Shown piece by piece: positions 1 to 64,000 of a stretch of DNA of 64,000 bases. This DNA is from Octopus vulgaris. Its lineage: Eukaryota. Both the position numbers and the translations under genes were made by a program. Within the stretch, counting starts at the first letter, position 1. The number at the start of each line of letters is the position of its first letter. Under the pieces are notes generated by a model. That model worked only from the letters and a program-made list of their open reading frames with translations, ran no database searches and was not told where the DNA came from. The DNA is taken from positions 92,628,001 through 92,692,000 of the forward strand of contig OX597820.1 of NCBI GenBank assembly GCA_951406725.2. Direction: 5' to 3'.

Positions 1-984
1 CGTAGCTCTACGTGTCGTCTATCCATTCAACTTCTCTGCCCATCATATCTAGGAGAGTCATGGGCGTAGCGTCCTCAAGTGCTTCTTTCATAGAATCTAA
101 TGAGAAGCAACCGTCTTTACAGTTTCCGATTGGATTCCCAAGCGTGTGCACCTCCGGCAATGGATATTGTACAACCATCTCGATATTCCTCTACCTCTAG
201 GTCTTCAAACAGTTCTGTTTGAGGAAACCGTCTTGCGATTCTTTACTGCGATATTCTAATCACATATCCGTTGTACTGGAGTTGTGATCGCTTAATGCGG
301 AGTAGATGTTACATGTAAGAATGCGGAGAAGTAGAGGTTTCATGTCTTTACTGGAAAAGCAAGAAATTCACTGTGTCGAGTTATATTCTATTTTAAATTG
401 TCCCAGATAAAACTCATGATTTATACTGTGCAGCTTAGGTTAAAAGTATAATGTGTTTTATGTAACTACGAGCAAAGGACGTGCATATCAGATTTATGAC
501 AAAATTAGACTTTGTGACGTTCCAAGAGTTTTAAAATGTTTCTTTATCTCAGAAACATTATAGCGGGGAGGTGTATTTAAGAAATTTAATCTCAACCAGA
601 AAAGAGGAACAGGTATTTCAACTGGCGTAGAATTAACATCATATTCTGCGACACTTACCAAATAAGTCTAATTTTGCTTCTTTTATCCTTCCTAGAAGAC
701 AGGTGAAGTATATTTTAAATGATGGGGCAATCAAATATTGTAACAGTGTGTAGCCTTTACCAAAGTATTCAGCGGTCAGGTAAATCAAATAAAGTAAATT
801 GTATCAGATGTCAGACAAGTGTTGTAGCTGCATCGCAATAACACCGTACCGAAAGAACACCTGTTGATGTATGACAGTCGCTATATGTTTAGAATCAGTC
901 CAATAAATATATTACGCAAGTCAACAAAGTCTCTGCACGTTGACTCATACTTGCTAAATGTAGACAGTGAAACTTCACTCATGT

Positions 985-1029
<45 letters not shown>

Positions 1030-1411
1030 GAGTATCTTAAAATGAAAGTGATACAGCACAGTGCAGCATTATCTACACAAGGAGAATGCGATAGCAGCAC
1101 CTAAAACGCCTTTTAAAAACTTCATATATTGGAGGTAACCTGAGGTTCAACAGATATAATATAAATTCATAAATATATTTGCTCTGATTTATAAAGGGTT
1201 AGATTCGAAATACCCACCGAATAATTTCGATTTAAATATTACTGGAATCTGTTTTTTTTTTGGGGGGGGGGTGTAGGGAACAATAGGCTCTCACAAGATG
1301 AATGACTCGAAATGATCAACTTAAGACAAAGCATTTACTAGTAAATCAGTGACTGAATAAGACCTAAGTTACGAGGATTTTGCTGAGGATGATTAATCAA
1401 CTATAATTGTG

Positions 1412-1447
<36 letters not shown>

Positions 1448-1506
1448 TTTTCTGTCGCACTAAAGTATGGAGATGAAAGGAGGAGAAATACAAAACAATG
1501 AAGGAG

Positions 1507-1523
1507 AGATAGATAGATTGATT

Positions 1524-1619
<96 letters not shown>

Positions 1620-1672
1620 GATAGATAGACAGACAGATAGATAGATAGATAGATATATAGATAGATAGATAG
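1507..1672. repeat. (AGAT)n microsatellite
   Basis: Near-perfect AGAT array; source of the SIYL-repeat pseudo-ORFs. Confidence 0.95.
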
Positions 1673-1979
1673 AAAAATAGACAGACTGAGAGATAAAGAC
1701 AGATACAAAGAGAGAGATAGAGAGGTGCAAGTGACTATGGAAAAGGAAAGTAAAAGAGAATGATGAAAGTAGGAAAGAAATTGAAGGAATACAAGAGAAG
1801 GAGGAACACGAGGCAGCACCACATTCGAACATTCAGACTGAATACACAGCCATAAACACATAGGGTATACACATCTGGCGGAGAATGCACACAGACAAAT
1901 ATATGGTAAGGAAAACACGCACATGTGATTAAGCAAATTTCTTACAAGTGGTAGAAACAAAACACGTAAGCAGAATAAC

Positions 1980-1996
1980 ATACATACACACAAACA

Positions 1997-2028
<32 letters not shown>

Positions 2029-2101
2029 CACTCACACACATATTCATACATATATATATGAAGATATATATATACACATATACATACGCACTTACATTCT
2101 C

Positions 2102-2163
<62 letters not shown>

Positions 2164-2188
2164 GTATCTATATGTATATGTATGTTTG

Positions 2189-2229
<41 letters not shown>

Positions 2230-2264
2230 GTATATATATATGTATCTATATGTATATGTATGTT

Positions 2265-2303
<39 letters not shown>
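1980..2303. repeat. Compound (TACA)n/(TA)n/(TATG)n microsatellite
   Basis: Directly visible low-complexity array. Confidence 0.95.
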
Positions 2304-2306
<3 letters not shown>

Positions 2307-3145
2307 AATTTCTTGATGAAAATCTGGATGGCTAATATTATCAATCGTGAACAGATTGGAAGAAACGTATGTCTGATAGAAATGTTATATTTTAGTTATT
2401 TTTACTGTGTAAACATTGTTCCTTCTTCCTGTTAAAGAGAGATATTTAATAAGTTTTGTACATTAGGTTCTGTTTCTGTCTTTGCTTTCATTTTCTTTCT
2501 ATTATTTCATTATTGGCGTATATTAATACAACAATAATCAGCAATTTGATTTATTAAGCAAAATCCGGATTTATGTGTGTATGCCTGTACACATAAGTGT
2601 ATGTATGCATGTATGTATGTATGTATGTATGTATGTATGTATGTATGTATGTATGTATGTATGTATGTATGTATGTATGCATGTATGTATGTATGTATGT
2701 ACGTTCGTGTGTCGGTGTGTTAGTATTTACACATACATACCGTTCTAAACTTTCAAACAAATAATGCAATTTGCGTCCTACAAGAAATAATTAAGAAAAT
2801 GTATTCGAAACCAATATATATATGTGGAGATTTATCACGTGTGCCATTCATTTATCTATCATAACCTTGGCTATCATAGGAGATGTTTAGAAGCGGGGTG
2901 GAATCTTTAGTACACTGTAGAAAGTGCTTAGGCGTATTTCTCATGGTTATTTAGGTACTAAGTTCAAATCTCTCCATGATCAAATTCACCTTTCACCGTC
3001 TCATGCCTTTACAACCAAATGTACCTATTCAGTGTTTCTGTCGATGTGTTACGCTTATAATTTTCAACTAAAATGCAGGTTTTATGCTGTAATTGAAAAC
3101 ATTTATAAACTACGTCGTGCCTGTGAGTGTGTGTGTGAATGCGTA

Positions 3146-3183
<38 letters not shown>

Positions 3184-3186
<3 letters not shown>

Positions 3187-4760
3187 GAGATATAAAATAA
3201 AACAAATGCACACTAGGTATAAAAGTAATGGCTATTTTTGTAAAAACAAAGATATATACATACAAATAAATTATTTGTGGTGGACTTAAGAAGTATAAAA
3301 CTCTTTTTTATATGAGTCATTATAGAAAGTCGTACCGGTTTCGCCATACCTTTTCGCTGACTCGAAATCAGAACCGATTTCCAAACGCTGTTTGGTCTAA
3401 TAATACCTGAGTGGAAAGATTGCATGCAAGCATTTCTGAAAGTTATACAATTAAGGTAGATATGATTAATAGAATATGAATGGGATATGAGATGTATGAG
3501 GATTAGTTGGATTATTGATATTAGTAAGGATTTTAGTGCCTTGCAATACGTTGTGTATTTATGTTGTCGTTGACGTTATTAATGAAAATTGCCTTTTTAT
3601 TTAATCTTTGCTGCACCGAGGTGTTCTGGGAACATTCATGAAAAGGGTAAGTTAGGAAGTTTGGTTTAAGGTTCCTAGCACATTTATCTATGTGATTGCT
3701 ACCTCTCTACATTGTGGGAAGCGGATTTTATCTTTGTGAAGTGTTGCTCTTCGTCTGAAGTACATTCGTATCTGGCCTACATAGTGGCTTCCACAACCAC
3801 ACGATGTAACAATATATGTTAAGCTTTCAGAGGCACAAGTGAAATTTCAATATTTCATTCTTCAATATTTCACCTTGTTTGAAGTAAAATTCTGTACCCT
3901 CCAAAATGTGGAGGCATGTGCCACAGTTAAGCCGCCTGCTTTTTTCCACTTTTGGTTCCCTTGTTACGTGATATAATCTTGCGCTTGTTAATATTTTTTC
4001 AATGATTTCATCAGCATTTTTCCTTTGATAATTTTGTGTGTGCTCAAAATTTCGTTCATTGTGTTATCTCCAGTGAGAATGGGTAGTTTTGGGATGATGA
4101 TGTTGAATGCTTCATTGTTTCTTGTTTTTATGCGTGGAGCTGTATGGGAGTACTTTTCCATCTGGTGTGGTATTTCGGTTAACTTCCCTTACTGTTTGTA
4201 TGTCTTTCCTTTGCTCATTTAATCCCATTAATGATGTTGGGTAATGTTTCCTGATTAGTGTTGATTTAAGTTCACGGATTCTTCGTTCACGAGTATTGGT
4301 GTCCGAAACTATGGTACAAATTCTTTTCGCTAGATTATAAGATATATTGATTTTTATGTTTTGTTGGTGGCATGTGTTGAATAATAGGTATTGTTTTGAA
4401 TCTGTGGGTTTATAAAAGATGTCCATTTCGATGTGATTATTGAAAATTTTAATTGGGATGTAAAAAAAGGGAAGTTGTTTATTGATGTGTTCCATGGCGA
4501 ATTGTATGTTGCTATTGATATTGTTGACCATTATTTTCAATTCGAAGTTTTAGTCCATGTTATCGTTCCAAAATATAAAGCAGTCATCTAAGTACCTCTT
4601 CTAGTTCTCCTTTAAATTGCTATGAAATGAGGTACCATATTTCTGTTGTGATAATTGGTACATTTTAAATTCTAGATAACCCATTAGAAGGTTCGCGATT
4701 ACTGGGGTAGCTCGAGTTTCCTTTGAAATTCCACATCTTTGTCGATAGTAAACTATATCG
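3184..4760 (-). mobile_element. Penelope-like retroelement relic (RT C-terminal half, GIY-YIG endonuclease, 3' pLTR)
   Basis: Minus-strand translations YYRQRCGISKETRATPVIANLLMGYLE, KRYLDDCFIFW (YxDD motif), DIFYKPTDSKQYLLFNTCH and TCASESLTYIVTSCGCGSHYVGQ (GIY-YIG-like). Stops and frameshifts are present; the 3' end abuts (TA)n. Confidence 0.9.
3327..3379 (-). ncRNA. Degenerate minimal hammerhead ribozyme in the PLE pLTR
   Basis: Minus strand reads aatcg..CTGAT(ttc)GA gtca..tggc GAAAC cg GTA cgactt, with palindromic stem III (ACCGGT) and a 3-nt insertion in the core. Confidence 0.6.
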
Positions 4761-5164
4761 GGCATGAATTAGTTATCAGTTTAACCGTTTGCATGGCCAA
4801 TTTGACAAAGCATGCTATTCAAGAGCTTGATTAGTAAGTTCTACCGTACCTACCGTATTCTCCTCAATGGGGCCATCAGATTATTACATTTTTTTCTCGC
4901 TCACCAAGTATCTGGATAGCGTTTGATTCAGCAACTACGTGTGGCTGTAAAACGTGGCTTCGGTAAATTCTTCTAATCGAGACCTGGTAATTTCTGCCGT
5001 CAAAGTATTGAAAATTTCGTAGAATGTTGGCATGAACAATAAAAAGTATATTAATCATAGATTTCTAGATAAAAAATTAGGAACGCGTATATCTGACAAT
5101 CCTCTATATGAGAAGTAAGAAATATTATTCGAAACACATCGTCTCAGTATTAACTCGTAGTTAA

Positions 5165-5520
5165 TGTGTAGCGAGTGATTAAGCGTCTTCATCCTGGTGG
5201 AGGCGAAGAGTGCCTATGCCTGATGCGGCTGTTCAGCCCAAGGGTTTTATAGAAGAGTGGAAGCCATTTATTGCAGAGGTGGGTGCTTGGGGATAAAAAG
5301 TGCGAATCACTCTTTGCGTCTTCAACGACTCATCCCTGTCTCTTACGCATGCCTCAAACGCGTCTTCCCCGTCAACTCCTCGAGGTCCCCAAATTCCGTT
5401 TCAGAGACCAGCTCAAGGCAACTCATATCCACTGGAGACATATACTGCACTTCATATTGTAATAAATGATCTGCTTAATTGAGCATGAATCAGTGCATTT
5501 AATGAAATCTACCAACCATT
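5165..5520 (+). mobile_element. Possible solo LTR or other GC-richer repeat fragment
   Basis: GC-richer block starting near TGTAGCG with AATAAA at 5461; no TSD confirmed. Confidence 0.25.
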
Positions 5521-5889
5521 TTCGAGTAATATCTTAATTAAGTTAAAATCAGTTATGTATGATGATCTTTCTTTTGTATAATCTTATAATTTGATAAATA
5601 TATGGCGTATGTGTATATGAAATATGTACATTTTCGAAAATGGCAGTTGTAATATATTTCGTACGCAAATTCATATATAAAACAGAAAATATTCTGCGAA
5701 CATATATTAAATATATATGTATATTTTAAAGTATGTATGATATATGATATTTGATAGCGATATGTGTTCGGAATGTATTCTATAATGCTTATGTACAAAA
5801 TTCAGTTCTTCATTTACGTAAACATGCTTGATCATAACATAGCCTAAATTGTTGTAGCAATTCTAGATTAAATATTGGAATACAGGGTC

Positions 5890-6600
5890 TCCTACCTGTT
5901 ATGCCTCCTTTTTTCAAGAACACTTTGATGAATTAGTAAATAATTGACAGTGTTGGATTGCATAAAGACTGATGTTGTAATTGAGAAAAAGTTCAGTGAC
6001 ATGGAGGACCGGAAGCCAAATGAATATTGGAAGAGAGTTACCTGTGGTATGATGATTCCCCACTCCCCGGGTGTCAAATTACAAAATTATGACAGGTGTT
6101 CAATATTCTGTGAACGCTGTAAAAGCTATAAGGATTGACATGAATGGCTACATTGGAGGCTACGAAGCAGTGGCCAGAAGGAAGGGACACAACAATCATT
6201 CTGACTGCGTCCACTCTGAGATTCATCCAATAAGTGCAGGGCAGGATGATGGAAGATGCCAGCAAGGGAATTTGGAGATTGGCGGGAGAGATGGTTATTG
6301 GAGGTGCCATCACGAAGCTGGCGCAGAATGTCGACCTTCTACATTACAAGTGGCACAAGGAACAAATTCTGATAGCAAAGGCCGAGGGAAAATACTTGAC
6401 GAAAGCAAAGAAGCTCCCGAACTAAATAGGCATTCTGTTGAGTACCTGGTTCTTCTTAGAGGAAAAGAATATCTGCCTAGGCCACTTCTACATCACCAAG
6501 AGCAAGAGGTGGCTAACCTACAAATCATGTAATGTCCCAAGTACCTTGAAAAACAAATTCCTCCCAACTGTGACGGTCTTTTGAGTGTGACACCTATGAG
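5890..6600 (+). mobile_element. Decayed coding relic, possibly LINE (Tx1-like) ORF1
   Basis: Purine-rich, GC-elevated block with overlapping broken ORFs ending in a degenerate G..P.....CPK knuckle-like stretch; family assignment is weak. Confidence 0.3.
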
Positions 6601-7385
6601 GGTAACTTTATACTGTAATGCATCTTTCAGCAGGGCCTTAGGCTAAATCCAGATGGCTGCATAAAACTGCTACTGATTGTGACGGAAAGGAGTTGCTACT
6701 GGAGGGTCATATATAAGGCAACAGGATTCAATCCCTTCACACACCAGCGGAAAGCGTCAGAAGTGTCTGTCGGGGAATTTCCAGGAAATCTTCAACCCGT
6801 TACTGGCCTACTAATTTCTCCGAATGAGAATCCATGGATTACTATGCGTGGAGTGCGATTGAGAAAGATAACAACTGCTTTTCCTGCAGCACCACGATCG
6901 ACTGGTGGCCAACATAAAGGATCGACTGTCTTCCGAGGAACACAGTGAGGAACTCATGTACTACAGTTTCTGTAGCCTGGTGAGGCTGTTGTGGTAGCTG
7001 AGGGCAGCTATCTGAGTAAACTGTTATGTTCCAGACTTAATCCACTTTATACTTTTGAGTATGGTAATTACTTTTGGATAGGATATTTGTTTTTATTTTC
7101 CTTTTCTGCAAACTGCGAAAGTTAGCACGAACATCTTGTATATGTTGTGTCAATGCGATTATTAATTACAATTTTCACTTTCTTTTTACAAGACGGGTAG
7201 AGTAGTGAGTATATGTCGTAGTGTAATATTAGGCAATAGTTTGTCTTATACGTAGGGCACAACATTGTACAGATGACCAAAAAAGTTTCAAGAGAATTGC
7301 ACATCTCAAGTAATACGGCAATTCAAAGTTAGTATCATGCCACTACGTTGCCAAATGTGTCAAACGCGTGCAAAAAATATGCATC

Positions 7386-7745
7386 TGTGTGGTAGAAACT
7401 TGCTTCCAAACCACATGGTTCCGGGTTCAGTCCCACAGCATGGAAACTTGGGCAAGTGTCTTCTACCATAACCTTGGGCTGACCAAAGCCTTGTAAGAGG
7501 ATTTGGCAGACGGAAACTGAAAGAAAGTCGTAGTATAAATATGCATGTATTTGTGTGTCTGCATTTGTAACGCCCACCATCACATGGCAACCGATGTTTG
7601 TGTGTTTACGTCCCCGTAATTTAGAAGTTTGACAGAAGTGACCGACAGAATGAATCCTAAGTCCTGGGATCGATTTGTTCGACTAAAGGAGGTGCCCCAG
7701 CATGGCCGCAATCAAACGACTGAAACCAGTAAAAGTATAAAAGAA
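7386..7745 (+). mobile_element. tRNA-derived SINE family A
   Basis: A/B-box-like head (GTGTGGTA...GGGTTCAGTCCC), body GGCAAGTGTCTTCTAC, tail ...GACTGAAACCAGTAAAAG; matches copies at 36.9, 47.5, 48.6, 57.9 and 59.9 kb. Confidence 0.9.
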
Positions 7746-7882
7746 TAAAAGAATACATATATTTACACACACTCGCACATATAGACACGTATGTATGTAT
7801 ATATTATACATAGGCATATTTATATACATACATATACATATATATATATATAAACACATGCATATGTATGTACATACGCACA

Positions 7883-7956
<74 letters not shown>

Positions 7957-7957
<1 letters not shown>

Positions 7958-9926
7958 GAGAATTTGTTTTGGCGTTTGAAGATGCACTTGAATATCAAAC
8001 GTATTGTCGTTTTTAAATTTTGTAATAGTTCTATTCAAATACCAAACCGGTTTCGACAATTCTTTTTGCTTATCAATGGTCCAAATATATTAATAAAGTG
8101 TTCACGAGAGAATAATAATATTGGATATAGCTTAACTCATAACTTAGATATTATACCTTCTACGAACAATGAGAAACTAGACAAATTCTACTTAAGTAGA
8201 AACAGTTATAATTATAATAATAAATACTTTAACTTCCCTGTACTCAATAAACATTCTATTAATTTGAATAACCCCGGTAATAATACATCTCACGAAATAT
8301 CATAACAAATAACATTCCCCTATCAAATACACACATAAATAATAATACCTAAAACAATTGCGATTGCATTAAGAATGCATGCAAAATAGGAAGTGTCATA
8401 TATCAGTGTACAGTAACAGCTCTAGAAAATAAATATTTTTATGTTGGATCTACTGAAAATAAAATAAAGAAACGGATATCAACCCGCTTATACATACTTA
8501 GAAATAAAGATAAATCTAACTCAGCTGGATTCTGCAAATTTATCTGCCAACTAATATATAACAATATAAATTTTAATATTAAAATGGATATAATAGCTTC
8601 ACCACCTTCTTATAAAGCTAATAGTAAAAATGATTTATTTGTTTAAATGAGAAATTTTTCAGTCTTTCGGCGAAATGCACATTACTTAACTTTAGAAATG
8701 AGAGAAAGAAATATTGTATACACATGGGAAAATATGTATGTTCCAAATATAAACACATAGATAATAAGAGTTCAGTTACCTCTCTCACCACTATAGTTGC
8801 ACACTTTAATCTATAACCCATACTATCACTTCTATTTACTTCATTGTTGATATATTAAGCTAATTATTAATAATGTTCATATAGTATTCTACTATTAATC
8901 CCATACTTTAACTATAGATTTATATTTAATTTTATTTCTTAATTACTCTTTCTTCAATTTACTTTGAAAAATTCATTTATACCTAAATTAAAACATTACA
9001 TCTCTCATTATATCACTTTTCTATATATTTTCCCATTATCTTCTAATTTTTACCAAATTTCCCAATAGTAGTAATTATTATTTTCATTTAATATTGTTAA
9101 TTTGTATTCCCCCATTATATATTTTTAATATAATTAATACCGATTTGCACATTTTTTCTCCTTTTCCGAGATTTACTATTAATATTTACCTCCTTTCACC
9201 CTCCAATGTTTTAAGTTTCCATACTATTCTTTACTCAGATATTTTATTTATTTATTAAATTTATTAATAAATATACATATAATTATTTTTCAAACCTTTA
9301 CATAAAAAAACATGTTTTTTTACTTATATTCATTTTTTCTATATGTTTTCTATAATTCCTAAGATGAATTAACTATCCATATTACCCCCACACCTCCTTA
9401 ACCGCTATATTTATTTTACACACATAAGAATTTTATCCCCTAAACTAAAGAAACTATAAATTTTTTCGTTGATATTAGGGATTTTTCTTCGTATTCTATA
9501 CACATAACAACGCCATTCTTTTATCGTGTTTATTTATTTATTTATTATACCAGGTGGTGCTATCAAGGTCGAAACCTATTAAAGTTATCAAAGTTTTACT
9601 TTATATTACCGCTAAAGATCGCCAAACAAATGAAACGCTACTTATTTTAAAATATATGAAAATAAGTATAAGAATGTGCATTGTCCGTTTAATTTTAAAA
9701 AATTCTATATGTGGCTGATGATTGCACGACATTTTAAAACTGATGTAATACTTACAGTGTTTAATAAAATGAAGTAGCATGAAACAATTGTACTACACTA
9801 CCTTGGATATCCTTGTTGCATATTTTGATTATAATCACCCCATTTGATTTATATGGGTAATACCATACAAAATACTGGTGCCTTTAACTTAAGTACCATA
9901 TTCATCTGAATCTAAATTTTGCTGAA

Positions 9927-9930
<4 letters not shown>
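7957..9930 (+). mobile_element. 5'-truncated Penelope-like element (linker, GIY-YIG endonuclease, long pLTR) between microsatellites
   Basis: About 8350-8645 translates NNCDCIKNACKIGSVIYQCTVTALENKYFYVGSTENKIKKRIS, a Cys-motif plus GIY-YIG domain; linker motif IGYSLTHNLDII upstream; HHR near the 3' end; (TA)n on both sides. Confidence 0.85.
9710..9797 (+). ncRNA. Type I hammerhead ribozyme with long stem II insertion
   Basis: tgtgg CTGATGA (9715-9721) ttgc...gcat GAAAC (9781-9785) aatt GTA ctaca; 5-bp stem I; palindromic stem III ACAATTGT. Confidence 0.7.
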
Positions 9931-10012
<82 letters not shown>

Positions 10013-10094
10013 TGTTTGTGTATGTGTGTGTGTGTGTGTGTATAAAGATAGATATATATATGTATATAAATATATATATATGTATATAAATATA

Positions 10095-10662
10095 TCACCT
10101 TCACCTTGATCACCTTGACCGACCAGTCCGTCAGGCGTCCATTTGACACCGCTGGTCACAGCACGCTGGACCATATGTTTACTCTAACGCAACTGCTTGG
10201 GCGAGCAAATGAGTACAAGCTGCCTCTTTGCGTTGTGTTTATAGACTATGAGAAGGCCTTCGATAGCGTCGAAACCAAAGCAGTGCTGAACTCGCTGCAG
10301 AGGCAAGGAGTCGAAGTGCAATATGTGCAGCTGCTCAGAGAGGCAAATTCCGGATGCACCACCGACATAGCTCTACTGTCATCACCCATACGAGTGCCAG
10401 TCGAGAAGGGAGTGAAGCAAGGAGATACAATCTCTCCAAAACTTTTCACTGCATGTCTCGAAAAGTTCATCAGAGGCATCGACTGGCAAGGTGGTGGCAA
10501 CATCAATGGCGAGCTCCTCACCCACCTCCGTTTCGCTGACGACATAGTACTCATCACTGAAAACACGGATCAGCTTCAGACCATGCTGACGGAGCTCGAC
10601 ATCAAAAGCTCTGCAGTAAGTCTCAAGATAAACCGCATGAAAACAAAGTACCAACAGGTCGA

Positions 10663-10665
<3 letters not shown>
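10095..10665 (+). mobile_element. RTE-clade LINE reverse transcriptase fragment
   Basis: Open frame with STLDHMFTL, FIDYEKAFDSV, GVKQGDTISPKLF and HLRFADDIVL; truncated, with (TA)n on both sides. Confidence 0.95.
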
Positions 10666-10747
<82 letters not shown>

Positions 10748-11180
10748 CATGCATATATGTGCGTGAGCTTGTGCGTGTGTGTGTGTATTTAGAAAATTAT
10801 CTCCGCTTCCACTAATATAATAGATTCGTTAGGCAATTGAAAGTGAATACTAAGATTCTGTAATTCAATCTAAGTTATAGAGAATGATTCCGTGAGATTC
10901 AAACATTCGGAACAATTTCGGTTATAGCATTGAAAACATTCGTCCAAGATATACGTCGTTAAATTATTCAGTTTCAGAAGATCTATCGTATTACTGAGAT
11001 GTTCTTTGCTAAAATATTTAAATCTTTAATGCATAACTATTTGCTGTACTTGTATGGATAAACATATAAAATACTACCGTCCTTGAACGTTCAGACACAC
11101 ACACATACAATACACAAACATGCACACATACATGTATACATATATATATGTGTGTGTGTGTCTATATATATCTTTATATA

Positions 11181-11224
<44 letters not shown>

Positions 11225-11954
11225 ATTATATGATTGGGATCTTTAGCCTACTGTAGTTGCTGTGAGATGCAATACACACACCCCTCACACACAAATGCAG
11301 ACATACAAGCATATATATATATATATATATACATATTTAAGCGTATATATACACACATATTTACATGTATATACATATATCCATAAATGCGTATATATAC
11401 ATACATGTTTGCATGCATATATATGTATATATGTATATATTATATATATTCACACACACACATACATATATATATATATCTTTACATGCATGTATATACA
11501 AACATATATACACGTTCATTCAGATGAACATATATAGAAATATATCCTTGTACTTGAGTAAAATGAAAAGAGCAACCAAATTTGACAGGTATCTGCATAT
11601 CTAATATACCAATCATGATATTATATGCTTTTTATACGTTTGTATATATACCACATAGTAAAATATACGCACATGCATTGGACAAAACTTTTTTATAGTT
11701 TTCATCTGCAACCATAAATCGCTGGCTACAAATATTTATCCCGATATATTTGTCATAGCCAAAAGATATAAATACAAGGATATGTATGAGAAAGGTGAGA
11801 TATAAAGGCGTATTCATAAGTATTACAAGAAATATATGCAGGTCAGCCAGAAGCGTACAAACCAGACACATATTATCATGACGATAGATTTGAAAACGAA
11901 TAGCAATATAAATATGGCTCACTCTAAAAGTGTAATACAAACAGCCGTTTCATA

Positions 11955-11992
<38 letters not shown>

Positions 11993-11994
11993 CA

Positions 11995-12359
11995 CTTTGT
12001 CTTCTCAAAGAAAATATTTCTCCAGCATTCGCTATTTTACCCTCGTTTCGGTCTAACGACCTTCCATGTTTCTTTTCGTTACGTTTCCTTGTGTGTCTCC
12101 ACTGTCCTGTTTTTGTCTCCAACTTTGACCTTCCATAAATTCCAAATTAGATTTTAGTATTTATGGGAACAACCGTCTTCGAAGACTCAAACTGTCGTTC
12201 AATGCTCGAAATGAGGAGTAGATATACAGCGGACAACTGATGAAGGGTCGTTCTTTATGTTAATTTTCCTGTTTTTCATTTGTTTCTCTCATTGTTTGCG
12301 TATTGGTACATTTCTCTTCGTATTTCATGTTGTTTTCTGTTGGTGACGACCTGTACCCG

Positions 12360-12360
<1 letters not shown>
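11995..12360. mobile_element. Short non-coding element between (TA)n tracts with partial HHR motifs
   Basis: Minus strand ggtc-gtta-gacc GAAAC gagg GTA at about 12038-12061; plus strand CTGATGA near 12238; pyrimidine-rich tail ending at (TA)n. Confidence 0.45.
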
Positions 12361-12391
<31 letters not shown>

Positions 12392-12554
12392 AATGGGCAC
12401 ATTTAATATTGAAGCCCGTACCAATGTATATAAATCAAGCATACACATACGCTCACGTATGCACATATAGACATTACAGCTTACCAGACATGACAGATAA
12501 ACTTGTGTGTATAAACATATATATATTTATATACACAAACGCGCGCGGGTGCAC

Positions 12555-12600
<46 letters not shown>

Positions 12601-12629
12601 TTACGCAAATACAAAAACAAACAAATACG

Positions 12630-12666
<37 letters not shown>

Positions 12667-12881
12667 CGAGAAACAGACAGACAAAGACAGACAGACAGAC
12701 AGACAGACAGACGGATAGATAGAATATATTCAACTTTGGAAGTTTATTTTTTGTTGTAATTAATTAAATTGAATCTAATAAACCATATTTTAAAAATTCG
12801 TTTTTATTTCAAAATATATCATTTATTTGTAATAAAGCCAGTACTATTTATATTTACATTTACAACTATATGCGCACATTA

Positions 12882-12925
<44 letters not shown>

Positions 12926-13074
12926 AGATACATAAACATATATATATATATAAATGAGTGTGTGTCCATATTCAGATACACAGCCTTTGTACCAGTGTGT
13001 TAGTAGACATGTAGCTCTCATTTTTTCCGTTGTATTCTTGTTTTGCTCATTTCAATGCAATTATATATATATCT

Positions 13075-13446
13075 ACCGTGGCTCTCCATCGGTTACGACG
13101 AGGAAGGTTCCAGTGGATCCAATCAACCTGCTCGTGCCATTAACGTGCAAATGGCTGAGCACTCCACAGACACATGTACCTTTAACGTAGTTCTCGGGGA
13201 GATTCAGCGTGACACAGAGTGTGACAAAGCTAGCCCTTTGAAATACAGGTTCAACAGAAACAGGAGTAAAGAGCGAGAGAAAGTTGTGCTGAAAGAGTAC
13301 AGCAGAGTTCGCGCCCAACCCCTGCCGGAGCCTTGCGGAGCTTTAGATGTTTTTGCTCAATAAACATTCATAACGCCCCGTCTGGAAATTGAATCCGCGA
13401 TCCTTTGACCACGAAACCGATAACCTTAACACTATATGTGTATATA

Positions 13447-13497
<51 letters not shown>

Positions 13498-13595
13498 CGG
13501 AGCTTTAGGTGTTTTTGCTCAATAAACACTCACAACGCCCGATCTGGAAATCGAAACCGCGATCCTATGAACACGAGTCCGCTAACCTAGCCACT
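13075..13595 (-). mobile_element. tRNA-derived SINE family B (one near-full copy plus a second head fragment)
   Basis: Reverse complement of the 43164-43545 copy; second head at about 13500-13595. Confidence 0.88.
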
Positions 13596-13624
13596 ATATA
13601 TATATACATATATGTGTGTGTGTG

Positions 13625-13678
<54 letters not shown>

Positions 13679-14229
13679 GTGTGTGTGTGTGCGTGTGTGG
13701 TGCGTGTGTTTATGTTTCTGCTTGTCTATGCTTCAGCGTGCTTGTATTGCTGTGTAAACACAGACTAAAATATGTAAACATTTCTATTTAGAAGAATCAA
13801 TTCACATAAAGTATGTACCTATGAAGCAATTTCTGTTTATTTTTTTTATTTTCTCTTAACTACGTAGAAACTGGGCAGTTAGAGTGTGTTGTTATTCTTT
13901 TAATAAAGCATGTGATAAAGAATTTTAAATGTTTGAATACGAATATTAAGTACACGATTCAGGTTCTACAAAGTAGAGAGTCTATTATAAATGCAGGGGT
14001 AACCGGGTTTTTAGGCAGGTATTAGCATATGTATATGGGTAAAATGAGCGGTTACTGAGTGAACGTTATAAATTTCGAGAAAGAAAACCATGAGTCAACA
14101 GTATTAAGAATTAAGAAATACTGTTTGTTTTGCAGGTAATTGCTATTTGCATAATAGTGGGTTAAATGAAATCATGAAAATAAAATAGAGCAAAATTAAA
14201 GAAACCCTAAAAATACCGTTCTTTGGGTT

Positions 14230-15150
14230 GTTCTGTGTCATAGACTGTTGATAATCTACCTCCTTTGACTCTGGACATAGACATCCTTATCATCACTTGT
14301 AGATACTCTCCCTTTGGTATCCAGATCACGTCACCAAGCTTTACTTACGCTTGTTTTCTTCCTTATACCCCACGGGCTCCATCTAATGAAATACCAGGCA
14401 ACGCTGTGATGGCGGCCTTCTGTGAGCCTGCCCAATCCATCACCAGTATCTTCGTTTGATCTGTGAGTCAATCGAGGTTTGTTGACTTTACTTGTCCCAC
14501 AATACTATGCCGCAATTTTTTTTTTCGGTTAATAGATTCTGGGTGTCGTCTTGAAGCAGTGTTTGATGAGGTATTCAAAACTTCCTTAGGGTGAGTTTCA
14601 TATATTTCCAAGTCACTAAATTGCGCACAAACCACTGACTCCATTTTTTTCATTCAAGACTCGAATTTTAGATTTTGCAATTAGAGTCACTAAACTTGTG
14701 TAGACGACGATGCTCCTCACATACATAAGGATAGATGTATCATGAAGCGAGTCATACATAATGTGTACTGGCTGTCATAACCTTGGCATTGCATCTATGT
14801 TTCTTCATGCCAAATTGAACTGACATTTCATTAAGACTGATTGTCTTCCACTACATCTGGCTTGAGCAGCGTATCCCCAGCGCAACGCTTTCAAGCTGTC
14901 TATACGTTATCCCCAGTATTCTGGAATTCGTTGCTTCTGTAGTGATCTTCATTATCCAGGTGATCACCAAGAAGAACAATAAGGATCATAAGAGACAACA
15001 TTGGAAGACTCAGGTCTTCTGTATGAAATTCCTTGTTAATCTTATATATGTCTGAGGTAACACTATAGGGCATTTCCTCGTGTGATTTCAGCACAATGTC
15101 CACAAGATATATACTGGGTAACCGAGTGCAGCACAAATGCCCCATATTAT
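14230..15150 (-). mobile_element. Old RTE-clade LINE 3' portion
   Basis: Minus-strand remnants LLFFLVITWIMKITT and SIDSQIKRRYW*WIGQAHRRP...RWSPWG, typical of RTE RT and C-terminal regions; heavily frameshifted. Confidence 0.7.
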
Positions 15151-16194
15151 CATTGTGAATATTAAGAGAATATTTTTCATAATCTATGAAATTTTAAAAT
15201 ACCGGAGATAACCGATCTATAGAATGTTCGACTATGATTTCCATGTAAGCTTTATATTCTTCTCATAAAGTGCTCTTACAAACTCCAGGTTGTTTTCTGT
15301 AAGCAGACATTATGTTCTTTGCTGAGATTTTCCGCTATAACATGGTTAAAATGTTTCCCATAAACTGACGATCGTTTTATTTCTCGGTAGCTTCGGCATT
15401 GCTTGACATCTTTATTTGGGAGTTTCACGAGGTAGCTTCGTTTCCTATCGGTAGGTAACGAAGCTACAAAAACATAGAAATGATAAATTGATATATTAAA
15501 TGACCAGCTTTAAATAAACCCAAAGTATTACGATAAGTTTCCTTGAAGCTAAAAGTATTCTAACAGAGGGAAGTGAAATAAGAAATTCGCCACAGGCTAT
15601 GAAGAAACTATAAGGATTTCTAATGTTTGAATTTAGGTAAGGATTTTTAGAATATTCTTTGAAAGATATTATTAAATACTGAAAGTAAGAGAAGAGATTG
15701 AAATGAGTTTTTATAGAATTAAGCGAGTTTTTTTTTTATAGTGAGAGTAAAAGAGATAAGATGAATAGTGTTAGGAAATGATAAATGGGAAATGAATGGG
15801 AAATAACAATACTACTACGGTAGGAAAGAATAAAGAGAAATTTAATGAAATGTGCGTTAGAAACTTACGTCGAAAGATATATACACGTAATATTAAGAAT
15901 ATAATATATTAATATGTGTAATATATCAATTTTTCTTTGATGAGGATGAGCACTTGTTTGTGCATAGATATAAACCCTAAATTGGATTTTCGTAAGCATG
16001 TAGTGCTTGATAAGGTGTATCTTCTGCTATGAAGCCTTAGGGACTGTGCCAAAGTTATTGAAGAGTGAGTGGTAAATAGGCACAGAAATTGAGAAAAAGG
16101 TTTGCAAGTTTTGCCTAGAGAATGCAAACTATTAAAGCCTCTTACATCTTCAAGATGTACCAAATATCAGAGGAGGTATAAAATAACATGTGAA

Positions 16195-16400
16195 TGCACT
16201 TAGCGGGGTGATTAGGGTATTGGACTCATGATCGAAAGATTGTGGTTTCTATTCCCAGCCCGGGCGCTGCGTTGTGTCCTTGAGCAATATACTTTGTTTC
16301 ACATTGCTCTGATCCACTGGTAAGAATGAGCAATCTTGCGACGGGCCGGCATCCCGTCCGGAGAGGAATATATACGCCGGAGAAACTGGGAAACAGGTAC
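16195..16400 (+). mobile_element. Diverged tRNA-derived SINE related to family B head
   Basis: GATTAGGGTATTGGACTCATGATCG...TTCTATTCCCAGCCCGGGCG followed by GTGTCCTTGAGCAA. Confidence 0.7.
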
Positions 16401-17785
16401 GATGTTCCTTACGGAGTAAAAAAGCCATAAACGCCATAAAAGGAAGCCTGCATATTTTAGAATACCTCATTTACAAAAATTAAAATATATCTTCTAAAGT
16501 GCCCAAATTTCCTCTTTCACTCAATCTCGTTCAACGTTACAGACACCCCTAAAATATGCAGGTATTACGCTCTATGAATACCTGTGTATTTGCAATAAAT
16601 TCAAATATTGCAAACTTTCTAACCGCAACAAGATCTGATACCGTTTATTGTCTTTGCAAAGTTATGATATTTAACTGTGAAGTTAAAATAAGCACAACGC
16701 TCCAAACATATGTGCATGTACGTCCACACATGATATACATACACAAATATACGCATGCATGCATGTATGTATCTAGCGAGATAAGTGTTAAAAAGTGTAT
16801 TTCTGTGTGACAATGAAATCGAAATAATCTGAGAAAAGACAAAAGCCGAATTACGTTGCAAATTGATAAAATTTATGTACCTCAAACTAAAACTTCCCCT
16901 GAACTACTACAGCTCATTACAAGTATTTGTTATGCATATTCTTTCTTGTTTCATTCCTATTTTGCCCAAGGAAATCAAAATCTGGTGTTCTGTTCTGCAT
17001 TTGTTTTGTTGCATATGCCTTATTCTGATATAGTTCTAGAGCTCCTTCCTGCTGGGATATCAGATAAATCCGTGTGGTTCTTTTTCCATTATTTTAATCA
17101 GAATTTCATGAGTATTTGCAGTATTTGTAAGTGAATTCTTTCTATATAAATTTTATTTATTGTTTTGAAATTTGAATAATTTTTTACCTGTTATCAGACA
17201 TGACGATAGAGTACCAAGTAGAAATAACAAAAAAGAAGATGTAGGAATTTATGACAGCCGCATATATTTGGTAACGATTTGCAGAGAAATGGCGACGGAG
17301 TTTAAAGACAAACAGCAACGCTTCAACGCTTATAGACAGATATCTCTGTGTATGTGCGAGTGCATGCGTGCGTATGTGCGTATGTGCGTGCGTGCGTATG
17401 TGCGTGCGAGCGTATGCGCGTATGTGCGTGTGTGCATGTGTGTGTGTGTGCATGTGTGTACATGCGAATGTGTGTGTAAACTTGTAGATATACGAGTATA
17501 TAAATGTGTATAAATATATAATTATTGACATCTTAGGTTGTGTTATATATGTGTGCATATGCGTATGCGTGTGTATGTGTGTATGTATTATACAGTCACA
17601 AATGCACACTGATACAAACACACACACACATACATACATACACACATACATACATACATACATACATACATACATACATACATTCACACATACATACATA
17701 CAAACACTGTGAGAGAGATGGTGGGGAGTTATATATCACAAGAACTAATGTGTTTGCTTGCGTGAGTGAGAGTTCTGGGTTAACA

Positions 17786-17827
<42 letters not shown>

Positions 17828-18724
17828 CTGTGCATGTGTATCTGAACGCGTGTATTAATGTGAGTATGAGTGTGTGTATATGTGTGTGTGTATGTAAGTC
17901 TGTGTTTATGTGTGTGTGCATGAGAGTGCGTGTAAGTGTATGAGCGAATATTTGTATATTAAAGAAGGAAAAGAAATGAATTATAACTTCAGAATCATGA
18001 AGAGAATATATATATAAACAGGAAATCAGAAAAGAGCTATATAGGTCGAATTATGCAAGATATCGAATCATAGACATCTCTGACATTTATTAAATTAGAC
18101 TTCGTTAGGTATTGCGACAACATGAGTAAATAGACTTAAATTATTAGCATTATTTAAAAGTCTGTTGTCATAGCAACTCATTTCCTGAGTTAAAAGTGAA
18201 AATACTGTAGAACTTCTGAAAAATATGGATGATGTATATCTAAGCAATAGAATATTTTAAAACTGCTATATATTTTCAATGGTTCGTTTAAGATGTTGAC
18301 TCCTGTCATTTATTATATTTGTGTATTTTTCACGTTTTATTTTTGTACCACAGTGCAAACTATATTCACTGACTACAATTAACAAGCAAGAAACGTTTGA
18401 AGTATTTTGAATATCAAGGCAGTAGAATTAATATCTCACCAAGCTGAACGCTGCCACTTGGTTTGGATGTATGATGATGAAGTTCGCTCTGTTGTAATCG
18501 ATCAGAATAGAAATTTAGTTTGAAGAGATATCAACATATTTTTCCCAAGTTTTTACCCAATCATGGAGTTCTTGCAAAATGAAAAAAAAAACGATAATCA
18601 AAGTCGCTTCTATTCTTCTTTCATAAAGTCGATGCAAATTGAAGGACTGCCGACTGCGAAAGGAAAGTCAGGAGATCACATGAGATTAATAATAATAATA
18701 ACTATCATTATCATAATAATAATA

Positions 18725-19545
18725 CTTTCTTTATTAGCCACAAGGGTCGACAAAATTGAGATTGGACATTACAAAATATGAAGGACCAAATGACCAAATG
18801 GGGTTACATAAAGTGTTGCGTAAAATGTCGATAACAATGAAAAATATAACAAAGAAAATGCTTAAAAGAGGAAAGCAACTCATGGGGACCGCACGAAACG
18901 TCCAAAAGTGCTCCGACCACTAGCGCAAGAGCCCTCTCCTCACCTCTCTCTCTCTTTCAACATTGGAAACTCAAAAGCACATGCTCAAAGTAGGCCCGTG
19001 GACACAGACCATCTTCGTCACATCCATCCACCTTTTAATAAATTCGCTGGAAGTCAGCACTTCTCTCTCAGCCCTCACTTTCCTTTTCAGACGGTATCTG
19101 AAAAAGCTGATGAGGGGTAGGCCAAAAAGAAAAGTATCTGTCTTCAACTCTTTCAGTCTAGACCACCATACAACCCCTTTTGCAACAGCCACGAGACAGA
19201 TGAAAATTACCTTCCCTTGCCGTCCAGAGGAGGACAGCTGGACAATTTTCATGATGGAATCAGCCAACAAGGGGACAAGTCCTACACGGGACTGTTGGTG
19301 TTCGACATAAACGCATATATGAGATATGCTCGGGTGCTAGACAAGCGCGTGCAAGAAGGATTTTTTCGCTCTGCGCACATCTCGGGCAGGTCCGATGACG
19401 GCACTTCCGTGCCTGTAGACTTTCTCTCGAACAGGCAAAGTCCCCAGGTAGCACTGCCAGGCCAGTAATTTCTGGGAGTTATCCATAGGCCTGAGCTTGA
19501 AAATCCTTAGGAACAGACTGGTGAGTTGAAATAATCGACGCTTAG
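18725..19545 (-). mobile_element. Tx1-like (L1 superfamily) LINE 3' end
   Basis: LAWQCYLGTLPVREKVYRHG...CPRCAQSE..LHALV (zf-RVT-like) and AVAKGVVWWSR...FIKRW; 3' end CCCTTGTGGCTAATAAAGAAA runs into a (TAA)-rich tract. Confidence 0.85.
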
Positions 19546-19632
19546 ATTCTCTCCGAAAAATCGTCGTTTTCTTTCACCACTAACCCTCTATTCAACACCA
19601 TAGTAAGAGCATTGCCCGACTGGCTGAGAAGT

Positions 19633-20112
19633 GTTTTGTCTTGGTATAAAAGATGGGCTACAGCAAATATTCTGCTCAATACCACAGATTTGCTTGTCAG
19701 TTGTTTGACCTTAACCAGTTGAGCAAGTCTCTTAGTGGCTGACGATATGTGCATCTCTGATCACAAGCAGACGCAGTGGGGGAGTATCATAGCCATATGT
19801 TGAGAGGGATTCTTTGGTGTTTGAATAATTCACCTCTGGAAACATGGGTGTTTCGTTCAACATCCTTAAACAACACTTATTCAGGGACCTTTTGAGCGGG
19901 ATGGGCTACTCGATCAGAAGAAAATTCTAACTGGGCCCCACCTGCAAGGTCATGTGCCGTTTATCTTGCTATGAGATCACCACTTTTAGCACATATGGTT
20001 GTGATGCATGTGCCTAGTGTACCCTTAACAGATGGGTAGTCATGATGGGTATACTGGGCTTCGTATATTTTACTCCAGTGTCGCTTTGATGGCATGCACT
20101 TCTCTCTCACTC

Positions 20113-20155
<43 letters not shown>

Positions 20156-20730
20156 GCCCTGATGCAATACCAGGCAGTGGCTCTCATGGTTTCTGATCTT
20201 AACTGATTGGAAGTGTTATCATGTACATTGTTTTGTCTTGGTATAAAAGATGGGCTACAGCAAATATTCTGCTCAATACCACAGATTTGCTTGTCAGTTG
20301 TTTGACCATAACTAGTTGAGCATGTCCCTTAGTGGCTGACGATATGTGCATCTCTGATCACGAGCAGAAATAGTGGGGGAGCATCATAGCCATGTGTTGA
20401 GAGGGATTCTTTGGTGTTTGAATAATTCACCTCTGGAAACATGGGTGGTTTTTCAACATCCTTAAACAACCCTTATTCAGGGACCTTTTGAGCGGGATGG
20501 GCTACTCGACCTGAAGAAAATTCTAACTGGTGCCCACCTGCAAGGTCATGTGCTGTTTATCTTGATATCAGATCACCATGTCGCGCACATATGGTTGTGA
20601 TGCATGTGCCTGGTGTACCCTTATCAGACGGGTAGTCATGATGGGTATATTGGGCTTCGTATATTTTACCCCAGTGTCACTTTGATGGCATGAGCTGCTC
20701 TCTCACTAAATAATAATAATAATAATAATA
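19633..20730. repeat. Two tandem copies of a ~480-550-bp interspersed repeat, each ending in (TAA)n
   Basis: 19633-20113 and 20230-20710 are highly similar (TTTTGTCTTGGTATAAAAGATGGGCTACAGC...CTCTCTCACT); probably the UTR of a TAA-targeting non-LTR element. Confidence 0.85.
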
Positions 20731-20924
20731 ATTCCTTTTACTACCCATGTATTTAATTTAACTTTAAAAAAAATGAACGAACTAGTGAGTTTAGTTTAAT
20801 GGCCTACCAATGTATACTATCAGTTGCTTTGCCCTAGGAGTCGGGAAGACATTCGGCAAGAAATGGAAGCAAATTTGAAAGAAGAAAAAAAAAGATAATA
20901 ATAATAATAATATGATAACTCACA

Positions 20925-21250
20925 CAGCATGCCCCGGTGACAACAGGATCAATGTGAAAAATACACAACTATGACCATTTAAATTGGGAAATAACGAAGG
21001 CTGGGGTCAATGTATAGAGTAGACGTGATACCAACACGAATTGGTGCACTTGGAAGTATCTGCATTCAACTACCAACCCGGCTGAAAAAGGTGTGAAGAT
21101 AGAACACCTACAAAAATCAGCATTGCCTGGAACTCCAAGAATTCTTCGCAGGATTCTTGAAGCCTGACCAGTAACCAAGTCACCTTAGTCTGCTGGCTGT
21201 GGACAGCTGACACTTCTCATCTTACCCAGCAAAATAACTTTTCTTCAAAT
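20925..21250 (+). mobile_element. R4/Dong-like RLE LINE 3' end
   Basis: ACPGDNRIN, NYDHLNWEI, VIPTRIGALGS and EHLQKSALPGTPRILRRILEA*, matching the restriction-like endonuclease C-terminus; flanked by (TAA)n/(TGA)n. Confidence 0.85.
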
Positions 21251-21257
21251 AATAACA

Positions 21258-21298
<41 letters not shown>

Positions 21299-21839
21299 AA
21301 ATAAGGGTTTCAAATTTTGGCACATGGCTTGTAACTTCGGAGAAGAAGTCAAGTCGATTACATCCACCCCAGTGTCCAAGTGGTACTTATTTCGTTGACC
21401 CGGAAATCATGTATATTTAAGCTAGGTATATCCTTAAGCTTTTCATGTGTGACAGTGATAATAACGTTTTCTGTCAGGGACTGAGAAGAAATAGAACTGT
21501 TTATGGTGATACTTTTACATAAACTAGCATTTAGATTCTCGCAACTGGAAGATTCAAATCAAAATAGAACATGGACTTGGTTGATCTCGGAACATGATGA
21601 GAGACATTTAAACGTTGTATAATATTTTCTCTTCAAAATGGTTTAAATGTCCCTTTACATTTCTGCTTCAATTTCAGGTGTTTGTGCGTATTCCCATCGA
21701 AGTCAATGTAATTTCGAGAGCTAAGCCTTATATCTAAACGAGCACGTAACTTTGCTGAGAAATAGTTGACTGTATATCGAAGTGAAACAACAGATTTTGC
21801 AGAAACAATGATCTGCAAATGCAAATTGTTCGCAAATTG

Positions 21840-22698
21840 GTGAGCATTAGTTTACGCTGACGAAGAGGCGACACCCGAATTCATTAACCTGTTCTTACAC
21901 GAAAAGCAAAGTCACCACTCGTGAAGTTAGCTTTCCCAAAAAGATAATTACACTAAACATATTATATACGTACTGTTAATGCAATAGGCGTCCTTTAAAA
22001 CGACTATATGTTACTCATTGATGTTTTGTTATTTCACAATAGCTAAGCAAAATTTTGCTTCAAAAGATGTTTTTGAAATGCAGAGTGTACCATGTAGTTT
22101 AAGCAAAGCTTAAGCTACATGGTATACACATGTCTATGACATGCTACCCAATGCGGTGATCCTAAATTTCTATGCTATCTAGAACAAAAAATTAAATTCA
22201 TGGTTATGATCTATTGAAACATTAATTAATCTTACATGCTGTTACTGCTTAAAACGAATATTTGGCTTACATAATTTTTACACATTTATCAGCAACAGCC
22301 TAGACTGTGCTGTATAAGAGTAAATATTCGTTGCTACGATCATTAAAAATAGTCGATATTTGGATGGTGTTTCATTAATCTTATCACATCGTTCGGGTGG
22401 TAAATTAAAGTTTTAAAATGTTTTTGAGATAGCAGCCAAATCTCCTTCACACTAAACATTACAATTTTTAGTTCTAGATACAGTATAACTGGAAAAATAT
22501 ATTCTTCATAGTTGGATTACTTTTCATAGTAGGTCTGCTCGATCAGACCCGACTTAGGGTAAATCAATAATAATAGAAACAACAACAACATGTAGTTTAC
22601 TGTCTGTCTAATGTCACGAGTGGTGACTTTGCTTTTCGTGTAAGAACAGGTTAATGAATTCGGGTGTCGCCTCTTCGTCAGCGTAAACTAATGCTCAC
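21840..22698. repeat. Perfect 85-bp inverted repeat pair (21840-21924 and 22614-22698)
   Basis: Arms are exact reverse complements over 85 bp with a 689-bp spacer. Confidence 0.95.
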
Positions 22699-23451
22699 TA
22701 ATGTTCAAAATGTGTGTCGTTAATCAGTCTGGAAGTTTGAAGGGAATGTCATTTTCTATTTTCGACATTAAAGAAAAAACGAAATTGAGTTAATAGAAAT
22801 ACAAGTATAAAGAAAAGAATAACCTCTGTTATTGTTGACATAGTTTTCCCCAGGTCAGCCTTGATCTAAATGATATATGAATAAAGCTATTCAGCTGCCC
22901 ATATAGTCTTTTATTGCAGCCATAGCATATCTCGAATTACATTATCCAATGTATACTTGGTTGCTAATATCTTATAGCGTGATGTGAGGAAGATTCAGCT
23001 GTTATATCTTGAAGATAAACTGCCTAAACCTACAATTAGTTGCATCTACATTTATCCACAGACCTTCTTGTCTCTGCATAAATGCAATTACTATATATGA
23101 ATAAATATTTGACTGTAGAGAAAAGTGTATACCGTGAAACCTCTCGATAATGCCTATAAAAAATTCATCGCCAACAGAAAACAAAAGTTAAATACCAGTT
23201 AAATCTCTGAATTATAGAGTGATTTGTTAATATTGTTCTATAATTGAAAAAGAATGGGTTTGAACTTGGAACCTTGGGCATAATAAATTAACAGCATACT
23301 AAATAGGAACAGCAGTGTTACCAACATTTGTTCATATTTTGCGATAGAATTTAAAGTCAGTTCCTTAAACTTTTCTTAATAAAATTTAAGTATTATAATT
23401 TTACTTTCTTACTCACACTATCTCTCTCTCTCTCTTTCTCCCACTCTCTCA

Positions 23452-23492
<41 letters not shown>

Positions 23493-24820
23493 TATTTCTC
23501 TCTCTATATGTATAAATAAGGAAAAATATTTTTTTAAAAAAAGTTTTAACTCGAACAATCGTTTCTTCAAATATCTCGTGTTTCAAAGAGTGTTATAACA
23601 CCTATATATTAATGTATCCACGTGTGTGTGCGTGTGTATGTGTGTGTGTGTGTGTATGTAGGGGTGCAAGAATAAATGAATGAATATAATAACTTTATAT
23701 CCGTCTTTTTATATCCGTCTCGCTCCCCAATTCTCCTTTCGATTTATCTCTCAATCTCTCCGTCTCTCCTTCTCTTTTCTAGCTCTCTTTCTGTCTGTTT
23801 CATGTCTGCGTTCATTTGCATTAGTCCTGCTAATGCTTTTGTTAAGGAACCATTAACGTTTCATTGACTATTCCATCGCCACAGTAATTCTTCGGGCGGA
23901 TTAAGATGAGAAAGTTCTATCCAGCTATATAATAACGGCAATCTTTCATAAGAACATAGTCGTATTATTTGGTGTATATATTGTTTCTTTTCGATTAATT
24001 ATTTTATATTCTCGCCCGCCGCATATACACGTGCACTGAAACACACATTTACGCCATAAAGAAATAAACTCACACACATATACATACATATATACACATG
24101 TAAATACACATATACATATACATACATATGCATATATATCTATACATATATACACATGCATATACGGGTGTGTGTGTGTATGTATGTATGTATGTATGCA
24201 TTATTTCCGATTCCCGACCAACGTAGATATCTATCATTGCAATTGCGTGGATAACAGCCATTATAATATCTCGGTGTTTATCACCTTTTTACCTTTTTTC
24301 TATTATAATTTTTCACTTGTTTTATTCATGTCTCAAGACCGATATATAGATTCTTCCTTTGAATGTATTCATAGATTCTTAAAATGTCCAGTTATTTGAA
24401 CTTTTTTTTATTGTCGTTCAAAAGGATGGCAATTTTCTTTCATCTACGACTACGATATCGTAGGTAATATTCGTACCACACTTCAAACTTACAGTGAGGT
24501 TTGCAAAGGCGAACAATGAAAGACATTCTGCAACATATTTCCTGTCTCAAAATATTAGAGGAAGAATTTCACATTAGGTAAAGAATATGGATTTACTAAA
24601 TAGTCGCGTCAGAAAAGTGCCTTGATTTCATAAGATGTCTTTTTTTTTGGTTATGATTTTTACTTATATTCTTACCAACAATAGCGATTGATTAATAAAC
24701 AAATTATCAATGTATTATTCAAACCCAAATCTCTTACCCCTTTATACAGCTGTATTGTATGTGTGCAAACAAACACACACACATACGGACAGACATATAT
24801 ATATAAACATATAAATACAC

Positions 24821-24954
<134 letters not shown>

Positions 24955-25039
24955 TATATATATATATACATATATATATTGTTGACATCATAAGAATGTT
25001 ATAAATTTTCGAGAGAATGTGGAATAATTCTTTTTTTTT

Positions 25040-25120
25040 GAATAATCGTTCTCGAAGCTCATCATACACACCCATAAAGAATAGCATGCAAATATCGATG
25101 CGCTTCGAGAACCATTATTC
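25040..25120. repeat. 24-bp imperfect inverted repeat (tiny MITE or hairpin)
   Basis: GAATAATCGTTCTCGAAGCTCATC versus the reverse complement of GATGCGCTTCGAGAACCATTATTC, 22/24 identical. Confidence 0.75.
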
Positions 25121-25153
25121 CAAAACATGTGAGTGTATGCGCAATCATATATC

Positions 25154-25210
<57 letters not shown>

Positions 25211-25390
25211 GTATATATATATATATATGTATGTATATATGTATGTCTATATATATATGTATGTATGAGAGGTATTGATATCTAGAAGACCCGAAGAGTG
25301 GCAGGTAACACAAAGTGCTATCGAAAGACCGTAGTTAAACTGTTGGTTCGATAGAGATACGTGTGAGGAGTCTAATGTGGGTCTTGTATT

Positions 25391-25448
<58 letters not shown>

Positions 25449-25451
<3 letters not shown>

Positions 25452-25924
25452 TAATAATAACTTATGTTATTACCCTTTTTTAATTATGTTTACGTATTAC
25501 TTGATAAATTTGTTCGTAAAATTTTTTACAGGCATGCTCTCGGCCGCCGGGTATGTTTTGCGTCTGCGCGGAGGTTTGGAAAGTTAAGATTTACAAACCG
25601 TTAGAGCTACACGTGCTCTAACGCTCTGTGCATCTAGGATTTAGAAGGCTACCCACTGACGAACCTTGCTTGCGCAAACATATTCTGTATGTTTTGCTAG
25701 AAAGTGGTAGAAACTGATCAGTCTGGGATACAACCATAATGGTAAAGGTTTTTGATTTTCATTCCTTTGATGAATTTATCCCTCTTTGTGTTTCTAGCAC
25801 TTGCTTCCTTATTTGGGAGCCTTTATTATATTTCTATACGAAAAATATATTGTCTAATGACTAACTCGTCTTTTCTGCTAGACCACTGGTAATAATAACT
25901 TATGTTATTACCCTTTTTAATTAT
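25449..25924 (+). mobile_element. Retrozyme-like non-autonomous element: 438-bp unit plus ~38-bp terminal direct repeat, in (TA)n
   Basis: Direct repeats at 25449-25487 and 25887-25924; internal canonical HHR; no coding capacity. Confidence 0.8.
25652..25727 (+). ncRNA. Type I hammerhead ribozyme, intact core
   Basis: ccca CTGACGA acc[extended hairpin]ggt a GAAAC tgatca GTC tggg; predicted cleavage after C25723. Confidence 0.88.
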
Positions 25925-25959
25925 ATATATATATATATATATACAGACAGAGAGAGAGA

Positions 25960-27390
25960 GAAAAGGAGATAACAAAGCCAAGGCTGTGAAGAGTTTTCAG
26001 GACATTTATAAGGAAAAAGTTATAAAGTCTTACACCTGTTTCTAGGATATTATGGATATCTCTTCATCAGAGGCGATGTGAAATCGTTGAATAGTGGTAA
26101 ATATTTGAGTTCGAAATAAGGAATTATTATGGAAACGGAGGAGATAGGGAATATAGGGGGAAATAAGAGAATTTAAGTAGAAATAAAATATAAAATACTG
26201 TAGTTGCTGTTCCATTATTCAAGTAAAGTGCTGTATAAAAGTGGTAAAAATGTTCCTTGTATCTGGTATGTAAGCTCCAAGAGTAGTTCATGTTTAGTCG
26301 TTTCAAAATATGGAGCCGTGGTTTCTGTGTGGCTCATTCGAAATGGTTTTGTGGTTTGAATGGAAATTTGAGAATGTATAGGTCGCATTTTTTTTTTAAA
26401 TGGGAGGAAAAGATATATATGATTAGAATGAGGAGATAGCTCAAAATGAAAACAGGAAGAGAAAATCAGAGGTAGACAGAGATAAAAAAAGAAAAGAGAG
26501 ACAAAGAGAAAATTTTTTTTAAAGTGAAAAAGTGAAAGAAAACATGAAGAAAGGGTGAAAGAATTGAGAAAAGGAGTGTGAGTTTGTGGTGAAGATATTG
26601 TCAGGAGAGGCTGGGAGAGGAGTAGGGAAGGGGGATACGAAGATATGGGTGGGGTGATACTAAAGTGATTAGTAGTTTTAGTAGAAACATTTAAAGTGGA
26701 GGGAAGAATACAAGTATGTCAAATTTCTATAAACAGACGTATGTGATAGGTTAGTGTGATAGGTAGGAATCAGAGGGGAGGAAAGGAGGTATAACGACAT
26801 ACATACGCGAGCACACAAGTACGCCACCCAGGTCATCGATCTCGTTGGACTATACATAGTCCTCCAGCTCCAAATACATTTCCCCATCCTCAAGGGAGGC
26901 CGCCACAGAGATGACACCTTGCTACTTACCAAGAGCGTAACTAAATCCTCTTTAGAACGAACTAGAAAATATCTACACAATTTTTTCTCGATCCTAAACC
27001 TGTCTATTACGCTTGAAGATTCCCACAAATCTACTAACTTTGCAGACCTAACTTTAAACTTAGATACCTGCTAATACAAAAAACTAACCAATACCTTATC
27101 ACAAAACTAACTTATCACAAAACTAACCAATACCTTAAATATTTAAACATTCATTCAACTCACCACGAATCCACCTTTGATAATATAGCCAAGGGTATCT
27201 CGATCCGTATATCTGACTTCTCTTCCACTGAGGAAATATTCAATAACAACGCACCATATTACAACCAAGAGCTCGCTGCTAGCAGCTTCTCCCAAAATAC
27301 TAGGCTCAAGCAACATATATCTGAAATCACACCACAACGACACACTAACCATCAGAATCACAATCGACCACAAAGGCACTATGCTAGAAC
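25960..27390. mobile_element. Penelope-like relic with inverted structure (pLTR on minus 25960-26790, RT on plus 26810-27300)
   Basis: Plus: VIDLVGLYIV...GGRHRDDTLL...NFADLTLNL...PYHKTNQYLKYLNIHSTH...ISDFSSTEEIF. Minus: HHR-containing pyrimidine-rich tail. Confidence 0.8.
26027..26074 (-). ncRNA. Minimal hammerhead ribozyme in PLE pLTR
   Basis: Minus strand gcct CTGATGA aga gatat ccata atatc cta GAAAC aggt GTA agac; one mismatch in stem I. Confidence 0.7.
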
Positions 27391-27899
27391 CCTATTTTTC
27401 ATTCCTTTTCTTTTGGCTATTTGATGAAGAGTGAGGAAGGCCTTCTGTTGGAATATTCCGGTTGTGGGGTGCTTCCAGCTCTTGTGTTTCGGGAAGATTT
27501 GAACCAATAGCCGACTTCATGCGCCCAGTCTGGTTCCCCACTATGGTGCGCGACATTTGTTCACCTGGGTGACGGCCGATTTGGTGTGTATTTTGCTTTG
27601 TTATCATTGAGGCATGGCGAGCTTGGACGTTGACCTTATAGAACGGATCTGTATGTTTAGTGTTAACGTTTTGAGACAACACCGCCTCCGAGTTCTCTGA
27701 ATGAAAACATTGCTCGTAATATGGCTTCTTATGGCTAACAGATCTGTATTCGACTGCATTTCTCTTTTGTTGACAGATTTATCTCCGGGTATAGTTTCTT
27801 TGTGATGATTTCAAGCTTTCATATGTGAGTATGTGTGTCCGGTAAATTTCATTTAGTTGTGTAAACATTGGGGTGCACGTGTAGTCCTATGGGTATCAA

Positions 27900-28243
27900 A
27901 GGGGTAAAGACCCCCTTCGGTCATGAATGACCATGGGATTGCACCTAGAAAGTTACCCTCCTAGACACAAGTCCGGGCAAGGTTGTTTATGGAAGACCAG
28001 CAGTCGCCCATGCATACCGGCCTCCCCTCTCCACGCCACCAGTGTTATCCAAGGGGAAGACAAAGGTCGATACAGCTTGGCACCAGTGACGTCGCAACTC
28101 AGTTCTACAGCTGAGTGAACTGGAGCAACGTAAAATAAAGTGCTTTGCTCAAGAACACAACACGCAGCTCGGTCCGGGATTCGAGCTCACAACCTCACGA
28201 TCGTAAGCTCGACGCTCTAACCTCTGAGCCATGCGCCTTCACA
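27900..28243 (-). mobile_element. tRNA-derived SINE (family B-like head, different tail)
   Basis: Minus head GAAGGCGCATGGCTCAGAGGTTAGAGCGTCGAGCTTACGATCGTGAGGTTGTGAGCTCGAATCCCGGACC then TGTGTTCTTGAGCAA. Confidence 0.85.
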
Positions 28244-28847
28244 TTTAAAATGTATATATGTATATAGACATTCAAGTGCATGCGTAATTAATTAATTCAA
28301 ATACTTACTGTTTTGTTCTACTTATATTTTATAATTTCTAGTCTTTCCGATGATGATTTCGCTAGTGTTTTTCGCACATGTTTCACTGAAACATCGTGCA
28401 TGGGAGAAACTGTGCTTTGTATGGCAGTAAAATTTCGTCCTCTGTGATTATTTGCGTTAAAAGGCCACTTACATCAAGTCTTGCAAAGGTTCAGTATTTT
28501 CCATTCCACCGATGTTATTAGATTAGAGCCCGGTATATCACGTCTATTATTTTTTGGTTTAGGGATAATGATACTAATAACCCGGTGTTAGAACTCAATA
28601 TAGATATGCTCCAGAACGAAGAGTCAGTCGAACTTGGAGCAGGAATAAGACGTTAAAATATCAAGGGAATAGCAAATTACTTCATGAACTTCATAACCTT
28701 ACAGCCATTTCCTGCTGTAAGATGAGTACCATGCTATAGATTCATTGGAGCTTCAAAAATGAAGTGCAATTTTATCTGGGATATACATATGTACACACAC
28801 ACAGTCACACATACACACATACGCATATGCATACATATATATATATA

Positions 28848-29079
28848 CTTTATTTAAAAGCAGCAGAAAATTCAACAAAACCTGTTACTCTGAGTTTCAC
28901 GTTCCCGTTCGTCGGACAGTTTTTTTCTAGCAAAAACTGTCCGAGGAACGGGAACATGAAACTCAGAGTAACAGGTTTTGTTGAATTTTCTGCTGCTTTT
29001 AAATAAAGCATATTACTCTACCCCTGGTATTTGAGTACTCTTTTTTCCACCTTGTTTCACATTTATGTGTTTACTCCGG

Positions 29080-29080
<1 letters not shown>
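28848..29080 (+). mobile_element. Fold-back HHR element, copy 1
   Basis: 77-bp arms (28848-28924 and 28932-29008, two mismatches), 7-nt loop, 72-bp tail ending CTCCGGT-(AT)n. Confidence 0.9.
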
Positions 29081-29145
<65 letters not shown>

Positions 29146-29329
29146 CATACATGTAGCATTCATACATATATTTAAATATTTAATATAGAATTGGGAAAAT
29201 GTAACACTGCCTGCGTGATTCGAACATCGCTTCTAGTTTAAAGTGTGCAACTGAATTCATTATACCAAATATACCTCGACTTTTTACCATCCAAAAGCAC
29301 TCACATACATGCAATTCCACACCCACTCA

Positions 29330-29476
<147 letters not shown>

Positions 29477-29559
29477 GCAGAGAGAAAGAGAGGAGGATGG
29501 AGGGAGAGAGTGATCATGTTTGTTACTTTGTCTTTACGGTTACAAATTATTCATCAAAC

Positions 29560-30940
29560 ACTGACTGGTCCTTTTTAGAAAGTATTCAGGAAATTCAAAT
29601 AAATCATTTTCTTGAAAAATCACCTATTTTCTTTGAAATGTTGCTTTGCATAAACTTCAAAGTTGAAAAGCTCTTAGCATTGGTGTTGTTCCGGTAGAAG
29701 TGTTCAAATTCCAAGTATATAAAGATAAAGATCTTTCGTACGATCTTATGTGTAGTCTGCGGGAATACTATACATCTTCACAAATTTCGAGTGACGTGTT
29801 ACTGAAGGTACTGTTGAAAAGAAAACCGTGGCTTAGCATATGAGTTAATTCTCGAGACATTTTCTTCTTGGTGTTATGGAAAAAATATCAAGCAGAATTA
29901 TTTTCCATTGGCTCATTCAGCATTTTAAGTGAAATCATATTTCGTGCCCGCCGAGAGACCAATGACATATTTCCGCTGGTCAACTGATCAACAACAATTG
30001 AAATACACTGTGGAATACTGGAATATTATTGATTCATTGGAGTTTATTGAACTTAACTAAGACCTTAGTGGATTATCAAGTGTTGAGAAAATGCTTTGAC
30101 CTTCTAAGTTTATAGATATTTTCAAGCTCATTCCCAATGATATATATAAATGCGGAATTCATATCTTCGGTATTGATATAAAGTACAATCATATAACTGA
30201 TCTTATTCATTTTACAGTACACGTTACATAACCATTTTGATTCCCTCAATAACTTATGTCTAATTCTCAAGAAAACCATTTCTACACAGATGAAAATGAT
30301 GACATCGGTGCACCCAGAAACAAAGCCGTTCAAAGTCTTATGCATAAATTTCAAGAGCATTTAATAAATTAGTACTTCATCTGCCTCATCCCAGAAAAAA
30401 TTCATGGGAATTCCAGACTGAAGGTGTATGGTAAAAATATGTAAAGCATATCTGATTCTGATTTGAACTACTTTGGCTGTAATGTAATCAGGGATGCAAA
30501 TCTTGATAACGAAATTTCAAATAGAAATCATAAAACTTAGAAATCTTTTGGAAAATTATAATCTGTATTCTATCAGGAATTTTATCTTTTTACTTGTTGA
30601 TTGTGAAACATGGGTATTATATGGAAATCATGGTTAAAAGTTAAGGGTTTTTCGGAAATGTATCATCGATATATATATATATATCTTGAAAATACTACCT
30701 GGGTGGTTTTGAAATCATGAAGTTATCAATTTAGAATGCCTCTGATTATATAGCTGACTCATATAGGCAAGTCCGTACGGGATAGAAAAGAATTCCAAAG
30801 CATCAGGTCTATGGCGAATTATGTTTTGCAAAAGACCCTTTTACAACTGACACTTGAGATATAAAGACTATTTTAAATAAAACCCGTAAAAAAGTAATAT
30901 TCATTTAGGAACTAGCAAGAGAAGGACAGGTTCTTCCATA
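29560..30940 (+). mobile_element. Very old RTE/BovB-like LINE
   Basis: Remnants SSRIIFHWLIQH, DANLDNEISNRNHKT*KSFGKL and RIPKHQVYGEL; many stops. Confidence 0.55.
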
Positions 30941-30942
30941 TA

Positions 30943-32130
30943 TTAAACATTGATTACTCTCACCTGCAGCTTTTGATGTTGCTTATTGTTTCCTCTTCCG
31001 AATAGCTCTTTTGCATGACTCATGCTGAATTCTCTCCATCTCAAATAATCCCACAACATAATATAAAGTATTTTTTTTACACTTTGATCTATCAACAGCT
31101 TGTTCTTTCCAGTTATAAATAGAAATAGCACATTTGATCTTAAGTTGATATTAAGAATGTCTTTGTACCGCTGTTTAGGTTTGAGGTTTTTTTCTTGTTT
31201 CAATTTTCCATAAAATATTTGCTCTCGAATTCCGGTATTTCTCATTCGAACAAGGTGTCCACTTCCCCTTAAGACATTCCGATCGATGATAGCTTCGATC
31301 GTAGTCATTTGAGCTGCCTGTAGAACTTCGGAATCCGGAGTATGTGTAATCCACTTCATATTGAGTATGTCTTCAGCAGTGTTGATGAAGCCATTCGAGT
31401 ATCTAAACTTGGTATTTGTGGAACATTCGAATTTCACAGCCATGCAACAAACTTGACAGCACCCAAAATTTGCTGATGGATTGTCTCTGTTCCTAATCTG
31501 ATCCTGTGTTGTAAGCAAAGACTGATTCCCATATCTCCAAATGCAGTCGAATCCTTTTCCATACTTGCATCATCTGACTGAGAGCACACTTCCTAGATAA
31601 ATAACGACACTACTAGTGACTTTGACTTAACATATGCTTTTCGAAGAGCAACCTGCAACATAATTTCTGTTTTCTTCAAATTCATTTCCAAGCCAACTGA
31701 TTTGCATAATGCATTAAGGAGTGTATTCAGATCCTACAGCTTCTTCCCAGTGTAAGATAGTAAATTATAACCATTAGCATATAATAGTGCCTTGACAATT
31801 GACCCAAACACTCTGGTATCTGCGTCAAGTCTCATGGTGATGAACTTCTAGATCAGATGTAGATTCCCTTAGTCTTACTTGTGAATGCTACCATGAATAC
31901 TGATGGAAAGTAAAGAGCAAATAACGTTAGAATGATAATGCTTCCTTATTTTACTTCAAGTTCTACATGAAAATCTTCAAGTAAATTACAATTTAAGTAC
32001 ACTCTAAATTTCATGTTGTCATGCAAAAATCGTGTCGGGTCGTAAACATCTTTAACACATTCCCTAGCATTTATCTGTCAAATGTCTTGATGAGATCAAC
32101 AAAGCATTGATGCCAATCATGTGACTGTAA
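30943..32130 (-). mobile_element. RTE/BovB-like LINE relic, tail-to-tail with the preceding copy
   Basis: ILNMKWITHTPDSEVLQAAQMTTIEAII...GHLVRM...QIFYGKL...KPKQRYKD; FVDLIKTFD near 32090. Confidence 0.8.
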
Positions 32131-32242
32131 AATAAACATTTTCTGAATATGTCGTGCAGAAAATATCATATCATCACTTCCACCTTTTGCTCTAAACCGA
32201 GATCATGCAGAAAATACATACACACACAAATATGTTTATATG

Positions 32243-32333
<91 letters not shown>

Positions 32334-33944
32334 GAATTTTGAAAACGCCACTATATAAGATAAATTTTAATATTCTTAAAGATTTTATGTTTCGGTTCTT
32401 TTTGAAAAAAACGAACCTATCATAAAATATTTTTAAAAGTTACGGGTAAAAAGTCAAGGTAGAAAATGCTAAAATAATTTTATAAAAAACATTTATTATT
32501 TTAGAACCCAGATGAATTTGCAATCTACTCAAGTACGAATAATCATCATGTTTCTATTAGTTTTTGGTTCCGCACCGTTTGTCACCAATTCAAAATCAGT
32601 GATATGGATTTATACTACAACCGTTGACCATTAGCTCTGACAACAAGACGCCCGGTTTTGTATTGGCTGCATCGTTTGGAACACTCTGCAGTTGGTACAC
32701 TAAACCTGCTTCATCCACATGAAATATCCATGCTTAGCTAGTATCCATATTTTAAAACTGAAATAAAAATAAAATATGTTAGCAAAAACCTCAATTTTTA
32801 TATTTTTCCCTGGAATATCAACTTATTTAACTACGAATAAAAACAAAACAAAACAGGAAGTTAAGAAATTCCTCTCTTTGTAATTGTACAAAAATCCTGG
32901 GAATAAATAAATATATATATTTTGAATTCAGACCCTTGTGTACTTTGGGCGGTATATTTTAGGGTATATTTTTGGTTGTGGGGTTAGTTAGGGAAGATAT
33001 TGTTGGGTCCTAGCTACTGAATGTAGACTGGTTGAAAAGCGGTTTAGTGTGTTTTGTTTTTAACCTTTTTTAATTGTCTTTCTACACCCAATGGCGGCAA
33101 TAACTTAGGGGACTGCAATATTACAAAATCTACGAACAGTTTTGACTAATATTTTGCCAAAGATGGCAAAGCAACAAATATGCAAACAACAAATGATTTG
33201 CAAAACAACAGAACCAATATTAACTGGAAAAGATGGTCCCCATATATAAAGATGGCAATCTATGATCTTGTTCATGTGATTAGTAGTAAAATCTAAGTTG
33301 TTCTTTAGTTTATCTGTTTGCAATGATGTTTTTAGTCTTGTCTTTTAGAATTTGCGATGTCTATTGAAGATAAAGTATGATGTAATCAGTGACTAATGAC
33401 ACCCTAAGGTGGTGAACTGGCAGAATTGTTGGAGCATTGCATTGAATGCTATGCGGTATTTGTTTCAAATTTCTGCACTGCAAGTTCAAATCCCACCAAA
33501 GTTGCCTTTGCATTTCAACCTGAGGGAAGGGCGATAAAAGGAGGATAGGTACCAATCTAAGGCGGTGGGCCTGTGAAAATGTAGGACCAGATGCCTTGTG
33601 ATTTGTTTTGTTCAGGCTCTTCTTTTTTGAATACTAATCTATGTGTGGTAACACCCTACCACCACTTGGCACCTTGGTCGCTTTTTTTATCTTCTCAGCA
33701 GGGTTCACCCTACCAAACCTTTGGGCCACAATCTCTAGTTTAGAGGATACCTCTCTTTCCCACCAGTTCCAGAAACCCTGCAAAAGGTCATGGATACTGC
33801 CTACTCTCTTAACAAGAAAAAACTGAATTCATATTTCCAGTTTTACATTAGTTCTTGCAATAATGACATAGTTTAGTCAGCCTCTTCCTTAAATAGCTTT
33901 TCTTATTCTAAGTGTTTAGTTATTTTCATTTCAGTTATTTTCAA

Positions 33945-34641
33945 AAGATTGATGCAGACAGTGGTGGAAGCAACAATACTGACTGGGAAAGCAAGTGGTG
34001 AAGATGTTTTCATTCCAAAGATTCCCCTGATTCCTTCCGACACACAAATTGATTTCAAAAGCCTACAATTCCCACTGAGATGAAGCTTTGCAATGAGCAT
34101 CAACAAAGCACAGGGTCAGACATTGGAAGTGGTAGGCCTTAATCTTGCAGAACCTGCTTTTTCTCACAGACAGCTCTATGTTCGATGCTCTGGAGTTGGA
34201 AATCTGGAAAATTTATTCATATATGCACCCAACGGCAAAACCAAATACATTGTATATCACGAAGCCCTGCAAGACTGAAATTTCGGAACAAAATGCCTCT
34301 TCATCCGATAACCACTCTTGCCAACCTACGACAAACTCTCTCGCCAACCTCCGACAACTTCTCTTGAGAACCTCTAACAAACTCTCTCGCCAAACTCTGA
34401 CAACCTCCGATGACCTCTCTTGCCAACCTCCGACAATATTTCTCGCTAACCTCCTAAAACCTCAGTCGCCAACATCCAACAATCTCTCCTTCGCGCAGCT
34501 GATAGTTTTTTGTACATTTTCGTGACGGAAAATACACCTTTTGTGGCAGTTATAACGAAATTGGCTTTTTTATATATCAGAGTAATAAGGCGTTTCAATA
34601 GAACATCTTTACCCCTGGGAATTACAGGGTACACCAGCTAG
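33945..34641 (+). mobile_element. Helitron 3' fragment (PIF1-like helicase C-terminus, subterminal minisatellite, hairpin plus CTAG)
   Basis: EATILTGKASGEDVFIPKIPLIPSD...QFPLR*SFAMSINKAQGQTL...FSHRQLYV; hairpin CCCTG/CAGGG at 34613-34629; CTAG at 34638-34641 followed by T. Confidence 0.92.
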
Positions 34642-35218
34642 TGTGTATATATATAGATACACACGCATTTTTTTATGTATATTCGCACGTACACTGATAT
34701 ATCCAAATATCTATTCATCTGCACATCCCCATGCATACATATCACCACACATATCTTTCGTTGCGCTCATCTGCTATATACGCAACGAACACTTTGGAAT
34801 TCCTCAGATAGATCCAATGACACCTATATCAAGACTGTGAATGACATCAGGAAGCCATAGACAGCGATACTACTAGGTGTATTCACAATGTTTAAATAAT
34901 TATATATGTGAATATATAAGATGGAGGTGGAAATAGCACAGAAGTAATTCGAAGATATTTCAATTTAGAAAAAATACGAAGATTTTTAAATTATTTAAAG
35001 AAAATCTTGTGTATTACCGATTTCGATGATGAATCTCGTCAAAAACATGTCTGGATATTTTCGCTGAAGTTCCGCTTAAATATAGTTTGGTATATAGTTT
35101 AAGGTGCTAGAGAGGGGTTGTGCTGTTGTCTATTGTCTTTAAAAAAGTTTGTGGGTTCCTACCAACCGAGTGGCTTAAAAGTATTTATTGAATGGACTTT
35201 ATGTCCACCTGTGTCTGA

Positions 35219-35294
<76 letters not shown>

Positions 35295-36817
35295 TGAATG
35301 GCCTTTCAGTGTTTGGAATGGGAACAGCTATGTGTTGATGTGTGTGTGGTTGTGAATGTCTTGTTAAAGAAAAAATATAGGATTTCCCTTTTATGGTTTG
35401 ATGGGTTGTTCTTAGTGTCTCCACCTGTGTGTATGTGTGTGTTTGTGATGCTCTCATTTGCATGTACGTGTGTATGTGTGTTTGTGTGTGTATGCAGATG
35501 TGTGTGTGGGGGGGGGTTGCGATGTTGTCTTCTGTTTGTATGTATGTGCGTATGTATGTGTTTGTGTATATTTGTGTGTATGTAAAGAAGTGTGTGTGTG
35601 TTTTGCGATGTTTTCTTTTGTGCGTACGTGTGTATGTGTGTGGGTGTGTGTTTGTGTATGTCTCTATGTGTGTGTTTGTGTGTATGTGTGTGTGTTTGTG
35701 CGTAAGTACAGAGGTGTGTATATGTGTCAGATTTACATGTATGCGTCATAGTTATCGTTGTCTACAATTATTTATAAGCAAAAATCTTAATGTTTCTAAA
35801 ATCACTTTAACACATAATGATTTTAGCTATAAATTCTGTTTTGTCTAATTCATATGTCTACTACCGTTATACTGATAAATATCTCTTATTTTCAATGCAT
35901 AATATAATAAATAATTTGAAGACATTTTTTTGTTATTTGATGGGGTAGGAACGGTCACACGATTAATAAGGTTGTTTCCAGTACGTCGATCGAACCTGCT
36001 TCACAAGCACATTGACAAGTATCTTTTCCCATGAGGCCAATCATAGCTTTCTGAAGAAAGGTGTGTAAATGCAACCTCTGAGAAAATCAATTGATCAGTA
36101 CATTCCTTCTTAATTAATAGCAGGCCAATTCTCACAAAATTACATGTGATCAAATGTCTCACCCATCTTTCAGCTTTTTTTTTTCTACGTTATCATATGT
36201 TCGTTATCCAATGTGTCCCTTCGTTGTTAAACTGCTGTTTGAGAGGAATTTGTAGACTGTAGAGATACACACAACTTAGTGCCTCTTCCAAAGTAGGAGA
36301 CCTAATTCTTCACCCATTTTAATATCATTACCTTTCCTAATTGTGTAAATGTGTTCAAGATAATTCTGCATAATGAAGAGCCCTTTCTTTCTGCAAAATT
36401 ACAATTATTGATCATTTCTCCTACTTTTACCACCTCTCTCACAAACTCAAATGGAATTCTCTTGCTGTGTTATTTTCGTTTGCATTTTGATTTAAAGTTA
36501 TCTCATAAATTATTTCATCTATATATCAAATTCAGTTTTGTTTACGTTGTTTACATTTGAGCCAAGTTAGGCTTTCAGACCATATAAATAGTGCACTTGC
36601 AATATATATGTCCCACGTTCCCGCATACTTATTTTTATTAATATTTTTTTATTACAAATATTAGTTAATAGTAATTACATTAGAAGATGGATCTTATGTA
36701 TTTAAAGAGGAAAACCATTAGTTTTAAATCTCCGAGCGAAAAGTAAGTATTAACAGTAATACAGAGCAAAATCTATTTGCCAACTTAAGTTGGCAGTCCT
36801 GATTAGGATGATATTAC

Positions 36818-36860
<43 letters not shown>

Positions 36861-36863
<3 letters not shown>

Positions 36864-37278
36864 TCTCTTTTACTCTTTTACTTGTTTCAGACATTTGACT
36901 GCGGCCATGCTGGAGCACCGCCTTTAATCGAGCAACTCGACCCCAGGACTTATTCTTTTGGAAGCCCAGTACTTATTCTATCGGTCTCTTTTGTCGAACC
37001 GCTAAGTAACGGGGACATAAACACACCAGCATCGGTTGTCAAGCAATGCTAGGGGACAAACACAGACAGACAAACACACACACCCATATATATATATATA
37101 TACATATATACGACGGGCTTCTTCTTTCAGTTTCCGTCTACCAAACCTACTCACAAGGCTTTGGTCGGCCCGGCGCTATAGTAGAAGACACTTGCCCAAG
37201 GTGCCACGCAGTGGGACTGAACCCGGAACCATGTGGTTGTTAAACAAGCTACTTACCACACAGCCACTCCTGCGCCTA
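36861..37278 (-). mobile_element. SINE family A, full length
   Basis: Complete head to (TAAAAGAG)n tail on the minus strand. Confidence 0.92.
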
Positions 37279-37657
37279 TATTTTATATATTTGTATATAT
37301 CTATTTTCCTTTATTTCTACTTATATAAAAATTCTAAATATTTTGGTAAAATGAAGTCATATATTTCAAGTTCTAGCAATTATGTGTACAACAATTTTAT
37401 ATGGTATGTTTAAATACTTTAGCGATAATTTTACAAGCAACTTATCGAACAATCTCGTTCCTAATATTGGAACAAAACCAGCCATTTCAGGAATCGACAT
37501 ACGAAATAGTGTGTTGCAAGTAAAGTTTTTAAGGCGAAAAATAGCAAAGTAGTCTCCAATGGAACTTGAAATCAGAACTGAAGGGTTATGATGTAATATT
37601 GCTTCTCATTAATCTGAGTTTCTAAGAATCTTCGTATCTAGCGCTCTGTTTGTAGTA

Positions 37658-37895
37658 CAATGATCCCTCGCCATATCGCGGTTTACCTATCGCAGTTCAT
37701 CTTTCGCAGTTTATTATGTTTTTGTTGATTCTTCCGTGGTGTTGTTTTGCATTTATAATAAAATAGATATAAACAAATTATAAAAACAATTTTAAAAAAC
37801 ATACAGTACTGTTTCTACTTTGCGGATTTTCACATATCGCGTGGTGGGGTGGATGAGCTTGAAACGTAACACTCGCGATAATCGAGGGATTATTG
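37658..37895. mobile_element. Tigger/pogo-like MITE
   Basis: TIRs CAATGATCCCTCG / CGAGGGATTATTG with TA on both sides. Confidence 0.85.
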
Positions 37896-38329
37896 TATTA
37901 CGTTCTAATTCGATCCACCCAGCTCGTATTTTATGCAGGGAAATACTAGTTTCGAATGACAGAACATCCGGCTAAATTTGGCTTTGTCTTTTTCATACGT
38001 ATTCTGTTGGAAAAGATTAAATGTAAGTAACAGTTATGGTCAAGTTCCACTTCTACTAATCTTTTTATTTAGGATGCGCATAGTTTTGCAATATCACTTG
38101 TATTATCCAAAATCATCTTACACAATCTCATGCAATAAGAACTTTTAAAAACAAATATTCAATGATATTGTTGTAGAAGGAAACATATAATTCATTGTGC
38201 AAGGAGATCAATGTCATATTTGAATATCGTTAGTCTCTGTCTCTTTATTTCTCTTAATAAACACACACGCAAACACATAATCCTCATTATCATTTGGTCA
38301 TCACCTGTGTTTAATGTTTCTCTTCCCAC

Positions 38330-38377
<48 letters not shown>

Positions 38378-38605
38378 TGCTAAAACTATTATAATTATTG
38401 GCTAGTACGTTCCTAAGTATCATATTTAGAGTTCACGTTTGCTAACCAGAACTGTTTCCTGTGAATGCATTGGCAGATCCTTAGACTACAATACAAACAG
38501 CAAAGAGTGCGATAAAAAAGGTAGGTGATGAGCAGACTGGATTCTAAAGCCACATACATGTTTCCTTCTGTCATCCTGAACTATTATCAATTTGCCTGGC
38601 AATTC

Positions 38606-38759
38606 TTATTTCTTTATTGCCCACAAGGGGCTAAACACAGAGGGGACAAACAAGGACAGACAAAGGGATTAAGTCGATTACATCGACCCCAGTGCATAAC
38701 TGGTACTTAATTTATCGACCCTGAAAGGATGAAAGGCAAAGTCGACCTCGGCGGATTTT
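38606..38759 (-). mobile_element. SINE family C (Nin-like central domain), 5'-truncated, 15-bp TSD
   Basis: TSD TTTGCCTGGCAATTC at 38591-38605 and 38760-38774; body GCCTTTCATCCTTTC...GTCGATAAATTAAGTACCAG. Confidence 0.9.
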
Positions 38760-40078
38760 TTTGCCTGGCAATTCAATCATCTCCATGTAAAAATCTGTGA
38801 ATTTGATCTTATGTTTACTTCAGCTATTGCCAAATCCCCTACTAGAAATGACAGCCGAATCTCCATTTAGTCACTTTTTCTCTCAAAAAAGGAAATACTT
38901 ATTAGGTAATTCCTGATATAGAAACATACTACATTATTTTGTCTAGAATACATTTGATAGTTTTACTGAAAAACAACGATATCCACACACTATTTGTCGT
39001 AAAAATACACATCTCTCATCTCAATGTATTCAACCCCTAATATCTGCACGCTAATTCCACGCTGATTTTAACATCATTTCGAATGATGTTGTTTGATTCT
39101 TTCCCCTATCCACCTCTCTGATACGTATATCAGTAACAAAAATCTAGCAATTCCCGTCCAAAGCCTTTATCTTACATTTCTATAAATTAGTCTTAACAGA
39201 TATTCGCATTTTTTTCTCGTCCTGCATTGAGTGTATCCATCTCATTCTCGTATTTGTGAACTCAGAAACCTTGTTCACTCTAATGCACTCAACTTCACAG
39301 ATTGACAGGGCCGAATCGTTTGCGATTCTTAATTGTCAGCATCAATTAGTTTTGCGAACACTCTTTGACTTTCTCATTGAGATATTACTCGTTACAGAAA
39401 TAGTTCAAAGGTAATGGTTGCTGCTTCTAATCTTAATTAATAATTAATAACATAGGCACAACCCACAAAAGTTAATGGGATGGAACACTAAATTATTTCA
39501 ACACCATTATTTGACTATTACTTTTGCTTTATCGAGACAACAAAAGGATGAAATACTAAGTCGATATCGATGAAATCGGATCTCAGAAGTGCATCTGAAT
39601 TCAGATGTTTTACATTCAGTAATCATGGATCTCCATCTGTTTCGATGATGAGTAATCAGCTGTTCATTTAACTGAACTACCTTCTCATTAAATGTAGCGA
39701 TGATCAAGTTGCTGAACTTTCCACCGATCCGCATGCCTTTAACGTAATTCTCTTACATTGTTTAAGTTGAACCGACTCTATGGCTAAAAGCGCTTGACGA
39801 AAAACCATAACATAGAGTAGAGCTTGAATTCTTGTGAGTTCTGGGGGTAATTCTTGACACTCCTCAGCAACACCAAAAAGGCACGTACAGACTAGCTGTG
39901 CGTTAAAATATAAATAAAAACACATTCCTACTACGTTTTTCTTTCATGTACCAACTGTTCTTTTCTCCACGAAACAGACATAACTGGCTTCCTTCCGCAA
40001 TGAAAAGTATAAGATATTCAGTATACGATAAAACTGCCGTAAATTACGCTAGTGACACAGTAGACAGCTTAATTTTCA

Positions 40079-40314
40079 AGGCGGCGAGCTGGAAGAAACG
40101 TTAGTACGCCAGACGAAATGCTTAGAGTTATTTCGTCAGCTGTTACGTTCTGAGTTCAAATTCCGCCGAGGTCGACTTTGCCTTTCATCCTTTCGGGGTC
40201 GATTAAATAAGTACCAGTAACGCACTGGGTTCGATGTTATCGACTTAATCCGTTTGTCTGCCCTCGTTTGTCCCCTCTGTGTTTAGCCCATTGTGGGTAG
40301 TAAAGAAATAAGAA
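40079..40314 (+). mobile_element. SINE family C, full length, 13-bp TSD
   Basis: TSD AGCTTAATTTTCA at 40066-40078 and 40315-40327; B-box GAGTTCAAATTCC. Confidence 0.92.
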
Positions 40315-41071
40315 AGCTTAATTTTCATATTTATACTTTAGACGGCTCAACATCAATTATACAGTTAGTTATATATTATGAAAACATGGCGTGAATTAAA
40401 AGAACTAAACTCAATGTAAATATTATGTCTAGCTTTAGGTGAAACAAGAATAGAAACCCTTGCTGTCTTTGCATTTGGTATGCGAAAATAAAAGAAGGAA
40501 TCTCTTGATGTCAGCTTCCCTTTCGTTTACTGCCCCTGAAGGGAAACGCATCCTGACTTCAAGAGTAAAGAATATTCAGCTTGCGCTCTAGTGGATGGCT
40601 TCACTTATATAATTCTGCAGTTGATGGCTCCTCATAAACTGAGTCATATATAATGAGTCATCACAGAGATATCTAAAAGAAAACGCTGTTGGGGTTTAAA
40701 TAAGAAGGTAAATAGTTATGTACATAAAACCAAACCATACCCATCACTGACAAACAAGTATGGCATGGTAGCATATAATTCCTTTCTGTAATTGTTTCAT
40801 ATGTACTTGCCCTGTTAGATTCTCTTTCGAACTTCCAACATTTCACCATGCAGAATATCTAGGAAGTGACAAGTGACTGAAAGTAAGCTGTACAGTATTT
40901 AACTAGTACTGATTTGCAGCTAAAATAATGTCTGTCACTTGGTCACGAACATAGAACGCTGCCCGGAACTGGAATCGAACAATCAACTTGTGATCGTGAA
41001 CCCAAAATTTTAAAATCTAAACTACAAATGCATAGCTGCAGATACATAGATATAAATACATATATTGATGT

Positions 41072-41119
<48 letters not shown>

Positions 41120-41870
41120 AATAGTTCCCGGTATCAACAGGTTCCCAGACTATTGGGATGACAGTACACAGTTGCATGCGCATTGAGAGCTACAAGTGAC
41201 CTTCATAAAGCAGAGTGCAGTTGATATCACTGAGTTTATCTCACAATTTGAGAAATTTGTGTTCTGGAGATCACTTGTTTGCTGTAGTATGCGATTTTTT
41301 GAAATTTTGCGTTAGACGTCTGCTACAGAGATTGTGACCATGCTTCGGTAAGATTATGGTGATGATGCAATGAGTCGTACGCTATGTTTCGAGTGGCACA
41401 GACGCTTCAAAACCGGAAGAACGTCTCTGGAAGACGATGAGGGATCTGAAAGTGGATGAGTGATCTGGAAAACCAGCCACGAGTATCACCTCCGGATGTG
41501 TGGAGTCGGAAGACAATCAATGATGCTTTGAAGCACTTGAAGGAAGAGCGAAAGAACTGTATTCTTCAATGTACCCTCTCACCGAGATCTCCTCACTCGC
41601 TAAAAAAATACCGTATCGCTTCGGCGCTTGTAAAATTCCATCGCTTCACCAAGATGAAAATTCAACTCAAATGTCACTGTTTTAACACTGTTGTCGAGAT
41701 TAATAGCAAATCACAGAATGTTCACGACTAGCTTATGGAAAACGATGTCTAGGCCGTATTTCGAAATATTACAGGAAGGTTAGGGCCGGTGTATTACTAC
41801 ACAAGGTGAGTATTTCAAAGGTGATACTGTTAAAACTTAGGTAAATAAGTTATTTTTTATTAAACATAAC
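41120..41870 (+). mobile_element. Internally deleted mariner-like transposon
   Basis: YGDDAMSRTLCFEWHRRFKTGRTSLEDD (Mos1-type HTH) and C-terminal KMKIQLKCHCF...RCITTQGEYFKGD. Confidence 0.85.
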
Positions 41871-42234
41871 TATATATATGTATATGCATATTTTGATTAT
41901 ATATAAAAGTGAGAATGCATGCGTATCTGTGTGTATATTTTGTATGAATGTTTGTATATTTCTATAGTTATATGTATACATTTTATATATTTCAATTGAT
42001 TTGTATATATAAATGTTGTGAACATGCATGTTCACGTATACACCCGTATATATGTGTATATCAGTGTATATCGTTTCTGTGCCAATTCCCTTTCTTTTTC
42101 TTTTCCTTTCCGTGTGTATTTTCGTGTTTTATTTTCATTTTTCTTATATTGTTCTTCCTTTTCTTCGTCTTCGTCAATAGATATATTTTCCCATTTATTT
42201 TATCTCACTCCATATATATATATAAATAGGGAGG

Positions 42235-42806
42235 GCAGCGTCTAATAAATCGACCTAGTGTTCAAATAGAAGTTATATTATCGACCCCGAAAAGTTGAAA
42301 GACAAAGTCAATCCCAATGGTATTTGAACTCAGAGCGTAAAGACGAACGAACAGCTACTAAACAATGTGCCCGGCGTGCTAACGATTCTTATTTCTTTCT
42401 TGCCGACAAGGAGCTAAACATAAAGGGGACAAACAAGGACATACACAGGTATTAAGTCGATTACATCGACCCCAGTGCGGAATTGGTACTTAATTTAATC
42501 GACCCCGAAAGGATGAAAGGCAAATTCGACCTTGGTGGAATTTGAACTCAGAATGTAACGGCAGACGAAATAACTATCTCTTTACTACCCACAAGGGGCT
42601 ACATATAGAGAGGACAAACAAAGACGGACAAACGGATTAGGTCGATTATATCGATCCCAGTGCGTAACTGGTACTTATTTAATCGACCACGAAAGGATGA
42701 AAGGCAAAATCGACCTCGGCGGAACTTGAACTCAGAACGTAACGGCAGATGAAATACGGCTACGCATTTCGCCAGCGTGCTATCGTTTCTGCCAGCTCGC
42801 CGCCTT
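42235..42806 (-). mobile_element. Three nested/tandem SINE family C copies
   Basis: Three iterations of GACCCCGAAAGGATGAAAGGCAAA..GAACTCAGA in the same orientation. Confidence 0.88.
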
Positions 42807-43163
42807 AGTCCACATATATTTTCAGACCGACGCTGCAATTCAAACAAACGTGTGTCTGTGTGTTAATGTGCGTGTATGCGTGCGCGCAAGCGAGCGTGTG
42901 ATTGCGTATGCCTTGTTATATGCCTCTGAGTATCCTGTTCATTAATATTTTTGCTTGCAGGCACATTGCCCCCCGTCACTTACACCTCTACTTTCACCTC
43001 TATCCCGCCCCCATGGCTATACGCCTTTCCTTCGTCTACTGGCACCGTCCCACTAACCTACTGATACCACGCCATCACTATGCATCTATCATCACTTTCG
43101 TCGCTTTCAATAGATGCTTCCCTCAACGCCATCATTTTAGATACTGTTTATCCACCCACCAGT

Positions 43164-43545
43164 GGAGGCGCAATGGCCCAGTGGTTAGGGCAGCGGACTC
43201 GCGGTCGTAGGATCGTGGTTTCGATTCCCAGACCGGGCGTTGTGAGTGTTTATTGAGCGAAAACATCTAAAGCTCCACGGGGCTCCGGCAGGGATGGTGG
43301 TGATCCCTGCTGTACTCTTTCACCACAACTTTCTCTCACTCTTACTTCTTGTTTCTGTTGTACCTGTATTTCAAAGGGCCAGCCTTATCACTCTCTGTGT
43401 CACGCTGAATATCCCCAAGAACTATGTTAAGGGTACACGTGTCTGTGGAGTGCTCAGTCACTTACACGTTAATTTCACGAGCAGGCTGTTCCGTTGATCG
43501 GATCAACCGGAACCCTCATCGTCATAACCGATGGAGTGCTTCCAC
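43164..43545 (+). mobile_element. SINE family B, full length, 11-bp TSD
   Basis: tRNA-like head GGCGCAATGGCCCAGTGGTTAGGGCAGCGGACTCGCGG...TTCGATTCCC; TSD ATCCACCCACC at 43150-43160 and 43546-43556. Confidence 0.92.
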
Positions 43546-43825
43546 ATCCACCCACCTTTCCAGTCACCACGACTTGTCATAGATGCATCCATTTTATACT
43601 TTTTCTATATATCTATTCTGAAGTTTCATATTTAAATGGCTGAAACGTAAAAGTTTCCTTAGTCCTAACAAAGCCGTCGGGTGAAACAAAATATTTTTTG
43701 CCAGACTCATAGGTATGGATTGACATACATACATACACATATATGTATCTGTGTGTGTGTGAGTATATATAATATATATATATGTATATATACATGCATA
43801 TATACATATATATTTATACACACAC

Positions 43826-43864
<39 letters not shown>

Positions 43865-45006
43865 CAGGATGTCCCAAAAAGATGTATACACACTTTAGCA
43901 GCTGATATCTCAACTGATGTTTATTTTTTCCAGATTAAACATAGTGGATTTTATGATGGCAATCAGACTAAGCTTTGAACAAAGGAAATTCATTTTAAAG
44001 GAAAACACCACGCCAGGAAGTTTGAAAACGCAGTTGAAGTGCAAGGACAGTTTAGGAGGAAGTTCCAAACAGTTCTACCAACGCGACTTACTATCATTCA
44101 AATCAGATATAAGTTTGGAACCGATGGAACTATTCAGACAGTCTGTGAGAAGCGTTCCGGAAGGCCACGAACATCGACAACCACCACAAAGCAAGAAGGA
44201 TTGCTGGAAACGTATCACCAAAGTCCCAGAAAATTTGTGCGGTAAGCGATTTGTGAGGTAGGTATTTCAAAATCTTTTGTCCAACGCATTTTAAACCATT
44301 GTCATAGGAAAAGTTACGTACCAAGATTAGTCCCATGCTGTTTACGACAATGATTCAGACTGAAGAGTACGGTATTGCGAGTGATACTTGGCACGATGTG
44401 TAGAAAATGAACACTTTCCAACAAAGATTGTGTGTAGTGATGAGGCCACATTCAAAGTAAATTGTTCAATTAACAGTGACATTTGCACCAACTGGAGACT
44501 TGAGAATCCGCATGTTATGGTGGAACCCCATGTTACTTTCCCTGGAGTTGCAGTGTGGTGCGGCTTATCAGCAAGAGGATATATTGGACAATTCCTTTTT
44601 TGACGCTACCTTGACTGGTCCTGTTTACTTGAACTTGCTGGAAAAGTGTATCTTGCCAAGCATTAGAGAAGACTTTGAAGCTGAGGAGTTTTCTTTTTCA
44701 GCAAGATAGGGCAAACCCACACTACCCTCGCGATGTTAGCTCTTTCCTTGTTAAGATCTTGCCAAAACAAGTGGATTGGACGAGTATGCACACAAATACC
44801 AAACGAATTGTTTCGTAATGTTTGCGATTCCATTGCTTCGCGTTGTCATCAATTCCTAGACCAGAACGAACGTCAGTTTGAAGGCAGACGTTGACAAAAC
44901 AATAAAATAATGTGTGTGGATTCTATTAAATTTTTAAATGGAAATGTATTTTAATAAACATATAATTTACAATTATTTAAAATGTGTATACATTTTTTGG
45001 AACATC

Positions 45007-45007
<1 letters not shown>
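43865..45007 (+). mobile_element. Tc1/mariner-superfamily transposon with pseudogenised transposase
   Basis: Imperfect TIRs (GATGTCCCAAAAAGATGTATACAC / GTGTATACATTTTTTGGAACATC), TA flanks; fragments [36 protein letters not shown]. Confidence 0.9.
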
Positions 45008-45070
<63 letters not shown>

Positions 45071-46617
45071 GGGGCTGCATATATGTGTGTATATATATAT
45101 ATAAAGTTATCGAACATATTTTGTTCGTCATTTATAATTTGTTTGGAACCAACGACAACACCTCGAAATTCACCAAAGTTTCCAGAAGTTGTCGGTCGTA
45201 TCATCTGCATTCAATCTTTTTTAGTAGTATTTTTTTATTGCCACTTTATGCTATCCAGGAATCACGGCAATGATATTGCGTTAAAGATAAAGCCGTTATC
45301 ACTGGATTTGAAACATTTCACAGCTTGTATCAATATATTTTTTTCCTCCATCGAGAATGTGTTATGTTTTTGTGTTTTCATATCACTATTAATAACACTT
45401 CCCATGACTAATCTAGGTTTCTAGAAATTCAATATAAAATAGTTTTTATCAACAAATATTTTTCTATTTTTTTATTTTCTAATGATCGTCAACATGTCTT
45501 ATTTTCACCTGACGTGGTGTTTCCTTTTCAAAATTCCCCATGTGATATGAAATCTGAATATTTCATTAGATTTGATTAGATATATGATTAAATTTTGGAC
45601 AGTTTAATCCCTAGCTTAAATCATTGCATTTCACCTCCTCTGCTACATCTGTTACAAAAGTCAAGCGCAGCATATGTTTTTCTTTTTTCATTTGCTGAGC
45701 CTGTATGAAGACTGACTCAGTATGCATTACCTTCGAATGTCGGTGAGACTGATTCCGTTATGACTCCGCTTGGACTGTTAAACGTTAAAAACTGGAAAAA
45801 GACGAATAATAATAATAATGATAATAAAACATGAACAATGAAGCAATTTCAAAAGGCCGAATTTCCATTGCTAGTGTATTGAGTGTACTAGTTAGAGTTG
45901 AGAAGAGCAGCAATTACTTTTACTAAAACATGGGAGCCTTATAACATATCAAAAACAAAAACAGAAAAGATAAAGTAGTTTCGTTTTCTTCATTATTTAG
46001 CGACAGAAAAACGATTTTACACGTTTGAGAAGTTATATCGAACGTCGTTGCATTCATGTTGCACCAAAAAAAAAAAGAAAGAATGAAACATAAGTGATAT
46101 CAAGTTTTATATATATATTAAACTACTATTTGAAATATTGATTTAGCTTTTGTTGAAAATACGTCTTGCTGCTGAGTTGCCTTACTACTAGTATAACTTC
46201 ACAAAGTTACATAAATTATCGTACCATTTTGCCCCACGGCGCAATCGTTTTCTTTCACTTTGTGAACTGTCTTTATTTCCTCTCTGCCGACAAAAGCCAT
46301 CATTGCCCTCCGCGGATTCTACTCTTTCAGTGACCACTCATACTTTGATGTACAAGAACTGTTAAGTGCAGAAATGGTAAAGGCACAGACAAACTGCTGA
46401 GGGGTGTTTAGTTCCGTTCGCTTACTGTACGTAACTTAAAGACCGTTGCAGTAGACTTTGTTTATACCCTTTCAAGAGCGATAAAAAAAGAGTAACGGTC
46501 AAGTATTTGATTCGATTTGATTATTCCTTGAGCCGATGTTAACAATCAATATTATTAATACGATTATATTTTTTCGATATATTTATCACCAGTGCTAGAC
46601 ATCAAAACAGTCTTAAT

Positions 46618-47250
46618 ATTGGTTTCAAATGTTGGCACAAAGCCAGCATGTTCGAGGAAGGGGTTATATGTCGATTGCATCGGCCCCAGTGCTCGATTCT
46701 TATTTATTTCATTGACTCCAAAAGGATGAAAGGCAAAGTGGATTACAGAGGAATTTGAACTCAGATCATAAAGACGAACGAAATGCAGTTAAGCATTTGC
46801 CCGTTTAGGTAACGATTCTGTGATCTTGGGTGTTCTTGTAAGTATTGATGTCAGCTTTTGGCACAAGGCCAGCAAGTTCGCTGATGAAGCTATGTCAGTT
46901 ACATCGACTCCCAGTGCTCAGTTGTGATTTCCTTTATCGAACTCCGGAAGAGGTGAAATGAAGCATCGACCTCGGCTGGAATTAAACTAAGACCGTAAAG
47001 ACGGACGAAATGCAGCTTAGCATCTTGCCCGATTGGCAACGATTCTGTTATCACACCGCCTTTCTGTACGTAAAAAAATTGGTTTCAAATTTGGGCACAA
47101 AGCCAGCAATTTTATGGTTGAGGTTGTAAGTCGATTACATCGACCCCAAAACTCAACAGATACTCATTTTATACGTCGTCGAAAGGGGTGAAAGGCAGCC
47201 AACACCGGCAGAATTTGAACTCAGAGTGTAAAAGAGGGACGAAATTACTC
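46618..47250 (-). mobile_element. Three tandem old family C-related SINEs
   Basis: Repeated GGTTTCAAAT.TTGGCACAA.GCCAGCA...CATCGACCCC...GAACTCAGA units. Confidence 0.8.
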
Positions 47251-47450
47251 TAAGCCTAGACTAATAAATCTGCTTAAAATGTCATGCGCAGTGCTGTATA
47301 TGATTTTCTTTTTCACTTGCTAGCCCTGGATGAAAGTGTTTTTTACATTGCCTTCGAATGTCGTTCTACCTTAAAATAGAGAAAACTTGACATCACTTTT
47401 GTAAGTTTTGGAGTAACATGACTGCAATGATGTTCGAAATAGCTTCTCAT

Positions 47451-47864
47451 AGGCTCAGGAGTGGCCGTGTGGTAAGTAGCTTGCTTATCAACCACATGGT
47501 TCTGGGCTCAGTCTCACTGCGTGGCACCTTGGGCAAGTGTCTTCAACTATAGCCTCGGGCCGACCAAATCCTTGTGAGTGAATTTGGTAGATGGGAACTG
47601 AAAGAAGCCTCTCGTATATATGTATATATATATATCTGTGTGTGCGTGTGTGTTTGTGTGTCTTGGTTTGTTCCCCCAGCATCTCTTGACAACCGATGCT
47701 GGTGTGTTTACGTCCCCGTAACTTAGCCGTTCAGCAAAAGAGAACGATAGAATAAGTATTAGGCTTACGAAGAATAAGTCCTGGGATCGATTTACTCGAC
47801 TATAGGCGGTGCTCCAGCATGGCTGCAATCAGATAACTGAAACAATTAAAAGAGTAAAAGAGTA
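47451..47864 (+). mobile_element. SINE family A
   Basis: Full-length match to the other family A copies. Confidence 0.9.
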
Positions 47865-48588
47865 CACGTATAAAATCGTTTTAGTGTCACTAAATAATGA
47901 AGAAAACAAGACTAGTTCATTTATTTCCGTTCTTTTGATAAGTTACGAGGCTCCCATATTTAAGTAAAAGTAATTACTACTCCTATCTACACTAACTAGT
48001 ACATTCAATACTCCAACACAGAATCTTCAGCCTCCAAGATTGTTTCATTGTCCCTGTGTTATTATTATATATTTTCTTTTTTCCAGGCTCTAACGTGGTT
48101 CCAAGCTGAACCATAACAGAATCAGTCTCACCAATCTCAGGTGACGTTCGAAGGTAACGTATACTACGTTTTCATCCAGGCCCAGCAAATGAAAGAAAAA
48201 ACATGTATTATACTATGCATGACTTTTCTAACAGATTTAGCAGTGTCAGTGAAATGATAACGATTCTGACAGCTCGCCACCTTTGTTTGTATAAACAGTG
48301 ATTTCAAATTTGTGCACGAAGCCAACAGTTTTTGGGGAGAGGGTAAACAGATTGCGTACTTATCAAATGGTACTTATTTTATCAAGTGGTACCTCCGGGA
48401 AGATAAAAAGCAAAGTCGACCGTGGCAAAATTTTATCGTAGAACATAAAGATGGATGAATTACCACTGAGCACTTCGCCCGGCGTGCTAAAGACTCTCCT
48501 AGTTCACTGCCTTTTTACGTATAAATATTTCTTTTATTCTTTTATTCACTGCCTTTGTACGTATAAATATTTATTTTATTATTTTATT

Positions 48589-48933
48589 TGTTTCAGTCAT
48601 TTGACTGCGACCATACTGGAGCACTACCTTTTTTTTGTCGAGCAAATCGACCTCACGACTTATTATTTGTAAGCCTAGTACTTATTCTATTGGTCTGTTT
48701 TGCCGAACCGCTAAGTTACGTGGTGGGGCCAAACACAGACACACAAACACATACACAAACATACATATATATAACGGGCTTGTTTCAGTTTCCGTCTACC
48801 AAATCCACTCACAAGACTTTGGTCGGCCCGAGCTATGGTAGAAGGTACTTGCCCAAGGAGCCACGCAGTGGGACTGAATCCCAAACCATGTGGTTGGTAA
48901 GCAAGCTACTTACCACATAGCCACTCCTGCGCC
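48589..48933 (-). mobile_element. SINE family A with internal deletion
   Basis: Reverse-complement match to family A. Confidence 0.88.
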
Positions 48934-50254
48934 AATCAAAACATTTTTTTTATATTCTTGAGTGTCATTATTAGTCTAAAATAATCACATTCAGACGTTT
49001 GACTATTGTTATCATTTTATATAATACAATAAATATATATACCAGAAAAAGCAAACCTCCAGACTAATTACTTGAATTAATTCCATTCTGCTGGACCATG
49101 ATTTCAAACCCCATGCCAAATGAACTCGCTCGCTGTATGTGATTAACGAATTTAAAACCTGTACCATACTGGTTCTAACCATTCTAATACACGTATTTCC
49201 TTACAAAAATTTGCTTCATGTCACTGCGATAAATCCTTATTACATAAAAGGTAAAAGCCCTAAATTTCACAGCCTTTTCAACATGTGGTTTCCTTACACT
49301 CTCGATGACATATATGTGGGTGGCTGTTATTGCATACGCAGATATTTCGCTCGTGATAGTTGTCAATTTATTGTAGTAAATACCATTTCCTATAATAGAA
49401 ATTCTTCTTACTCTTCATCATATATGAAGAAATACCAAGGTAACAGCACAAGACATTTATGCACCACGAAAGTCATGTTCGATAAAGAAATGTATTGTAT
49501 ACAAAGCAGAATCACAGATTCTTTTTTCTGAAAATACACATCACCATCGTAACCACACTCTAAAACGACGTGTTTTGAAACAGTGTGAGAACCCATCTGA
49601 GGGGAAAATATTCTATCAGCAAGTTTATTTCGCACATATATTTTCTTTGCTCCTGTCGTTTATAAATGCATGAACTGTGTCGGTGTGGGTCTCTGTTTTA
49701 CTTCTGTCTACAAATGTATTTTTTTCAGTGTGCATGTTTCAGTTATATCGGCTTTTTTTTTTCATACCTTTGATATTCTTTTTTTCGATATTCTTATCCG
49801 TTTCACGTTTCACAGATGCTTTTCATTTGTTAACGCTTTTGCTTCACTAAAATATATATACATATATATATATATGCATGTGTGTGCGTGAGAGAGAGAG
49901 AGAGAGAGCAGGTACTTGCATGTGTGTACGTGTTAGTGCACATTCGTTTCTATTTCTATATTTACATCTGCAAATCTATATATGCATGCATATAAAATTT
50001 TGTATATATTATATGTACATGGCATGTGCGTATTTATGTGTATATGTATATGTGTGCGCTCATGTATGTATACATATATATAGTAATACAGGTGAAAAAG
50101 TGTGAATTTAGATTCGTCCTTTAATTCGGAGGTTTCTAATATATATATATGAAAGAGTCTTTAACGTTTCGAGCCTACGCTCTTCCACAGAAAGGAACAC
50201 AGAAAGAAACAAGGAGAGAAAATAAAGAATGCGTAGAGGCTAGCGATCTATCAC

Positions 50255-50285
<31 letters not shown>

Positions 50286-50361
50286 TGTATCATATATATA
50301 TATATATATATCATATGCATATATATATATATGTATATATATCAGATGCATATATATATAT

Positions 50362-50393
<32 letters not shown>

Positions 50394-50414
50394 ATATATG
50401 TATATATATCATAA

Positions 50415-50490
<76 letters not shown>

Positions 50491-51702
50491 ATATATCAAC
50501 GTACTGAATAACTAGAGTTCATATAATTTGTTTGCTTGAAACTGAGGATTCTTGACTGGTTTTTGTTGCCTATTTTCCAAGCAGTTATATCAAGAAACCA
50601 GTATGACAATAAAGAAGCAAATTTTTTTATATACACAGAAAATAAGGTTAGTTATCGAGATTCGAGTGGCTTTAAAACAATCATTATCCATTTACCAATT
50701 CAAGCATCGTATGTAGAACACGCGATATGGTTATGTATTTACACGCAACATCACATGTTGGGTATCATATATGTATATCATGCAATTCAAGGAATTTGGC
50801 TATTTCTAATAAATAGCTAATGCTGATAAATAAATGTGCATTTTAATATTACATCGACTCCGGCTCACAAGTGGTAATTATTCTATCGAATCCGAGAGGC
50901 ACGAAGGGCAAAGTCGACACCGGCAGAAATTGAACTCAGAGTGTAAAAGAGGGACGAAATGCTGCCAGGTATTTTACTCGGTGTACTAACAATAATACTG
51001 TTGAAATTGTCTGCAACAACTCGATAACCGTCAAACAAAAACAGTCCAAAAATGTTGATGATAAGCGGCACTATATTTTAATTCCTGATAAATTAAAATG
51101 ATGTGTTTTTGTGATGCGTATATTCTCAGTACCTCAACAGGTGCAATATTTGGTGAATAACTGACCCATTTAATTTTAATGCAGCTGCGTCACTGCGGAC
51201 AATCTTTGTTAGAAAGTCTGCACCTCATAAAATTCTTACCACATACACTCACAAAACTCCTCTCTCTACTCTGATTTTCTCCATTGAAGATTATGGATTA
51301 TTTTTGGAAATTGGCAGGACTTCAAATTGCAATGGACGCTTGATTTTGATATTCCTGTTTCAAGGAACCGCACACATTGTCTTGGTAACACATTTCTAGT
51401 ACCTGTACTCGATCGTGGGTTTGTCGATGACTGCAGTATTCATGTAGTCATTCTGAACTAACTACACATTTATCTCTGATTCGAGTGGTGATAAGAAGCG
51501 TAGATGGATCTGTCTGAATCACCTCCTAAAATTGTCTTTGCATTTTGATTATCTTTAGTAAGTTCCTATAGCACTTCAGAACAATTGTCCTTTGTTCAAA
51601 GCTCAGTGTGGCCCTCTTCCTTATTGCCTATGTGTTAAAACACAAAAGAAATTACAACTGCGCTATCAGCTGTTAAATACGTTATAAATTTCTTGTAAAA
51701 CA

Positions 51703-51824
<122 letters not shown>

Positions 51825-52915
51825 TGATAAAGAGAGAACGGGAGCAAGAAAGAGAGAGGAGAGAGAGAATACACTATTGACTTATGTTCGATAAGGAAAG
51901 CTTCAGTATCTAGTCACTTAGGTGATGCTTCTCTTGCTATTTAGTGCTGAAGAGAACTAAGGTGTTCGAAAGGCACTAGAGAGCCTACTGTGAGGACTTC
52001 GATATTCAAACACCTTTCTGTCTTAGGCGCGATTGTTTCCCTGCAGCGAACAGCATTGAAAAGCAATTACAGGTCCAAATTGCACTTAGACATATATCAG
52101 CTGGTCTCGAGTTTTTTCATTCTCTGTCACTGCTTCACGCACTTACACATGAATATATACATATATATGTATGTATGTAAGTATGTATGTATATATTATG
52201 TATGTATGTATGTATGTATGTATGTATGTATGCATGTATGTATGTATGTACGTATGTATGTATGCATGTATGCATGTATGTATTTATGCATGTATGTATG
52301 TATGTATGTATGTATGTATGTACACAAACCACGCCCATATATAATGAAAATCCCTCTGAAACACTTATTGGTAATAGTTCATTTTGCTGAAAAACACGAT
52401 CTGGTTGTGCATGCGTTGTGATCAAGGAAAATACAGTAGTAACAGTTGTGTGCCGAGAAGAGCAAAACACTAAAAATATGGCATGTTCTGGCGTGACATA
52501 CTACCTACTACAGTCAATATGAGAATGAGTGCAGATAACTGCTGTACAATCCCACGCGGAGTGGAGAATAAGGTCTGAAGTGGGGGCAAATAACAAAATT
52601 CCATTAGGGTATCATACTAAATGAAGTGGATACCGTTTCTTGAACCAGATGATAAATATGACCAATGCTTCGTAATGAGCTAGTTCTGAATGTACTGCAC
52701 AGCAACATATATATCAACGAAGAAAGTGTGTATGAATAATATCTAAAATATTTCTAACATTACGAGAAAAACGGATTCAAAACAACATAGATTTATTTTG
52801 ACGTCCATATAAACATACCCACAAAGCACCAATCCTAAAATCAAATGATTTCAGATTGAATATTTCATGCATATATGCATACATACATACACATAAACAC
52901 ACATACATACACAAA

Positions 52916-53005
<90 letters not shown>

Positions 53006-53174
53006 TAATATCATTTAAGTATATATGAGCGTGTCTAGATATGCAAGTATGATATATTCATGGGAGGACATACACGAAACAAAGCATACAAATCTGCACG
53101 CATGCATACATATATGCAAATGTATGTACATTTATACGTTTGTTTATATATATGCACATATCTGTATGTAGATA

Positions 53175-53221
<47 letters not shown>

Positions 53222-53380
53222 GTATATATATGCATATATGTATGGTTATATGTATGTGTATATATGTATATATATATGTATATATATGTATGCATGTATA
53301 TGTATATGTCTGTATATACATATATATATATATATGTATAGATATGTATATATATACATATTTATATATATACATATGTA

Positions 53381-53415
<35 letters not shown>

Positions 53416-53419
<4 letters not shown>

Positions 53420-54625
53420 ACGAAACGGAATCCCCCCGTCGTCGCTCGCCCGAACGGCTCACACAAGTTCCGCCACGGAACCCAAAGAGGCGGAGAGAGG
53501 AGAGATACAGATAGATACTGCCACAACATCAACAGCACAGAGATACAGAGGCACAACCCGAGATACAACCCAAAGAGGCAAGGCAACAACTGGCAACACT
53601 GGCTTATATTCAAACAACAGTTTATACGACAATTACAATGTTACAACATCAAGATACATCAAAGCATGCACGTGACTACTCAATACATAATACAACATCA
53701 TGTAACAATATATCAGTCCGGAGACGCAACAAGTCATATACAGTATTTCAAAGGTACACGTCCGAAGACACAGTTCTCTAAAGTCTCTTTTTCTAAACAT
53801 CACAAATAACGTCACATCAACAAGTCCTTTACTCTTCAATTCACAATGTCCTTTATCGACTATATCGACAGAGTCCTTGTTTTTAAACACCACTGTTCTT
53901 TACACCGTGACACATATCAATGCACAAAACACATACCTCAATTCTCAATTGAATCTGCCAGTGTCCCATTCCTCTCAATCCTGCTAATTCCTCTGATTAC
54001 TGCCAATTCCTCTGCATACTGCTAATTCCTTCTGTACATATCCCAATCAGTGCCGCCAAGCCTCCGCATCCCAGCTTGCTCCCAAGAATTCCAACGCTTC
54101 CAAGATTCCATCTACTCGCTCTGACTTCCAGAATCCCACTGTCTTCTTCGAGGACCGGCCAACGACTGCCAGATCCGTCTGTGTTCTTCGACGACCGCTC
54201 AACGACCCCCCGACCTCACTTCGTCTCTGTCCTTCTTCCACTCCCCTCATCTCCCTCTGTCTATATCGCTCTTACCCTTTCTAATTGCTATCTGATTCCT
54301 TACTCTATCTATATCGCCTACTGTCTCTTAGCCTCTCTATCTGCTCTCTGATCCCTTAGCCTCTCTATCTGTCCCTTTTCTCTTACTGTCAATACCCTCT
54401 CCATCTGTTCTTAGATTCCCTTAATCTGTCTTCCTCTTTCACTTCTTCAAGGGGTGCTCAGAATGACCTCCAATCGACCGCACAAGGTCAGAAAGGTCTC
54501 ATTAATCTCCCACTAGACAAAGGACCCGTCACTTTTCACCAGACATACTGGAACCATTATTCCTATGTGGGTCACCAGAAACACTACACTAATTAAACCC
54601 GAAATGCACTTAGCCAACCGTAACA
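53416..54625 (-). repeat. 3' LTR
   Basis: TGTTACG...CGTAACA with 7-bp terminal inverted repeats; I found four differences from the other LTR. Confidence 0.97.
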
Positions 54626-54638
54626 CTACCCCCTACCT
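54626..54638 (-). other. Polypurine tract
   Basis: Minus strand AGGTAGGGGGTAG immediately before the 3' LTR. Confidence 0.85.
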
Positions 54639-56562
54639 AAGCTTTTGTCGACCCGACAAAGCATAACAAAACTCGCACCTCCGAGCAGCAGACTCTCCGG
54701 GGGCTGGGGGTCCCCTTGGGTGGTTTCTCCTCCGGGGGTCTCACCTCCCACGGCCACCACTTCAGCACCAGCCACAGGTTGGCACCTTCCCTCTGCGGCT
54801 TGGGTAACACCTCCGCCAACGCCGCCAGGCTTCCTACTAGCCGCCCACAATAGGCGCACCGTCCGAGGAAGTTCCTCAAATCCCTCACACAAGAAGGGTC
54901 CGGCCAATCCTTCACAGTGGCCACCTTCCTCAGGGCTCTATAGCCCACGTAGCATCTTGCTGTACCATCTCCATTCTGCGCAATTATCGCCGACGACCAG
55001 GGACCATTCCGCTTTTCCACTGTTCCCCGTCGCCGATATTTCCTCTTGCGCTGCTGTACTGAGACCTTCCTCCGGCCTCGCTGCTTCCTCAAGCGACAAC
55101 CGCCCTGGTCGACGAAACGTTCTGCCAGGTCCGTGCGACCAGCATCCAACAACGCTCGCGACCAACGTCCTGCGCTCTTCACCAACGGTTGCTTCTTCCG
55201 CAACTGCATCAGCGGACCACGATCTCCCTTAACTTCATCACTGCACCGGCAGAACTGACCCCGCCGCTGGTTTACCGTCCGGCGCAGTTCCACGATTTGC
55301 CCTCTGCAAATCGCCTGCGCAGCCTTCAATAAATCGGCCGACCCACCCAGCGCTCTGTCAGCCTCTGCCTCCACCAGGGTCCAGCCGACCCTCAATTGAG
55401 TTCCTATTCCGCACTGCATGTCGGGCTCCACCGGCTCCACGCAACCATCAAATACAGAGCTCCCCCAAGTGCCAACAAAGCACCAGCGACTCCTTGCGGA
55501 CCGCTTCCTCAACTGCATCCGTGGGCCACCACCTCCTTCAACTGCGTTGCCGTATCGGCAGAGCTGGCCCCACCACTGGTTCGCCATCTGGCACGATTCC
55601 TCGATTTGCCTTCTGCAAATCGCCTGTGCCACTTCCAAAAGATCGGCCGACCCAGCTAGCGCTCCACCAGCTTCTGCTTCCACTAGGGTCCACCCGACCC
55701 TCAATCGAGCTTTCACTAGGCACTGCCTGTCGGGCTCCACCGGCCCCAAGCAACCATCAACCACAAAGCTCACCCAACGCTGAAGCAGTCTTCCTGGTCT
55801 CGGTGGACCCACCACCGTTCGCAGCCGTCTCGCCTCGTCAACGGGCCTGGTCCTTTTCCTCACCAGCTTCCGTCCCGCAGGCCTCACAACACACACGCCC
55901 GGCCGCCAGTCCATCCACGCCTGTGGCCTCTCCACAGTGGGAACCATACAGTCCCTCTGGGCCCCAAGAGACAGGGGTCCAGACACCAAAGGACCCGCAC
56001 ACGGCATAGCACCTGCCGCGACCATCACACACAGAGCCGGAACCTCGGACTCAGCGACATTCGCCCCAGACCTCGCCAGCTCTTCGTCCTGAGCTCCGAG
56101 AGACAGGGGTCGAGATGCCAAGGGCTCCAGACACGGAACAACAGCATCAGCCATAACACCTTCCACAGGCCTTTTGGTTACTTCAACCTCTACGGGTTCC
56201 AAATCACAAGATTTCTTGGGTACAGCGTCACAAATTTCGGCAACCAGCCCAGGTTCCGCAAACACAGCCGGTCCAGCATCACAGATTTCGGCAACACTTC
56301 CTTCACTATCTGTTTCCCTCGATGCTTCGTTCGACGGGCAATCTCTGCCCACAGGACCGTCGCTATCCTCGGTCCAACACCGATCCTTCAAAGCTGACCC
56401 ATCCGCAACCTCAAGCTCCCGCTGATCTGCCCACAGGCCCTGTCGCCTCCTGTCCATTCTCTCCACGAACGCGTCCGTCTGCGCCATCTGGCCCCTTAAC
56501 ATCTCCACAATCAGAGCAAGCGAAATCTCCTCGTCTCCGGTCTGACAACCAGACAAATCCAT
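54637..56562 (-). CDS. 641-aa element ORF with degenerate Gypsy pol remnants and an internal 103-aa duplication
   Basis: First ATG at 56562 (MDLSG); GTVEKRNGPWSSAIIAQNGDGTARCYVGYRAL (RT N-terminus) joined to VKDWPDPSCVRDLRNFLGRCAY (RT thumb/connection); no YxDD motif. Confidence 0.75.
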   Translation of the reverse strand: MDLSGCQTGDEEISLALIVEMLRGQMAQTDAFVERMDRRRQGLWADQRELEVADGSALKDRCWTEDSDGPVGRDCPSNEASRETDSEGSVAEICDAGPAVFAEPGLVAEICDAVPKKSCDLEPVEVEVTKRPVEGVMADAVVPCLEPLASRPLSLGAQDEELARSGANVAESEVPALCVMVAAGAMPCAGPLVSGPLSLGAQRDCMVPTVERPQAWMDWRPGVCVVRPAGRKLVRKRTRPVDEARRLRTVVGPPRPGRLLQRWVSFVVDGCLGPVEPDRQCLVKARLRVGWTLVEAEAGGALAGSADLLEVAQAICRRQIEESCQMANQWWGQLCRYGNAVEGGGGPRMQLRKRSARSRWCFVGTWGSSVFDGCVEPVEPDMQCGIGTQLRVGWTLVEAEADRALGGSADLLKAAQAICRGQIVELRRTVNQRRGQFCRCSDEVKGDRGPLMQLRKKQPLVKSAGRWSRALLDAGRTDLAERFVDQGGCRLRKQRGRRKVSVQQRKRKYRRRGTVEKRNGPWSSAIIAQNGDGTARCYVGYRALRKVATVKDWPDPSCVRDLRNFLGRCAYCGRLVGSLAALAEVLPKPQREGANLWLVLKWWPWEVRPPEEKPPKGTPSPRRVCCSEVRVLLCFVGSTKA

Positions 56563-56600
56563 AGCGAAAAAGAACCGATCGAAACGCAGCAATCAGGACA

Positions 56601-56618
56601 ATCCCACTTCTGACACCA
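56601..56618 (-). other. Primer-binding site, tRNA-Leu(CAA) type
   Basis: Minus strand TGGTGTCAGAAGTGGGAT, 2 nt from the 5' LTR, complementary to the tRNA-Leu 3' end AUCCCACUUCUGACACCA. Confidence 0.9.
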
Positions 56619-56620
56619 GT

Positions 56621-57826
56621 TGTTACGAAACGGAATCACCCCGTCGTCGCTCGCCCGAACGGCTCACACAAGTTCCGCCACGGAACCCAAAGAGGCGGAG
56701 AGAGGAGAGATACAGATAGATACTGCCACAGCATCAACAGCACAGAGATACAGAGGCACAACCCGAGATACAACCCAAAGAGGCAAGGCAACAACTGGCA
56801 ACACTGGCTTATATTCAAACAACAGTTTATACGACAATTACAATGTTACAACATCAAGATACATCAAAGCATGCACGTGACTACTCAATACATAATACAA
56901 CATCATGTAACAATATATCAGTCCGGAGACGCAACAAGTCATATACAGTATTTCAAAGGTACACGTCCGAAGACACAGTTCTCTAAAGTCTCTTTTTCTA
57001 AACATCACAAATAACGTCACATCAACAAGTCCTTTACTCTTCAATTCACAATGTCCTTTATCGACTATATCGACAGAGTCCTTGTTTTTAAACACCACTG
57101 TTCTTTACACCGTGACACATATCAATGCACAAAACACATACCTCAATTCTCAATTGAATCTGCCAGTGTCCCATTCCTCTCAATCCTGCTAATTTCTCTG
57201 AATACTGCCAATTCCTCTGCATACTGCTAATTCCTTCTGTACATATCCCAATCAGTGCCGCCAAGCCTCCGCATCCCAGCTTGCTCCCAAGAATTCCAAC
57301 GCTTCCAAGATTCCATCTACTCGCTCTGACTTCCAGAATCCCACTGTCTTCTTCGAGGACCGGCCAACGACTGCCAGATCCGTCTGTGTTCTTCGACGAC
57401 CGCTCAACGACCCCCCGACCTCACTTCGTCTCTGTCCTTCTTCCACTCCCCTCATCTCCCTCTGTCTATATCGCTCTTACCCTTTCTAATTGCTATCTGA
57501 TTCCTTACTCTATCTATATCGCCTACTGTCTCTTAGCCTCTCTATCTGCTCTCTGATCCCTTAGCCTCTCTATCTGTCCCTTTTCTCTTACTGTCAATAC
57601 CCTCTCCATCTGTTCTTAGATTCCCTTAATCTGTCTTCCTCTTTCACTTCTTCAAGGGGTGCTCAGAATGACCTCCAATCGACCGCACAAGGTCAGAAAG
57701 GTCTCATTAATCTCCCACTAGACAAAGGACCCGTCACTTTTCACCAGACATACTGGAACCATTATTCCTATGTGGGTCACCAGAAACACTACACTAATTA
57801 AACCCGAAATGCACTTAGCCAACCGT

Positions 57827-57830
<4 letters not shown>
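56621..57830 (-). repeat. 5' LTR
   Basis: Direct repeat of 53416-54625. Confidence 0.97.
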
Positions 57831-57874
<44 letters not shown>

Positions 57875-57877
<3 letters not shown>

Positions 57878-58031
57878 AGGGGCTGTCTGGTAAGTAGCTT
57901 ACTTGCCAGCCACATGGTTCCGGTTTCAGATCCACTGCGTGGCACCTTCGGCATGTGTCTTCAACTATAGCTTAGGTCAGAGCGAAGCCTGGTGAGTGGA
58001 TTTGATAGCCGGAAACTGAAAGACGTCCGTC

Positions 58032-58032
<1 letters not shown>
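57875..58032 (+). mobile_element. SINE family A 5' half
   Basis: Head and body up to the internal (TA)n, where a fold-back element follows. Confidence 0.8.
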
Positions 58033-58064
<32 letters not shown>

Positions 58065-58065
<1 letters not shown>

Positions 58066-58344
58066 TTTATTTTAAGCAGCAGAAAATTCAACAAAATCTG
58101 TTACTCTGAGTTTCTCGTTGCCGTTCAGTTTTTGCTAGAATGGAACTGATATATCAATTCAATCTATAGATTGAATTGATATATCAGTTCCATTCTAGCA
58201 AAAACTGTCTGATGAACGGCAACGAGAAACTCAGAGTAACAGATTTTGTTGAATTTTCTGCTGCTTAAAATAAAGCATATTACTCTACCACTGGTATTTG
58301 AGTACTCTTTTTTCCACCTTGTTTCACATTTATGTGTTTACTCC

Positions 58345-58347
<3 letters not shown>
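58065..58347 (+). mobile_element. Fold-back HHR element, copy 2
   Basis: Loopless palindrome centred at 58166/58167 (arms 102 and 109 nt, 7-nt deletion in the left arm) plus the same tail as copy 1. Confidence 0.92.
58205..58242 (+). ncRNA. Minimal type I hammerhead ribozyme
   Basis: ctgt CTGATGA a cg GCAA cg a GAAAC tcaga GTA acag; predicted cleavage after A58238. Confidence 0.8.
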
Positions 58348-58383
<36 letters not shown>

Positions 58384-59559
58384 GCATAATGTTATATGCA
58401 TGCATACACATGTAGATAAATATATGTACAGCTGTACACACGCATATTAGTATATATCTATTTATGTATGAAAGTTTATGTGTAAATCTTCATATTTTCT
58501 GCAGATTTCCTCCATGTTTGTCGATTACATGTGTAAAGCTTCATATAGGAAACCCAAAGGATTATAAGTCGCGATGGGTCTCATGAAAAAAGTGTAAACA
58601 TTTTGGCATTGTTCTTCAGTATTTCACTTATCGTTTTGCCATCTGCGTTCATTAGGCTATTATTACTTTTTCATTTCATGGAAGTTCGCCTTCTTTTTCT
58701 AGGAGTGTGGTTTTACTTGGCATTATTCACTGTTCTTTAGTTGTTAATTGAAGCAATTTAATATGCTCGTTTTTCGTTCTATAGGGAGTTTCAGTTTTTG
58801 GGAAATTATGCATTTTTCGTATGTTGACCTTCCTTTTGCAACAGCCTAAGTGAAATTCACCGTTGTGAATGGAAAGAAATTACGGTTGCATAGTTAAGCC
58901 AGGTGGGAAATACTAAGAGTAATATGCAAAAGCAGTTGTCAACCGACAACGTATGAAAACAAATGAAGCTATCTTAATTAAACTAGAAGAAAATTCGTTT
59001 TGAATTTTTCCCAATGAATTTTGCATTCGTTGTAATGAATGCTCTTTTAAATGTTCTTTAAATGCTTTAAGAGATTCTTTTGCTATGTACAAAGCTTTAT
59101 GAACTGAAATTTCAAGTCCAAATTTTTTTATAATTCGATGGTTAAACTAAAAATTACTTTATTTGCATATAAAATTGCGTTGATCTCGCCAAGAAACATT
59201 GAAAACCAATTAGTAATCCCGTTTTACAGACAATTATTATGCAAGGTGGTAATACTTATAAGTAATTTGATATGCTTATATATAGGAAGGAACTAACGAA
59301 CGAACGAACGAACAAAGGAAGGAAGGAAGGAAAGAAGGAGTACAATGTAGCTTGTAGAGACAACATTACAACAATACAAATATATCTTCACTTTCAAAAA
59401 TTCAATTTTTGAGTAATTACTAATTTCATCTTTGGATGGATTAAGACATTTTTCTTTTAGCTTGCTCTTCGTTGTGTATTTTGATTTCCTTTTCTTTTTC
59501 CTGCTAACGGCTTTGAGAAATGATGTTTACTTACACAATAGATTAGAAGTTATGCCCAC

Positions 59560-59812
59560 GGGTATATGACGTAGTGGTTAAGAGCGCGGTCTACTAACCC
59601 CAAGATTCCGAGTTCGATTGCAGACAGTGACCTGAAGAATAATGATAATAATAGTAATAACAACATCGAAAAATACCTTAGGAATGAGAACCCAGGTTCG
59701 AAATTTCTCCAATACACTTGATTGAGGCTGGAGCGTATATCAACCGAAACGTTGATGAGGACAAATATCCATCAAATGTAAATAATTCCTCGTCTCTTAA
59801 ATATACAACTGT
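59560..59812 (+). mobile_element. tRNA-headed element with degenerate HHR
   Basis: Head GTAGTGGTTAAGAGCGCGG...GAGTTCGATT, a (TAA)-like spacer, then TTGATTGA ggctg..caacc GAAAC GTT. Confidence 0.65.
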
Positions 59813-59854
59813 ATAATAAAAACTGTTATGCTATGAGAATAGAATTATTTTCAT

Positions 59855-60262
59855 AGGCGCGGGAGTAGCTGTGTGGTAAGTAGCTTGCTTACCAACCACA
59901 TAGTTCCACGTTCAGTCCTACTGCGTGGCACTTTGGGCAAGTGTCTTCTACTATAGCCCTGGGCCGACCAAAGCCTTGTGAGTGGAGTTGGTAGACGGAA
60001 TCTGAAACAAGCTCGTCGTATATAAATGTATATGTATTTGTGTGTGTGTGTGTGTGTTTGTGTATCTGTGTTTGTCCCCACAACATTGCTTGACATCCGA
60101 TGCTGTTGTGTTTATGTCCCCGTAACTTAGCGGTTCGGTAAAAGGGACTGATAGAATAAGTACTAGGCTTACAAAGAATAAGTCCCGGGGTGGATTTGCT
60201 CGGCTAAAGGCGGTGCTCCAGCATTGTCGCAGTCAAATATCTGAGGCAAATAAAAGAGAGAA
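59855..60262 (+). mobile_element. SINE family A
   Basis: Full-length match to family A. Confidence 0.9.
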
Positions 60263-61454
60263 TAAGGAGAGGTTAAATTTTGAAGTTCTTTTGTTTTTTG
60301 TTGTTTTTTCTTGTAGATCCGGCTTTCTGACGTTAAAACAATTTTAAATGATGCCTCACCAGTTGTCCCTCCTGCTACCTTCTGCTTCATAAAATGGCAT
60401 CATTTGTTTGAATAAATAGCAAGAAATGTGTCTCTTAGAATTTACCCTAATAAGATGTCAGTGATTATGCAATTATCTGTAATAATAATGTTACAGTAGC
60501 TTTTTTAAGCATTCTATGAGCGTAGGACAATACAAACTTTCTAAGATCAATCAAGTTCTTCTTCTGTGTATATGTTAACAAAATATTGATGAAACAATGT
60601 AACCGTAGTAGTATACATCATATTTAGTTAATGTTCGTTCCCAATATGTTCTAAAAATGTTCTATCATTTTACAAATTTGATGATAAAAGAATTCTTTTT
60701 GTCATTATTCGATTATGTCCAAGTCCTACATTACTAAAAATATTTGCAAGTGTTTTGCTTCATTGTTACATACAAATACACATTACATACACATACGCAG
60801 ATATTTATGCATGTATATTTGTGTGTAACAAAATAGTTGTAAGTATTTTTATTAATATAGCGACTTAGACATAATCGAATGACTGCAAAAGTAATATAAA
60901 TTTGAAATATCAAATATATAGCAAACCGTTGTCCAAATACATCAACAAATGAAAGCTTTAAAGAAGGACAAAAAAAACAATTTACTACATGTAATCACTA
61001 GTTTATCTTTTTCTAAATACAAATGTGTATACACACAAACTGTCATACAGATATTTGTACGTGTGCACGCATGTGAGTGTGTGTGCACGCACGTGAGTGT
61101 GTGTGTATGTGTGTGTGTTTGTGTGTGTGTTGGTGTATCTCGAGGGACATGGTAGGAGCATAGTATAATAACCGGATAACACCGCATGAAGGAGTGGTTA
61201 GGAACGGTAAAGGAAGGAGATAAAAGTAAATAAAATAAACTAAGACGAAATCAAATAGAATAAACTGTAATAGGTTATAGAAGTCATAAGGACGATGGAT
61301 GGATGGATGAATGGATGGATGGATGGATAGGTGGATGGATGGATGGATGGATGGATGGATGGATGGATGGATGGACAGAGTGATAGATCGATAGAAATAC
61401 AGAAATATTTAGATAGATAGATAGATAGATAGACACATGCATAATACATACATA

Positions 61455-61910
61455 CATTATGGCTGCCCCCTCATTATCGAGTATGGCCATTGCACGAACC
61501 TTAACTGTTATTGGTGCTGTGATCGAATGTGACTTTTTAGCCCAGCTAAAGATCTACAATGTCTTGTACAGAATTGGCAACTAAAACCTTTACTGGTAAT
61601 ATCCGGCTGTAGTTGTAACTGGGCTTCATGTACCTTTGCATGTCGTGTAAATCCTCCTGCCGAATTACTTAAATAGTTCTACATTCAGACTATCACCTCT
61701 CTGTGCTTTGCCATTGTTCATCTTTGATACAGCTTTTATTGCTTCCCCCACTGACGGGGTGTCATCTAAACACTCAATGGGTGCAATTCTGTGGAATCAT
61801 ATCAAAAATTCTTTCATCAACAACTGATGATCGATTCAGACCTTCATTGAAATATTCCTCCCTTCGTTTTGAAGATGTCTTTCGGACCCCTCAATAAAAC
61901 ACCATTCCTA
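61455..61910 (-). mobile_element. Internally deleted RTE/BovB-like LINE
   Basis: EEYFNEGLNRSSVVDERIFDMIPQ and LDDTPSVGEAIKAVSKMNNGKA joined to C-terminal fingers SAGGFTRHAKVH and CQFCTRHCRSLAGLKSHIRSQH*; tail runs into (TATG)n. Confidence 0.78.
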
Positions 61911-62010
61911 TTCTATCTATTAACCGAGTTAGTTGCTTCATACTCCTCCTGCGTCGATTCTGCCCATAAGAAAGGAATAAATAATACAATAGGGATGTAG
62001 TTCATAAATC

Positions 62011-62037
62011 CATGGCAACGCCGTGATGCACTGCTAG
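62011..62037 (+). mobile_element. Helitron-type 3' terminus
   Basis: Hairpin CATGGC-AAC-GCCGTG, 8-nt spacer, then CTAG followed by T. Confidence 0.55.
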
Positions 62038-62054
62038 TGTGTATATATATATAC

Positions 62055-62106
<52 letters not shown>

Positions 62107-62110
62107 ATAT

Positions 62111-62316
62111 TGGAAGGTTTGGAGATGATGTACAGGTATTATATATTAGAAGAAATGAGGTAATCAGATCGGATGGTTCATATTTATAGATATTTATTTA
62201 TATATTACATTTTTTACATATATATATCATATCATTCAGATCATATCATTCGGATTATTAGCGCTTTCTCCCATTCCAGTGGGGTTTTCAAATCAAATTA
62301 ATGATTACTTCATTTC

Positions 62317-62326
<10 letters not shown>
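62111..62326 (-). mobile_element. Short (TA)n-inserted element with 26-bp inverted repeat and decayed HHR
   Basis: 62141-62166 versus about 62302-62327 inverted, 25/26 identical; minus strand ttgaaaa c ccca ctggaa tggg a GAAA gcg CTA ataa. Confidence 0.6.
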
Positions 62327-62378
<52 letters not shown>

Positions 62379-63706
62379 CATACATACATACATACATACA
62401 TACATACATACATACATACATACATACACGCACAATTTCGCAAGTGTAGGGAGACACATATTGGTGTATCGCACGAAAGTGCTGTGCAATTTTTATTCAT
62501 TACAGTTGCTCCCTTTTATTGTCTGTTACCTTTTCTTTTCGTCCTCATGAGAAAGTGAGAAAATAATGTAGAAAAAATTCTGATGATAAATTTGCCTTAT
62601 CGGAGAATGTCCGCTGCACTGCGTATGATGGCAACGAATTTGTAAATAAATACATTATTATAGCATCGTCTTTACAAACGTCAAAATAAAGGCGTAATAA
62701 AAACTGCATATTATGAACTACACAAAACGTGTCAGTACATGAAAACATTGTGAACTGTTTCTACACATTGAGAACGTATGTTTCTCTTATATATATTTTG
62801 TGTCTTCCGGTCTTAAACATTACTAGTTTTGTTTTGATTTCAGCTTGTTTACTTAAGTTTATTTATTTAAATCTTGTCAGCACATCATCTTCTGAAGAAG
62901 AGTTACAGCAAAAATAATTACTCATGAATGATATATTCCTCTTAATATAGTCATATAGAATCAGCAGGACGCTAGCACCTTAAATACAAATCATTACAAT
63001 GTGAAAATTATACCTAACCTTACTATTAATTATTAAACTTACACTAAGAAACTTTATAAACTATATCAATAAAAATACTTCCCTATCCCGGTGAACCATA
63101 ATTTTGTCTCGCCTTAATAATAGATAAAGTATTAGACCATATTCAGACACTGCGATTTGTAAAATTACATTTTACCTATTAATATATGACATTCCGGTCT
63201 ATTATACCCATATTTAATGCCTGAACTATTTTTTACATATCATTGAAGCTGCTACTTTCTAATGGCCTCATGGTTCCGTAATTCTACAGCTTGACAGCTC
63301 TACTTACACCTGTTTGTCTCTAACTTAAATATTGTTTCCTTTGTCATCATTATACATGAATCATTAAATTTGCTATTATAACCCAGTTGGCAGATTCAAT
63401 CTTGTAGATGTGTTTACTCTTTTTTAGCATTATGCAGCGGTTATATACATATGCTTCCATATGAATCAGTACACATATTTGTTATATTAAGATATGTATA
63501 TGTACATATAGGTATTTGTACGCATGTGTACCTCCATATGTATATACATATGTGTGTATGAATTTCTATATCCTGTTATGTATGTATATATGCATCTGTG
63601 TGTGTATCCATATCTGTTTAAATGTATGAATATATATCTTAATTTTCATATTTAAACCGGCATATGTGCTTGCTTTTATAGTGTGCTGCGTATATATACC
63701 CATTCA

Positions 63707-63833
63707 TTTGTAAAATCTATGCATACCTAAGTAAATGTATATATCTATTTATATTTGTAAAATCTATGCATACCTAAGTGAATGTATATATATCTATTTA
63801 TATTTGTAAAATATATGCATACCTAAGTGAATG

Positions 63834-63840
<7 letters not shown>
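63707..63840. repeat. ~47-bp tandem repeat, about three copies
   Basis: TTTGTAAAATCTATGCATACCTAAGT.AATGTATATA repeated. Confidence 0.85.
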
Positions 63841-63890
<50 letters not shown>

Positions 63891-63893
<3 letters not shown>

Positions 63894-64000
63894 AGAGTAA
63901 GGACATAAATGCGAAAGAAGGTAGAAAAATAGTACTTGAATACCAGAGGTAGAGTAAAATACTTTGTTAAAAAGCAGTAAAAATATCACAAAAACTGTTA
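63891..64000 (-). mobile_element. Fold-back HHR family, diverged copy 3 (3' tail, runs off the window)
   Basis: Reverse complement TAACAGTTTTTGTGATATTTTTACTGCTTT...TACTCTACCTCTGGTATTCAAGTACT...TTACTCTGGT-(AT)n aligns with the tails of copies 1 and 2. Confidence 0.8.

Follow-up and report, generated by a model that had tools for sequence, protein, structure and literature searches.

LTR retrotransposon derivatives that cannot move by themselves are already known as a kind. The MaLR elements and zebrafish Bhikhari have an LTR pair, no reverse transcriptase (RT) and one internal ORF; the product of Bhikhari is Gag-like, whereas the octopus ORF described here has no capsid. Coronavirus defective RNAs reportedly need a long ORF, a requirement attributed to de Groot in 1992 and to van der Most in 1995. 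The interiors of mouse MT and ORR1 are described as encoding no protein (PMC5538554). In yeast, mini-Ty1 and mini-Ty3 are mobile without an interior, with proteins provided in trans, so long ORFs are not generally required, and the RNAs of Ty1 and Ty3 form one pool for translation and packaging (PMC4974528). The bovine D-type ERVK[2-1-LTR], like the octopus family, has an internal deletion, outnumbers its helper and recombines both within its clade and with that helper, and exchange during reverse transcription of co-packaged RNAs has been argued for it; it is reported to be without intact ORFs, whereas the octopus family keeps a full-length chimeric ORF (PMC10924933). Coronavirus defective interfering RNAs are likewise helper-dependent, in-frame chimeric deletion products in which translation outweighs sequence, as we propose for the octopus family, but they were studied in cultured virus with a mechanism established by experiment, whereas the octopus case is a germline LTR element whose behaviour is read from its copies (PMC8255065). 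In a literature search with incomplete coverage of subscription journals and Repbase, we found no account of this family and none of an open frame selected in cis among non-autonomous LTR elements. What is apparently new is a Gag-to-Pol frame that seems to have been selected to stay open yet drifts, with controls for age, frame and LTR.

The element occupies positions 53416-57830, within (AT)n-rich DNA, of the window, the 64,000-nucleotide stretch of Octopus vulgaris contig OX597820.1 that was analysed, and it and all of its features below lie on the minus strand. It has the parts expected of an LTR retrotransposon, namely paired LTRs with TG...CA ends, a primer binding site (PBS), a polypurine tract (PPT) and a short target duplication, although the ATAT flanks of this copy (53412-53415 and 57831-57834) both sit inside an (AT)n run. 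The 5' LTR (56621-57830; ends TGTTACGG ... CGTAACA) and the 3' LTR (53416-54625) are 1210 bp each and differ by 4 mismatches and 0 gaps, and the PBS (56601-56618) and PPT (54626-54637, adjoining the ORF stop) were both located, as the original prediction of near-identical LTRs with intact priming sites had it. The family shows a preference for ATAT-like target sites, the flank pairs in 23 copies with readable ends being ATAT/ATAT in 15, GTAT/GTAT in 2 and ATAC/ATAC in 1. The PBS is complementary to the 3' end of tRNA-Leu(CAA). The tRNA genes of this genome with which it pairs at that end contain introns, and their anticodon loop, inspected by eye, reads CAA; ARAGORN reported none of them without its intron option and labelled them Met when the option was on. 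The tRNA-Leu 3' pattern also recurs in dense clusters at G000:C29:8819758-8829116 and C4:81207468-81210198, the latter with a 542-bp period. A TATAAA hexamer (56826-56831, ~83% along the LTR) lies inside the most conserved LTR block, which is 93% common with L071, the complete relative introduced below, and recurs at about the same place in each of the 14 LTRs printed (80-86% along in 13 of them); it may be a candidate TATA box or a poly(A) variant. Elsewhere in the window are a 176-bp repeat pair with 80% identity, possibly a SINE (57876-58051 and 59862-60037), and open stretches that by eye resemble non-LTR reverse transcriptase fragments (10070-10792 on the plus strand and 30943-31569 on the minus strand).

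A 641-codon ORF (54637-56562) begins 57 bases into the ~2-kb interior and stops 11 bases before the 3' LTR, filling it as had been described, and holds remnants of Gag and Pol fused in frame, beginning at the start of Gag and running slightly beyond the end of Pol. Pfam returned no family for it at E<=1, an Atlas search gave only clusters without a name, and a protein search with the whole ORF gave a single match, the chimeric public gene model P0002, named Octopus vulgaris. The first 148 residues of P0002 are identical to the ORF of another copy (L022, G000:C29:29717778-29719763), and the model then takes in a gene with RING and Death domains that lies 4.4 kb downstream (G000:C29:29724215) and belongs to a large family with clusters on C29 and C31; P0002 may be an annotation chimera or a real exon capture. 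The C-terminal part of the ORF, used as a protein query, led to complete relatives, among which L071 is best preserved. L071 is a Ty3/Gypsy (Metaviridae) element with a young LTR pair (3/519 mismatches), a Gag with two zinc knuckles and sub-threshold Pfam matches to PNMA and SCAN, and a Pol with protease, RT, RNase H and integrase, the last with one stop. It resembles the window element in PBS (identical), PPT, LTR ends and 3' end, the last 55 interior bases being 91% identical, and the order of remnants in the window element, Gag, linker, RT and Pol end, is that of L071.

Read against L071, the ORF begins with a Gag N-terminal piece (56398-56544; aa 7-55, 43% identical to Gag 20-70), followed by a decayed second knuckle (56338-56379; aa 62-75) of which only the outer cysteines are left, whereas the older relatives L082 and L084 keep it intact as CX2CX4HX4C. 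The protease-RT linker follows (55471-55863; aa 234-364, equal to Pol 158-288) and then its second copy (55159-55467; aa 366-468), a 309-bp tandem duplication that is 75-78% identical to the first copy and missing from a short subfamily. An RT N-terminal remnant (54907-55158; aa 469-552) extends to Pol 395 and is joined directly to an 87-bp thumb remnant (54842-54928; Pol 543-583), with YxDD missing, and the end of Pol closes the frame. The fusion of RT remnants without YxDD that had been proposed from the window therefore agrees with the mapping to L071; the absence of RNase H and of the integrase core stood as well, and the zinc knuckle, first described as not recognisable, proved to be present in decayed form. 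Also absent are the capsid, the protease and the RT palm, so that relative to L071, with its protease, RT, RNase H and integrase, the window element is not an autonomous Ty3/Gypsy element, while its remnants trace to one with the order PR-RT-RH-IN. Gag and Pol lie in different frames in L071 and in one fused frame in the window element, and five of the DNA-level matches to L071 sit in the parent's frame (hand check from coordinates). Older derivatives (L079-L084 and L075) keep longer Pol pieces, and an intact knuckle is kept among them; in L080 and L082 almost every piece is in one frame, forming a graded deletion series. By this mapping the window element is a deletion derivative of its relative L071 in the same genome, and it arose from a parent with Gag and Pol through in-frame deletions, one step after another. 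The tRNA-Leu-primed autonomous Gypsy that had been predicted was thus found in L071, with the same PBS, PPT and 3' end and with LTR patches in common. A full 2-kb RT-to-integrase query matched four places (40 of 49 candidates scored), all four damaged.

Active trimeric dUTPases have five catalytic motifs. The L071 linker matches dUTPases in a profile comparison (E=1e-5), and its model (pLDDT 87.6) gives a Foldseek TM of ~0.6; folding the linker from its sequence alone gave no usable model (pLDDT 42). The structure prediction once suggested for the repeats therefore gave an answer for the parent's linker, on which the fold was tested: that linker is predicted to have a dUTPase fold, and the repeat in the window ORF would be a duplicated dUTPase-fold region, with its fold read from the parent. 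By eye, the motif-III aspartate appears to be missing in L071 and in both window repeats, Pfam dUTPase has no match in L071 or the window ORF, and no longer relatives of the linker turned up when they were searched for. Readings of the repeat as a death domain or as an integrase zinc finger were rejected, as it traces to the L071 protease-RT linker and not to integrase. Gmr1-type Gypsy elements place integrase before RT (PR-IN-RT), and a Gmr1-like order was likewise rejected, since the L071 integrase comes after RNase H. The metavirus type ancestral to the PNMA genes is reported to have a dUTPase (PMC11011659).

DNA searches gave at least 40 places at 89-100% identity (the best 40 of 116 candidates) and protein searches at least 105 matches (150 of 159 candidates scored). 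We examined 72 derivative loci, 40 from the DNA search and 32 from the protein search, the latter possibly favouring open frames; both interior ends were present in 59 of the 72. The long set comprises 45 distinct interiors of at least 1850 bp, with L010 (= L009) and the older L081 left out, reduced to 43 by removing two segmental duplicates and to 42 by removing the 78% outlier L088; the short subfamily set has 11 copies, with L085 left out. LTR pairs diverge by 0-2% in 31 of the 42 copies, which lie at dispersed sites: this is a non-autonomous LTR element that has moved recently without enzymes of its own. L009 and L010 (G000:C1:22478278-22483519) have identical interiors in tandem with one middle LTR in common, and L095-L097 (C28) are three copies in segmental duplicates that are 95-99% identical over kilobases, two of which are those left out. 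Four runs that we guess to be RNA gave contigs that span most of the interior and carry family-type variants; no fetched copy fully matches the variant they carry (best 26/30 sites), and they were not counted as evidence.

The frame is open through codon 590 in 22 of 42 copies, and whether it is open depends on age: among the 31 copies with both LTRs, 14 of the 16 with a divergence of at most 0.5% are open, compared with 5 of the 15 older ones (p=0.003). Across codons 1-590 of 43 copies, with variants read in the context of the copy that carries them, stops make up 0 of 353 shared and 10 of 492 private variants (p=0.007). Read in the context of the window copy, variants present in at least two copies include 2 stops against 8.9-11.5 expected, and those in at least three copies include 0 against 4.7-7.7 expected under context-matched nulls; in the two other sense frames, stop counts match expectation, with no deficit. 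Indels tell the same story. In the long set, lengths that are multiples of 3 account for 10/11 shared ORF indels, 13/30 private ones and 38/153 shared LTR indels (shared ORF versus LTR, p=2e-5), and in the 11 short copies for 10/11 shared and 11/21 private indels, with 4 stops, all private; with both subfamilies pooled, the figure for shared indels is 20/22 (p=3e-8). The ORF tolerates shared indels as long as 81 bp when they stay in frame, and shared stops and frameshifts occur only beyond about codon 604. Frame breaks thus come after insertion, privately and with age. The checks that had been proposed on sister copies, ORF retention and indel length, both came out as a selected frame would have it, and the outcome named as a refutation, random stops and frameshifts in sisters of like age, was not what the copies show.

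Omega by counting within the family is 0.74-0.94, not significant under a trinucleotide null, compared with 0.23-0.30 among complete relatives, which is the outcome of the proposed dN/dS check. Maximum likelihood gives 0.82 on 22 open ORFs and, at fixed kappa, prefers 0.8 to 1.0 by ~5 log units under a model that ignores context and recombination; tree-based omega is in any case limited because the copies recombine. Between subfamilies omega is 0.53-0.94, between the two internal repeats 0.71, and for deep pairs, in a protein-guided alignment, ~0.6. The repeats differ from each other at rates of 0.26, 0.23 and 0.26 by codon position, whereas the differences among complete relatives fall mainly at the third. 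The ratio of nonsynonymous to synonymous variants does not differ between private and shared sets (p=0.18), although private variants are an impure neutral control, ~179/260 being expected to postdate insertion. The protein therefore seems weakly constrained, with near-neutral amino-acid change.

On balance we favour, as rather probable, the view that this is a non-autonomous Ty3/Gypsy derivative whose long frame is kept open as its RNA needs translation to about codon 590. An RNA translated end to end would persist and serve a complete relative as template; the filter would act in cis, in the RNA phase, since under a product working in trans broken copies could spread as well. Given dozens of copies and a common helper, only a benefit to the carrying RNA can hold back stops, and we infer that openness is selected in cis during transposition. 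As judged from population data, stops and frameshifts lower propagation, and of the two roles first proposed, selection for translatability is preferred to a new or decoy protein on the openness, indel and age data. In its simplest form the requirement would be for ribosome transit, like that of coronavirus defective RNAs (PMC8255065). Such transit might protect the RNA from nonsense-mediated decay (NMD) or route it to particle assembly. NMD escape is a possible route (PMC2925335), but a simple NMD account is weakened because U3 is likely ~1 kb and the 3' UTR would be long even with a full ORF. A point against translation alone is that the traceable pieces all appear to lie in the parental frame, which a protein role would predict as well.

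An L071-type element would supply Gag, RT and integrase. Mean differences among copies are ~4x larger in LTRs (0.21; LTRs of 31 copies) than in interiors (0.05), LTR blocks change nearest relative along their length, and four-gamete pairs make up 55-73% of interior site pairs; the 5' LTR of the window element is itself a patchwork of blocks common to different sister copies. The copies are thus a diverse recombining pool with LTRs that are recombinant mosaics. Because the two LTRs of each copy are near-identical, these exchanges probably took place during reverse transcription of co-packaged RNAs. Some LTR patches are common with L071 (67-100% identity), which makes its lineage the best candidate for the helper; the L071 LTR had no match to sequence upstream of the PBS in L072 and L073.

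It is possible, though we hold it only tentatively, that the ORF instead encodes a cis-acting adaptor in which the Gag N-terminal piece docks onto helper Gag while the basic patch and thumb hold the element's own RNA; the rest would be free linker, and the open frame would be needed to join both ends, an arrangement we rate just as tentatively. The shared stops and frameshifts that are tolerated do start only past the thumb, near codon 604, both end pieces are kept across subfamilies, and the thumb remnant is present in 24/24 derivative loci tested, at 72-91% DNA identity to L071. Shared-variant omega falls to 0.33 for aa 1-55 (p=0.01) and to 0.35-0.38 for aa 553-590 (thumb 0.35, p=0.007), in small bins (15-31 variants) of which six were tested. 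The thumb's third positions are conserved as much as its first and second, which argues for RNA-level constraint or exchange with the helper. Predicted RNA structure in the thumb piece (z of -2.1 to -3.8 in three derivatives and -1.4 in a fourth, versus -0.9 in two complete relatives) is a hint only, and covariation in its predicted hairpins was not above shuffles, 45-421 of 500 shuffles reaching the observed values. The RT N-terminal remnant, with 14 K/R among the 23 residues of aa 490-512, has a net charge of +17 compared with +2 in the parent segment and 5.3 +/- 4.2 expected, and the Gag N-terminal piece one of -5 compared with +3.4 +/- 3.5, under a null that takes L071 as ancestor and ignores sequence context; against an adaptor, omega in the basic region is 0.8-1.0. 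Of the new or decoy protein once suggested there remain, then, small signals in the Gag piece, the thumb and the basic patch, on an ORF that overall changes nearly freely.

A product acting in trans, whether a decoy or dominant inhibitor of the helper, a pseudo-dUTPase with its own role or a protein kept by the host, seems very improbable. The duplicated region of dUTPase-fold origin and the few, damaged complete relatives would suit it, but broken copies would be free to spread and yet no stop is shared, both repeat copies stand at omega 0.7-0.96, and frames decay after insertion, contrary to host maintenance; a trans or host role is largely excluded. Least credible of all is that no selection acted and a G-rich strand (the ORF is 39% G and 59% GC), a shared A>G excess that cannot make stops and a few lucky masters left the frame open by chance, since simulated interiors reach 641 codons in 0/2000 shuffles, 0/2000 first-order and 3/2000 second-order Markov sequences, type- and context-matched nulls expect 5-12 shared stops with the deficit only in the ORF frame, the copies form a recombining pool (mean interior distance 5%, four-gamete fraction 0.55-0.73), and base bias cannot yield the pooled excess of multiple-of-3 indels, which refutes it unless the alignments are wrong; composition does not account for the open frame.

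The substitutions themselves have a signature. Among shared interior variants, A>G on the sense strand affects 73/344 A sites and T>C 26/359 T sites (p=1e-7), and A>G depends on the preceding base, with a rate of 0.37 for T or A, 0.24 for C and 0.10 for G (p=7e-7; 17/168 with a 5' G versus 56/176 otherwise). The pattern persists when polarised by L088, and private variants are without it; shared LTR variants have the strand excess with no significant context effect (p=0.27), and in the short subfamily the context effect is weaker (p=0.012). Animal ADARs in general disfavour a G upstream, and editing levels in octopus are exceptionally high (PMC5625713); APOBEC-type editing of retroelements is G>A, unlike the signature here (PMC2873906). 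The signature thus resembles ADAR editing of element RNA, although it may be a reverse transcriptase error bias. Editing of the RNA by ADAR, made permanent on reverse transcription, would let the protein decay faster with no stops created. It is tempting to go further and picture a Gag-Pol wreck becoming a new cis adaptor that pulls its own RNA into helper particles, with ADAR edits supplying much of the variation, but we consider this doubtful.

What the family offers is a population-genetic case, with internal controls, of an open frame that is selected with little selection on its protein, so that a long ORF in a transposon derivative does not in itself show that the protein has a function. 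The case suggests that germline LTR parasites, too, are shaped by a rule already known for viral defective RNAs, and since natural open and broken copies coexist in one genome, the mechanism is directly testable. If the A>G signature is due to ADAR, it would preserve cephalopod RNA editing in heritable form in the genome. Gene model P0002 already joins one copy of the family to a host gene, and long stop-free, drifting ORFs scattered through the genome are a plausible route to new genes.

What the first reader, a model, noticed from the sequence alone, without database searches (positions are those of the whole stretch)
58065..58347. Fold-back ribozyme element whose ~100-bp palindrome appears to be rebuilt at each insertion
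Seen: this copy and the one at 28848-29080 share one architecture of (TA)n, inverted arm, sense arm with HHR, 72-bp tail, (TA)n. The fold point differs (loopless at 58166/7 versus a 7-nt loop matching ordinary element sequence), yet the inverted arm stops at the same base (...ATAAAG, next to CATAT) in both. Copy-specific variants (GCAA vs GGAA loop, AATCTG vs AACCTG, TTTTAAG vs TTAAAAG) are shared by both arms within a copy but differ between copies. Inference: cDNA is 5'-truncated at a variable point, snaps back, copies itself, and joins the (TA)n target via TA microhomology. Inverted 5' pLTRs are known for Penelope, but a tiny non-autonomous family with a fixed rejoining point would be notable.
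Basis: partly seen in the sequence, partly recalled or inferred. Interest (0 to 1): 0.82.

Follow-up and report, generated by a model that had tools for sequence, protein, structure and literature searches.

The report
Twin-primed Hydra-clade Penelope retroelement stubs
These small mirror-image inserts in TA repeats are tail-end stubs that match a known group of jumping genes (Hydra-clade Penelope-like elements), and relatives in other animals show a pair of conserved hairpins that likely mark two separate start points for reverse transcription, which would explain why the mirrored arm stops at the same base in both copies.

Summary
Both copies read (TA)n, inverted arm, sense arm with a minimal type I hammerhead, 71-72-nt tail, (TA)n. 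The centres differ, the left ends are identical, and arms pair by locus. The ribozyme and tail match the 3' ends of Hydra-clade Penelope-like elements (PLEs): a relative sits behind a Hydra ORF, and published Hydra families carry the same module and target (TA)n. Head-to-head inverted copies with a one-sided tail are long known for PLEs, so the architecture is ordinary. The proposed rejoining by TA microhomology does not fit, because both left ends lack the C of CATAT. In relatives the tail-less end also ends stand-alone insertions with target duplications. One copy (L011) has an inverted arm that its own sense arm does not contain. Nine of 10 mapped target junctions lie 3-8 nt before a covarying hairpin, which occurs twice, 60-74 nt apart, in longer elements. 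Best model (inferred): both target strands prime at two hairpin-defined sites, and the two cDNAs are joined head-to-head. Genome-wide centres, raw-read support and the host's autonomous partner could not be obtained.

The parts
58033..58064 (.). (TA)n target, left of copy A
58065..58166 (-). Copy A inverted arm; begins at the short (tail-less) end, equal to 58275; 7-nt deletion near 58125/6 removes the ribozyme core
58167..58275 (+). Copy A sense arm; loopless centre at 58166/7; its 5' part is family sequence (summed depth 122,000-424,000 in run X1)
58199..58248 (+). Minimal type I hammerhead motif: stem I 58205-58208 with 58239-58242 (extendable), core 58209-58215, 2-bp stem II with GNRA loop 58216-58225, palindromic stem III 58229-58237, predicted cut after 58238
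   Evidence: same layout as Hydra-2_Amil in the supplement of PMC8557442; no Rfam hit
58276..58346 (+). One-sided tail, 71 nt (72 if T58347 is counted); ends at the long end
   Evidence: family-wide long-end junction with (TA)n in 33 contigs
58282..58306 (+). Conserved bulged hairpin (4-bp outer stem, 4-bp inner stem, 3' pyrimidine bulge), 6 nt after the short end; candidate RT-binding signal
58347..58380 (.). (TA)n target, right of copy A
28848..28924 (-). Copy B inverted arm, same left end as A, preceded by a short (TA)n run
28925..28931 (+). Copy B 7-nt central loop, sense-strand element sequence
28932..29008 (+). Copy B sense arm with a hammerhead motif that departs from the core consensus at two places
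29009..29079 (+). Copy B tail with the hairpin at 29015-29039
29080..29149 (.). (TA)n target, right of copy B
63892..64000 (-). Copy C: older subfamily, about 80% identical, same long end next to (TA)n 63834-63891; cut by the window end

Best explanation
The two palindromes are severely 5'-truncated insertions in (TA)n whose ribozyme and tail match the 3' end of Hydra-clade Penelope-like retroelements, and they were likely built by twin priming: the element's protein would nick both strands of the TA repeat and start one cDNA at the long end (58346) and a second at the short end (58275), each a few bases upstream of a conserved RNA hairpin, after which the two cDNAs would be joined head-to-head. 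Shown: architecture, equal left ends, arm identity, ribozyme and hairpin motifs, the link of this module to a Hydra ORF in a relative, and the position of mapped ends 3-8 nt before a hairpin in relatives. Inferred: that the hairpins bind the RT, that both ends are priming sites, and that the tail length is the distance between two hairpins. Least certain: how the centre forms. Either the longer cDNA folds back, copies itself and is captured by a short second cDNA, or both cDNAs run off the same RNA end and one jumps onto the other. Both give arms from one donor and a centre that varies by insertion.
For: Identity: 20 of 22 metagenome loci hit by the ribozyme pattern look like animal-DNA elements with proper stems (L005 and L012 judged chance matches and dropped). 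L001 has a C-terminal RT/GIY-YIG ORF directly upstream; it is 87% identical to the 716-aa P0005, which carries the RWK, DKT, CxCX5C, CxxC and CxH motifs that define Hydra. Hydra families target (TA)n, all carry a hammerhead, and one has an inverted 5'-truncated copy. Two priming sites: all 5 (TA)n junctions of copies A-C read ...TATA then C on the priming strand. X1 has (TA)n behind both ends (30 and 33 contigs). L001 ends at the short end with a 13-nt target duplication and no inverted arm. L011 has a target duplication (11 nt exact next to the insert) around a 14-nt inverted long-end piece, a 5-nt microhomology and a sense arm that stops at the short end; the 14-mer is absent from that sense arm (p about 1e-8 at a given place). 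Hairpin: inner stems, not constrained by the search pattern, pair in 33 of 36 cells over 9 distinct stems against 21.4 in permutations (p 1e-5). Two hairpins lie 74 nt apart in L002 and 68 nt apart before the ATG of the autonomous L024; in L025 the (TA)n-joined long end lies 8 nt before the second hairpin of its 5' UTR, implying about 60 nt spacing. In vitro, the anole Poseidon protein cuts and extends both strands, starts at two sites that bound the tail and is predicted to be a dimer (PMC11167929).
Against: No autonomous partner or second hairpin was seen for the window's own family; the clade call is by a shared RNA module only. The twin-priming signature rests on one clear locus (L011), from another animal, with low-complexity flanks. 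Near-symmetric centres (0 nt in A, 7 nt in B, 9 nt in L006; L019 joins through ribozyme stem I) are what plain fold-back predicts and need an added step under twin priming. Exceptions to the spacing rule: L017 ends 9-12 nt before the hairpin, and a tail-to-tail joint in L025 lies about 45 nt before it; no hairpin was found after the ribozyme in L003, L010, L013, L021. The permutation test ignores relatedness among stems. Summed depth in X1 is about equal over the arm (2.2-2.4 million) and the tail (2.2 million), so long palindromes are not obviously the majority form, though this depth is no copy number. In the anole element the start sites lie within a stem-loop in the ORF, not upstream of paired hairpins. 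Raw reads gave 8, 2 and 0 hits, none over the palindrome.
Confidence: 0.6

Rival explanations
1. Single priming at the long end, fold-back of the truncated cDNA, self-copying, and attachment of the copied strand to the target at a fixed point set by endonuclease cutting or by stalling before the hairpin.
For: Centres symmetric within 0-9 nt in A, B and L006; L019 joins through the stem I inverted repeat; rare B alleles in both arms; Craig 2021 ascribes the tail to endonuclease-mediated resolution.
Against: Does not explain L011, whose inverted piece is absent from its sense arm, nor why the same end closes stand-alone copies (L001). B's centre has seven T where pairing of the cDNA end would give five. 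The C of CATAT is missing at both left ends.
Confidence: 0.2
2. The palindromes descend from a few already palindromic donors or from one constant centre; later central deletions and gene conversion between arms give different centres and matching arms.
For: Only two centres are seen; B's centre can be drawn as a deletion from an A-like centre; the named variants are subfamily alleles; central deletion of palindromes is common (own knowledge).
Against: About six sites differ between A and B in both arms at once, including two alleles not listed at 1% in the family; relatives show many unrelated centres (L006, L011, L019, L023, L025).
Confidence: 0.12
3. Self-priming on an antisense RNA template, as proposed for rotifer Penelope elements.
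For: Arkhipova 2013 reads junction palindromes this way.
Against: The anole protein uses sense RNA in vitro; hairpin and ribozyme are conserved in sense; it gives no reason for two fixed ends or for L011.
Confidence: 0.04
4. A true terminal-inverted-repeat MITE moved by a DNA transposase.
For: Short, about 100-bp inverted arms, TA target.
Against: Arms pair by locus, not by side; 71-nt one-sided tail; ribozyme module tied to a PLE ORF in relatives.
Confidence: 0.02
5. Assembly or library fold-back artefact.
For: No raw read over either palindrome was obtained.
Against: Arms differ (7-nt deletion in A, 2 substitutions in B), flanks are not mirrored, both copies stop at one element coordinate, and that coordinate joins (TA)n in 30 contigs of a public run.
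Confidence: 0.02

Closest known systems
Hydra-clade Penelope-like elements (Craig et al. 2021, PMC8557442), closest 3' end Hydra-2_Amil
   Same: (TA)n target; type I hammerhead with the same stem I, core and palindromic stem III layout; a downstream hairpin of the same form is visible in the published consensus; Penelope-13_HM carries an inverted 5'-truncated copy.
   Different: Stem II is shorter (2 bp plus GNRA loop); no ORF in these copies; the published octopus family Hydra-1_Obim has a different ribozyme; the hairpin pair and a 60-74-nt tail are not described in the main text.
Penelope insertions with inverted pLTR, junction palindrome and one-sided tail (Arkhipova et al. 2013, PMC3846280; Craig 2021 Fig. 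2)
   Same: Head-to-head inverted 5'-truncated copy, shorter than the sense copy by the tail; palindrome at the junction.
   Different: Tail is 71-72 nt, not 30-40 nt; whole insert only 232-283 nt; those papers propose self-priming or endonuclease resolution, not two primers.
Poseidon element of Anolis carolinensis, PAc (Frangieh et al. 2024, PMC11167929)
   Same: Two RT start sites bound the tail; both target strands are cut and extended; AT-rich target; hammerhead upstream.
   Different: Other clade; start sites lie in one AC-rich stem-loop inside the ORF; the paper does not link them to inverted repeats.
L1 twin priming (Ostertag and Kazazian 2001; recalled, not read here)
   Same: Two target ends prime two cDNAs that join by microhomology and leave a 5' inversion.
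   Different: In L1 the second primer anneals at variable internal sites and arms do not overlap; here the second site is fixed and arms mostly duplicate each other.
Non-LTR retrozymes (Li et al. 2026, bioRxiv 10.64898/2026.07.22.740005)
   Same: Small, non-coding, type I hammerhead, PLE-derived.
   Different: Defined as tandem arrays with a ribozyme per unit; these copies are dispersed and head-to-head.

Membership tests
Hydra-clade PLE | ORF with RWK, DKT, CxCX5C linker and C-terminal GIY-YIG lacking CCHH | not testable with these tools
   Copies A-C hold no ORF and no host genome is held. Met in a relative with the same RNA module: L001 and P0005.
Hydra-clade PLE | Canonical type I hammerhead near the 3' end | tested here: met
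   Motif at 58205-58242 fits the published Hydra layout; 91 and 162 nt from the two ends, within the published 87-130 (12 of 24) and 152-210 (11 of 24) ranges. No Rfam hit. Cleavage untested.
Hydra-clade PLE | Insertion into (TA)n | tested here: met
   5 of 5 junctions in the window; 30 and 33 contigs in X1.
Endonuclease-bearing PLE insertions | Inverted 5'-truncated copy at the 5' end | tested here: met
   Copies A and B.
Endonuclease-bearing PLE insertions | One-sided tail of 30-40 bp | tested here: inconclusive
   A one-sided tail is present but is 71-72 nt; relatives imply 60-74 nt.
Endonuclease-bearing PLE insertions | Partial tandem (pLTR) donor | not testable with these tools
   No donor in the window; seen in relatives L002 and L022.
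Non-autonomous PLE family | Discrete ORF-less unit with its own 5' end | tested here: inconclusive
   Depth falls about five-fold upstream of the ribozyme but no 5' end was seen. An ORF-less unit of this module exists in L002/L011/L022.
TIR MITE | Terminal inverted repeats at both ends, arms grouping by side | tested here: not met
   One-sided tail; arms group by locus.
Non-LTR retrozyme | Tandem units each with a hammerhead | tested here: not met
   No tandem array at either copy.

The most novel reading that the evidence does not exclude
Hydra-clade PLEs carry two copies of an undescribed bulged RNA hairpin, and each positions one subunit of a dimeric RT to start 3-8 nt upstream on one strand of a doubly nicked (TA)n target. 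Programmed twin priming would then explain the Penelope tail (the distance between the hairpins) and the head-to-head inverted repeat in one step, with the palindrome built anew at every insertion.
Probability: 0.45. Interest if true: 0.75.

Novelty: new member of a known kind. Interest (0 to 1): 0.5.

Why it matters
The element and its shape are known kinds. What could matter is the mechanism: how Penelope-like elements make their inverted repeats and one-sided tails is named as an open question by Craig 2021 and left open by Frangieh 2024. The hairpin pair gives a sequence-level prediction (one hairpin per start site, tail equals spacing) that can be tested in any Hydra-rich genome and in an existing type of in vitro assay. 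It also names a candidate RNA signal for a telomerase-related RT.

Tried and rejected
No whole genome is held, so copies could not be collected. Rfam found no ribozyme at gathering score or at E 10 (only generic hairpin matches below their cut-offs). Minimum-energy folding did not recover the hammerhead (z -0.07 to -2.0 over 6 stretches). Raw runs X21-X23 carry the same species label as X1 but gave 8, 2 and 0 reads, so they do not test the palindromes. Two opposite-strand joints in X1 (58202 to 58267, 58203 to 58277) would fit non-overlapping arms, but their direction cannot be read from the table and they are not used as evidence. Exact patterns from the tail found nothing in viral contigs or metagenomes; the ribozyme pattern found nothing in viral contigs or prokaryote genomes. 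A Hydra protein found no locus in viral contigs. Pfam and PDB gave no informative hit for the Hydra proteins. A search with the window's endonuclease relic found no relative (0 of 54 candidates), so the host was not identified. The MAFFT alignment of hairpins was out of register and was replaced by stem-anchored counting. I first took L001 for a Neptune element from memory; the motifs say Hydra. Hydra-1_Obim was rejected as the partner because its ribozyme differs. Ribozyme stem I and II permutation tests (69 of 84 against 64.1; 61 of 84 against 50.4) are modest and include related sequences.

Full report
Observation. The two copies are as described. In copy A the arm 58065-58166 mirrors 58167-58275 with no substitution in 102 nt but with a 7-nt deletion that removes the ribozyme core. 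In copy B the arms 28848-28924 and 28932-29008 differ at 2 of 77 sites around a 7-nt loop of sense sequence. Both left arms stop at the base equal to 58275, and both sense arms run on through a tail that is 71 of 72 identical. A third, older copy lies at 63892-64000 on the minus strand. Two B alleles are absent from the list of alleles at 1% or more and sit in both B arms. An artefact is unlikely: the arms differ, the flanks are not mirrored, and X1 shows (TA)n behind both ends in 30 and 33 contigs (149 further loose ends were not shown). The raw-read runs gave 8, 2 and 0 reads and do not test the palindromes. The host was not identified; the repeat landscape looks like an octopus to me, which is recall and comes from no call.

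What it is. Rfam has no match. A scan of metagenome contigs with the ribozyme pattern returned 22 loci; 20 look like animal-DNA elements with paired stems and 2 (L005, L012) were dropped as chance matches. In L001 the ribozyme follows the end of an RT/GIY-YIG ORF that is 87% identical to a 716-aa protein. That protein has the RWK, DKT, CxCX5C, CxxC and CxH motifs that define the Hydra clade of Penelope-like elements (PMC8557442, section 11). The supplement of that paper lists (TA)n as target for 26 of 27 Hydra families, gives Hydra-2_Amil a ribozyme of the same layout as the window's, and notes an inverted 5'-truncated copy in Penelope-13_HM. The window holds relics of two other Hydra families with different ribozymes, so the clade is present in this genome, but no ORF tied to this module was seen. 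Whether the stubs come from an autonomous element or from a short ORF-less unit like that in L002, L011 and L022 is open.

The architecture is known. An inverted 5'-truncated copy with a tail on one side is described as typical of PLEs, and Arkhipova 2013 describes an inverted pLTR 37 bp shorter than the full one and reads junction palindromes as self-priming. Earlier notes of this scan report similar stubs in other genomes; I did not check them.

The fixed left end. All 5 (TA)n junctions of copies A-C read ...TATA then C on the strand that leaves the target, as if both ends were made by the same nick and start. In relatives the tail-less end closes insertions by itself: L001 has a 13-nt target duplication and no inverted arm. 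L011 is the most telling locus. A target duplication (11 nt exact beside the insert, in low-complexity flanks) brackets a 14-nt inverted piece that starts at the family's long end, a 5-nt microhomology, and a sense arm that stops at the short end. The 14-mer does not occur in that sense arm, so it cannot be a self-copy of it. Two primers explain it simply. This is one locus in another animal.

The hairpin pair. Six bases after the short end the tail forms a bulged hairpin (58282-58306). A pattern for its outer stem hit 17 times in the 22 loci (overlapping hits included) against 0.73 in shuffles. The inner stem, which the pattern did not constrain, pairs in 33 of 36 cells over 9 distinct stems against 21.4 in permutations (p 1e-5; relatedness not corrected). 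Longer elements carry it twice: 74 nt apart in L002, 68 nt apart before the start codon of the autonomous L024. Mapped target junctions lie just upstream of a hairpin: window A and B 6 nt; L001 6-8; L011 4 (short) and 6 (long); L002 3-4; L008 5-6; L019 3-6; L025 8 (long end joined to (TA)n, matched to its own 5' UTR); L017 9-12. That is 9 of 10 within 3-8 nt (read from the printed sequences). A tail-to-tail joint in L025 lies about 45 nt before the hairpin and does not fit, and L003, L010, L013 and L021 show no hairpin after the ribozyme; four more loci end too soon to tell (L004, L014) or stop at the short end. By eye, published consensus sequences agree: two such hairpins open Hydra-1_Ajap, and Hydra-1_Crog has one in its 3' end and one 6 nt after its 5' start. 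Published distances from ribozyme to consensus end fall at 87-130 nt (12 of 24), 152-210 nt (11 of 24) and 425 nt (1); the window's two ends give 91 and 162 (three families without a 3' ribozyme row were left out; the gap between the groups is narrow).

Mechanism. Most likely the protein nicks both strands of the symmetric (TA)n target and starts two cDNAs, one upstream of each hairpin, which are then joined head-to-head. The anole Poseidon protein cuts and extends both strands, starts at two sites that bound the tail and is predicted to be a dimer, which supports the chemistry in another clade. The centre needs a further step. Symmetry within 0-9 nt (A, B, L006) and the stem I junction of L019 favour fold-back of the longer cDNA followed by capture by the second cDNA. 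The loopless centre of A and the seven T at B's centre, where pairing would give five, fit an end-to-end jump as well. L023 and L025 show very asymmetric head-to-head joints in ORF-bearing copies. All steps in this paragraph are inferred. Against: the symmetric centres alone are well explained by a single primer; only two centres are known for this family, and B could be a later deletion; depth in X1 does not show arms twice as deep as tails.

Novelty. The element is a new family-level member of a known clade with a known insertion shape. The hairpin pair, the 60-74-nt tail equal to hairpin spacing, and twin priming as the source of PLE inverted repeats were not found in print: searches, and term searches within PMC8557442 and PMC11167929. 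The library lacks most subscription papers and Repbase reports, including Arkhipova 2006 and Cervera and de la Pena 2014, which I did not see. What I read: PMC11167929 parts 1-2 of 4 and passages; PMC8557442 abstract, passages, sections 11 and 15, supplement parts 2, 52 and 53 of 59 and supplement searches; PMC3846280 abstract, passages and the Discussion; the 2026 bioRxiv retrozyme preprint part 1 of 5 and passages (its supplements are closed and could bear on non-autonomous Hydra units). L1 twin priming is recalled.

Verdict. Real feature, Hydra-clade PLE stubs (about 0.9), known shape. Two hairpin-defined priming sites as the cause of the fixed left end, about 0.6. Interest 0.5.

Noticed in passing
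window 8359-9929 (+): Decayed Hydra-clade endonuclease C-terminus (35-39% identity to Hydra proteins) followed by a long AT-rich 3' region with a ribozyme-like core near 9714-9800 and ending at (TA)n; a different family from copies A-C.
   Followed up: partly
window 26020-27800: Another Hydra relic in head-to-head form: inverted 3' end with a ribozyme core at 26070 (minus) that resembles Hydra-1_Obim's layout, joined to a plus-strand RT fragment 26823-27295.
   Followed up: partly
window 53415-57833: A 1,214-nt direct repeat (53415-54628 and 56620-57833, 99.6% identical) flanks a GC-rich, strongly skewed 2-kb stretch with a 651-aa stop-free frame (54637-56592, minus) and no Pfam hit; LTR-like element or recent tandem duplication.
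   Followed up: no
window 10070-10789 (+): Reverse transcriptase fragment (Pfam RVT_1, E 3e-21), LINE-like by its motif (recalled), unrelated to the finding.
   Followed up: no
window 19632-20732: 505-nt tandem duplication at 93% identity.
   Followed up: no
window 60707-60880: Decayed 174-nt palindrome (74% arm identity) with no match to this family.
   Followed up: no
window 36865-37279, 47444-47862, 48562-48941, 59848-60258, 7385-7765, 57875-58057: Copies of a roughly 410-nt dispersed repeat, SINE-like; a fragment of it lies directly left of copy A's (TA)n.
   Followed up: no
L002:1492-1757, L011:1387-1568, L022:1325-1599: An ORF-less unit of about 330 nt with two hairpins and a ribozyme in partial tandem: a candidate non-autonomous Hydra family in another animal.
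   Followed up: partly
L023, L024, L025: Hydra-clade PLE contigs lie inside three bacterial metagenome-assembled genomes, likely host DNA binned with them.
   Followed up: partly
run X21, window 58283-58347: Five reads show a tail-only copy that begins at the hairpin base directly after (TA)n, with no inverted arm.
   Followed up: no
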